64,000 bases of DNA from Mobula hypostoma (GCF_963921235.1 NC_086097.1:108006001-108070000); one strand, 5' to 3'; numbered from the stretch's first letter, positions 1 to 64,000 are shown. Numbers and translations are program-made. Notes: generated by a model from the letters alone, not told the origin.

Positions 1-470
1 TCTCTCTCTCTCTCCATCAATTCAACTCGACGCAACACAAAGTGAACTGAACTGCTTAAACTTACCTGACACCGTAAGACTGATATCTACCTCCTGGACT
101 ATTATTTTTTGTATCCACACACACATTTATGGATATATATATTAAAAAAAGTTGATAACCTGTATTGTATTATTCAGTTTAATGATATTAATTCGTAGTA
201 GTAATAAATATAATCTTAATTTATAGTAAACCAGACTCCAGGTGTGTTCCATTTCTGCTGGATCTTTTCAACCCGTCACGGGGTTCGTGACAAAATTGGG
301 GCCTGCATCCGGGACAGGAACAAATTTGGTTGGAGACAATTTTCGAAATTGTGTGGGGGCTTGTCTTGATTGGGGAAATCCCTTGTAATTAATCTGTGTG
401 TGGAAAACAGCAGAAATGGAGGCTAGTGAATTTATAGAGAACCCTACTCCTCTGTTTTTGAGGACATAAT
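1..470 (+). mobile_element. Gypsy-type LTR 3' end with degenerate tRNA-Pro PBS and truncated gag start
   Basis: LTR ends ...GTGACA at 292. TGGGGCCTGCATCCGGGA (297-314) resembles PBS-Pro TGGGGGCTCGTCCGGGAT. ATG at 416 gives MEASEFIENPT. The same LTR end recurs inverted at 48175. Confidence 0.6.
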
Positions 471-807
471 AAAGGTCGGGAACCCCCGGCCAAGAGTTTA
501 CTTTGGAAGGTATGACCACATTTTTTAAAGACTGGGTTACATTAAAAATAAGTCCAGATTTCAGGAATATATAACTGGCAAAAACTGTATGATATTTTCT
601 TTTCCCTGTGTTATTAATTCAATATCTCATACAACATCCAGAATTACTCCTGTGCTGTTCCCAAGATCTGCTGAACCACGAGACTGTTGTGGCCCAGCCG
701 ACAAAATTCTCTCTCATTGTTGTAAATCCTCTTTTGATCATCCAGGCAAAATAAAACATTTCATTCTGTCTAAGCTTGTACATGTGGATGGATCTAAAAT
801 ATCTCAC

Positions 808-982
808 CTTGAGGCTGAAGCAATGCTCCTTCTCTCTGGAGAGATGCATAATTTAGGAATGGTGGAATCACGACAATTAGAAGAAGGTACTTTAAAACTG
901 AGGTAAGGCGAGAACAGATTCTCAAGAATGAAAATGAATCTGCATTGGTTTCTGTAGAACAACCTCGTGGTGTATTGGTTTT
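808..982 (-). CDS. Internal coding exon (175 bp) of the same gene: KTNTPRGCSTETNADSFSFLRICSRLTSVLKYLLLIVVIPPFLNYASLQREGALLQPQ(G)
   Basis: Strong acceptor (ttgtctctttcttctccAG) and donor (AAG|GTGAGA), open frame, and a hydrophobic TM-like stretch. The motif LLIVVIPPFLNYASLQREG matches, from memory, the N-terminus of the fish uncharacterised hydrolase family (zebrafish si:dkey-122a22.2-like); no database check was possible. Confidence 0.8.
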
Positions 983-1555
983 CTGGAGAAGAAAGAGACA
1001 AGTAAACAAAATGATGGCAAAACAATATTTGATGCAGGACAAATTACCATATCAAATTGTGCACATACCAGCAGTAATAAAATTAAATTAAATGCATTAG
1101 GAGTACGAACACATTGCTTTATCTCCCCTCTATCCAGTCTTCCACTGCTTGTCAGTGAAGCACTTACACAAAGCAAGCTGAATAGGAATTGAAATCTTCC
1201 TGCAGGGATTCATTATTAAAATATTGAACCAAACTTACTGGCCATATTATCCCTGGCTACAATTTTCAATATTCCTCCTTGAAGTAGTCTGGTAGTTTTT
1301 ATTACAATAATGAAATCATAAAAGGCCATGAACTAAAAGAAAGCAGAATAAGCTTGAGGAGCTGAAAACATTGGAATTGTTTTCACACTAATAGTTCATG
1401 TTTACAACTACTTTCTTTACTTAAGTAGTATAAATCCAAGTTTATTGTCATTCAACCATACAGATGTATACAGCTAAACAAAATGTCATTCCACTGAGGC
1501 CGAGCTGCAAAACACAACAGATATAGTTACATTCTAGCAAAATAACATGTCCCTG

Positions 1556-2090
1556 AGACAACAAGATGTAGGAGCAGAATTAGGCTATTGGCCCATCAAG
1601 TCTACTCCACCATTTCATCATGGCTCATCAATTATTCCTCTCAACCCCAATCCCCATATCCCTTCAAGCCCTGACAAATCAAGAACCTCTGCTTTAAATA
1701 TACCAATAACTGTCATCCACAGATACTTGTGGCAAAGAATTCCACAGATTCAACACTGTCTGGGAAAGAAATTCCTCCTCATCTCCATTCTAAAAGGACA
1801 CCCCTCTATTCTGAGGCTGTGTCCTCTGTTCTTAGACTCTCTCACCATAGGAAACATCCTCTCCACATCCTTTCTATCAAGACCTTTCACCATTTGATAG
1901 GTTTCAATTAGGTCACCCCTCATTCTTCTGAATTCCAGTGAATGCAGGCCCACAGCCATCAAAAACTCTTCATGTGAAAAACCGTTCAATCCTGGAATCA
2001 TTTTTACGAACCTCCTTTGAACCCTCTCCAATGTCAGTACATCCGTTTTAAGTAAGGGGCCCAAAAATACTCACACACCAAGTGAGGGCT
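1556..2090 (-). mobile_element. CR1 LINE 3' fragment
   Basis: LERVQRRFVKMIPGL...SLEFRRMRGDLIETYQ...FFPRQ, the CR1 ORF2 C-terminus, plus 3' UTR. Confidence 0.85.
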
Positions 2091-2459
2091 CACAAGGTCT
2101 GAAGATTGACAGGTAAACATAAAGTATAAAGTGCATGTTTATGTAAGAAAGCATAATGTTACTGGCATTATTATAGATAAAACAAGCAGTCATATAAATA
2201 TGTGAAACACAGCAATAAAAGGTGAAAAATGGCCAGTGCAAAATGAGAGTGTGTTTGTGAGTTGGGGAGCAGGGTGGGGAGGAAACAGAAACTTTGGAAA
2301 GAAAAATCAGGCAGGGACACTGCCCATTTACAGCTACATTACACCCTGACTTGTCAGTGTTTCATTTTTGTTTACTGGAAAGTGTGTGTACAATCTTCCT
2401 CAACGTGACTTCTTCAACCTAAGTTGATGACTGTGTTTCAAGGATCAATTCTGCATTAA

Positions 2460-2810
2460 AAAGTCAGTTTACTGTCATATGCACTAGTGCAATGAAAACC
2501 AGCAAATGGTTGAAAGGACGTAACTGTTCCTGAATCTGGTGTTGTGGGGCTTTAGGTCCTACCCGACGGTAGCTGCGAAAAGATGGCATGGGATCTTTGA
2601 TGAATGATGTTGGTTTCTTCAAGCAGCGTCTCCTTTCGATTACTGATGTTGGGGAGGGATGAGGCCGTGATGGGCAGAGTCCACTGCTCTCTGCGGGTTC
2701 TTACGTTCCTACAGATTCAAAGTGCCATAACAGACAATGATGCAACCAGTCAGGGTACGTTCTACAGTGTTTCTGTAAAAATCCATTCAAGTGTTCAATG
2801 ACAAACCAAA
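2460..2810 (-). mobile_element. Degraded Rex1/Babar 3' fragment
   Basis: Reverse complement has accagattcaggaacagttac (TRFRNSY motif), as in other Rex1 copies in the window. Confidence 0.5.
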
Positions 2811-2979
2811 ACTCATTAACCTCGGGTTAATGAGCAGGTGTTTAGTGCCATTTGCCTGTGTTTGACCGGTCTCTCTCTCTCTCCCCCCCCACCCCACGCG
2901 TTCGCTGCTGTCAGAGGAGGGTGCCTGCATTTGACTCGTCTCCCTCTCCCTCTCATTTGATGCTGCCGCAGGAACGGTA

Positions 2980-3670
2980 GAGTGGTGGGTGTGTACCAGG
3001 CACTGCCAGCAGTGGTGGTAGAAGCACCTAGATTAGGGATATTTAAGACGCTCTTAGATAGGCACATGGATGATAGAAGGAAGGGAAGGGGTAGATTGGT
3101 GTTAGAGTAGGTTAAAAGGCTGGCACAATATCATGAGCTGAGCTGTACTGTTCTATATTCTGAAGAACACCAATATAACACACATTAATGTGCTGTTGAT
3201 GGCATTGGATGAAAAGGAAATATTGGCACAAGTGCTGGGGGAACTCTCCAGCGTTTTATTGAAACATTTTATAGCCACCTTATACAGTTATAAAATAACA
3301 TTACCCCTAGGGAGAGTTGTAGAACAGAGACTTAGGGGTACAAATATATAGCTCAAGGGGTGCAAACACATAGTTCCCTGAAAGTGACAAAACATTTAGT
3401 CAGGGTGAAGAAAGTATACTGTCTTTGCTAAGGTAGTGAAGTTTCAAACTAAAGGGCACAGGTTAAGGTCAGAGAAGGAAAGTTTAAAGGGAAATTGAAG
3501 AGCAAGTTTTTTCCATACAGTGTATGAACATGCATTGTATGAACATATGTGAAATGAACTGCTAATGAAATTGGCAAAGACAGGTACAATTACAACATTG
3601 AAAAGACATTTGGTCAGGTACATAGGTAGGAAGGATTTAGAGGGATATGGGCAAAGCACAGGTGAAGGGG
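2980..3670 (+). mobile_element. Two degraded CR1 3' fragments
   Basis: CR1 3'-end motifs (tttaagacgctcttagataggcacatgg; agggcacaggttaagg; ttcc..cagagtg-like) with unrelated sequence between them. Confidence 0.55.
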
Positions 3671-3689
3671 ATCACCTCAGTGCATTTAC

Positions 3690-4318
3690 TAGCTCAGTAC
3701 TTTTTGAGTAATATTGTAAATATATTGTTTGATGAATCATTCTTTGTTTACAATTCATTACAGGTTATACGCAAGAAGTATGTGAACGGCATTCATAATT
3801 ACGCCAACACATCATATGCGAGTGCCACACTAAAAGAAAAAACTAAGTAGACATGTTTTTCAGGCTCTCGTGTCTTTCTTTCAATCAGCTTCTGGAGTTA
3901 CAGAACATAACAAGGGCAACAAGGAAGTTTTAAAATGAACCCGAGATGACTATCTATCTGCTGAAGTGCAGCATGTTTTTTCTTTGCAAGGCAAGAGAGA
4001 CATTTGAGTTTAAAAAAAAGAACAGCATGTTTCTTCAGAAGGGGAGAGAGACTTTCGAGTTTTGAAAAAAGGCAGTTAGTACTGAATGCTAACAATAATA
4101 AATTTTAAAAAAGCAGAAATGACTGGCTACGTTGGAAAGACAGACACATTCGATTGCACAACAGATAACAGGATGATGCATACTGAACGAACTGAGCAGT
4201 ATTTTGAAGCAAATTATATAACTAATGAAAAGTGAGTGCTAGAGTTACTGACTGCAATAGGTCAAAACGCATACAGTTTGTTTAGAAGTCTGAATATTCC
4301 AACCAAACCAGCTGAAAT
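3690..4318 (+). mobile_element. Gypsy LTR (3690-3911) plus decayed gag N-terminus
   Basis: LTR ends ...ACATAACA; related LTR pieces at ~8410-8559 and ~55360-55612. ATG at 4119 gives MTGYVGKTDTFDCTTDNRMMHTERTEQYFEANYI...AYSLFRSLNIPTKPAE, a Gypsy gag N-terminus. Confidence 0.7.
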
Positions 4319-4795
4319 CCCACATCCCACAGATATGGGAATTCGGGACACCTGACTGTCTCCCTGGTGACTACATCTGCAGGAAGTGCACCCAACTTCA
4401 ATGCCTGACTGACTGGGTCAAGGAGTTAAGAGCTAAAGTTGGATGTACTCAGGATAATTCAGGAGGCTGAAGCTATTATAGATGAGACTTTTGAAGAGGT
4501 GGTCACACCCAGAGTACTGGCTTCGGACAGCAGATGGGTAACTACCAGGAAAGGTAAGAGGATTAAGTCATCAGTGCAGGGTTTCCCCTGTGACTATTCC
4601 CCTCAGCAATAAATATATCCCTTTGAATACTGTTGTGGGGGGGCGGGGGGAAATGACCCATCAGATCACTGCAGCAGTCATCAGGCTGTTAACACTGTGA
4701 ACAACAGGAATTCTGCAGATGCTGGAAATTCAAGCAACACACATCAAAGTTGCTGGTGAACGCAGCAGGCCAGGCAGCATCTCTAGGAAGAGGTG

Positions 4796-4833
4796 CAGTC
4801 GACGTTTCAGGCCGAGACCCTTCGTCAGGACTA
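4796..4833 (-). ncRNA. Minimal type I hammerhead ribozyme (PLE-associated), intact core
   Basis: UAGUC-CUGACGA-AGGGUCUCGGCCU-GAAA-CGUC-GACUG. Stem I UAGUC/GACUG, conserved CUGANGA and GAAA boxes, palindromic ACGU stem III, GUC cleavage triplet. Confidence 0.75.
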
Positions 4834-6977
4834 ACTGAAGGAAGAGTGAGTAAGGGATTTGAAAGTTGGAGGGGGAGGGGGAGATCCAAAATGATAGGAG
4901 AAGACAGGAGGGGGAGGGATGGAGCCAAGAGCTGGACAGGTGATTGGCAAAAGGGGATACGAGAGGATCATGGGACAGGAGGTCCAGGAAGAAAGATGGG
5001 GGGGGTACCCAGATGACGGGCAAGAGGTATACTCAGAGGGACAGAGGGAGAAAAAGGAGAGTGAGAGAAAGAATGTGTGTATAAAAATAAGTAACAGATG
5101 GGGTACGAGGGGGAGGTGGGACCTTAGCGGAAGTTAGAGAAGTCATATGTTCATGCCATCAGGTTGGAGGCTACCCAGACGGAATATAAGGTGTTGTTCC
5201 TCCAACCTGAGTGTAGCTTCATCTTTACAGTAGAGGAGGCCGTAGATAGACATGTCAGAATGGGAATGGGATGTGGAATTAAAATGTGTGGCCACTGGGA
5301 GATCCTGCTTTCTCTGGCGGACAGAGCGTAGATGTTCAGCAAAGCGGTCTCCCAGTCTGCGTCGGGTCTCGCCAATATATACAAGGCCACATCGGGAGCA
5401 CCGGACACAGTATATCACCCGAGCCGACTCTGCTCCGTCTAGCGGAATTAGTCCTTACTCTTAATAATTTCTCCTTTGGCTCCTCCCACTTCCTCCAAAC
5501 TAAAGGTGTAGCTATGGGCACCCGTATGGGTCCTAGCTATGCCTGCCTTTTTGTTGGGTTTGTGGAACAATCTATGTTCCGTGCCTATTCTGGTATCTGT
5601 CCCCCACTTTTCCTTCGCTACATCGACGACTGCATTGGCGCTGCTTCCTGCATGCATGCAGAACTCGTTGACTTTATTAATTTTGCCTCCAACTTTCACC
5701 CTGCCCTCAAGTTTACCTGGTCCATTTCCGACACCTCCCTCCCCTTTCTAGATCTTTCTGTCTCTGTCTCTGGAGACAGCTTATCCACTGATATCTACTA
5801 TAAGCCTACTGACTCTCACAGCTATCTGGACTATTCCTCTTCTCACCCTGTCTCTTGCAAAAACGCCATCCCCTTCTCGCAATTCCTCCGTCTCCGCCGC
5901 ATCTGCTCTCAGGATGAGGCTTTTCATTCTAGGACGAGGGAGGTGTCTTCCTTTTTTAAAGAAAGGGGCTTCCTTTCTTCCACTATCAACTCTGCTCTTA
6001 AACGCATCTCCCCCATTTCACGCACATCTGCTCTCACTCCATCCTCCCGCCACCCCAATAGGAATAGGGTTCCCCTGGTCCTCACCTACCACCCCACCAG
6101 CCTCCAGGTCCAACATATTATTCTCCATAACTTCCGCCAGCTCCAACGGGATCCCACCACTAAGCACATCTTTCCTCCTCTCTCTGCATTCCGCAGGGAT
6201 CGCTCCCTACGCGACTCCCTTGTCCATTCGTCCCCCCCATCCCTCCCCACTGATCTCCCTCCTGGCACTTATCCGTGTAAGCGGAACAAGTGCTACACAT
6301 GCCCTTACACTTCCTCCCTTACCACCATTCAGGGCACCAAACAGTCCTTCCAGGTGAGGCAACACTTCACCTGTGAGTCGGCTGGGGTGATATACTGCGT
6401 CTGGTGCTCCCGATGTGGCCTTGTATATATTGGCGAGACCCGACGCAGACGGGGAGATCGCTTTGCTGAACATCTACGCTCTGTCCGCCAGAGAAAGCAG
6501 GATCTCCCAGTGGCCACACATTTTAATTCCACATCCCATTCCCATTCTGACATGTCTATCCACGGCCTCCTCTACTGTAAAGATGAAGCCACACTCAGGT
6601 TGGAGGAACAACACCTTATATTCCATCTGGGTAGCCTCCAACCTGATGGCATGAACATCGACTTCTCTAACTTCCGCTAAGGCCCCACCTCCCCCTCGTA
6701 CCCCATCTGTTACTTATTTTTATGCACACATTCTTTCTCTCACTCTCCTTTTTCTCCCTCTGTCCCTCTGAATATACCTCTTGCCCATCCTCTGGGTCCC
6801 CCTCCCCCAACTTGTCTTTCTTCCCGGACCTCCTGTCCCATGATCCTCTCGTATCCCCTTTTGCCAATCACCTGTCCAGCTCTTGGCTCCATCCCTCCCC
6901 CTCCTGTCTTCTCCTATCATTTTGGATCTCCCTCTCCCCCTCCAACTTTCAAATCCCTTACTCACTCTTCCTTCAGT

Positions 6978-7015
6978 TAGTCTTGACGAAGGGTCTCGGC
7001 CTGAAACGTCGACTG
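6978..7015 (+). ncRNA. Minimal hammerhead ribozyme copy with a core substitution (UUGACGA)
   Basis: Identical to the 4796-4833 copy except C>T at 6983, the first nucleotide of the CUGANGA box. Confidence 0.6.
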
Positions 7016-7294
7016 CACCTCTTCCTAGAGATGCTGCCTGGCCTGCTGCGTTCACCAGCAACTTTGATGTGTGTTGTTAACACTGTGGCCAGCTTTCAGC
7101 CTCGACAGGGAAGGGTAAAGTCAGGCAGTGTGGTAGTTACAGAGAGCTCTAGAGTTAGGGGGACAGAATTCTATGGCTGCTGAACAGACATCAGTGAATT
7201 GGCTGTTTGGATTCAGAACTGGCTTGTGCGTAGAAGACAGAGGACAGTGGTTGAAGGGAGTTATTCGAACTGCAGTCCTGTAACTAGTGGTGTT

Positions 7295-7889
7295 TATTGG
7301 AGAATGCATTATATTCTATATGTATTGCAGTATTTACTCAGCAGTATTTACCCAAATGTACACATTGTAACAGCATTTACTCAAAGGGACGTTGTATTTT
7401 CTATATTCACTACGTAACTGCTGCTAGCTCAGTGGAAAGTATTCACTATGTAGCCATGACTTTTGACCTAATCACTATTAATTCATGAAGAGAACTAGAA
7501 TGAAACCAAGTAGAAAGATAACGGTGGCGAGTAAGGTAATGAAATATGTGGCAGTATGTCAAAACAAGACCAATTAAGAAATAACTGTGGTTAGGGATGA
7601 GGGGACACCTGGTCTAAAAAGTAAACTAGGACATAATTAAATTGGGGAGTAAACAATAGTGGAAGGTCGAGAGCGGATGTATTGATGATATGTGATCACA
7701 GGCCGTCTGGATATGATAATGTAGCTAAGATAGGAGATTGCTACAAAAAATGCTGTGTACAAGCCTCGATGGGCAGTCAGCTACTAGCTTTCTGATTGTC
7801 TCAGCTTTGATTTGCAAATTAAAGTTTAAAACTTCCTGAAGGATTTTCTGCGTCTCCTTGTTGTTTGTAAGAAACGAGAAACCACGACA
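7295..7889 (+). mobile_element. Solo LTR inserted in CR1
   Basis: Ends in ...ACGACA with ATTAAA near the 3' end. 4-bp TSD TGTT (7291-7294 / 7890-7893). Removing it restores the CR1 sequence agtggtgttctgcagggatctg. Confidence 0.7.
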
Positions 7890-9049
7890 TGTTCTGCAGG
7901 GATCTGTGCTGGGCCTCTGCTGCTTGTGATGTATATAAATGACCTGGATGAAAATGTAGATGGATGGGTTGGTAAATTTGCAGGTGATACCAAGATAGTA
8001 TCAAAGACTGGCAAAGACATCGCGATATAGATCAGTTGCAGATTTGGGCAGAGAAATAGCAGATGGAGTTTAACCCAGATAAATGTGAGGTATTGTAATT
8101 TGGTAGGGCAAATGCCAGGCAACAGTACACTGTTAAGGGGCAAGATTGTTAACAGCGTTGCTGAGCAGAGAGATTTTCGGTTCCAAGTTCATAGCACCTT
8201 GAACATGGCTACGAGGTCGACAAGGTGGTTAAGACTTATGGAATGCTTGCTTTTATTAGTCGAGGCATCGAGTTCGAAAGTCAGGAGGTTATGTTGAAAC
8301 TTTATAAAACTCTGGTTAAGTCACATCTGGAGTACTGCATACAGTGCCACTCACCCCACTATAGGATGGATGGTGAGGCTGCAGAAGAGGTTCAGCAGGA
8401 CACTGCCTGGTTATACGTAAAAAGTACGTGAATGGCGTACCTCATTACAGCACCATGCCATGAGTGGATGGCTTATTAAAAGAAACTAAGTAGACATGTT
8501 TTTCCAGCTCCCTGCTTCCCCCCCCCAACCCATTAGTTCTTGGAGTTACAAAACATAACAAGACAGGCATCTCACCGGGTATAAACAACTTGGACAAAAA
8601 GGATATTGTCAGTGCTGCAGGATTGTACAGCTGACAGCCCAACAGCACAGCAGGGGCTGAGGGGGAGAGGATCTGCAGGGTGTGTGGGGAAGTGTGAAAC
8701 AGAAACATGTGGCTGTACATAATACAGTAAAATTCATCAAATTGCCTGTTGCTACATTTCAGCCAGGTAGGCCTCTGCCGTGCCCATCTCAGTCCCAAAC
8801 AGCCCGCAGGGCCCACCTCACTCTCCCCGCAATTAATCTGTCAAGCACTTTAGGAATTTAAAATTTTACATTATAAAAACAAATTTGCTGTGTATTGTCA
8901 AAACTTCAGTTGTGCAGAAACTACATGTAGAAACATTACTTCGAACAACGTCCATGCCTCAGCTTTTGTTGTGGCAATGAGGGTTGCTTTGTTTTTTTTA
9001 AATGGAATAATTCTGCAATAAAAGCAGGGTTTTCAAACAGTCATGGGCA

Positions 9050-9560
9050 GGAGGACGGTCCTAATTTCACGTGGTCAAAATCCAGGTACAAACGGGACAG
9101 AAGAAGCGCGTATTTGGTGCACTTCCTAGACATTTTACTTAGTAACTCCAGCTAGTGAGTTTTAAAGGAAACAGGAGCATTGTTTTTAACAGCAGTGTGC
9201 CATACCCGCCAATACACCGGTGTCGTGCGTAATGTGTAGGCGTCGATTCAAGCTGTTCCTGGCGGCTTTAGAAAGAGTGCACCCAGTTTATCAGCAGTAC
9301 TTCCTTCAGACCTGACCTTGCTGACACTCAGTACGTTTACCTGCTCTGTAGTTTTCGGGATTTGCCCTGGCGACGGCAGGTTCTGTCTCCTCTTCGATAC
9401 TCCTCTCATTTCTCCGCTTTCCACGGACACTTCCGCTCCTCGCTCTCGGACGTCAGCGACGGGAGGCTGTCCCAGGCCACGTCCTAATCCACGCTGAAAG
9501 GTGCCGGGGCAAATTGCTGGGAGCACTGGAACGGACTGTAAACTCGGACTGAAAAATATG
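9050..9560 (-). promoter_or_regulatory. CpG-rich promoter / first-exon region of the minus-strand gene
   Basis: Local CpG enrichment in unique sequence around candidate exon 1. Contains a CRE-like GACGTCA (~9449), an E-box CACGTG (~9068) and TAATCC (~9485). Confidence 0.55.
9341..9409 (-). CDS. Putative first coding exon (23 aa, MRGVSKRRQNLPSPGQIPKTTEQ) of a host gene encoding an uncharacterised membrane-anchored alpha/beta-hydrolase-like protein
   Basis: ATG at 9409 with a purine at -3, in a CpG-rich, TE-free patch. Ends at a CAG|GTAAAC donor in phase 0, matching the phase-0 acceptor of exon 808-982. Confidence 0.65.
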
Positions 9561-9701
9561 CATTTACAGACCTACAGTTGAGTTTTAAACAGATTGTTGA
9601 TTTAAACCTGTTCTCGAGCATCATAGTCAAAAATGTATACTTAAATTGCAGTCCTGCATAACCTTGAAAATTAAATTATATATACCCTCATTACCCTAAA
9701 G

Positions 9702-9778
9702 CATGGGTTCCCTTTTTTTATGCCATGGACCATTACCATTCACCGAGGAATCCGTAGACCCCAGATTGAAAACCCCTG
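9702..9778. mobile_element. hAT-type MITE (77 bp)
   Basis: Imperfect TIRs CATGGGTT...AACCCCTG and a perfect 8-bp TSD CCCTAAAG (9694-9701 / 9779-9786). Sister copy at ~42928-43007. Confidence 0.75.
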
Positions 9779-10799
9779 CCCTAAAGCTTTTCATGTTTAA
9801 ATGGATGTTTTGAGAATTTGGATTTATGTGAAATCTAATATTGCTGCTAACATTTTATTGTGAGCATTTTACTGGTTGAGAAAAATAACTGGCGCCTGTC
9901 CTTATGCATTAATGTACGTTAGGGCGTGCCTTCAACTAACATAGATCAAGCATAGCCATGTTAAATAGTTGAAGTAAAAACACCGACTTGTCAATACTTA
10001 TCCTGCATTCATTACCTTATGAACAAGACCTTCGGAACATGAACTATGGGAAATACTATTATGTGCACCTGAGGTGGTGATTTCATCCCCTCCCAAAATA
10101 AACCTTTGCACAGTAATCCTGCTGTTCTTAGGAGACAGTAAACTGGAACATTGCAATTAACACAAACCTGTTCTCAAGGCTAGCGATGTATTTCGTTAGT
10201 GAAGGAGAGAATATAGATGAGGGAGTTGCAGCTGATGTGGTATTTATAAATGATAAACTGTCACTATAAATATGGGAGACACCATGTAATAAAAGTTCAA
10301 AGTAAATTTAGTATCGAAGTAGATATGTGTCACCATATACAACCCTGAGATTCATTTTCTTGCAGGCATACTCAAAAAATCTATAATAAAATATTAACCA
10401 TAATTGAATCCATGAAAGACTGCACCAACTTGGCCATTCAACCAGTGTCCAAAAGACAACCAACTGTGCAAAAACAATAAGAAATAATAATAATAAAAAC
10501 AATAAGAAATAATAATATCAACAGCATGAGCTGAAGAGTCCTTGAAAAGTGAGTCCATAGATGGGCAGAGCTACAATGGCACTAGCAAGTGGCTTCTTTG
10601 AGCTCATCTGCGGAAGCAGCTTAAATTCTACATTTAACATCTCTCTTTTTCCTTTTCAAGGTGGATGGGGTTCTGTCGAAGAAACTGACATACAATTCCA
10701 CTCAAACTTCAGTTCCTTACATCGATGGTTCTGCTGTCGGGGCTCACCGACCAGCCGTATTTTGATATCCCAATGACTTCACAGCCCTACGGACACTCA

Positions 10800-11848
10800 G
10801 GAGACACTTCCCCACCAATCCCATTGTCCATTCTGGACCTTTTGTTAGAGGTGGATGCATCTGACGTGAGCGCCAGGGTGATCCTCTCCCAGCGAGGACT
10901 GGTGGAAAGACACATCCTCGTGCCTTCTTCTCGCGCAGGTTCAACTCTACACAGTGTTGTTATGGAGTGGGACACAGGGAGCTACTCACCATTAAATGGG
11001 CCCTAGGAGAATCAAGATATTGGCTGATGGGAAACACTAAGCCCTTCCTGAAGTGGACTGACCATTGGAACCTCACATCCATGCAATAGACCCACCATCT
11101 CAACCCACTTCAGACTTGCTGGGTCCCCAGTTCAACCTCACCATCTCCTACCAACCAAGCTCCAAGAGCACTCAGGTGGACACCCTGTTCAACACAACAG
11201 TTCAACCCAGATGAAATGGAGATGGTCCTTCAACCTATTATTCCATCCTCGCAGATCCTCTGCATGATCATCAGGACCATATCTGCCAGGCCCTATGGCA
11301 TCAGCCTGCTCCAGCCGACACCCCTGTACATGCTGGCAGCCATGCACTCTGAGGCACTACAGTGGGCCCACTCCTCACCCCTCTCTGGCCATCCTGGTGC
11401 ATGATGGACTCTGGAATGCCAGTTCTGGTGCCCCCAGGTGTACATCAATTCATCTCTGCCTGCCCTCAATGTGCCCAGTCCAATTCCTCCAACCACCTGC
11501 AACTCCTATAGGTCCCTCAATGTCTATAGTTACACATCGCCATGGACTTCATCACAGGTTTAATACCTTCCGATGGGACTGTGGTGATCATGACAGTGCT
11601 GTCCAAGTTGGCACACTTCATTGCCCTTCCTAAACTTCAGCCACTGAGATGGTGGACCTGATTCTCCAACATGCAATTTACCTCCATGGTTTCCCTCGGG
11701 ATATTGCGTCGAACCATGGCCCACAATTCTTCTCTTGCTTCTGGCGAGCATTCTGCTCCCCCCTCCACACCTCAATGAGTTTGTCCTCTAGCTATCATCT
11801 GCAGATCAACAGGCAGTCAGAAAGAGAAAATCAGCAAGTGAAGAAGTT
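10800..11848 (+). mobile_element. Decayed Gypsy (sushi/chromovirus-like) pol: RNase H plus integrase
   Basis: [55 protein letters not shown]...FWRAFC...SSSYHLQINRQSERENQ. Confidence 0.8.
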
Positions 11849-13712
11849 TAACAGTGCTAACATTGCATTTGCCATCCTTACCAGTGACACAACCTGCAAA
11901 TTAACCTTTAGGGAATCCTGCATGAGGACTCCCAAGTCCCTTTGCACCTCTGAATTTTGAAATTTCTTCCCATATAGAAAATAGTTTACATCTTTACTCC
12001 TTCTACCAAAATGCATGACTATACACTTCCTGACACCATTTTCCATCTGCCACTTATTTGCCATTCTCCTACTCTATCCAACTTCTTCTGCAGACTTCCT
12101 GGTTCATCAACACTATCTCACAAACTTGTCACAAAGCCATCAATTCTATCATTCAAATCTTTGACCCGGGACACTTTACCCCAAGAAAGACTACCATGAC
12201 CATGAAGCCTTGCGTGGGCACATGTGTGTGCATGTGATGTGCGCATGCGCGTATGTGCCGATTTTTTTCCCCCACAAATCGGTTTTGCCTTCATCTTCCC
12301 GACTATACATACATTATTTCTACTTTATATAGGCTGTGTATTTATCATATCATTCCTGCTTTTACTATATGTTAGTGTTATTTATTTTCCGTTTTATGTG
12401 TTATTTGGTATGATTTGTTAGGTTATTTTTTGGGTCTGGGAATGCTCAAAAACTTTTCCCTTCTTCGCTTCACGCCATTTCAACACGAAAGGTTTCATAG
12501 GAACGCTCTCCCTCAGCAGGGGAAATACGGGACAAACCAATTTAGCCCAATATACTGGATGTCCCGGCAAATACGGGACAGTTGGCAACCCTATGTTCAA
12601 GTTCAACAGTGGGCGTGGCAGGGAATGAGGAAAGGTGCAGCTGACTCATATCGTTTCCTCGCGGCTCAGTAGCACATGCTTTGCGGCCCAGTGGTCGGGG
12701 ACTGCTATAACATAAAAAGCAGCAATCCCAACTCTGACCCCTGTGGAACACTACCAGTAACTGGCAGACAACCAAAAGAGGACTCCTTTCTTCACACTCT
12801 TTGCTTCCTGTCAGTCATCCAATCCTCTATCCATGCCAGCATCTTTCCCATAATACCATGGACTCTTATATTGTTAAGAAGCCTCATGTGTGGCACTATG
12901 TCAAAGCCTTATGAAAATCCAAGTATACAATGTCCACTGACTCTCCTTCATCTATCATGCTTGTTAATTCCTCGAAACATTTCAACAGATTTGTCATTCA
13001 AGATTTCTCTTCAGAGAAACCATGCTGACTTTGGCTTATTTTGTGATGTGCTTCCAAGTACCCCAAAACCACATCCATAGTTAGAAACATAGAAAATCTA
13101 CAGCACAATACGGGCCCTTCAGCCCACAAAGCTGTGCCGAACATGTCCTTACCTTAGAAATTACCTAGGGTTACCCATAGCCCTCTATTTTTCTGAGCTC
13201 CATGTACCTGTCCAGGGGTCTCTTAAAAGTCCCTATCGTATCCCTATTATGGACTCCAATGTCTTCCCGATCACTGAAATCTTGCTAACTCGCCTATAAT
13301 TTCCTTTCTTCTGCCTCCCACCCCTTCTTAAAGGGTGGAATGACATTTGCAATTTTCCAGTCCTCCAGAACCATACCAGAATCTAGTGATTCTCGAAAGA
13401 TCATTACTAATATCTCCACAATCTCTTCAGCTACCTCCTTCAGAACCCTGGGGCGTAGTCCATCTGGTCCAGCTAACTTGCCTACCTTCAGGCCTTTCAG
13501 CTTCCCAAGCACTTTCTCCTGAGTAATAGCAACTACACCCAATTCTGCCCCTGACACTCTTGAATTTCTGGCATACAGCATGTCTTCCTTAGTGAAGACT
13601 GATGCAAAATACTTATTAAGTTTGTCTGCCGTTTCTTTATCCTCCATAACTATCTCTCCAGCATCATTTTCTACTGGTCTAATATCCACTCTCACCTCTC
13701 TTTTACTCTTAG
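11849..13712 (-). mobile_element. CR1 ORF2 fragments with a nested hAT-derived piece (~12165-12706) and a second CR1 tail (~13078-13245)
   Basis: LNKYFASVFTKED, GPDGLRPRVLKE, EDWKIANVIPPFKKG, KWQMEN..KCIVMHFGR. The insert shares sequence with the hAT element at 44110-45301. Confidence 0.75.
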
Positions 13713-14234
13713 ATTGCAAATGGGTACACTCACTAAAGGGACGTTACACTGTAACTACCTACACTTCAAGAACTACAAACGTTTGTAGTTCACTACCCTG
13801 TTTATCCTCCACAGTGAGTTTAGTTACCAAATACCCACTATTTGAGTGGCAGGTCCCCCCTCCCTACCAAGAAGGAAATACTTCCAGCTAACAAAATAGT
13901 TTAAATGCAGTTCGTTTATTTATCGTGATACACATTTATATCCAGACAAAACTTTTGAAACACATTTAAAACGCAGAACATTTTCTATCTTACAAAACTT
14001 TTCGAATGACAAACAATTTCTAAAACACAAAGGATTTCCAAACCACAGGACAATTCCTATATGCTAAACAGACATACCAACAATGAATTGTTCATCACAG
14101 AAATCGAAGGCAGAGAAATGGATTCTGGTCACCCTGTCCTTCTATCATTCTTCTTCATGTTCTTTAACCATTCCTAATAATCTTGAACTGCTGTTTATAC
14201 TATTTTTATATTTATACTACTAATGTTTACTAGG

Positions 14235-15195
14235 CAGAGAAATGTCAGGTGGAATTTAATATAGACAAGTGAGGGGTGTTGCACTTCAGTAGGACCAACC
14301 AAGGTAGGTCTTATGCTGTGAATGGTAGGACACTGGGAAGTGCGGTAGAACAAAGGGATCTGGGAATACAGGTCCATGTTTCATTGAGTGTGGTGTCACA
14401 GGTAGATAGGGTCGTAAAGAAGGCTTTTGGGACATTGGCCTTCACAAATCAAACTATTGAGTACAGGAGATTGGATGTTATGTTGAAGTTGTATAAGACA
14501 TTGGTGAAGCCTAATTTGGAGTATTGTGTGCAGTTTTGGTCACCTACCTATAGGAAAGATGAAAGTTGACAGAGCACAGGGAAAATTTACTGGGATTACC
14601 AGGTCTAGAGAACCTGAGTTATAAGGAAAGATTGAATATATTAGGTCTTTATTCCTTGGAATGTAGAATATTGGGAAGAGATTTCATGGAGGTATACAAA
14701 ATTATGAAGGATATAGATACCTTAAATGCATGCAGCCTTTTTCCAATGAATTTAGGTGTGACTACAACTAGAGGTCATGGGTTAAGAATGAAAGGTGGAA
14801 AGTTTGAGGGGAACATGAGGGAAAACTTCTTCACTCAGAGGATTGTGAGAGTGTGGAATGAGTTGCCAGCACAAGTGGTGGATGCAAGCTCCATTTCAAT
14901 GTTTAAGAGAAGTTTGGATAGGTACATAGATGGTAGGGGGTGTTGAGGGCTATGGTCCCAGGGCAGGTCAGTGGGAGTAGGCAACTTAAATAGCTTGGCA
15001 TGGACTAAATGGGCCAATGGGCCTGTTTCTGTGCTGTATGTTTCTATGATTCTATGACTCTATACTTGAATGGGATAGACAAGGTTTAGAGGGATATGAG
15101 CCAAACGTGGGCACATGGAACTAGCTTAGATAGGAATCTTGGTAGGCATGGACCAGTTGGGCTAAAGAGACCAGTTCTATGCTGTATGACTCTAT
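14235..15195 (+). mobile_element. CR1 3' portion
   Basis: QRDLGIQVH...LYKTLVKPNLEYCVQFWSP, TRGHGLR...FFTQRIVRVWNELP, and a (CTATGA)-like tail. Confidence 0.85.
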
Positions 15196-15888
15196 AAGAG
15201 TCCAGACCCAGTAAATCCCCAACTCAGAAATGAGAAGGGATGTGGCTAGCTCTCGTGCTGGGAAGTGGTTTGCTAAACATAAGCTGAATATTGTAATAAA
15301 CAAAAAAGGGTAGCAAATGAGAGGCCCAGGTGATGTGAGTTATTCCATTAACACTGAGGCTTTAGAAGCAAATTTTAAATCTAGCTCTGTGATTTTTAAC
15401 AGTTAATGAGTTATCAATAAATTTAGTTTGAGCTAAATTGCAAATAATTTTCTTCCCCATTAGCAGGTACTCTAGAAGGTAACGTGGCAAGTGGCTAGGT
15501 TTTTGGTGAACATGGAGGAGTGGACAAGATAGTCTGATGTTTTCCTTTCTTCTCAACACAGGATTCCATTCCACCATGGTTGACAAGGTCCTTATTTGCC
15601 CATTCTGTGCCGGCACTTCTGATCTCTCCTTTTTCCCTCCCTCCCTTCCATGCAGCTAGAACATATTCACTATCTCTCTCAATTCCCAACTCCAGCGATT
15701 CAAATCCAGAATTTTGTATTTCGTGAGTTAAAGATCTTGATAAATTTTTACACGGTTAAGCTGGTAAACTAATAAAGTAACGGGCATTATATTTTCAATC
15801 TCTTAATCTAACTCATTGCCCTAATTTTCAGAACAAAACAGTGCTGCAGTTTTCTTTCACCACTCACCAACTAACTTTCTTTGGCATC

Positions 15889-18133
15889 TGTCTGTCTGTC
15901 TAGGTACTATATCCGATGCGGACATTGGTGACCATGGTTTTCCATATAGATCTATCCTTCGTTCTTTGGATGACTTCCATCTCCTCGATGTGTAACCACC
16001 TATCTAGGCTCTTGATGTATATAAGCCGAGGTCTTCCTCTCGGTTTGCTCCCCTCGACCTTTCCAGAGAGCATGAGTTTTTCTAGCTCATCTTTCCGCAG
16101 GATGTGTCCTAGGAATCTGAGTTGTCTTTCTCTTATTGTTGGTATGAGTGATCGAACTGCTTGGGCTCGTCTGAGAACTTCTTCATTTGATACGTGTGTG
16201 GTCCATGATATTTTTAACATTCTCCGGTAGAACCATAATTCAACTGCTTCTAGTCTCTTTTCCGTTGCTGTGGAAATGATCCAGCATGTACTTCCTCAGG
16301 ATAGAACAGAAGGATAGAATAAATGTAGCACTGCAGTATTCTGTTTTTAGTGTACATGCTCATCTTTCTGTCTGTTAATATGGTCTTCATTTTTTGGAAA
16401 GCTTCTTTCGCCATTGCTATTCTGTATTTGATATCTGTGTCGCAACTGCCGTTACTTGTTATTAGGCTGCCAAGATATCTGAATTTGTTGACTTGTTTGC
16501 TGTTTGTATTTCCGATCTTGATCACACATTGTGGGATGTTTGGCTTTCTGTCTTCTTGATTGAGAGGCCTCTGCGCTTACTTTCTGCTGCCACTATAGTG
16601 AGTAGTTCTTGAAGTTTTGTTTCTGAGTCAGCTATTAGTATGCTGCCTCCAATTGTGAATCCTTTGATGTCTTTGATACCTCTCAAGATATTTTCACTAT
16701 ACAGGTTGAATAAGTCTGGTGAAAAGACACAACCTTGCCTGACTCCTCTCATGATATTCACATACTCACTCACTTCTCCTTCTATTCTGATGGATGCTGT
16801 CTGGTCCCAGTATAAGTTTCTTAAGAAACGTATATCTTTCCCATCTATGTCAAGATCTTGAACCATATCTGGAAGATCTTGCTGTCTGACAGTGTCAAAA
16901 GCTTTTGTATAGTCAATGAAACATAGGTAGATGTCTTTTTGTACCTGGATGGCTCGTCCACTTATCATCCATAGCATGAAAATTGCATTTCTGGTTCCAG
17001 TGTTTTCCACAAAGCCGTATTGTTCTTTACTGATTTCTGGTTTTATACAGCATCTTGCTCTCATCATGATTACTCTGAGAATAATTTTTGCCATGTGGCT
17101 CACCAGGCTTATTGTGTGATGTAACTCACATTCTGTTGCTCCCTCTTTCTTTGGAACTGTGATGAACACTGATCTACTTAAATCATCAGGCATCTCCCCA
17201 TGATCATAGATTTCATTTCTGTTATTTTCTCTATTCTAAAATCTTCTAAGGCCAGTATCATTTCAACAGTGATGTTGTCTGGACCAGTTGCTCTGTTATG
17301 TTTTGTTTTATTTATGGCTGCTCGAGTTTCTGATTTTAGAATGCTAGGTCCTTCAAGATTCTTCTTTATGTTCAGTTTTTCTCCTCTTTGGTCTTCAAAA
17401 ATTTCTTTTATGTATTCTGTCCATCAGTTTAGGATTTCCTCTTTGTTCATAATTAAGCTGCCGTCTTTTGCCTTGATGCATCCACTTGCTGAGTATGGTA
17501 ACTTCCCCATTAGTTCTTTAATCTTACTGTGCATCAACTTTGTTCCAGGGTTATGGGTTTGTAGCATTTCTATCTCTGAGCATTTCTCATTTAGCCATCT
17601 GTCTTTAGCTTCTCTACATTTTCTTTTTATTGTCTTATCAAGTTGTTTGTATTCTTTGATGTCTCTTGGTTTGATGGTCTGTTTCTGTTGCATTAATAGT
17701 ATTATATCTTCAGTTATCCATTTCCTCTTACTTTTCCATTCTTTTCGTGGGATAGTTTCTTTTGCAGCTACAATAATCAGATAATCACCAACACTTGGTT
17801 TAAACAACATCCAAGAAGGAAATGGACATGGAGAAGCCCAGATGGGAACAACAAAAATCAAATTGACTGCATGACAATCAATAACAGATTCAAAAACTCA
17901 ATAACTCAATCTAAAAGCTACCCTGGAGCAGACTGTGGAAGTGACCACATACCAGTCATTTGCAAAATGAAAATAAAGATGAGAAAATTGAAGAAACCAA
18001 AAAGATCAGGACTACTGGATTATCAACAACTACAAAACAACACTCATCTGAAAACAGAATACACAATCAAGGTGAAAAACCGTTTTCAATTGCTGCAGGA
18101 TGAAGGAGGCAAATCTTCCTGGGACATACTGAA
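15889..18133 (-). mobile_element. RTE-clade LINE with inverted 5' segment (17781-18133 on +)
   Basis: RT motifs FIDYTKAFD, GVRQGCVFSPDLFNLY, FRYLGS, RERQLRFLGHILR and a (GACA)n tail. The + segment encodes the APE end (WTWRSPDG..NQIDC...GADCGSDH). Confidence 0.88.
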
Positions 18134-18394
18134 TCCTCGGCATCATTCCTTTAATTTGATTTTTTTCTAACTGAAGTTATAGGGTTTACTTACCTGCTCC
18201 TTCCCACTCTGGATGTAATTCGGTTTAGAAGCAATCATGGAACAGGCCCTTCAGCCCATTGAGTCCCTGCTGGTCATCCATCATTCATTTACGTTAACCC
18301 TACACTAATCACATTGTATTCTCCTCATATCTGCATCAACTCCCCCAGATTTTACCACTCACCCACACAGTGTGCTTTACATCATTATCAGCAT

Positions 18395-18680
18395 GGGGTG
18401 GCATGGTAGCATAGTGTTTAGCACAATGCTTTACAGTACAGGCACCTGGATTCATTTCCCGCTACTGCCTGCATGGAGTTTGCATGTTTTCTCCGTGACC
18501 ACGTGAGTTTCCTCCGGATTTTCCAGTTTACTCCCACAATCCAAAGATCTACTGGTTGGTAGGTTAACTGGTCATTGTAAATTGTCCTGTGGTTAGGCTG
18601 GGGTTAAATTGGGGGTTGTTGAGTGGTGCAGCCTGAAGGGCTGGGAGGACCTACCCTGCACTGTATCTTGATAAATAAAC
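18395..18680 (+). mobile_element. tRNA-derived V-SINE
   Basis: A-box-like TGGTAGCATAGTG head and central V-domain GGAGTTTGCATGTT...GTTTCCTCCGG...CTCCCACA. Confidence 0.7.
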
Positions 18681-19020
18681 ACTAGGGAGCAGCTTACTGC
18701 AGCAATTGACCCTCCACCTGAAACAGGAGCACCCAAGGAATATGGTCACAGTGAGAACATGCAAATTCCACACAGACAGCACCCAAGGTCAGGAATACAA
18801 GTCTTCCACCCTGTTGGTGAAATCAAATCCTTGATTATGACATTGATTGACTTATTCTGTTCCAGGTCTGATCATATCTTCTCCGCTTTGTCAATATGTG
18901 AAGAGACTCACAAAGCTGAATAGAACAAAGAGTGGGTATGTTACGATTGAAAATTGATGTCTCAGTAAATCCATGTTGAAATATGTAAAATTTGCAAGAT
19001 ATTGATAATAGTGTTGTTGT

Positions 19021-19505
19021 AAACACGAAAAAGCAGGCAGATGTTGGAAGTCCGAAGCAACACACACAAAATGCTAGAGGAACTCAGCCAGTCAGGCAGC
19101 ATCTATGGAAAGTGAATAAACAGTTGGTGCTTCGGGGAGAGACCATTCTCCAGGACCAAAAAGGAAGGGGGAGGATGCCAGAATAAAAAATGAGGAGAGA
19201 GGGAAAGAAGACTACCTGGAGGATGAAAGGTGAAGCCAGGTGGGTGGGAAAGGTCAAAGGCTGGAGAAGACAGCATGTGATTGGAAAGGAGAGTGGACCA
19301 GAGGAGAAATGGAAGAACGAGGAGACCCAGGAGGAGTAATAACAAGTGAGAAGAGGTAAAAGATCAGGTAGGGAATGGGGGGGGGGGGGAGGAATTTGTT
19401 TATCGGAAGGAGAAATCCATATTCATGCCATCCGGCTGGAGGCTAGCCAGACGGAAGATAAGGTGTTGCTCCTCCACCCTGAAGGTGGCCTCATCTAGGC
19501 ACAAG
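19021..19505 (-). mobile_element. Old PLE 3' remnant
   Basis: gcagatgttggaa...gaactcagc terminus and antisense EEQHLIFRL..LQPDGMN. Confidence 0.65.
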
Positions 19506-20049
19506 AAGTCAATTACTTTCATAACTTTGGTGAAAGATCAGCAGAAACATGTGGAGCAGTTTACATTTCTTCACAGACCTTTGGAATTATAGACACCACT
19601 TAGTCTATTGTGACTGTGCTAGTCAAAAACAGAGCGAGCCGGCAAAATCCCACGTTTCAGCTCTTCATCCAGAGCCTGCAGGAGAGGGCTTTTCAGACCA
19701 ATGTAAAAGTGTTTTTTAATGTGGTGAGGGATTATGCCTTGACTGTCCTTTCAGAAAGTGAATAGGAGAAGGCCAATTGGCCTCTCAAGCCTGTTCGGTT
19801 CTTCAATAATCATGGCTGATCTGCCCAATCCTCACCCTCTCTTCTCAGACAGCTCTCCATTGCCTTCAACTTGCCAATCTTTCAAAAAATCATCTATGCC
19901 TTCTTTAGATACTTCCAGTGATCCAGCTCCCATGTTTTTTTGAGGAAGTGAATTCCAGAGTTACACCACCTGACTTTCAAGACACTCAACCCAGTGAAAG
20001 CATCCATCATGCCATTAGGATCTAATATCTTTCAATAAAATCACCAATC

Positions 20050-20672
20050 ATCTGAGCTCCAAATGATGATTGTGATTGTGATGAGCGATATAACCCTGGA
20101 AGAAGTGACTTCCTTTGTCTATCTTGGAAGTGTTGTGTGTGTATATGGTGCAATGGATGAGGATGCCCAAGCCAGGATTAACAAGGCCAGAGTAGTTATT
20201 CAACATCTTGAAGAAAGTGTGGACATCCAGAGTCATATCAAGGAAAACCAAAATCAGAATCTTCAACTCAAATGTTAAAACAATGCTTCTTCCTGGAGAA
20301 CAATAAAGAATGATCATGCTGAGAATGATCCTAAACATTAGAAAGACTGACAAAGTAACCAATCAGACACCTTGGGAAAACACTGACTAGGAATGCATAG
20401 AGATACAAATATGCAAATGGAAATAGAGGTTGATTGGTCTCACCTTGAGGAAGCCAACCAACAACAACACCAGGCAGGCATTAAAATGGAATCTCCAAGG
20501 AAAGAGGAAAAAGGGGTATCCAAAGTACACATGGAGAAGAGACATCGAGGTCAAAACTAGATGATAGGCACACTCCTGGATCACTCTCAGGAAACTGGCT
20601 CAGAACAGAGCATGATGGAGACAGGAGGTCATCCATGGGCTATGCTCCACTGAGAGCTAAGGGCACAAGAAG
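20050..20672 (+). mobile_element. Degraded RTE 3' fragment
   Basis: LEEVTSFVYLGSVV...ARINKAR and [22 protein letters not shown] motifs. Confidence 0.65.
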
Positions 20673-20919
20673 ACTTACTGTCCTCACTATTTACTGCACA
20701 AGCCTGCTAGCTTTTTCTTTTTTATGTACAGGATCACCTAGAGCTATTTGCACTCCATTCATTTACGATCTCTCTTCATTCAGATAATTGCCTGCCTTTA
20801 GATTCCTCCTACAAAATGCATGACCTTATACATTCCTATAATCTGTCCACTTGCTCAACCTATCTGTACCCTGTTGCAGAGTCTAAATATCCTCAATGCA
20901 ACATTTTCTCCTATATAAT

Positions 20920-21620
20920 TCAGAGGATCTGTCCTGGTCCAGCATGTAACTATCATTACAAAGAAGGCGTGGCAGCACCTCTATTTTCTTAGAAGTTTGT
21001 AAAGAGTTGGCATGTCACTTAAAACTTTGATGAACTTCTATAAATTTGCATTGGAGAGTTAAATGATTGGATGTATCATTGCCTGGTATGAATACACCAA
21101 TGCCCTAGAACTGAAAAGCCGACACAAAGTACTGGATACAGCCCAGTCCATCACGGGTAAAGCCCTCCCCACCATTGAGCACATCTACAAGGAGTACTGT
21201 CGGAGGAAAGACCCCACCATTCATGCTCTCTTCTTGCTGCTGCCATCAGGAAGAAGGTACAGGAGCCTCAGGAATAGTTATTATCCCTCAACCATCAGGC
21301 TCTTGAATTATAGGGGATAACTTGACTCAACTTCAATTGCCACATCACTGAAATGTTCCTGCAACCTATGGAATCACTTCCAAAGACTGTTCATCCTATG
21401 TTCTCGATATTTGTTGCTTATTTATTTATTATTATTATTTCTTTCTTTTTGTACTTGCAGATTGTTGTCTTTTGCACATTGGTTGGACCTCAAGTTGGTA
21501 CGGTCTTTCATTGATTCTACTGTGGTTATTATTCTATTATGGATTTATTGAGTATGCCCACATGAAAACGAGTCTCAGCATTGTATATACTTTGATAATA
21601 AATTTACTTAGAGCTTTGAA
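20920..21620 (+). mobile_element. Rex1/Babar 3' fragment
   Basis: EDLSWSSM.., GCIIAWY, LPSGRRYRSLRNSYYPSTIRLLN, plus the typical 3' UTR. Confidence 0.7.
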
Positions 21621-22039
21621 GTATTTTAGTGTCGTTGGCAAACCTAATTACTTTATCCTTTACCCTCTCCTCTAGTTCGTTAACATGAATAGCAAATAGT
21701 TGAGTGCCAAGAAATGAAGATTGGGGTTTTTCAATAGTCATGTCCTTCCATTTATTCTAAATCTTTGTATTCAATTATATAACCAGTCTTCAGTCCTCAC
21801 TAATATACTTACCCCAATGCCATGAGTTCTTAAGTGGTGAATCAACCATTTATGTGGCATCTTATCAAAAGCTTTCTGGAAATCCAAATTTGCTACTTTT
21901 ACAAAGAATCTGAGTAATTAGAGATATCTCAAAAATATGGAGCTTTTGGTTGACAATTGGGTTGACTTATTCTCTAATCTTGGCAATCCATTTGTAAATG
22001 TTTTGTCACCATATGAGAAGACATCATCAGTGTACTGTT

Positions 22040-25000
22040 TACTTGTGGTATGTCCTCCAAATGCTTGGCTTTTATATACTTATCAATTAGTTGATTAGTC
22101 GTCAACTCTCGGTGGGCAACAACCAAGAAGTGACCAAATGAGTTGTCCTTCCGTACATTTGAAACATCTTGGAAATGAAAGCCCGACTGCTCCCAGAACA
22201 TAGAATTTCGGTCTCGCATAAACCAACAGCAACGTTGAGGAGAGTACTTTGCAGACCTAAAGAACAAGCCAAGCTATTGGACGAGACCAACGTGGTCTAC
22301 AAAATCCTATGTGGGGACTGCAGCAAATGTTTTTTTTTATTTCAAAATATACTTTATTCAAAAATAAATATATACAATAAACCATTCAATAACTTTTCAT
22401 CCTTTACATACGTTTCCATTATACACAGTACATATCCGTATTTATAGCCACCCACGTGGCACTCCAGTAGTTCAGCTTACCATATCATTTCATTGTTGAG
22501 GGGTATACTCCCCGCCCTCCGACCCCTCCCACTCCCACGGGTGGAGAAACCTATACTGTGGTCCTTCCCCACCGGGCCCTTGCGGTGGCTGCACCAAGTT
22601 TCAGTGCGTCCCTCAGCACGTACTCCTGCAGCCGAGAATGTGCCAGTCGGCAGCATTCTCCCACGGACATCTCCATGTGCTGGTAGATCATCAAGTTTTG
22701 GGCTGACCAAAGAGCGTCTTTCACCGAATTGATGACCTGCCAGCAGCACCAGACGTTGGTCTCCGTGTGTGTCCCTGGGAACAGCCCGTAGATCAGAGAG
22801 TCCTCTGTTACGCAGCTGCTGGGGATAAACCGTGACACTAGCCCGTCCATCCTCCTCCAAACCCTCTTTGCGAACTGGCAGTGTGCAAAGAGGTGGGTCA
22901 CAGACTCCTCCTCACTGCAGTTCTTCCGTGGGCAGTGGGGTGCGGAGACGACGTTCCGGGCGTACAGGAGGGCTCTGACTGGGAGGGCCCCTCTCACTGC
23001 CAGCCAGGCGAGGTCTTGGTGCCTGTTGGTTAGATCTGGCGATGAGGCATTTTGCCAGATGAACTGGACAGTCTGCTCAGGGAACCACCCCACTGTGTCC
23101 ATCACGTCCTTCTCCTGCAGTGCCTGCAGGACACTACGTGCCGACCACTGCCTGATGGCCCTGTGGTCAAAGGCGTTCTCCTGGAAGAACTTTGCTATGT
23201 AGGACAGGTATGCCGGCAACGACCAGCTGACTGGGGCGTTGCGCGGGAGTGGGGCCAGACCCATCCTTCGTAGCCAGGGCGACAAGTAGAACCTGGGCAC
23301 ATAGTGGTACTTGGTGCTTGGTGCCCACATCCCTGGGCTCTACACACTACCTGATGCAGCCACGTACGAAGCTGGCCATCAGGGTGAGGGCGACATTGGG
23401 GACGTTCTTGCCCCCGTTGTCCAGGGACTTGTGCATGGCGGTCCGTCTCACCCGCTCCATCTTGGATCCCCAGACGAATCTGAGGACAGCCCGGGTGATT
23501 TCCGAGCTGTAGGAGCAGGGGACGGGCCAGACCTGCGCCAAGTACAGCAGCCCTGAGAGCACCTCACACCTGATGACCAGGTTCTTGCCCGTTATCGACA
23601 GGGAGCGCCCTCCCCACAGTCCCAGTTTCTGTTTCACCTTGGCAGTCCGCTCCTGCCAGTTCTTGTTGCACGCCTCCGCCCCTCCGAACCAGATCCCCAA
23701 CACCTTCACGTGGTCAGACCTGATGGTGAAGGGGACGCTGGATCAGTCGGGCCAGTTGCCGAAGAGCATGGCTTCGCTCTTCGTGCGGTTGACCCTGGCC
23801 CCCAACGCTAGCCCGAACTGTTCGCAGGTGCCAATCAACCTGCGAACTGACCTCGGATCAGAGCAGAAGACGGTGACGTCGTCCATGTACAGGGAGGTTT
23901 TCACTTGGGTCCCTCCACTGCCTGGCAGCGTCACCCCTCTTATGCCCTCATCCCTCCTGATGGTTTCCACAAAGGGTTCTATGCAGCAGACAAACAAGTC
24001 AGGGGAGAGGGGACAGCCCTGCCTGACTCCAGACCTGATGGGGAAGCTTTCTGTTTCCCACCCGTTAACCTGGACTGCACTACGGATGTCTGTGTAGAGC
24101 AGTCTAATCCAATTCCGGATTCCCTCCCCAAATCCCATTTTGGAGAGCACATCCGCCATGTACGTGTGCGATATCCTGTCGAAGGCTTTCTCCTGGTCCA
24201 AGCTGACCAGGCAGACATTCATCCCCCTGTCCTGCACGTAGGCGATGGTGTCCCTCAGCAGCGTGAGGCTGTCTGAGATCTTCCTGCCTGGTACAGCACA
24301 GGTTTGGTCTGGGTGGATCACCTGTCCCAGAGCAGACTTGACCCTGTTGGCGATAGCCTTAGACAGGATCTTGTAGTCCACGTTCAGGAGAGAGATGGGT
24401 CTCCAATTTTTAATGTCCTCCCTTTCCCCCTTCTGCTTGTAGATGAGGGTGATGATGCCCTTCCTCATGGACTCAGACATACTGCCGGCCAGAAGCATAG
24501 CGTTGTACACTTCCAGCAGGTCTGGGCCCATCCAGTTCCACAGAGCCGAGTACAACTCAGCCGGTAAGCCGTCGCTTCCGGGAGTCTTACCCGACCCAAA
24601 GGAATGGATGGAGCCTGTCAGCTCGTCCAGGGTCAGTGGCTGATCCAGACTCTCCCGCTTGCCGTCGTCTAAGACCTGCGTGATAGACGACAGGAAGTTG
24701 CGGGAGGCTGTGGATTCTGTAGCCTTTTCGTCGTACAGACCAGCACAGAAGGACTTGCAGATCCTCAGTACGTCGGTCTGCGAGGACCAAACTGTGAGAA
24801 AACTCTCCACAAGGATCCATGAACATCAACTGGCATGACCAACTCTTTCTAGTCTCTACCCATGAAGATCATGAGGGGCACAAATTCGACTGGGCACCAA
24901 TAAAAGTCATGGCATAAGCAAACATGTGGCATGCAAGAGAACTTCTTGAAGCAAGTTTTTTTTGCAAACAATTCTTTAAACAGACATGTAGGCCTCGATC

Positions 25001-25250
25001 CTACTTATAAGTTCACGTGTGCAAAATTCCACACAATGCCCAGAGTTCATCATGCAACCAACCAGCAACAAGATCCCCTCCCTATGTTACAATTGAGTTT
25101 CCATCATGACGACCAATCAAATGATTGATATGTGTACATATATATTTGGAGAGCACACCACAAGTGGACAATGCATGGATGATGTCTCCTCATATGGTGA
25201 TAAAAAGTTTGCAAATGTATTGCCAAGATCAGTGAACAATTCAACCCAAC
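22040..25250 (+). mobile_element. Second, divergent PLE family (GIY-YIG region) split by a Tx1 insertion
   Basis: VSHKPTATLRRVLCRPKE...NVVYKILCGDCSK before 22330, continuing QTVRKLSTRIHEHQLA...HEGHKFDW after 24788. Confidence 0.7.
22330..24787 (-). mobile_element. Tx1-clade (L1 superfamily) LINE, 5'-truncated, GC/CpG-rich
   Basis: KTPGSDGLPAELY, NWRPISLLNVDYKIL, LDQEKAFDR, GVRQGCPLSP, YMDD, C-terminal CP..C..EES.THLF.HC knuckle, and an A-rich tail at 22330. Confidence 0.9.
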
Positions 25251-25428
25251 AAATCAGAGTAATTGCATGACAAGGGAATTAGTTATTTTCTTCATTATAT
25301 CTTGCATAGTTATGAAGATTCTTATCCAGTTAGAGGTCCAGTTCACTTCACAAATTTTGTATAATGATTGCCAATAATATATAAAGTTGTATGCAGAGTG
25401 AATTTCTGGAAATTAGTTTTGTAATATT

Positions 25429-26061
25429 CAGTGGTCCCCGAGCTCCAGGCCGCGGACCGATACCAGGCCGCGAAGCATGCAGGGGTGCAGCGGTAGTCGA
25501 AGCGCACCCAGCACATCTTTAAGAAAAAAGCTGAAATAAACAAGCTAATTAGTTAGGTGCCGCCTGTCACATAAATGTCAGCCCATATCAGAGGCGATTG
25601 CCCATTTCATTTGCTCTACGCAATGTTCACTCCTCTTTCCAGGGCACTGGAGCCTTTAGCTGTTCCATTGTTTGGTCAATTGAAACGCCAGCCCAGACAA
25701 GCTGAAAAGACAGGGCTGTCAGGATCGAGGTGACATGTTGAACCTACACAAACTTCTAATAAGGTATAGGCGCTGCCATGCTTTCTTTGTAATGACAGTT
25801 ACATGCTGATCCCAGGACAGATCCTCTGGCACTTTTCGGTGAGAGAATAGTCGATCCTTAATCCCGAAGAATTTAAAGTTATTGACCCTCTCCACCTCAG
25901 TTCCTCTAATGAAGACTCGTTTCTGGGTGGCACCTAATTAACTAATTTGTTTATTTCAGCTTTATTCTTAAAGATGTGCTGGGTGCGCTCCGGCTACCGC
26001 TGCACCCCTGCTTGCTTTGCAGCCCAGTGTTGGTCCATGGCCCGGAGGTTGGGGACCACTG
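25429..26061. mobile_element. Non-autonomous hAT-like element with ~135-bp TIRs and internal Rex1 fragments
   Basis: CAGTGGTCCCC...GGGGACCACTG termini with long imperfect inverted arms (25429-~25564 / ~25925-26061). No clear TSD. Confidence 0.75.
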
Positions 26062-26694
26062 AATTATGGATAATACAACTATAGAGTTTTCCAAGTTTGA
26101 TCAAACCTAACCAAGGGTCCTTGCAATTTTGCTTCTATTCTTTACTCCTTATGGTTTTGTTCATTTGACAAATGCTTCATTTTTCCAGTAAATTCATGTT
26201 CTAACACTGTAACATTATCAAAGGCTTAACAAAGTAACTGAATAAGCTGTCCTTGATTTTGTCAGTGAGTTATTAAGGTACGTGACTGACTGCACTTGGC
26301 ATCAAGACTGCATTTGACTGATTCACTGTCGTATCGGGATGACTTAGTAAAGCCAAAGTCAATCAGCGTATTTTATTGGGTGGGTAATTGACCAACCACA
26401 AAAGGTGATGTTTTTCTTGGTTGAGGTCATTTATCACAGTTCCATGTCATGATTGCATGAATTCCTCAGGGCAATGTCTAAAGCCCAATTACCTTTGGAT
26501 TAACATCAATAAGTGTGGATGTCACTGATGATTCCAGAATGTTCAATTCTATTCAGAGTTGTTTGGAAATAAAGCAGCCCATATATACAGCCAACATGAC
26601 CTACACCACATTCAGGTATGGGATAACAGTCATGCCACAAATATGCCAGTCAATGAATAGATCCAATGAGAGGTAATCTCACCACTGTTCCCTA

Positions 26695-26992
26695 TTTATT
26701 TATTTATTGAGATACATCATGGAACCGGCCCTTCCAGCCCAACAAGCCACACCAGCCAGCAACCCCCAATTTTTAATGCTAGCCTAATCAGAGGACAATT
26801 TACAATGACCAATTAACCTACTATCTGGTATGACTTTGGTCTGTGGGCAGAAACTGGACCACCCAGAGGAAACCCATGTGCACATGGGAAGAACGTACAA
26901 ACTTTCTTGCAGAGGACCCCGGAATTGAACTCCGAACTCCAACACCCTAAGATGTAATAGCATCATGCAAACTGCTACGCTACCATGGCGCC
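26695..26992 (-). mobile_element. tRNA-derived V-SINE
   Basis: Reverse complement has GGTAGCGTAGCAG (A-box), GTTCAATTCC (B-box) and the V-domain. Confidence 0.7.
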
Positions 26993-27314
26993 AAAGTTCT
27001 TTGGGAAAATAATGTCACTCCTTCATCTTCATTGTCTAAGTTCTGTTACTACGCTGTAAACAACATTCTGGGAGTATCTTCACCAGAAGGACTACAACAG
27101 CCCAACAGCTGATTGTCACCTTCTTACGGGCAAAAATGTTGTGTTGCCAGGAATGGTGAACCTAAAAACATATAAAAATAGTTACATTCTTGTAGCCTGC
27201 TAGTTTTACTTCCAATTTGAAGTTTTACTGACAATTCTGTTCAATTAACTGTGGCAGATTCAGCTTCAGATTCATTTATTTATCACATGTACGTCATTTG
27301 CATCGTTAGTGATA

Positions 27315-30078
27315 AACAGAGAAAGAGGTGGAAAATTTCTTAAATGCATTTATTTTAATGATAGGAGCATTATAAGAAAGGTGGATGGGCATGGATTGAT
27401 ACCTGGAAATATGATGTTGTAGCTATTAGTGAAACATGGTTACAGGAGGGGTGTGGTTGGCAACTAAATATTCCTGGATTTAATTGCTTCAGGTGTGATA
27501 GAATCGGAGGGACAAGAGGGGGAGGTGTTGCATTGATTGTCAGAGAATATATTACAGTGGTGCTCTGGCAGGATAGATTAGAGAGCTCGTCTAGGGAGGC
27601 TATTTGGGTGGAATTGAGGAATGGAAAAGGTGTAGAAAATCTTATGGGGGTGTATTATAGACCACCAAATGGGGAGTGAGAATTGGAGGAGCAAATTTGT
27701 AAGGAGATAGTAGATATTTGTAGTAAGCACAAGGTTGTGATTGTGGGAGATTTTAATTTTCCACACATAGACTGAGGAAGCCCATACTGTAAAAGGGCTG
27801 GATGGTTTGGAGTTTGTAAAATGTGTGCAGGATAGTTTTTTGCAACAATATATAGAGGCACAAACTAGAGAAGAGGTAGTGTTGGATCTCCTGTTATGGA
27901 ATGAGATAGGTCAGGTGATGGAGGTTTGTGCTGGGGAGCACTTCGGGTCCAGTGAACACAATGCTATTAGTTTCAATATAAATATGGAGAAGGTAATAGC
28001 TCTGGACCCAGGCTTGAGATTTTTGATTGGAGAAGGGCTAACTTTGAGGAGATGCGAAAGGATTTAGAAGGAGTGGATTGGGACAATTTGTTTTATGGGA
28101 AGAATGTAATAGAGAAATGGAGGTCATTTAAAGGTGAAATTTTGATGAGAGTACAGAATCTTTATGATCCTGTTAGGTTGAAAGGAAAGGTTAAAAGTTT
28201 GAGAGAGCCATGGTTTTCAAGGGATATTGGAAGCTTGGTTCGGAAAAAGAGAGATATCTACAATAAATAGAGGCAGCATGGAGTAAATGAGGTGCTCGAG
28301 GAATATAAAGAATCTTAAGAAAGAAATAAGAAAAGCTAAAAGAAGATATGAGGTTGCTTTGGCAAGTAAGGTGAAAGTAAATCCCAAGGGTTTCTACCGT
28401 TATAGAAATACCAATAGCAAAATTGGTCCCTTAGAGAATCAAAGTGGACAGCTATGTGTGGAGCCAAAAGAGGTGGGGGAAATTCTGAGCAATTTCTTTT
28501 CTTCGGTATTCACTGAGGAGAAGGATATTGAATTGTGTGAGATAAGGGAAACAGGTAGAGAAGTTATGGAAACTATGATGATTAAAGAAGAGAAAGTACT
28601 GGAGCTTTTAAAGAATATAAAAGTGGATAAGTCTCTGGGTCCTGACAGGATATTTCCTAGGACTTTGAGGGAAGTTAGTGTGGAAATAGCAGGGGCTCTG
28701 ACAGAAATATTTCAAATGTCATTGGAAACAGGGGTGGTGCCGGAGGATTGGCGTATTGCTCATGTTGTTCCATTGTTTAAAAAGGGTTCTAAGAGTAAAC
28801 CTAGCAATTATCAGCCTGTGAGTTTAAGGTCAGTGGTGGGTAAGTTGATGGAAAGTATTCTTAGAGATAGTATATATAATTATCTGGATAGACAGGGTCT
28901 GATTAGGAACAGTAAACATGGATTTGTGCGTGGAAGGTCATATTTGACAAATCTTATTGAATTTTTTGAAGAGGTACTAGGAAAGTTGACGAGGGTAAAG
29001 CGGAGGATGTTGTCTATATGGACTTCAGTAAGGCCTTTGACAAGGTCCCACATAGAAGGTTGGTTAGGAAGGTTCAATCGTTAGGTATTAATATTGACGT
29101 AGTAAAATGGATTCAGCAGTGGCTGGATGGGAGACACCAGAGAGTAGTGGTGGATAACTGTTTGTCAGATTGGAGGCCAGTGACTAGCGGTATGCCTCAG
29201 GGATCTGTACTGCGTCCAATGTTATTTGTCATATACATTAATAATCTAGATGATGGGGTGGTAAATTGGATGGGTAAGTATGCAGATGATACTAAGATAG
29301 GTGGAGTTGTGGATAGTGAACTACAAATGTTCGTAGGTTTTCAAAGCTTGCAGAGAGATTTAGGCCAGTTAGAAGAGTGGGCTGAAAGATGGCAGATGGA
29401 GTTTAATGCTGATAAATGTGAGGTGCTACATTTTGGTGGGATTAATCAAAATAGGACATACATGGTAAATGATAGGGCATTGAAGAATGAAGTAGAACAG
29501 AGGGATCTAGGAATAATGGTGCATAGTTCCCTGAAGATGGAATCTCATGTGGATAGGGTGGTGAAGAAAGCTCTTGGTATGTTGGCCTTTATAAATCGGA
29601 GCATTTACTAGAATGTTAGCTGGGTTTCATCACCTAAGTTACAGAGAAAGGTTGAACAAGTTGGGCCTTTATTCTTTGGAACATAGAAGGTTGAGGGGAG
29701 AGACTTGATAGAGGTATTTAAAATTATGAGGAGGATTGATAGAGTTGACGTGGACAGGCTTTTTCCATTGAGAGTGGGGGAGATTCAAACAAGAGGAAAT
29801 GAGTTGAGAGTTAAAGGGCAAAAGTTTAGGGGTAACATGAGGGTGAACATCTTTACTCAGAGAGTGGTAGCTGTGTGGAACAAGCTTCCAGCGGAAGTGA
29901 TTGAGGCAGGTTCAATGTTGTCGTTTAAAATTAAATTGGACAGCTATATGGACAGGAAAGGAATGGAAGGCTATGGGCTGAGTGCAGGTCGGTGGGACTA
30001 GGTGAGAGTAAGCGTTCCACATGGACTAGAAGGGCCGAGCTGGCCTGTTTCCGTGCTGTAATTGTTATATGGTTATAT
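27315..30078 (+). mobile_element. CR1 LINE with near-complete but disrupted ORF2 (APE plus RT)
   Basis: VVAISETW, YYRPP, VGDFNFP, GSSEH, GPDRIFPRTL, DFSKAFDKVPH, QGSVL, KYADDTK, FTQRVVAVWNKLP, and a (GTTATAT) tail. Contains frameshifts and an internal deletion at ~29608. Confidence 0.92.
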
Positions 30079-30224
30079 TTGTATAATATAACCATCACAC
30101 CAAGGATGTGTGAGGGGGCAGTGTTGCCACACCTTCTGGCACTGACATACCATGCCCACAGTACTCATCAAAACAACACAGAACAAAACAACAACAAAAC
30201 AAGCTCCGTTCCTACCTCTCACCT

Positions 30225-30257
<33 letters not shown>

Positions 30258-30271
30258 CAACACCAGAACAG

Positions 30272-31232
30272 TAAACACAAAATAATCTGCAGATGCTGGG
30301 GTCAAAGCAACAGTCACAACCTGCTGGAAGAACTCAGCAGGTCGGGCAGCATCCGTGGAAATGATGAGTCGACAATTCAGGCTAGAACCCTTCGTCAGGT
30401 CTGTAGGGGGAAGGGGCAGAGGCCCTATAAAGAAGGTGGGGGAGGGTGGGAAGGAGAAGGCAGGTAGGTTCCAGGTGAAAAACCAGTAAGGGGAAAGATA
30501 AAGGAGTGGGGGAGGGGAAGCAGGGAAGTGATAGGCAGGAAAGGTGAAGAAGGAATAGGGGAAAACACAATGGGTAGTAGAAGGAGGCCGAACCATGAGG
30601 GAGGTGATAGGCAGCTGGGGGGAGGGGGCAAAGTGACATAGGTATAGGGGAAGGGAGGGGGAGGGAATTACCGGAAGTTGGAAAATTCTATGTTCATACC
30701 AAGGGGCTGGAGACTACCTAGACGGTATCTGAGGTGTTGCTCCTCCAACCTGAGTTTAGCCTTATCATGGCAGTAGAAATGGCCATGTATGGACAAATCT
30801 GAATGGGAGTGGGAAACAGAGTTGAAGTGGGTGGCTACTGGGAGATCCTGTCTGTTTTGGCGGACAGAGCAGAGGTGCTCAACGATGCGGTCCCCCAATC
30901 TGCGTCGGGTTTCACCGATGTAGAGGAGGCCACACCGGGAGCACCGGATGCAATAGATGGCCCCCACAGACTCACAAGTGAAGTGTTTCCTCACTTGGAA
31001 GGACTGTTTGGGGCCCTGAATGGTGGCAAGAGAGGAGGTGTAGGGACAGGTGTAGCACTTGCACTTACAGAGGTAAGTGCCAGGTGGGAGATCCGTGGAG
31101 AGGGACATGTGGACCAGGGAGTCGCGGAGGGACCGATCCCTGCGGAAAGCGGAGAGGGGTTAAGAGGGAAAAATGTGCTTAGTGGTTGGGTCCTGTTGAA
31201 GGTGGCGGAAGTTGAGGAGGGTAATGTGCTGG
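30272..31232 (-). mobile_element. PLE 3' fragment (GIY-YIG plus 3' UTR with degenerate hammerhead)
   Basis: ORF 30668-31108 IYCIRCSRCGLLYIGETRRRLGDR. CTGACGAAGGGTTCTAGCCTGAATTGTCGAC at ~30368-30398. Confidence 0.85.
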
Positions 31233-32494
31233 ATTTTTCCGGAGGCTGGACAGAACAGGCTGTCTCCAGACTTCAGCCCCCAGCTGACTCATGGATTCGA
31301 AGGCAGATATTGGGCCTTTGAGTTCTCCAGTGGGTTCACAGTGGATGCAGTGGTCTGGCCATTGGGACTCAACTTCTGGACTTCCAACCAACCTCCAGGC
31401 TTTGATTTTTGGCATTGACCCCAGGACTTGCCGATGATACAGAAAGAGCAGCCTGGATGGAGATTCCAAGCACTATTCTTGACTTTAATAAATCAAGAAT
31501 AAATCCATAGGTTATTATCAAGGCAAATAGAACAGCAAAGTTTAAGAGGCATTTAGATAGGCATATGAACAGACCACATGCAGGCAGATGAGTTCAATTC
31601 AAATTGTCATCATGGTCAGCACAGACATTGTGGGCTGAAGGGCCTGTGCTGTACTGTTCATGTGATTCATCTGTTCCAATCAGTGTGTGAGCGTCTTACC
31701 TAGTAGAATATTAAAGTAATAGCAGAGATAGAAGTATTGCCTTATATTTATGAGTACTCACTCTCAATACAGGACCAACTCCTTACTTTTCATTTGGTGT
31801 ATTATGATAACCTAACAGAGGTAAAATACAGATATTATGTATTTGTGAGAAGTCTCTTACTAATTTTATAAAATTTTCAGCTTTACTATTTGACATAGTG
31901 CAACGGTACCACATACTGAAAGCACCGTATTTCATCAAATGTTGCGAATTATACGGTAATACAATAAAGCTCCAGAAATCTACTATCCATTTGTTTGGAT
32001 TGCTGATGGTTTGACATCTGGTTTCATGTGCTTCCTTTTGACTCATGGGGTCCGTTCAAAGTCTTAATAAACTCACCACGGCCCCATACCTATGCTTGTT
32101 TTAAACACACTAGAGCCCTATTCCCCATAATCCATTTCAGCACACCAGGGCTCCATTTTCCACTCTTCTCTTCTACTCAGCTGCTTCACTGAAAAAAAAA
32201 CTATTATACTACCCTGTAATATCAAAAATGAGGATTAAAATTGGGTTGTAGCATTAGTAGGACCAGCATCTAATAGTACAGAAAATCTGCAAATCAGGCA
32301 CTGCCGAAGTCATGATATATCCTCCTCAGTTCGCCAATCATTCTGAAGTCTTTTCACGTCACTCTCCTTTCCTTCTATATGCTGACCAGTTGCCTCTCCA
32401 CTCTAATCGAGGATTTCAACCTAAAATGTGAACAATTTCTTTTCTCCTATAGATGCTGCTTGAACTGCTGAGCTCTTCCAACATATTGTATGAT

Positions 32495-34470
32495 CACCAC
32501 CATCAAGTACATTGGAGTACATAAAGCTGCATCCATCGTCAATGACCCTCACCATCCAGGCCATTTTCTCTTCTCAGTACTTCCACTAGTAGGAAGAGCA
32601 GGAGCTTAGGTGCCACACCATCAGGTTCAGGAACAGTTATCACCCTACAGCCATCAGGTGCCACACCATCAGGTTCAGGAACAGTATTACCGTACAGCCA
32701 TCAGGTGCTACACCATCAGGTTCAGGAACAGTTATCACCCTACAGCCATCAGGTGCCACACCATCAGGTTCAGGAACAGTTATCACCTTACAGCCATCAG
32801 GTGCTACACCATCAGGTTCAGGAACAGTTATCACCCTACAGCCATCAGGTGCCACACCATCAGGTTCAGGAACAGTTATCACCCTACAGCCATCAGGTGC
32901 TACACCATCAGGTTCAGGAACAGTTATCACCCTACAGCCATCAGGTGCTACACCATCAGGTTCAGGAACAGTATTACCGTACAGCCATCAGGTGCCACAC
33001 CATCAGGTTCAGGAACAGTTATCACCCTACAGCCATCAGGTGCCACACCATCAGGTTCAGGAACAGTTATCACCCTACAGCCATCAGGTGCCACACCATC
33101 AGGTTCAGGAACAGTTATCACCCTACAGCCATCAGGTGCTACACCATCAGGTTCAGGAACAGTTATCACCCTACAGCCATCAGGTGCTACACCATCAGGT
33201 TCAGGAACAGTTATCACCCTACAGCCATCAGGTGCTACACCATCAGGTTCAGGAACAGTTATCACCCTACAGCCATCAGGTGCTACACCATCAGGTTCAG
33301 GAACAGTTATCACCCTACAGCCATCAGGTGCCACACCATCAGGTTCAGGAACAGTTATCACCCTACAGCCATCAGGTGCCACACCATCAGGTTCAGGAAC
33401 AGTTATCACCCTACAGCCATCAGGTGCCACACCATCAGGTTCAGGAACAGTTATCACCCTACAGCCATCAGGTGCCACACCATCAGGTTCAGGAACAGTT
33501 ATCACCCTACAGCCATCAGGTGCTACACCATCAGGTTCAGGAACAGTTATCACCCTACAGCCATCAGGTGCCACACCATCAGGTTCAGGAACAGTTATCA
33601 CCCTACAGCCATCAGGTGCCACACCATCAGGTTCAGGAACAGTTATCACCCTACAGCCATCAGGTGCTACACCATCAGGTTCAGGAACAGTTATCACCCT
33701 ACAGCCATCAGGTGCTACACCATCAGGTTCAGGAACAGTTATCACCCTACAGCCATCAGGTGCTACACCATCAGGTTCAGGAACAGTTATCACCCTACAG
33801 CCATCAGGTGCCACACCATCAGGTTCAGGAACAGTTATCACCCTACAGCCATCAGGTGCTACACCATCAGGTTCAGGAACAGTTATCACCCTACAGCCAT
33901 CAGGTGCTACACCATCAGGTTCAGGAACAGTTATCACCCTACAGCCATCAGGTGCTACACCATCAGGTTCAGGAACAGTTATCACCCTACAGCCATCAGG
34001 TGCCACACCATCAGGTTCAGGAACAGTTATCACCCTACAGCCATCAGGTGCTACACCAGCAGGTTCAGGAACAGTTATCACCCTACAGCCATCAGGTGCC
34101 ACACCATCAGGTTCAGGAACAGTTATCACCCTACAGCCATCAGGTGCTACACCATCAGGTTCAGGAACAGTATTACCTTACAGCCACCAGGCTCCTGAAT
34201 TGGCATGGATAACTTCACTCACTTCAATGCTGAACTAAATCCACAACCTACGGAATCACTTTCAAGGACTCTGCAACTCATGTTCTCAGTATTCTTTACT
34301 TTTTTATTTCATGTTCTCAGTATTCTTTACTTTTTTATTTGCACAATTTGTCCTCTTTTGCTTATTGGCTCTTTGTCAGACTTTGGTTATGAATAATTTT
34401 TCATATATTATACTGTGTGTATATTCCTATAAATATCTGCAACAAAATGAATCTCAAGGGAGTAACATGG
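32495..34470 (+). mobile_element. Rex1/Babar 3' fragment hosting a minisatellite
   Basis: DPHHPGHFLFSVLP upstream of the array; RLLN, stop and the Rex1 3' UTR downstream. Confidence 0.75.
32608..34191. repeat. 48-bp minisatellite, ~33 copies (AGGTGCYACACCATCAGGTTCAGGAACAGTTATCACCCTACAGCCATC)
   Basis: Direct tandem periodicity of 48 bp (lines repeat every 240 bp). Three 47-bp variant units and a C/T polymorphism; no unique spacers. Confidence 0.97.
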
Positions 34471-35849
34471 GTAATACACTTGATGTTGACTTTGCTCCTG
34501 AAGCTGCTGGATGCTCATAAACTTTACTCAATCTATCAAACATTATTCAAAATGATTTTAAAAAGCTTTTAGTTATCATTGAAATAAGTCTAGCAACTTT
34601 AATGGAATTACTGTAGTAATCACACACAATAACTAGAACATGGTCATGCAATTTGCAAAGGTCAGCACCAGCCTTCTCCCATAGCCTGGCCACAATGTTG
34701 TGCCGAAATTAAGGTATCCTTGTTGGTGGACTAAATAAATATTGTTTAAACTCATGACTACTAGGCCACAGACTATAATCTGAGGTGCAGGATTTCTTAC
34801 TAGCATGTAAGAGCAGGGGTGCAATGCTGAGGAATTCGAAGGCATTGGTCAGACCACGTCTGTAGTATTGTGAGCAGTTTTGGGCTCCTTGTTTAAGAAA
34901 ATATGTGCTGACATTGGAGAGGGTCCAGAGGAGGTTCACGATAATCACCCCCGACATGAAAGGATTAACATATGAGGAATGTTTGATGGCTCTGGGCCTG
35001 TACTCACTGGAGTTTAGAAGAATGAGGGAGGATGTCATTGAAACCTATTAAATACTGAAAGGCCTAGATGGAGTGGATATAGAGAGTGATTCCTGCAGTG
35101 GATGATGTTACGTTTGTTGTCAGTAAAGACAAACTTGGCGTGCGTAATTATTACTGAACTCTGTTCAACACTGAGCGGCTGCAACCCATGAGCCATCGAA
35201 GCTTCCGATTCCGGGTGAACCCCACGTTGCCCACTGGGGACTGAAGTTCTTTATTATGCACACATAATAACACATCTTCCCACTTTAAAGAAAATAAAAC
35301 AAACACAACACTATGTCCCCATAAACCTGCAAAGAACAAAATCCTTTTTTTTTTGAATTTTCAACTTCAATTGTAATGAGTAAATACAGTCTTTATCTAC
35401 TCATCAACTTTCAATGAGTTTCTGAGATGGTTTAATTATAATTTTTGGTCTGCTATGTTTCCATAGGTGTATTGCCTGCATTTGGTGTGTTAATATTTGT
35501 GTTTTTCTGAGAAGTCTGAGCAACATAGTCATTTTTCACATCTCCTTTGGTGTACTGACAGATGACATGTCACAGCTATAGGTTGGAGTATATGCTCATA
35601 GATCCACATGGTTCCTTCTCAGAGGTGTCGCTCACTCCACCTGCATCTAGTAGGAATGTGGAGCTACTTCCTTATACACATATCCTTGCATGGACCATGT
35701 GCCAAAATCATGATCTTGGATTTGCACTTGATCTTCAGACTTCAGGATTGGTAAGCTTTTTGCAGTCTCACAAATTCACTCCAATTTTGAAGTATGGCCA
35801 GTCTGGTACAAGGTGTAGTGTAAGCGGTTCTACTTGCTACTTCAGTCTG

Positions 35850-36060
35850 TGAAGAAGAAAGCCCTTAACTCCGAGTGGAGTCATCGGGACACCGTTGTGA
35901 TGGTGTTTTTTTAGCAGACTTTCTTATTTTCACGAGGCTGAGTTGCTAGCTCGACGCTCAACCCAGCACGGATGGAAAGCATGCAAGCGAGCCGGCTGGA
36001 TTTGAACTTGGGAGCCTTCGCTCTGAAGTCCAGCGCTAATGCCACTATGCCACCAGCCAG
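35850..36060 (-). mobile_element. tRNA-derived SINE nested in the Gypsy integrase
   Basis: Reverse complement has TGGCATAGTGG (A-box), GTTCAAATCC (B-box) and a (TTC)n tail. Confidence 0.7.
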
Positions 36061-37511
36061 CCACTTTGGTCTGTAGGTAAGGTATATTTCACACGAAGCA
36101 GTAGTCTGGTTGATATCTTGGTTCATACTTGGCCAGTACACCACTTCACAAGCTCTACGCTTACATTTTTCCTCACCAAGATGCCCTTTGTGTATCTTCT
36201 AGAGCATTTCATTTTGTAGTGACACAAATCTGTTCCCTTTGAAGACCATATCTTTCACTAATGACAGTACATCAGTGCATGCCCAATAATCCCAAATACT
36301 CACTGGACAGTTGCTGGCCATTCTTTCCATATTGTACCATTAAGTTTCATCTATCCCTGTTATTTTCCTAATCTGCTCTGTGCTATCAGGAGATATTGGA
36401 ATGGATGTGACAACCATGTTAACATAGGCCTGTATATCTGCATAAATCCCTTTGTCACTCTTTCTTTCTTGTTGATTGCTTGAGACAGCGCATCAGCAGC
36501 AAACATACTGTATACTTTCCCAGTGTGTAGATCATCTTCACATCATATTTCTGCAGCCTTATCAACATGCTCTGTATCCTCATGGGACAGTCATTCAGTG
36601 GTTTATGGTCTGTCTCCACTTCAAAAGCTTGTCCATAGATATACTGATGGAACCTTTCACATGCATATGTGTTGGTGAGAAGCCCATTCTCGATCTGTGC
36701 ATAGTTGCCTTCCGCACCCGTTAAACCCCTTGAGGCAAAGGCCACAGGTTGCCATGTGTCATCACGCTGTTGCAGTAGTACTGATCCAAGGCCGTACTGA
36801 GACACATCAGCCGAGATCTTAGACCAGCTTTCTGGATCAAAAAACTTCAGCAGGTGCTCTTCAGTTAGGAGTCTTTTCAGCCTCTGAAAACACTCTTCTT
36901 GCTCGTGAGACCAAATCCACTCATTACACCGCTCAAGGGGTGACCTAAGAGATGCTGACACAGCAGGGATGAACTTAGCCAGGTCAGTCACCAGCCCCAA
37001 GAATCATCTCTTTGTTTTGGAGCCTCTCCATGGTTTCAATGGCTTGCATCTTACTTGCGTCAGGCTTCACTTCCTCTTCAGGTATGATACTCCTATGAAA
37101 GACAGTGTCTTAACACCAAGCTCACATTTCTCTTTATTTAATTTCAATTTGACATTCCATGTCACATCAAGCACATGTCTCAGTCGTGCATCACGTTCAT
37201 CCTTGGTGGGCTCCTAGACGAAGATGTCATCCATCATGGTCTCGACACCAGGTATGACCTCAAAGATCATGTGAATAGTTTTATGTAGACTTCTTGGTGT
37301 GGCCAGAAGCCAAAGAAAGCAATATTTTCCCTGGTGTGTTAAAAGTACACAGCCTCAAACTTGTCTTATCAAGCTTCATCTTCCAAAACTGAGGCGACGC
37401 GATGAGCTTGCTAAACCACTTGGCACCTGCAAATTGGACGTGATCTCCTTCATGTTGGCAATTTTAAATGCTTTCTCTTGATGGCTTTATTGAGAAATCT
37501 TGAGTCTAGGC

Positions 37512-39661
37512 CAGTGGTAGGCAACCTACGGCCCGTGGGCCAAATCCGGCCGGCAAAGGTATTTTCATCAACCGGCAAGCGGTTTTTCCTTATTCTGAGT
37601 GTTTCACGCGACCACACTGAAGGACATGCATGGCATCTTGTTACACTGGCCCCAGGTTCTGTCTTGTTCCAAACCAAACACTGGTATATACGAATGACAG
37701 GAAGGCAGACTACCTTATTACTATGTATTAGATACTCTCCATGCACGCTCAGGTTTTCAGATGGGATCGTTCAAATTTGTCAACAGAAACAACGTCACAG
37801 TGTTTTAACAAGAAATCCACGCTAAATATCCAGATATTTACAGGTGCTATGATACTTGTTGAATAACTGGCATTTCGAAAAAAAATTGAAGAAAAAAATT
37901 CCAATGACAATGAATGCAAAACGCAGGAAGGTAGACACTGAGTGCCAAAATTTCCAAGACACTTGGACACTAGATTACTTCTTCATTGAGCAAGCTTTGT
38001 CTCATTTGCCTAGAAAATGTTGCTGTGAAGAAGGTGGCAAATATCAGGTAACATTATGAGACCCGCCATAGTGGAAAGAAAGCTGCAATTGTGGGAGTAC
38101 CAGCTTCAAGAAGGAAATTGTGCACATTTTCCCACTTTTCAAAAAAGTAAAGCACAAGATCCAGGCATTTTTGTGAATATGGTCCAAGAATTGAGAAAAG
38201 GGTTTTCATCTCGTTTTGCTGATTTTCACTTGCATGCAAATGAGTTCAAGCTGTTTGCTGCTCCATTTGATGTGGAAGTGGACACTGCATCAGAAATTTT
38301 AAGAATGGAATTGATTGAGATGCAGTGTGATGACATATTGAGATCGAAATTTCATTCTGAGGATTTGTCAGTGCTTGACTTCTATAGAAAAGATATTCAT
38401 CCAAGTGGAAAGTATCCTAACTTAGTGGACCATGCAATAAAGATGGCATCATTGTTTGGCAACACTTATCTGTGTGAGAAATTATTTTCAAAAATGAAGC
38501 ACACCAAGAACCATTTGAGAACAAGATTAACTGATGCCAATCTGGATAATGTCTTGCTCTTGGCATCAACAAGTCTGACACCCAATATTGAGAAGCTTTC
38601 AAGCAACAGACAGCATCAAATTTCACATTGATTCATCAACTGTTTGCATTAAAATTTTCTTTATTATTATACTTAATTTACCACCACTCAATGCATCATG
38701 TTCATACGTTTTTTATGTTGAAAGATTCTTTGTGTCCTTTTAATAGATTCAAAAGATCTTTGATTGAAATAATTTTTTTCTTACATTATGAGGACATTCA
38801 GTCCTAGTTTATTGTCATTTAGAAATGCATGCATTAAGAAATGATACAATGTTCCTCCAGAGTGATATCACACAAAAATAGGACAAACCAAAGACTAACA
38901 CTGACAAAACCACATAATTATAACATATAGTTACAACAGTGCAAAACAATTCCATAATTTGATAAAGAACAGACCATGGGCATGGTAAAAAAAAGTCTCA
39001 AGCCCCGATCGACTCCTATAGTCCCCAATAGCAGGCAGCAAAAAGGGAGAAACTCCCCTGTCATAAACCTCCAGGCACCGACAACTAACAACTGCCGATG
39101 CATTGGAAGCACCCGACCACAGCCAACTGAGTCTGTCCAAAAACTTCGAGCCTCTGACCAGCCCCTCCAATACAGCCTCCGCCTTCGACCTTGTCCCGGC
39201 CACCAAAACAAGCAAAGCTGAGGACTCAGAGGCCTACTCCTCCGGAGATTCCGAACCATACAGTAGCAGCGGCAGCAAAGCGGGCATTTCAGAAGTTCCT
39301 CCAGATGTTCCTCCGTGCTCTCACGTCTGTCTCCATCAAATCAGAATTGTGCACGGTACCTTACTTAATAAGTACAGATATCATTCCGGAGTGGCCGCGC
39401 ATGCTGCATCGCGCCGCCATCTTCTCCTCCTCTCCTTTGACTTTGCAACTAAACTGAGTTCTTTGATTACTAAGTGGCATCCTTGGTTAAGCACAAATGA
39501 TTTTCTGGCATGCGTTATTCATTAATTTGAGGCAAAACATATCTAGATGTACTTAAATTGTAATTCCCATATTTCAAGTTTTTTATGGCATTTATCTGGC
39601 TCACCGTCCACTCATTAATACACGATCCAGCCCACAGAGGCAGAAAGGATACTGACCCCTG
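37512..39661 (+). mobile_element. Internally deleted hAT transposon (SPIN/GTF2IRD2-type transposase remnants) with a nested LINE tail (~38790-39430)
   Basis: CAGTGG...CCCCTG ends and an 8-bp TSD GTCTAGGC/GTCTAGAC. N-terminus KRRKVDTECQNFQDTWTLDYFF; C-terminus FSSRFADF...ELIEMQCD...SLFGNTYLCEKLFSKMK...RTRLTD. Confidence 0.88.
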
Positions 39662-40371
39662 GTCTAGACATATCCAATATGCTCCATTTTTCTGGCACAA
39701 TGACAAATGAGCTCACCAAACTGCTGGTTCTTCAATCTTTTGTATGACATTTATCAGTTCCAAGCGTGCTAGGTCTTGTTTGAGTTTATCTCTAAGTGCA
39801 AATGGAACTTTCCTGCATGCATTGACAACAGAAGGCACCGTCTCTTCTACACAAATTTTGTGTACATCAGGTAAGCATCCAGACCCTTCAAAGGCATCCG
39901 CATTCTCCTCCATGAGTGTTAGGTGGTCATATTTGGTCTGTGAAGTCATTGTGAAAACTCTATTCACCAGCTTAAGCCTTTCACATGCAATTAAACCTAA
40001 TATTGGCAGAACTCTCTTTTCTACAATTATTAGCAGTGCTCTTGTGCTTGAAGGTCACTATGCAGCCCCCTTTACTGGAATGTTCTCTCCAGTATAGCCT
40101 GTCACTTTTAATTTCACTGGGTAAATCTTGCTCTTTACTTTGAGAGCCTTGTAATCATCCATGGACAATGGATTCGTCTGGGCTCTGGTGTCATGCTTGA
40201 ATGGAATTACTATCTCAACGGCAGTCACTGGACAATCCATTCTGCTTTACCAGCACCAGCAGTCTGTAGAGAATCTACAAAGACTTCCTTCATTTCCACG
40301 TTAACCATGTACACCTCTCTCTTGGTAGGCCAGCTTTGCAGCACTTTGGAAAAAGATTCTTCTTACCACAA

Positions 40372-41852
40372 CTATAAGACCATAAAGCCATAAGACATAA
40401 GAGCAGAATTAGGCCAGTTGGCCCATCGAGTCTGCTCCACCATTCAATCATGGTTGATCCTTTTTCCCTCTCCTCAGCCACACTCCCAGTCTTGTCCTCA
40501 TAACCTTTGATGCCATGTCCAATCAAGAACCTATCAAGCTCTGCTTTAAGTACACCCAATGACCTGGTCTCCACACTTGTCTGTGGTAACAGATTCCACA
40601 AACTCACCATCCTCTGGCTCAAGAAATTTCTCCGCATCTCTGTTTTAAATGGCTGCCCCCCTATCCTGAGTCTCTGCCCTCTTGTCCTAGACTCCCCACC
40701 ATGGGAAACATCCTTTCCACATATACTCTGTCAAGGCCTTTCAACATTCCAAAGTTTTCAATGATCCCCCCTCATCCTTCTAAATTCCAGTGAGTACAGG
40801 CCCAGAGCCATCAAATGTTCCTCATATGATAACCCTTTCATTTCTGGAATCCTCCTTGTGAACCTCCTCTGAACCCTCTCCAATGCCTTTATAAGTGCCT
40901 TATGAAGCCTCAGCATCACATCCCTGCTCTTGTGGATCTCTTGAAATGAATGCTCACATTCCATTTGCCCTCCTCACCACCGACTCAACCTGCAAGTTAA
41001 CCTTTAGTGAGTTCTGCACAAGGACTCCAAAGTCCCTTTGCATCTCAGATTATTGAATTTTCTCCATGTTTAGAAAATAGTCTGCACATTTATTTCTACT
41101 ACCAAAGTGCATGACAATGTTTTTTCCAACTTTGTATTTAATTTGCCACTTTCTTGCCCATTCTCCTAATCTAAGTCTTTCTGCAGCCTTCCTGTTTCCT
41201 CAACACTACCTGCCCCTCCTCCAATCTTTGTATTTGGGAACAGCTTCTTTCCAACTGTGATAAGACTGCTGAACAGATCCTCACCCGGATCTGGCCGTAC
41301 CCTCCAAATATCCAAAGCTGCCTCTCGGTTTTTTTGCACTACCTTACTTTCCCTTTTCTATTTTCTATTTATGATTTATAATTTAAATTTTTAATCTTTA
41401 CTATTGATTTGTACGCCAGGGAGCATGAAGCGCAGAATCAAATATCGCTGTTATGATTGTATGCTCTGGTATCAATTGTTTGGCGACAATAAAGTATAAA
41501 GTAAAATAAAGTATCTGCAAACTTGGCAACAAAGCCACCTATTGCATCATCTAAATCATTGATACACAGCATAAAAAGAAGCGTTCCCAGCACTGACCCT
41601 GTAGTAAACCACTAGTCACTGGCAGCCAATCAGAAAAGGATCCATTTGCTGTCTCCTACCAATCAGCCAATGCTATAACCATGTAGGTAACATTCCTGTA
41701 ATACCATGAGCTCTTAACTTGGTAAGCAGCCTCATGTGTGGCACCTTGTCAAAGGCCTTCTGAAAATCCAAATATACAACATCCCTTTTATCTATCCTGC
41801 TTGTAATCTCCTCAAAGAATTCCAACAGATTGATCAGGCAAGATTTTCCCTT
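40372..41852 (-). mobile_element. CR1 3' half nested in the Gypsy, with a Rex1 tail at ~41234-41514
   Basis: GKSCLINLLEFFEE, YLDFQKAFDKVPH, ERVQRRFTR, RNFLSQRMV and a (CTTATGG) tail. Confidence 0.85.
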
Positions 41853-43269
41853 ATTGTAGGACTTTCCATCAGCAGAGCACATCCTTGGAATAAGGCTACC
41901 TGTACATTTGCTGATTTGCCCTTTGAGCCACTCTTTCTGCTTTGCTGCTGCATTGGGAAATGTCTTGTGCACTGTTCCTCTGTTTTCACAGTGTTCACTG
42001 TTGTGTCTGCCCTGTGCAGCTCATTAGCCTGAGATTGTGTGATCTCCATGCCCTGCTCACCTTCACAGCCTTTTCCAGGCATCAAATCTTTCTGACACAG
42101 CAATCTTTGTCTGAGCCCATTATCTGGAATTTCGCAAACTATTCTGTCTCTAACTAGTGAGTATCTCAAATCTCTAAACTCACAGGACTTAGTATGTGAA
42201 GCTCATCTAAGTATTGGTCAAAGTTAACACCTTGTTTCTGGTCACAGGAAAAGAACTTATACCTTTTAAACTTGATGTTTTAACTTGGGACAAAATACTC
42301 CTCAAATTTGGTCACCGGAGTGTCCAATATAAAGGCTGTCTCATCAATTTGAAAGCTGTTGTAGATATCCAAAGCATCTTCGTCAATCACATGCAGAAAG
42401 GTGGACACTTTCAACTTTTCATCAGTTCCTCCCGCCACCCCCAGCTCTGGTAGCAGGTCAATATATATTAAATCACTGTTTGAAGCATTTCCAGGTATTT
42501 ATTAGATTGCCAGGTGAGGGATGACTTAGGTTGTCCATGATGGGAACTCTTGGCCTCTCACCTGAATTTCTTGGTGAATTCATTGAACTTCAGGACACAG
42601 ATATTCTGGCCAGCACCATCTCTCCATTGCTAGCATCTCTTTTTCAGTCACACACAGTTCTCATGTACTGTTCGTGTTTAGACCTCATGCCAACTTCCAA
42701 CACCAGGCTATATTTGTTGTTAAAAAAGACATACTTATTCTGGCTAAATGCTAGAACATTTTATTACTGAACTCTGTTCAACACTTAGCGCATGTGACCC
42801 GCCTACTATCGAAGCATCCGGTTCCGGGTGAACTGCCCATGTTGCACACTGGGAACTGAAGTTCTTTATTATGCACACATAATAACACAGATGAGTCAGG
42901 ACCAGGGGGCACAGCTTCGTACTAGGGCAGGTGTTTCCAAACTTTTCTATGCCATAGACCCCTACCATTAACTGAGGGGACCACAGACCCTAGGTTGGGA
43001 ACCACTGCAATAGAGGAACATCCATTTAGAACAGAGATGAGGAGGAATTTCTTTAGCCAAAGGGCAATGAAATCAGTTCTGTTCATTGCCATAGATGGTT
43101 GTGGAGACTAGGTCACTGGGTATATTTAAAACGGAGGTTGATAGTTTTTTGATTAGTCATGGTATCAGAGGTTACAGAGAGAAGGCAGAAGAATGGGGTT
43201 GAGACATAACAAATGAGTCATGATGGAATGGCAGAGAACACTTGGGAGCAAAGGATGTTGGGGATGGCA

Positions 43270-46109
43270 AGGTGGAGCACTGTGGGAGAGTTGTGGGTCA
43301 TGTGGCAGCAAAGGAGTTCCAGGGACGGGAGGGTGGCGCAGGTGCAGAGACAGCTCCCCAGTCATCATAGACTAACCTTTACTACTGAGCAGGTGAGAAG
43401 GGCTCTGGGGAAACTCAGACATGGCAAAGCATTGGGACTGGATGGTGTGAACCCCAAGGTCCTGAAGGAGTGTGCTGAGCAGCTGTGTGGAGTTCCCCAG
43501 TGTACTTTTAATCTGAGTCTCAGCCTGGAAAGGGTCCTGACTGTGTGGAAAACATCATGTGTGGTCCCAGTACCCAAGGAAGGACAACTGAATATCTTAA
43601 ATGTCTACTGTCCAGTGGCCCTGACCTCACACATCATGAAGACCATAGAAAGGCTGATCTTGGCTCACTTCCAACTCCTGGTCAGATCAGCCCTTGATCC
43701 CCTGCAGTTTGCCTATCAGGAGCACATTGGAGTCGATGATGCTGTCATCTACCTGCTGAACAGAGCCTACTCCCATTTGGATAAGCAGGACAGCACTGTG
43801 AGGATCATGTTTTCTGATTTCTCAAGTGCCTTCAATACCATACAGCCCTCATTGCTGGGGGAAAAGCTCCACTCTATGCAGTTTGGCACTTCCATTGTAT
43901 CCTGGATAATGGACTACCTGACTGACAGACCACAGTTTGTGCGGCTTCAGAGCTGTGTGTCAGACATGGCTATAAGCAGCACTGGGGCCCACAGGGGACT
44001 GTATTGGCTCCCTTCCTGTTTACCCTTTGTACCCCAGACTTTAGATACAACACTAAGTCATGTCATCTGCAGAAATTCTCTGATGACAGCCACGGTTGGG
44101 TGTATAAAGCAGGGGTCCCCAACCTTTTGTGCACTGCAGACTGGTTTAATATTGACAATATTCTTGCAGACCCGCCAACCGGGGGGGGGGTGGTGGTGGG
44201 GTAGGGTTGCCAATGGACAAGAGTAGCAGTCAAATACGTTGTGTTTACCCCGAGAAAGACTACCATGACCATGAAGCCTTGCGCAGGCACCAGTGTAGGC
44301 ATGCGTGTACGTGCCAATTTTTTTCTACAAATCATTTTTGACAATTCTGTTCGGGGGGGTGGGGGTTTGTTAATCACGACCAGAATATAGGTGATAAGTG
44401 GCTAATACCCTCAATTTTGTTTCTAAAAGGGTTTATCTAACAAATTTAGTATTAAACACACAGCGCATATTTTCCTCGCATGAATATAGTGATAAGTCAA
44501 TTATCAGGGAGCTTGAAGTAAGTGTTGAACGAACTTCCAGTAGAAGTGGTAGAGGCAGGTTCGATACTATCATTTAAAGAAAAATTGGATAGGTATATGG
44601 ACAGGAAAGGAATGAGGGTTATGGGCTGAGTGCAGGTCGGTGGGACTAGTGAGCGTAGCATTTGGCATGGACTAGAAGGGCAGAGATGGCCTGTTTCTGT
44701 GCTGTAATTGTTATATGGTTATATAAGTCACTTATAAGTCAATAGCATCATAACATTTTAAGTAACGTTTGGATATTAAACACACAGCACATATTTTCCC
44801 CATATGAACATATAAAATCATTGCAACACACCAATATCGCTGAATCAGTGGGAGCCCTGGGCTTGTTTCCCTGCAACAAGACGGTGCCATCGAGGGGTGA
44901 TGGGAGACAGCGATACTCGAACGGGGTTCCCTATGTCCAGTCTATTGAGCAATTTAGTTTTCGTTGCAATTATTGCAGAAATATGTTGGAAATGGAAGCA
45001 ACGTTTTCAGTGCTTTCGTGGCTGTCTTAGGACATTCAGCCTTGACTTTGATCCAGAATGCTGACAGAGATGTTATATCAAACATACTCTTCAGCCCGCC
45101 GTCATTTGCAAGCTCCAGGAGTTGATCTCCTTCCCACGCTGCCACGGATGACGCGTGGGTAATGACCTTGCATGCGTTCAAGCTCAACAGTGGGCGTGAC
45201 AGGGAATGAGGAAAGGTGCAGCTGACTCATATCGCCAAATCATATCGTTTCCTCGTGGCCCGGTAGCACATGCTTTGCGGCCCAGTGGTTGGGGACCGCT
45301 GGTATAAAGAGAGGACGGGAAGATGAATACAGGGCCCTGGTGGAGGACTTTGCCAAATACTGGAAGCTGAATCATCTGCAGCTCAACATCAGGAAGTCGA
45401 AGGAGATGGTGATGGACTTTAGGAGCCTGAACTGCTCCCTGTTACTGTTGATGGTGAGAACATGGATGTGGTGAGGATCTACAAGTACCTGGGGTGCTCC
45501 TGGATGCCAAACCTGAGTTGTGCACCAACACAGAGGCTGTGTACAAGAAGGGCCAGAGTCACGTCTACTTTCTGAGGAGCCTGAGGTCCTTTGGAGTATG
45601 CAGTCCTCTCCTTCACATGCTCGACCGGTCTGTTGTGAACAGTACAATCTTCTATGTGGTGGTATGCTGGGGCAATAGCATCAACATGGGTGATGCCAAC
45701 AGGCTCAATAAACTGATTAGAAAGGCTGGCTCTGTTATAGGAGTCATACTGGACACACTGGGGCTCTGGTGGAACAAAGGGCCCTACAGAAAATCCTGGC
45801 AATTCTGGACAATGTTTCTCACACTCAGCATGCCACATTAGCTGAACAGAGGAGCACTTTTAGTCATAAATTAAGACAGCTGCGCTGCTCCAAAGAGGGC
45901 TACATGAGGTCATTCTTATCCTCGGCCATTAGGCTCCACAATAAGTCAACCTATGGCCGGGGAAGCGATGAGTCCCCTCCTGTTAGACTCTTTTAGGTAA
46001 CTTAATTTTTATTCTTTCTGCTTCTCTTCTAATATTTATATCTGTGCACTTGTAATGCTACTGTAAAACTGTAATTTCCTTTGGGATCAATAAAGTATCT
46101 ATCTATCTA
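43270..46109 (+). mobile_element. Rex1/Babar LINE, 5'-truncated, split by a hAT element
   Basis: GLDGVNPKVLKECAEQL, PVALTSHIMK, DPLQFAY, DFSSAFNTIQP, KFSDD, KKGQSHVYFLRSLRSF and an (ATCT)n tail. Confidence 0.88.
44110..45301 (-). mobile_element. Non-autonomous hAT (Charlie/Buster-type) element carrying a CR1 3' tail
   Basis: CAGGGGTCCCC...GGGGACCGCTG TIRs and a perfect 8-bp TSD GTATAAAG (44102-44109 / 45302-45309). Transposase C-terminal remnant QLLELANDGGLK...FWIKVKAE...ALKTLLPFPTY. Confidence 0.88.
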
Positions 46110-46332
46110 CATCCAGCCCTGGACACCAGGCAAGGCCATTTAATTATAAACAATTGGTTTATTGATTATTACAAAATGTTTCTCGTGCTCCCTCCTCTCT
46201 CCCAGCCCCTTCCCAATTTCAGTTCCCAAACAAGACCCGTATCAGAATCAGGTTTATCATCACTCACGTATGTCATGAAATTTGTTTTTTTGTGTGACGG
46301 GCAGCAGTACAGTGTAGTACATAAAATAACGA

Positions 46333-46400
46333 CAGTACTCTGCAGAAGTCTTAGGCACCCTAGCAATATATATATATGTGCCAACTTTTGCACAGTACTG
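46333..46400. mobile_element. Tc1/mariner-type MITE
   Basis: Imperfect TIRs CAGTACTCTGCAGAAGT / ACTTTTGCACAGTACTG, with a TA flank on the right. Confidence 0.6.
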
Positions 46401-47348
46401 TATATATACCTAGAAGTAAAAGAAGAGTCATGCTGGTTCGGATGTTGCCTGGATTAACAAGGTCCCCGCCAATGGTTGGGAATCTGGGACTATTTGGTGA
46501 TAAATTGGCTACCGGAACAATGGACAAGACTGGACGAGATGGAATTAATGGAATGCTACTTTAACAGCAACCCACGTGAAAGAGGAGACATCAAGCACAT
46601 GTGGGGACTCTGGCAACAATGAAGTCCATCGTCCACATTCACAGGAAAACAACTGGCTACCCTGTGATCAAACATTGCCAACAGAGGATTGCTATCACAT
46701 CTTGAAATGGAAGATGTACAATCACAATGCACCACAGCAACATCATCACAGAACTGAGCCGATCAGGAAATACAATTTCAAGTCCTACTCCACAACTCAC
46801 AGATGGCGCAAAGGTAATAAACGTTGTGCACAGGAACTGCAAGTTGGAACCTCTCCTCAGGGCATATCGACACTGGCTGCTGCAATCAGAGAGAATATCA
46901 TGGCTAAACTGGCCATTTTAGCCATGATATTCCCTCTGATTGCAGACTTAGTGATGAAACTCCAACAGACAGCATGCTGGAAGCAGCTAATGAAGCTCTA
47001 CTCACAATTGCAACCTCCAACATAACTGAGACCAATTACCTGATATATGCATCGGAAACAGCAGTCCTAAAAATGCTGGGCCACAAAATGAAATACAGTG
47101 GAGAATACTGTCATAACCCCCCCCCCCAACCCTGGAGACAACGATTGGAAGCCAAGATGAAAACCACAAGGGTGGAGGTCAGCAGACTAAATGAGCTGCA
47201 GAAAGGTAGGAAGACCAAGGACTCATAGTGGCTACTAAGGAAATACAGAGGAATGCCCATAGCTGAAGCCAGCAGTAGTTAACAGTTCTGGCTACCAGAC
47301 GACAGAGGTACACTAAGGGTACAGAGGCCAAGTGAATACATGCACTCT

Positions 47349-47889
47349 TAGAAACGTAGAAACATAGAAAATAGGTGCAGGAGTAGGTCTTTCAGCCCTT
47401 TGAGCCTGCACCGCCATTCATTACGATCATGGCTGATCATCCAACTCAGAACCCTGTACCTGCCTTCTCTCCATACCCCCGATCCCTTTAGCCACAAGGG
47501 CCATATCTAACTCCCTCTTAAATATAGCCAATGAACTGGCCTCAACTGTTTCCTGTGGCAGAGAATTCCACAGATTCACCACTCTCTGTGTGAAGAAGTT
47601 TTTCCTAATCTCGGTCCTAAAAGGCTTCCCCTTTATCCTCAAACTGTGACCCCTCGTTCTGGACTTCCCCAACATTGGGAACAATCTTTCTGCATCTAGC
47701 CTGTCCAATCCCTTTAGGATTTTATATGTTTCAATAAGATCCCCCCTCAATCTTCTAAATTCCAATGAGTATAAGCCTAGTCGATCCAGTCTTTCATCAT
47801 ATGAAAGTCCTGCCATCCCAGGAATCAATCTGGTGAACCTTCTTTGTACTCCCTCTATGGAAAGAATGTCTTTCCTCAGATTAAGGGAC
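47349..47889 (-). mobile_element. Young CR1 3' fragment
   Basis: ORF 47427-47897 EGVQRRFTRLIPGM...FFTQRVVNLWNSLP, plus a (TTTCTATG) tail. Confidence 0.88.
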
Positions 47890-48374
47890 TTCTCCAAAGA
47901 ACCAGGAAAAGTATTCGCACAACTTCAGAGCAACAGCTTGCTAATATCTGAACCAACCAGAAAAGCAACTGAGGAGCACTGGAAGACTATATAGGAGAAA
48001 GCAGCATCACACAACACCAGTGCCCAATGGTGGAAAGGTCTACAAGCAAGCCGCTGCACTCTTCCAGAGAAAGAGCCAGTCACCATCACAGCAGGAGATA
48101 TCCAGCAACAGGGAGCAAGTATAAAGAACTGGACATCACCAGGGCCTGACGTGATCCACGTTTATTGGCTGAAAAGTCACGTACCCCATGATGGGTTAAA
48201 GAACCAGCAGAAATAGAAAACACTTTGGAGTCCAGTATTGCTACTAATTAATGGTATTTATTAGTAGCTACGCAATACAGTAATATAAATACATATATAT
48301 GAAAAAGGGTAGCATTGAATATATATTTATGATTGAAATATATGAAAACCAAGCTTCTTCAAGTCTAGGGGTAG

Positions 48375-51300
48375 CTGTGTACATACATCTACTGATGCCT
48401 CTGGACACATCTTCAGTGATGCTCCTGGAATCATTGGGTGTTTCGGGTCTTTCAACATCAAACACCCTCCTCCAGGTGACCCAGCCGGGGCTGATCAGAC
48501 CCCAGTTTGTGTCCAGATGGCTAGCTATTTATGACTCCCCTCTTTTGAGCCACAGCCACCTTGAAGCCCTCTCTGCCGCATTGGTGGTACTGCGGATGAC
48601 TCTCCTCTTCCTCTCTCCCTCGATGCCCAAATTGCTGAAGGCTCTAACTAAGGAACGGGCTGAGAATCCCCTACAACCAGCCTCCGCTGGGAGACACCTC
48701 GCTCTCCATTCAGCCTGCTGACAGTTGCTGACCAGTCCTGTGTACTTGGAGAGCTTCCTTTCAAAGGCCCCTTCCAAGCGATCTTCCCATGGGACTGTCA
48801 GCTCCTGCAGTACCACTTGCTTAGTTGACTCAGACACTAGGACAATGTCTGGTCGTAGGGTGGTGGCTGCGATATGGTTGGGGAACTTCAGCTGCCATTC
48901 AAGGTCCACCAACAGCTGCCTGTCCCTTGCAGAGGTCAGAATGCCTGCAGATGTTCTTTTGGCAGGTATTGGCTGCTCCCCAGCTCTGACAAAGGCAATG
49001 GTCTGCTTGGAGGGTCGGGACCGCTTCACCCACTGAACTCCTGCGCTGATGGCTTCAGCGATGGTCTTCAGGACCTGATCATGCCTCCACCTGTATTGTC
49101 CCTCACCAAGTGCCCTTGCACAGCCGCAGAGGATGTGCTCCAGGGTTCCTCACTTTGAGCACGGTGGGCACGCAGGTGACTCTGCCTTGCCCCATGTGTA
49201 CAGGTTTGATGGGCTTGGAAGCACATCATACACTGCCTGGATGAGAATTTGGATGTGGTGTGGTTCGGCTTTCCAAAGATCAGCCCAGGTCACTTACCTC
49301 TCAACCGCATTCTCCCATCTTGTCCAAGCTCCCTGTTGCTTCATTCCCACCGCCTTGCAGGCTCTCATCTCCTCCACTACTGCTCTCACCTCCTCCTGAA
49401 CTAGACGACGCCTTTCCTTCCCTCTGGTGTCCATTTGGGGAGTTGGAAAAGATCCTAGCCCAGCTCGGCCTCGTGTGACCACTCCCACCAGCCTCCTGTC
49501 ACGCAGCCTCGCCTCTGCCTCCTGAACAGCTTCCTCTGCCCTCCACTTCCTGCCATCCTCACTTGGATCCCTGCTCTAGCCACCTTCGGGTCACTTGAGT
49601 CCCTATACTGTAGCACTTCTCTGGCTCTTATTACCTTGAATTCTTCCTCCAAGGATTTGAAGGGCAGTTGCAGTTTGTTGTGGTGTCCATAGAGTGCGAT
49701 GCTGCTCAGGCTCTTTGGCAGCCCCAGCCATCTCCTGAGTTGGTTGCTAACCCTCCTCTCTAAGTTTCGACTGTCGAGATTGGAACTGCATAGACAAGGA
49801 GGGGCCACAGGATTCCGGGAAGAATGCCATGCTGATACATCCAGGCTTTAAACTTCCCAGGTAGGCCAGACTTGTCCACAGATTTCAGCCAGCCATCCAA
49901 CTCGGTACAGGTTGCCTGAGTGGATGTCGTGTCCCTTAAAGAGCTGTCAAAAACTTTGCCTAAGCTCTTGACTAGTTTTTCTGTGATGGTTGGGACATCT
50001 GTGCCTGCGATGCTGAACCGGAACTTGTTCTCCACCTTCCCTTTCCTCAGCACCATCGATCTTGACTTGGTTGGTTTGAAACACATCCGGGCCCACTCCA
50101 CCGGCTTTTCGAGCCCTTGCAGAATCCTCCGGCAGCCTGGGACTGATTCTGTGGTGACTGTGAGGTCATCCATGAATGCCCTGATAGGTGGTTGCCGTTG
50201 AGCGGAATTCATTCTGGGCCCTCTGGACTCTGGTTCAGCAGACTTAGTGAGCATGTTCATGGCTAGAGAGAACAATGTCACTGAGATACTGCACCCTGTG
50301 ATGATGCCAATCTCCACCTTGTGCCAGGTTGATGAAGAGACCCTCATCCTGAATTTGCTGTAATAATCTGCGATAAGCTCTCTGATTCTGCTGGGGACGT
50401 GATATTTGGTCAGTGTGAGCTGCACCAGCTTGTGCGGAATGGAGCCATATGCATTTGCCAGGTCGAGCCACAACACTGACAGGTTGCCCTTGTTCTCTCT
50501 GGCTTCCCTGATGAGCTGTGTCACCACACCGATGTGCTCCAGACAGCCTGGCATCCCTGAAATGCCACCCTTCTGGACTGATGTATCAATATAGGTGTTC
50601 TTTGCTAGGTAGGTGCACAGCCGGTTAGAAACGGCACTGAAGAAGATCCTTGCCTCAACACACAGCAGGGAGATGATGCGAAACTGATCTATCTGGGTGG
50701 CATTTTCCTCCTTCGAGATCCACACCCCTTTAGCCACTCTCCACTGTTCTGGGATCTTCCCCCTTCTCCAGAAGATTCTCAGGATCTTCCACAGATGCAG
50801 CAGGGGTTTGGGGCAGTTCTTGTACACTTTGTACGAGGTGCTGCTTGGTCCTGGAGCCGAGCTTGCCCTTGCTTTGCGGACGACCTCTCTGACTTCCTTT
50901 AGTTGCAGCTCTGACATGTCGAACTGCACATCTGGTTCAGGTGGGTCTATTGCAGGTGGATGCTTTCCTGGTGTCATGGATTCTTGATTACCTGACTGGC
51001 AGACCACAGTACGTGTGCTTGTAACACTGTGTGTCCGACCGAGTGATCAGCAGCACTGGGGCTCCACAGGGGACTACCTTGTCTCCCTTTTTCTTCAGCA
51101 TTTACACCTCGGACTTCAACTACTGCACAGAGTCTTGTCATCTTCACAAGTTTTCTGATGACTCTGCCATAGTTGGATGCATCAGCAAGGGAGATGAGGC
51201 TGAGTACAGGGCTACGGTAGGAAACTTTGTCACATGGTGTGAGCAGAATTATCTGCAGCTTAATGTGAAAAAGATTAAGGAGCTGGTGGTAGACCTGAGG

Positions 51301-52218
51301 AAAGCTAAGGTACCGGTGACCCCTGTTTCCATCCAGGGGGTCAGTGTGGACATGGTGGAGGATTACAAATACCTAGGGATACGAATTGACAATAAACTGG
51401 ACTGGTCAAAGAACACTGAGGCTGTCTACAAGAAGGGTCAGAGCCGTCTCTATTTCCTGAGGAGACTGAGGTCCTTTAACATCTGCCGGACGATGCTGAG
51501 GATGTTCTACGAGTCTGTGGTGGCCAGTGCTATCATGTTTGCTGTTGTGTGCTGGGGCAGCAGGCTGAGGGTAGCAGACACCAACAGGATCAACAAACCC
51601 ATTCGTAAGGCCGGTGATGTTGTGGGGATGGAACTGAACTCTCTGACGGTGGTGTCCGAAAAGAGGATGCTATCCAAGTTGCACGCCATCTTGGACAATG
51701 TCTCCCATCCACTACATAATGTATTGGTTGGGCACAGGAGTTCATTCAGCCAGAGACTCATTCCACCAAGATGCAACACAGAGCGTCATAGGAAGTCATT
51801 CCTCCCTGTGGCAATCAAATTTTACAACTCCTCCCTTGGAGGGTCAGACACCCTGAGCCAGTAGGCTGGTCCTGGACTTATTTCCTGGCATAATTTACAT
51901 ATTACTATTTAACTATTTACGGTTCTATTAATATTTAATTATTTATGGTGCAACTGTAACGAAAACCAATTTCCCCCGGGATCAATAAAGTATGACTATG
52001 ACTATGACTATTAGGATGTCGCACTCTCCCAACTCCTGCTCTCTTTCAGGATCATTATATACCTTCTTCAGATGTTGGTCTATGTCTTCCTGTGAACAGG
52101 CCAGTTTCCCACTGCGCTTCTCCCCCAGCAACTCCTTGGTGAACTTGAAGGGGTTGGCGATAAAGGCAGCACGTTTTCGAGCCCTTTCATGACACCGTCT
52201 CCGATGCCACAGATTCCA
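48375..52218 (-). mobile_element. HERO-clade non-LTR retrotransposon (RT plus restriction-like endonuclease), 5'-truncated
   Basis: SAPGPS, QFRIISLL, WLDLANAYGSIPH, GIITGCSIS, FMDD; RLE motif LRPDIVLVS...ELTVPWEDRLE.AFERKLSKY...EAGCRGF...WLWLKR. Confidence 0.88.
50952..52007 (+). mobile_element. Young Rex1/Babar 3' part nested in HERO
   Basis: Open 277-aa ORF GAPQGTTLSPFFF..YT, KFSDD, KYLGI; AATAAA plus a (CTATGA)n tail; CTATT duplicated at both ends. Confidence 0.9.
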
Positions 52219-55200
52219 TGACAGCAATACAGAATAACAATAGTGGTAGGTTTTATCTCCAAAGTTGTTCCACTCCACACATGAAGTATCACTGACAGTG
52301 ATCTTCAAAAAATATCCTTTCAACAGATGTGGTACCACACCCGAATTCAGCTACGGGTCATCCCAAAGTGGTGGCCATGGGGTACTCCAACAGAATCCAC
52401 GTAGGGATTATCACCAACGGTAGTCTATCACTAAGGGGACCCTCTTCAAGTGATAAAACTACCAACCCAGGCAAGGATTATCACACACAGGTAGTTTCCA
52501 CACAACTGTGATAGCCACTTATCCAGTTCCACGACATACGAAATAACTCCAACAGTGATTTGCCACAGGGGGGCCCTTCTTCAGTGAACTACCACACCCA
52601 AACAAGGATAACACACAAGTGGTATTCACAAAGGTACTCCCCTCACCAGAGAACCCACTCCTGTGGATTAACTATGTGACAATCACACCTTCGTATTCGA
52701 GTGGAACTCAAACTCACCCTTACGGGCTACTTAGAGAGAGAGTCCAAACAGTGACCTCTTTGTCACTAGGTTTCTCCTGCTTCAAACCTTCTCTCCCCTC
52801 TTCTCTTCCTTTAAAGTCACCGAATGTGACCACAACAAAAGGGGACCGTTCTTCTGTTCAGCTGACCTTCTATTTATCTCACCATGCTGAACACCAGCTG
52901 TCCATCAAGTAGCTCCTCCCTTCTCTCTCCCTGCAAACTCATCTCAGTTGCAGATAACTTGTAAGAGTCATTTATCAATACTCAGGATTGATCTCAACTC
53001 ACCCCTTTTCGGGCTACTGAAAGTTTAAACCAGGACCTCACTCACTGGTGTCTTTCATTATTCGAATCCATCTTGACTCCGAGTATGTGTTTCTCTGTGT
53101 CTGTAACTGTCCTTATAAAAAGTAAACATGCTGCAGAGAAACCATAACATCGATTGTCCATCAAATAACGCTGCCCTCGGTCACCCTGGTGACCCACAAG
53201 CTGCTCGGTGCCCTCTCTCCGAACTCAGCAGAAATCTAAAAGTTAGTCTCAGTTCTTTCTCATGCCTGAAAGTGACAGTCCACAGAAAAAATGAACCTTA
53301 GGGGTTCATAACATCATCTCAAAGCAGTCTTCGCCTCTCTCTTAATAACAGGGTGTCTGGTGTTGAACAACTCTCTCTCTCTTTTTAAAGGTATAGTCCA
53401 TAAAAAATATGACCCCTAGGGGGACATAACAGAAGAAACTAGCAGCATTACATACACAGCTGGCAGCTCAAATGACCCAGCAGGCTCCCACCCTGACTGG
53501 CTAACTCAAGGAAGGACACTACGCATAATGAAAGATCCTCATACAAAGGAGCAACACCATCAAACTTCCGGCCTATAACAAACAAGAGAAAATTTGCAGA
53601 TGCTGGAAATGCCTATCAACAATGTGGAACATGTGTGTAAATTCCTGAGCCTGCTCAGAGGGGGATTGGCAATGGAACCAGAGACTCCAAGCACCAAGTA
53701 CTGGTAGACAAAGCTGTCATGCGAGACTCCAAGACCAGGCAAACCAACCTAAGCACAACCTGGACTACCAGAAAGCATACGACTCAATGCCTCCCACATG
53801 GATCCTGGAATATCTGCCTCTGTATGAAGTCAACAAGACCCTAAGGACCTTCTTCAAGATCTCAGTGGGCCATTGGGGGACGATGCTAGAGTTAACTCAA
53901 AGCCAGTAGCACATGTGATCATCAGATGTGGAATATACCAGGGTGGTGCACTTTCCCAACTGCTGTTCTGCATAGGCTTGAACCCCCTCAGCCAGGTCAT
54001 CTCAAAGAGTGGATATGGGAACGGGATCAAGAGTGGAGTGACCATCAGTCATCTGTACATGGATAACATCAAGCTGTATGCCAGAAAGGAAAGGGACATT
54101 GACTCACTAATCCACCTGACAAGGGTGCATAGCAGAAACATCGGGATGTCATTTGGACTGGAAAAGTGCAGCCAGGTGATAGTGAAAAGAGGCAAACTTA
54201 TCAAGACTGAAGGAGTCAAGTTACCTGAAGGTCACATACCAGATGTACAGGACAGATACAAATACCTGGGGATCCTGCAGGTGCATGGAAACCACAATGA
54301 GGACACAAGGAAGGCTGCAACATCCAAGTACCTCCAAAGAGTGAGGCAGGTCCTAAAAAGCCATCTGAATGGGATAGAACAAGATCAGAGCCATCTACAT
54401 ATTCACCCTACCATTCATAAGATATGAGTTGCAATAATGTGCTAGCCAAGGTTTGAACTGGAAGCCACTGACATCAAGATCTGGAAACTACTAACAATAC
54501 ATGGAAGATTTCATCCAAAGTCCAATGTCAAGCAACTGTACACCCGCTGGAATAAAAGAGGATGGAGACCTGTAACTGTCAAGGCCACAATCTTGGAAGA
54601 AATGAGAAACATCCATGAGTATGTCAGGAAGATGGCCCCTAATGATGACCTGCTGGAGAATACCTCAGACAGCAGGCAGGGGGTATGGAACTGGAAGTGC
54701 ATGAAACAGAGCCAGAGGACCAGAGGCCATGGCAGGACAAATCACTGCACGAGATGTACCATCTCCATATCAGAGGTGGCTGACTTAAGTGCCACCAATG
54801 GCTGGAAATGGCAGGGCTGAGGGACAGCACAGAGGCACTGCTCATGGCTGCACAAGAATAGGTGCTGAGCACAAGAGCAATAGAAGCCGGAGTCTATCAC
54901 ACCAGACAAGACCCATGATGCAGACTGTGTAAGGAATCCGCTGAAACCATCCAGCACATAGTAGCAGGGTGCAAGATGCAGGCAAGGACAGCACACACCG
55001 AATTGCACAACCAAGTTGCAGGAATTGTGTACAGGAACATCCGTACTGAGTATGGATTGGACACTCCCAAGTCCAAATGTGAAGCACTTGGGACTGTGAC
55101 ACCTGGACTGGTAGAATGTCTCCAACAAATCCCAGGAACAATATCTGAGGTCTTGGTCCCGAAGAACATACTACTAAGAACAGCAAGGATACAGCACCGA

Positions 55201-56349
55201 ACCCTCAAGCTCTCAGGTATCTGGCAGAGGACCTGAGACTGGAGGAAAAATACACATACACACCACCCATAAGGGGTGAAAAAAAGTATTATATATATTA
55301 TATAAGTTGAGATGCATTCTATATTGAGTTGGACTTTATAGCTGAGCAAGGAGGAGTGCTGTGTGATTAATATTTCACTAATATTTGAGTAATATTGTAA
55401 ATACATTGTTTGATTAAGCATTATTTGATGTTTAAATAATTCATTACAGGTTAAATGTAAAAGTACGTGAATGGCTTTTTTCATTATGCCACCATGTCAC
55501 ATGTGTGCACCTCCCTAAGGTGAAAACGTAACTAAGAAGTACACGTGCTATCCCCAGCCTCCTATGTTTTTCTTTCAATTAATTTTATGTTTTAGAATTA
55601 CAAAACATAACAAGTATAACTATAACCTCCCAGCATCCTGAAGTAGCCACTTCAGAATTCCTTCAGCATCAGCTGGAAGCATGGTGCCCTAGTTATATAT
55701 ATATGTGCACAGTATCATAAGCATATCAATTAGGAGGAAGGATAGGTCATTTTGGCTCATTAAACGCTCTGCAATTCAATAAGATCATGATTGATAAGAT
55801 TGTAACCTTAACGCTGCATTGCAATTTTCTTATGCTGAGCTTTAACTCTCTTGTGTATATTTATCTGCTAGCATCTAGCCTTTTCCTGTTACATTTATAG
55901 CTCCCAATATTTTTTAGATAGTACAGGAGAAATTTGTTTGACATAGATCCAATGTTGTATTTATTGCCCTCTTCAACGAAACTTTTGAGTCATCACAGTT
56001 CTCACCTGCGGTAGCTCTTTCTATATTCCTTCCTTGACCTTTCTCACACTGGCTATCTTATCTATCTTTCCAAACAAATGAAGAGTCTTGACTTGAGTTG
56101 TCAACTGTTCACTTCCCTCCACTGTCACTGTCTGAGCTTCTTAGTTCCTCTACATTCTGAGTATTGCTCCAAATTCCAACAATGGCACTCTCTTGTGTCT
56201 CCTCGTTCAAAGTGTTTCTGACTGGTCTTGTTCAGTCTTCTACTCCAGCTTTCCTGCTTAATAATTCTACCCATCTAGCCTGGATATTTCCTGCAATGTT
56301 TCCATGTCATGTCAAGTGCGAAGTTGTAAGAACAAACTTGCAGTCAATG

Positions 56350-57040
56350 TCAGCAAAACCAAGGAACTGACTGTGGACTTCAGCAAGGAGAAGTCAAGAA
56401 AACCTACACCAGTCTCCTTTGAGGGGTCAGCAGTGGAAAGGATAAGTAGTTTCAAGTTCCTGGGTGTCAACATCTAGGAGGAAATATCTTGGATCTGGCA
56501 CATTCATGCAATCATGAAGGAGGAATGCCTATGCTCTACTTCATTAGGACTTTGAGGAGATTTGGTATGTTACAAAGACTCTTGCAAATTTCTACCTGTT
56601 GTATGGTGGAGAGCATTCTTATTAGTTGCATCACAGCCTGGGATTGAGTCTCTAATGCAGAGGATTACAAGGGGCTGCAGAGAGTTGTAGACTCCACCAG
56701 GTGCATCATTGGTGCAACCCTTCCTGCCCTTGAGGACATTTTCAAGAGGGAGTGCTTGAAGAAAGTAACATCCATTATTAAGGGCCTTCACCATCCTGTA
56801 CATGCCTTCTTCATGTTACAACCATCAGGGTGGAGGCACAAGATCCTGAAGACCCACAGCCAATGTCTTCTGCCATCAGATTTATGAATGCTCCATGAAC
56901 CCACAAGCACTGCCTCATTAGTTGTCTTTTGGAGCATTTATTTAATTTTGCAACTTATCATAACTTTTATGCCTTACCCTGAACTGCTGCCACAAAACAA
57001 CACGTTTCATAACAATTGATATTAAACCTGATGCTGATTC
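56350..57040 (+). mobile_element. Degraded Rex1/Babar 3' fragment
   Basis: NVSKTKELTVDF, FKFLGVNI, HHPVHAFFMLQPSGWR motifs. Confidence 0.65.
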
Positions 57041-57334
57041 ATCGTGTTTTTTTTGAGAACTTGTGAGATGGTGAGATTTGTGTCAATGAGAAGTCAACTT
57101 TCATTTAAAATTATGTTAAACTTGGAAAGGATGGGGGTGGGGTGTCAAGTATTTTACTGACTATTTTATATTGCTGCTGTCACAGAAACACACCCAGAAT
57201 TGTCTGGGACAATGTAAATCAACAAACTTTTTCTTGCAGCCTCACTCTATCAATATTTAATTAGTCAGGTCACAGATCTCTTTACATTCTGGAACACAAA
57301 ATTCCAAAGATTCTCAACTTTATGTAGAAGAAAT

Positions 57335-58640
57335 TCAAAGCACATTTATTAACAAAGTATGTATGCAGTACACAACCATAAGATGCGTCTTCCCAACACA
57401 CAGCCATGAAACAGAAAACCATGCAACCCATTCAAAGGAAAACATCAAAACTCCCCCCATGTGCAAAAAAACAGACAAATTGTGCAAGCTGCAACGAAAA
57501 GTATGAGCAAAAAACACAGAATATAAAACAAAAAATTGCAAGAGTCTTGGCATATTTAGTTCACCTCGGTGTCCGTAATCTGCAGGTTGCCTTGATTCAA
57601 AATTGCCCAAAATAGCAACAAGAAAAGGCATGACCAGAAGCCAGAAACACAACATTACAATTTCTTAAGTAGTTGTTCCCTTATCATGAGAGTGGACTAT
57701 TTATTTCTGGATTTCCCCACTAGAAAAACATCCTTATAAATCTACCCGCTTTAAAATGTTATATTGAAATAAAGTTACTTCAGTCTTTTGAACACATTAT
57801 TGTGAGTTCTCTCCTTATGACCTTTTCTAATATGGCAAACTTTTATTTCAGGAATCAATCAAATGAAACTTCACTTTCACTGCCTTTAAGGCAAGTATGT
57901 CCTTCCTTGAATCAACATTGTAAGCACTATGTGGTCCCTTTACACCTGTGGCATTGCAGCAAGACTTAAGATACAAAGATTCAAGATTCCAAATACATTT
58001 ATTATCAAAGTATGTATGCAGTATACAACCCTGAGATTCGTTTTCCCACAGACAGCCACGAGATAAAGAAAACCTTGGAACCCTTTCAAAGAAAAACATC
58101 AATTCTCCCCACGCACAAAAAAAAATCAAATCACACAAATGGCAAAAAAGAGCAGAGAAACAGAATATAAACCACAAAATGTATAAAATGAATATGCCTG
58201 GAAAGAATCCAGGCATATTCAGTTGAGCTCAGTTCAGTTCAATCTAGTGCCGTGTCACTCATCACCTGCAGGCTGCCCTGATCAAAATTGCCAAAAATAG
58301 CAGAAAAGGAAGGAGTGACCAGAAACCAGAAACACATTTGCTTTAAATGGTGAGATCAGTCAGAAATGGAGTCGGTCATGGGCTCGTGCACCGTCTCTGG
58401 CCTTCTTGGACTTGAGGATGCATGCTTCGCTCAAAACCACTTGGAAACAGTAAAGTGTCAGATCACACAATCGGGCCAAAAACACACCACCAAGATGTAG
58501 ATCACAGGCTTCAACAGCAGCAGAACCACATTTAAAAGAAAGAAAAAAACATAAAAGGAGTGAAAGAAGTAGTTTTGTGAACCATTTGGAGGATATGGCC
58601 CTTGGTCTTGTTGTTCACTGGTGCCATCTTCTTCCAAAAT
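57335..58640 (-). repeat. Two related Rex1-tail/SINE-like repeats
   Basis: 57335-57660 and 57978-58340 share ttcaaag..catttatta.caaagtatgtatgcagta.acaacc..agat.cgt.ttccc. Confidence 0.55.
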
Positions 58641-58653
58641 AACTGTTATTTTG

Positions 58654-59071
58654 GCAACACACATCAAAGTTGCTGGTGAACGCAGCAGGCCAGGCAGCAT
58701 CTATTGGAAGAGTTTCAGTCGACGTTTCAGGCCGAGACCCTTCATCAGGACTAACTGAAGGAAGAGCTAGTAAGAGATTTGAAAGTGAGAGGGGGAGGGG
58801 GAGATCCAAAATGATAGGAGAAGACAGGAGGGGGAGGGATGGAGCCAAGAGTTGGACAGGTGATTGGCAAAGGGGATATGAGAGGATCATGGGACAGGAG
58901 ATCCAGGGAGAAAGACGGGGGGTGGGGGGGACAGAGGATGGGTAAGGAGTATAGTCAGAGGGACAGAGGGAGAAAAAGGAGAGTGAGAGAAAGAATGTAT
59001 GTATAAAAATAAATAATAGATGGGGTACTAGGGGGAGGTGGGGCACTAGCGGAAGTTAGAGAAGTCGATGT
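58654..59071 (-). mobile_element. PLE 3' UTR fragment (same subfamily as 4700-7074)
   Basis: Near-identical to 4734-5143. Confidence 0.85.
58716..58753 (-). ncRNA. Minimal hammerhead ribozyme, canonical CUGAUGA core
   Basis: UAGUC-CUGAUGA-AGGGUCUCGGCCU-GAAA-CGUC-GACUG. Confidence 0.75.
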
Positions 59072-59489
59072 CATTCCCTTTCCTATGAATGCTAATATTA
59101 TATCTTAATGCTTGTAGAAGCCCCACTAGGGCTAATATAACCATCACACTTAGTGGTTAATGTGTGTGAGCCACAAGCCAATATGCACACACCAGTGAAC
59201 AGCTGCAGTCCTGTCCCCACCTTGCAGAACTACTATGTTGTTTGATATCATATGCAGGCTGCAAGTGTTCTGCTTACATTCACTCTCACAAGGCTTTACT
59301 ATTTTTGTACCTATACTTGTTCCACATAATAATTTTTAATGTCAGAAGTTGCTAGGTTGCATGGAGCCATTTTTAATTGGGTGACTTGTAAATTGTTAGC
59401 TTTTCAGACTTGATGCATGTAATTCTATTTTTCATTGGACTGTAGCTCTGCATTTTCAGATATCTATTTTACAGGTTGTTTTCTGGGTT

Positions 59490-60055
59490 GTAAATGTTGG
59501 CAGTGAGCTTACTGAGGGCAGTTTCGGGCCTATTATCTAAGATATGGAGAGTGTCCGGGGACGCTCATAAGAATTATTCTAGGAATGAAAGGGTTAATGT
59601 ATGAGGAGCATTTGTTGGCTCTGGGCTTCTACTCACTGAAGTCTCAAAGAATAAGTGGAGGGGGGTCTCATTAAAACTTATCTACTATTGAAACGCTGAG
59701 ATGGAGTGGACATGGAGATGGAGAGGGAGTTTCATATAATGGGGGAGTTTAACACCCAAGGGCACAGCCTTAGAACACAAGGATGTCCCTTTAGAACAGA
59801 GTTAAGTTGTAATTTCTTTAGTCAGAGGATGGTGAACCTGTGGATATCAATGCCACAGATGGCTGTGGAGGCCAAGTCATTTGAAGTGGAGGTTGGTAGG
59901 TTCTTGATTAGTAAGAGCATCAGAGGTCAGGGGAAGAAGGCGGAAGTACGGGGTTGAAAGGGATGAAATATAAGCCATGATGGAATGGCAAAGCCAACTC
60001 AATGGGTCAAATGGCCTAATTTTGCTCTTATGTCCCATGGTCTTATGGTCTTAAT
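59490..60055 (+). mobile_element. CR1 3' fragment
   Basis: QGHSLRTQGCPFRTELSCNFFSQRMVNLW, plus a (CTTATGG) tail. Confidence 0.75.
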
Positions 60056-63000
60056 ACTGACCATCTTGCAGAGGGATTCTTGTTCCTTTAAGAAAAACTA
60101 GGCAAAATAATACCGATAGTCAGAAATGGCCAGTTCTGATGCAAAACGTACACAACTCATGCCTTCCTTCTTTCATATTAGTGTTGGCTATTTCTGCTGC
60201 TTTTTTATTATTATGGCTCAGTTTTTTTCTTTTATTTTTGTATAGTTTGTCCTGCTAGACATGTCATCCTGCCTTATCAATAGCAATACATTACACAAAT
60301 AAAGAAGCTGAAACGTAAGTTAACTTTTCTTTAACTGCCACAATGGGGTCTCACCACATCAAGGATATTTCTTTTGTTTCACCCACCTTCCTCCCCATCC
60401 TTCTGAATGTTAAAACTAGGTTGTTTCTCGATTCCCTCTCTTTACCAGGTCCAGGACCTGAAATGTTAACCAATTCTCTTCCAGTAGTTGCTGGATGCCC
60501 ATCTGAGTTCTTTCAACAACTTTTTTGCCCCCAGATTTCCAGTATTTGTAGTTTTGTTTTCTCCTTTAACTGGCTGGGTCGCTATAATATACGCCCTCTA
60601 GTGGAGTATCCAGCAGGATGCAATAGCACTGAACAGACGAACACAAAGTTGGTGGTGTACTCCCTGTAGTGTAAACAAGGCAATCATGACCTCTCTGTTC
60701 ATTTTCATTGGTTTTTAAATATAGCTAACACGGAATTTATATTTCATAGTCTAAATTCCAAGGCCAAGAGGATACCTGTCAATGGAAGGTATATTTGATT
60801 TTGCTGAACTTGCAAAAGGCGAGAATGTGCTTTACCTTCCTCTTAGGTTTCAAGGTAAGCTTAATAAAGAAGTAGAAAAAACGAATGGTGACTTGCCATT
60901 GCTCTTGCTTATTGAGTGACTAGAATACTTGTAACCTTGTGTAAAGAAAGAGAGGCTGACATTCATCCAGTAGCAAACAATCTGTGAAATCTGATTTATC
61001 ATTTTATAGTACAATTGCATTTTTACATTCCAAACTGTTGTATGAGACTAGCCATTCAACAGTTTTATCATCTGTCTGGTGAAAGAGATGTCAGATTTAA
61101 TTGTTTTGATTTTTGGTTTGCCCTTCAGCAAGCAGGTGCTTTTTAAAAAATCCTGGTTGTGGTTGAATCCAATTCCCCCTTCACTGATTGCAGCTTGGTA
61201 GGCTCCAGAATGAGACAGCCACATTACTGAGCATGTCTGATGCAGAGCTGAGAGGTGATGCAGTTGGAGAAGTGGTGAATGTCAAGGCCTTGGGCAAGTT
61301 GTGAAATGAGAGATGTGTGCATCAGCATTGCGAGTAAGTAGCCGCGAATATCGATATCTGATTGGAAAGGAGCAGCGATGTTGTTGCTACCTCCTATTGT
61401 AGATAATGCACTGGGCTAATCTATAATTGATATGTGAGTGATGGTTAACAATTCTGTGGCAAATGATATTAAGAGCTCAAGTAAAAACAGTGACATGGAT
61501 CAAGCAGGAAATATTGGAGCTTTCGGACTGAGCGGTGCAGTAGAATGTAATGGATGGTGAATTAGTCCTGTTTCAGGTAAGCTGTGACCTGCTGCAGTGC
61601 CGCTCCAGAAGGTGTGTAAACGGCTGCAAATGAGAATTCATACTGAGTGATTGGAATTGACGGTTTTAATTAGATTACTGTCATTGACTGAGATACATAG
61701 ATAGAGCATATCTCAAAGCTTCTGGATGAAGTGCAAATTCTGTTACCATGCACCGACAGTAATTTCTTGGGGACCCGTTCAATAAAGTATACATTGTACA
61801 GAAATTAACTCTGAGCACCCATAACAGAGTTTCTTGACAGGATTTATTTAATTATTCGATGAAGGTTATAATTGAAACAAAATGACTTCCAATATTTTGG
61901 CATTGCAACATGATATTAAATCTTAACCGTTAAGATATAAAAAAATCAACCGAAAATAGTCTTCCAGACTGCACCCAAACATTAAAATATTGTAAAAGCA
62001 TTGAAGCTGTTTATTAAATTAAACACAGTACTTGTACTTTTCTCCTCAAATTTGCGTAAAGAGAACAGGTTGATCACACAGCTATTTTTAAAGGTTTGTG
62101 GAGTTGCAAAGAATTTTCAATGCTGCCAGTAATAAGATAACCAATGAAAGTGCCATTTAAAAATTAATAATCTCAGATATGCTGAAAGGTTGTCAATGAA
62201 GTTTGAGCTGATCTTACTGACTGATTTTTCCCCCCCATTTAGTTCCTGAAAGGTGGGAGCTTTGCCTCAGCAGCATTCCTTGGCTGCTGGTAAACCTCCT
62301 GTGACTTGCTAAAGTGGCCGTAATTGATGCGTAAATCTAGGGTATGAATGCCGTCAAATCATTGAATGACACGGATGAAACATTTCATTTTTCAACTACA
62401 CTTTTCATGAGTGCTCCTGGCTACAAAGATTATAGGATAACAATCAGCAGATGGTTGCTCTTCTATCTTGCCGACTGAATGTTTAATAGTATAACAATTA
62501 AAAAAAAATTAAAATGTGAACAAATATTTAAGTTGTGCGAGTGGTAACGTCATGCCAACAAGTACTCAATTGCAGGCAATATGTTACATAGTTTTGTGAA
62601 ACTACTGAAAATATAGTGCTTAGGGCACACATTTAATTTTCAATGTTATTTTCTATACATTTTAAGTGTACTTAAATTTGGACATGGAGTGCTTCTTTTA
62701 TTGGGTGAACTTGTACTTGAAGTATTTGTAGGTTCTGTTGTCTAAATAGTGAAGTGTAATAATGTAAATATGCAAAGCACCTGGTTAAACAGGATTTATC
62801 ATTATAATGATGGCAATATGGTCAGAACTGCCAGGCTTTGCTTCATTATTTAGAAATACAATCAACACAGAATCAGTGATTTGACAGGCAATGCTTTTGA
62901 TTTAAGGGGGAAAAAAACTGTTATAGTTTGTTTGACTAGAAACAGCTGAGTTTTTAGTGTCAATCTATTTCATAGTTATTGGAGAACATCTCCCCAGTCT

Positions 63001-64000
63001 AGCTTGGAAAAAAATATCAACAGGTAGATGTTTTAAAATTGCAACTCATTTCTAAGTTTTGTATGCTACTTCAACAATTGTCTTTTATCCTGTATGCAGT
63101 GTACATTTTCAGTATAATAATTAAAGTGTGAATTCTAGTCTTTGCATTCCACTTCAGCTTTGGGATCTGGGAACTACTTAACATGGTCAGCTTAGCAACA
63201 TGCTTCATTTACAGTTTTTCTGGTCATCTTTCAGATAGAACCCTATTCCTAATCTACTCAAAATGACATTCAGGCCAATGGTTCTTTGAGTTTCTAATTT
63301 TATTTATTTGTACAAAGAACTTTTTGGAGGATAACTATGTTCAGTTAATTATGTTCAGTTAGTGTGCTTATCACCGATTCACATTTCTTGCTGAAATGAT
63401 TTTGTATTGGATAATTTTTACTACCACTTCTATGAACAGTCTTTTCGGTACTCAGTGTTAAAACTAGAGATTGAATTAACGAGCAAAAGAACCTATCTGA
63501 CTTATTTATTTATTTTAAAATTTATTTCTCTCATATATGAGCATGGCTTTTCACCTTTCTTTTTCAAAATTATTCAGTAGTATTAATTTTGCATCTCATG
63601 AATCAACAAGTTAGTGTGATGTTCGTTTTGAGCAAAGCAAATTTGAAGCCAGTTAAGCACATTATCAAGAAACTATTGAACATTTTGGTTTCCTTTAATA
63701 GACCTGACTCAGTTAATTAATTTTAAGTCATGGCAAAGTTGATACTGACACAGCAGTTGCCTAAGTTCAGGTTTAAATTATGTGGTGACATTGAGTAAGT
63801 GGAGCTTTAGTCTGCCTCCATCATGCCCTGTATTTGGAATAGGAATGATGTGTATTTGTGCTGAATGACAGAAGATTGAAAATGTCCAGTGAAATACAGT
63901 ATATACTTGAGAAGGAAGCCATTAACCTATTGTGTTCATACTGGTCAAAACCTGACTTTAAATTAACACAACTTCCCAACCATCAGTAAGTAAATTTAGG

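Follow-up and report, generated by a model that had tools for sequence, protein, structure and literature searches.

HERO element in the window

The window, which is the whole 64,000-nt stretch of Mobula hypostoma DNA that was analysed, carries on its minus strand a 5'-truncated HERO copy (52210-48376) that is split at about 50950-52008 by another, plus-strand LINE. The two parts of the copy are:

48374..50950, minus strand: 3' part of a HERO non-LTR retrotransposon (RT, CCHC, restriction-like endonuclease, 3' UTR), decayed, with frame breaks
52008..52210, minus strand: 5'-most remnant of the same, 5'-truncated HERO copy, located by blastn and tblastn against L001

L001, a relative of nearly full length with an open frame of 1118 amino acids, is 86% identical in DNA to the window copy over 50950-48376, and the pieces of the window copy match its frame at 84–86%. 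The closest named protein to the window ORF is from a ray (86%). An RVT_1 domain was matched in the window copy (E 1.6e-18) and zf-RVT (PF13966) was found on homologues of its protein; the RPD...ELTVPWE...RK motif is conserved in the endonuclease region of HERO relatives, and the single ORF with RT, CCHC finger and restriction-like endonuclease has the layout of the HERO clade. Assignment to HERO was made by eye on the alignment in supplementary file 6 of PMC5678591; by this count about 127 of 190 RT residues (~67%) are those of HERO-2_DR, and the R2, NeSL, Utopia, CRE and Dong rows are much less similar. The same identity had been given in an earlier reading of the DNA without database searches (the sequence-only reading), with which the RT comparison agrees.

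The ORF ends with a stop codon at 48531-48529. The 3' end of the element was placed at 48376-48374 by related contigs, and the empty-site break lies at 48373/48374. Between 27 and 130 nt 3' of the stop is the interval that the sequence-only reading had described as a kink-turn with a pseudoknot; the sequence it quoted is present at 48503-48400 of the minus strand without a single difference.

Relatives and controls

Loci were gathered by protein similarity only, so that selection was blind to the 3' UTR. The query was an alignment of the endonuclease regions of 70 proteins, and it yielded 79 metagenome loci (from the best 80 of 335) and 5 genome-assembly loci; among these 84, 4 are without the C-terminus and 12 have <200 nt downstream. 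Sequences that extend to the C-terminus number 81, including the window. The endonuclease regions of the elements compared are as low as 34–45% identical to the query.

GAAA followed 15–45 nt later by YUGANGA was present downstream of the ORF in 62/81 sequences, in 5/81 coding controls and in 0/81 reverse-strand controls; these two anchors were picked after looking at the data. Seven loci gave no anchor match: L009 is truncated, L042 and L074 have deletions, L021 and L053 have G12 changed to A, L079 has the motif farther downstream (it was recovered in the full-core test) and in L067 no motif was seen. L008 and L012 were left out (G12 changed, pattern matched elsewhere), and 14 near-duplicates were taken out at 85%, which gave 46 non-redundant sequences. 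For G001 there are two 3'-UTR copies only.

Viral contigs, in which no HERO protein relatives were found, served as controls: 0 of 120 anchor-matched viral stretches (3/64 parts of the viral collection scanned) fitted either the HERO topology or the canonical SGC topology. A search with the 4227 covariance models of Rfam gave no match at the locus up to E 10, and gathering-level matches in 9 related loci numbered 0.

Candidate hammerhead core in the 3' UTR

Hammerhead numbering and catalytic roles are used here in their usual sense. Read 5' to 3' on the minus strand, the predicted parts are:

48508..48517, minus strand: P1 5' strand, 10/10 pairs with 48409-48400; lies beyond the interval of the sequence-only reading
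48483..48507, minus strand: P2 hairpin, right after the P1 5' strand and ending just before 10.1
48478..48482, minus strand: hammerhead stem II, 10.1-10.5 strand, pairs with 48449-48445
48470..48476, minus strand: P3 5' strand, also the kink-turn NC stem (3n = G48470); family pairing and covariation
48468..48469, minus strand: kink-turn 2n (G) and 1n (A)
48462..48467, minus strand: stem III 16.x strand, also the kink-turn C stem (U16.1 = 48462)
48460..48461, minus strand: H17 (U48461) and predicted cleavage 48461/48460, placed by analogy with hammerheads
48455..48460, minus strand: stem I 1.x strand (second pseudoknot)
48450..48454, minus strand: linker from the distal end of stem I to that of stem II, of small length that varies within the family
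48445..48449, minus strand: stem II 11.5-11.1 strand; pairing and covariation
48441..48444, minus strand: catalytic core G12-A13-A14-A15.1, served as anchor
48436..48440, minus strand: stem III 15.2-15.6 strand
48431..48435, minus strand: kink-turn bulge L1-L3 (AAU) and 1b-2b (GA)
48424..48430, minus strand: P3 3' strand (3b = U48430)
48417..48422, minus strand: stem I 2.x strand
48410..48416, minus strand: catalytic core C3-U4-G5-A6-N7-G8-A9
48400..48409, minus strand: P1 3' strand, first base A9+1
48374..48399, minus strand: terminal hairpin and A/C-rich tail to the 3' end (48376-48374)

Core positions were compared across the 46 non-redundant sequences with the hammerhead consensus given in PMC10085705. 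G12, A13 and A15.1 are invariant in the MAFFT alignment, U16.1 is present in 45/46 and G16.2 in 43/46, and position 11.1 is C in 40/46 and U in 6/46, so that the pair is mostly G10.1-C11.1. H17 is U in 18, C in 15, A in 12 and G in 1, that is, not G in 45/46; the exception (L011) reads NUC if 16.1 is set 2 nt further 3'. The second anchor reads CUGAUGA in 27, CUGACGA in 9, CUGAAGA in 5, CUGAGGA in 4 and UUGAAGA in 1; variation is thus limited to N7 in 45/46, and the remaining sequence has U3. For the C3-G8 pair there is one compensatory U3-A8 change (L030, with all stems kept) and one U3.G8 lineage (L019/L025); the events are few. U3-A8 is a natural and active compensatory hammerhead variant (PMC3088659). 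The change of G12 to A in four copies and U11.1 in seven would fit CpG decay of old insertions.

Only the pairing of stem III was used to place the cleavage site. The four bases after H17 pair 4/4 with the four before CUGANGA in 43/46 sequences, and stem I has a mean of 3.87 pairs against 2.13 in the swap control (maximum 2.67 in 5000). The longest run of P1 averages 9.0 bp in the family and 5.4 in the swap control (n=45). In the window copy, a mismatch at 48506 in P2 is private, 48422 differs from close relatives and makes a U.G end pair in stem I, and H17=U with 1.1=U would let stem III grow by two competing pairs (nested part, –46.0 compared with –42.7 kcal/mol), a point against the main reading. 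The window copy is decayed and 5'-truncated, yet its ribozyme core is intact. Twister, pistol and HDV-like folds were set aside once the hammerhead core had been fitted.

Much of the pairing of the sequence-only reading reappears in this fold under other names. Its GGGUC/GACCC pseudoknot is hammerhead stem II (91% of cells paired, two-sided changes in 4/5 pairs) and its GGGG/CCCC hairpin is P2; a sixth pseudoknot pair (U.G) would need hammerhead G12 and a P2-closing base, and we infer that it does not form. The inner stem holds in its main part and fails in its last two pairs (UU/AA), which are possible in 2/46 only; this extension is nearly private to the window copy and may compete with the active fold. 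The proposed CAUC-ACUGAA-GAUG hairpin is paired no better in the family (33%) than in shuffled sequence (32.8%), and its letters belong to stem I and the catalytic CUGAAGA. The complete catalytic core, the second pseudoknot (stem I) and the enclosing helix P1 are outside that earlier model.

Folding and covariation

Folded alone, the 104-nt piece is unremarkable (z –1.91 against shuffles, 8/200 equally good), which, together with anchors chosen after the data had been seen, is what could be said for a chance match or an alignment artefact. With the enclosing helix P1 included (48531-48370), z was –3.83 and 1/200 shuffles was equally good. In a sequence-only MAFFT alignment, 86% of the cells of a 22-pair model were paired, compared with 59% after shuffling and 34–49% when the model was slid, and the model holds 261 two-sided changes. 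Covariation was assessed with an R-scape-like test of our own build, in which an APC-corrected G statistic was compared with a null of 60 simulations on the tree of the ORF DNA. The 12 top-ranked of 3081 column pairs were all model pairs, and 10 model pairs lay beyond the 95th percentile of the maximum under the null: stem II supplied 4 of its 5 pairs, stem I another 4 and P3 the remaining 2. Covariation had been named by the sequence-only reading as the check on its structure: stems I, II and P3 passed it, and stem III, which is conserved and partly misaligned, stayed below significance. In the full-core test, 37/46 HERO sequences passed and 0/120 viral stretches with both anchors did. Covariation above a tree-aware null in an alignment made from sequence only, and the failure of all anchor-matched controls, leave chance or artefact with a negligible probability.

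It is very likely, judging from conservation and covariation in the family, that HERO 3' UTRs fold into a complete hammerhead core with rearranged topology. By analogy with known hammerheads, this RNA probably cleaves itself, and the predicted cut at 48461/48460 would lie 85 nt before the end of the element.

Rearranged wiring

The strand order, as established by sequence and covariation, is P1(5') - P2 - stem II(10.x) - P3 - kink-turn - stem III(16.x) - UH17 - stem I(1.x) in its first half, and linker - stem II(11.x) - GAAA - stem III(15.x) - kink-turn - P3 - stem I(2.x) - CUGANGA - P1(3') in its second. The stem II partner of the bases before GAAA is upstream: it pairs 4/4 in 40/46 sequences and lies 19–20 nt before U16.1 in 35/46. 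A canonical stem II after CUGANGA was tried and rejected (never 4/4 in the 46, mean 1.67 of 4 pairs).

Eckert et al. 2023 define hammerhead blocks S, G and C and validated type SGC by cleavage; the accepted scheme comprises six permutations, and CUGAnGA is taken as inseparable from its stem II strand beyond 1–2 nt (PMC10085705). In HERO, A9 is not covalently next to 10.1, even with 1–2 inserted nt allowed; P1, which starts at A9+1, and P2, which ends at 10.1-1, stand between them. The junction test was passed by 32/45 sequences and by 9/120 controls, and 31 of those 32 have zero unpaired bases between P1 and P2. The blocks do follow the order S, G, C with a linker between stems I and II; because block C is without its stem II strand, the HERO RNA was not filed as type SGC. 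Helices that interrupt A9-10.1 are without precedent in the available text of Eckert et al. 2023 (PMC10085705), which counts against the proposed fold.

In the proposed fold, P1 would stack on P2 and so keep A9 beside G10.1, in the manner of a four-way junction; the kink-turn would bend the extension of stem III back, connecting the distal end of stem I with that of stem II. We consider this combination of stacking and tie very probable. After a cut, 28 base pairs would still link the two products (P1 10, II 5, P3 7, III 6).

The openly available literature was searched, through listings and text passages, for HERO UTRs, permuted hammerheads, kink-turn hammerheads or retrotransposons and core insertions; no description was found there, in line with the remark in the sequence-only reading that the structure is apparently undescribed for HERO. 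The words 'kink', 'k-turn' and 'hero' have 0 occurrences in the main text of PMC10085705, and HERO is named only as a clade in the available text of PMC13580325 and PMC7650587. Hammerhead variants with additional helices are mentioned in PMC13725137, which cites Eckert, Forgia 2023 and one further reference; the accessible part of Forgia 2023 contains nothing like the HERO wiring. As predicted from the family alignment, the HERO RNA is a hammerhead wiring for which no description was found in the literature searched, and its standing as a topological variant is strongly supported.

Kink-turn

A strict kink-turn (3-nt bulge, 1b.1n G.A, 2b.2n A.G, C and NC stems) is present in the window and in 34/46 relatives, so that the motif of the sequence-only reading, with its AAU bulge, G.A/A.G pairs and flanking stems, stands. 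Other bulge lengths gave 0–5/46 and the anchor-matched viral stretches 1/120. The C stem is 5–6 bp long in 33 of the 34 strict cases. The 3b.3n position (n=34) is A.G in 13, C.U in 6, U.G in 4, C.C in 3, C-G in 2, U.U in 2, C.A in 2, A.C in 1 and A-U in 1; 3n is G or 3b is C in 28/34, and G-C or G.U of the U4 type does not occur. By the 3b.3n rule, kink-turns of the former kind fold in Mg2+ without protein, like SAM-I, and U4 is biased to G-C or G.U (PMC4382518). Judged by this rule, 28/34 HERO kink-turns should fold in Mg2+ alone. The likeness to U4 that had been proposed is not borne out, the spectrum being riboswitch-like.

In 12/46 sequences the kink-turn is absent or imperfect, and several of these still have the core; in L043/L070/L083 and in L045/L049/L076 other bulges replace it, and most of these keep the core. 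Because sub-lineages without the kink-turn mostly keep the core, it is read as a brace and not as the conserved purpose of the structure. [quoted passage not shown]

These data bear on the proposal of the sequence-only reading that the 3' UTR is an RT-recognition element whose kink-turn might recruit Snu13/15.5K; the element would then be non-catalytic, and the hammerhead letters a fossil or a protein-binding surface. Conservation of the kink-turn is consistent with it, as is the binding of R2 3' UTRs to their own RT (PMC13580325). It leaves the H17-not-G rule, the free N7 and the U3-A8 covariation unexplained across elements with endonuclease identity to the query as low as 34–45%, and the 3b.3n spectrum and the loss of the kink-turn in sub-lineages that keep the core tell against it; we regard it as very unlikely. 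Recruitment of L7Ae/Snu13 as the purpose of the kink-turn finds no support in the same 28/34 and 12/46; proteins of the L7Ae family, or the RT, may still bind.

Tandem arrangement and possible role of the cut

A conserved 5'-UTR repeat follows the candidate ribozyme within ≤400 nt at 14/50 loci, and the next HERO ORF was seen at 11 loci; these tandems come from collapsed short-read assemblies, in which repeats collapse. Among plus-strand 5'-UTR matches, 20/23 have a ribozyme ≤450 nt upstream, a proportion open to ascertainment bias, since the training examples for the 5'-UTR profile lay downstream of ribozymes; 7 of the matches lie upstream of the matched ORF, and 6 of these 7 are preceded by 3'-UTR sequence. 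Several contigs of ~3.8 kb have terminal overlaps. In L046 and L047 the next 5' start abuts the 3' end without a single base between them. In 54/60 copies stem I keeps its register immediately 3' of H17 (the rest are substitutions or misplacement in L011/L014), and none of the 60 copies has an insertion scar at the predicted cut. Because insertions run 85 nt past the cut without a scar, the template seems to be covalently continuous there. One contig of 6, L010, has its start 1 nt past the predicted cut, which is a weak hint. Among the contig rows listed for the window, none has a loose end at 48460/48461; DNA contigs do not show RNA ends, and nothing is concluded from this.

On this evidence, we put at about three in four the reading in which the HERO 3' UTR holds a rearranged, kink-turn-braced hammerhead that is likely to cleave itself and to cut HERO transcripts to unit length. 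Penelope-like tandems carry hammerheads and their reverse transcription starts internally (PMC11167929), and retrozymes form circles (bioRxiv 10.64898/2026.07.22.740005). The frequent head-to-tail HERO units suggest a unit RNA like that of Penelope or retrozymes.

How the cut would serve the element was considered in several models. Ligation by hammerheads or by RtcB, and template jumping by R2-type RTs, are known activities. Head-to-tail copies would be transcribed through and each ribozyme would cut once; the ends of the unit would re-form the ribozyme through the 28 bp and be closed to a circle. Target-primed reverse transcription would then begin at an internal site, the tail that lies 85 nt 3' of the cut. 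Each insertion would thus contain a whole ribozyme, and any copy exceeding one unit would become a tandem. By analogy with known elements, this role in cutting, resealing and internal priming is the most likely single model, with odds somewhat short of even. The fuller claim, that HERO replicates via a ribozyme-made circular RNA with an undescribed four-strand hammerhead, on which an R2-like RT/endonuclease primes, is more tentative again. Against the circle model are the A-tails of L083 and L086, the divergence of L039, the tandem units of which are 68% identical (overlaps elsewhere are 90–98% identical), and L032, where the 5' UTR stands behind an unrelated flank. The 28-bp clasp, which makes strand exchange between copies kinetically hard, also counts against it, as do the collapse of repeats in the assemblies and the bias of the 5'-UTR profile.

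L083 and L086 end in ~11–12 A, and these runs suggest a linear polyadenylated template. Such a template belongs to a model in which the ribozyme is a processor of 5' ends only, like the HDV-like ribozyme of R2: the upstream copy would release the unit that follows it and may promote cap-independent translation, and the unit's own 3' ribozyme would be held uncut by the HERO protein. Non-identical units in L039 fit it as well, and so do the protein-dependent hammerhead activity and the uncut template in Penelope (PMC11167929) and the aid that ribozymes give to translation (PMC13725137). For an anole Penelope in vitro, hammerhead cleavage was dispensable for insertion, and RNA-seq showed no ends at the cut (PMC11167929), which also speaks against the circle model. 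The model requires that, of two ribozyme copies within a single RNA, one be active and the other silent, and it is at odds with the direct 3'-to-5' joins of L046 and L047 and with most 3' ends, which were seen without poly(A). We hold it to be unlikely, if nearly as good as cutting, resealing and internal priming.

A third possibility is that the cut is left open: the pieces would stay paired by the 28 bp, the RT would jump the nick and the cut would uncouple the tail from the coding RNA. The topology, which holds the products together, and the jumping habit of R2-type RTs would allow this; jumps often add untemplated bases, and the 60 scar-free copies speak against them, which makes a nicked clasp distinctly improbable.

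Significance

As modelled, the HERO family contradicts the assumption that CUGAnGA cannot be parted from stem II; if the fold is true, a hammerhead core tolerates a break between A9 and stem II. The HERO hammerhead adds a kink-turn brace, occurs widely across a LINE clade that has vertebrate members and was missed by Rfam. Its likely self-cutting would alter views of HERO copying: a cut inside the region to be copied conflicts with the standard priming of LINEs at a linear 3' end, and its position points to a circular or a protein-gated RNA. If the circle is true, an autonomous restriction-endonuclease LINE would have a retrozyme- or viroid-like RNA cycle. R2-like elements are under development for genome insertion. 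Of practical value would be how HERO defines the ends of its template, and a ribozyme with clasped products could serve RNA circularisation.

Comparison with known systems

The predicted ribozyme shares with the type-SGC hammerhead HRIMA-1 (PMC10085705) the order cleavage site, GAAA, CUGAnGA, as well as a short linker that joins stems I and II and an extra helix that ties their other ends. In type SGC, which is known from metatranscriptomes, the stem II strand directly follows CUGAnGA, whereas the HERO strand is 5' of everything and bridged by P1/P2, and the tying helix of HERO is the continuation of stem III through the kink-turn. That kink-turn has the 3-nt bulge, G.A/A.G pairs and C and NC stems of standard examples (Kt-7, SAM-I riboswitch, U4 snRNA), with a 3b.3n spectrum like that of SAM-I and Kt-7 (A.G commonest) and unlike that of U4; no natural hammerhead with a kink-turn was found in the literature searched. 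As in Penelope-like elements and non-LTR retrozymes, a hammerhead is placed in a tandem retroelement, and in one Penelope reverse transcription also starts internally (PMC11167929). Their hammerheads are type I, often minimal, and in GIY-YIG elements or non-autonomous repeats; HERO, by contrast, is a restriction-like-endonuclease LINE with a large pseudoknotted fold. The 5' HDV-like ribozymes of R2 and other LINEs are likewise self-cleaving RNAs that free a LINE from a longer transcript, an activity predicted from sequence in the present case, and R2, also an RLE-class LINE, likewise has a structured 3' UTR, which binds the RT. Unlike the R2 ribozyme, the candidate described here is of a different class and lies in the 3' UTR, with its predicted cut 85 nt inside the inserted end and within copied sequence.

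Hairpin array in the 5′ UTR

Hairpin repeats of ~20 nt, arranged 3–4 in tandem, were found in the HERO 5′ UTR of L003 (118-225), a locus fetched by protein similarity, and of 15 other loci; their UGAC spacers are conserved, their loops are GAA-rich, and two-sided changes occur at 11 of 20 predicted pairs. The array is a second predicted structured RNA of HERO elements, which may serve in translation entry or protein binding. It is missing from the truncated HERO copy in the window.

3′ tails and neighbouring repeats

Most HERO family 3′ tails end with a UGUA or UGUU motif and then an A/C-rich stretch, together a candidate signal for RT initiation or 3′ processing.

Features in the window
48387-48376, minus strand: tail motif and A/C-rich stretch of the HERO 3′ tail
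50950-52008, plus strand: second LINE fragment, RVT_1 and PF09004 match
46870-46956: long, near-perfect inverted repeat, to which several miRNA models give scores short of their gathering thresholds

The HERO 3′ end is surrounded by an older repeat (48200-48373), and the empty site in related contigs breaks at 48373/48374. The HERO ORF is interrupted by the second LINE fragment, which lies in the opposite orientation and which we take to be Rex1/Babar-like; similar fragments are present at 43210-44226 and 45458-45841. The inverted repeat was probably derived from a transposon.

Related loci

Two HERO units with a mutual identity of only 68% lie head-to-tail in L039 (85-6888), as either a mixed tandem or an assembly chimera. 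The L010 contig (1-90) starts 1 nt past the predicted cleavage site of the upstream ribozyme copy. In L067 (1145-1560) a HERO-like ORF is followed by a 5′-UTR match, with no ribozyme detectable between them. The eukaryotic HERO elements L082, L083 and L084 were contained in bacterial genome assemblies, likely as host contamination of these bins. L084 is the most divergent relative (30% protein identity); its S, G and C blocks were located at 1155-1260, where a clear upstream stem II partner was not found and three pairs are possible directly after CUGAUGA. This region may represent a plain type-SGC hammerhead or a decayed form.
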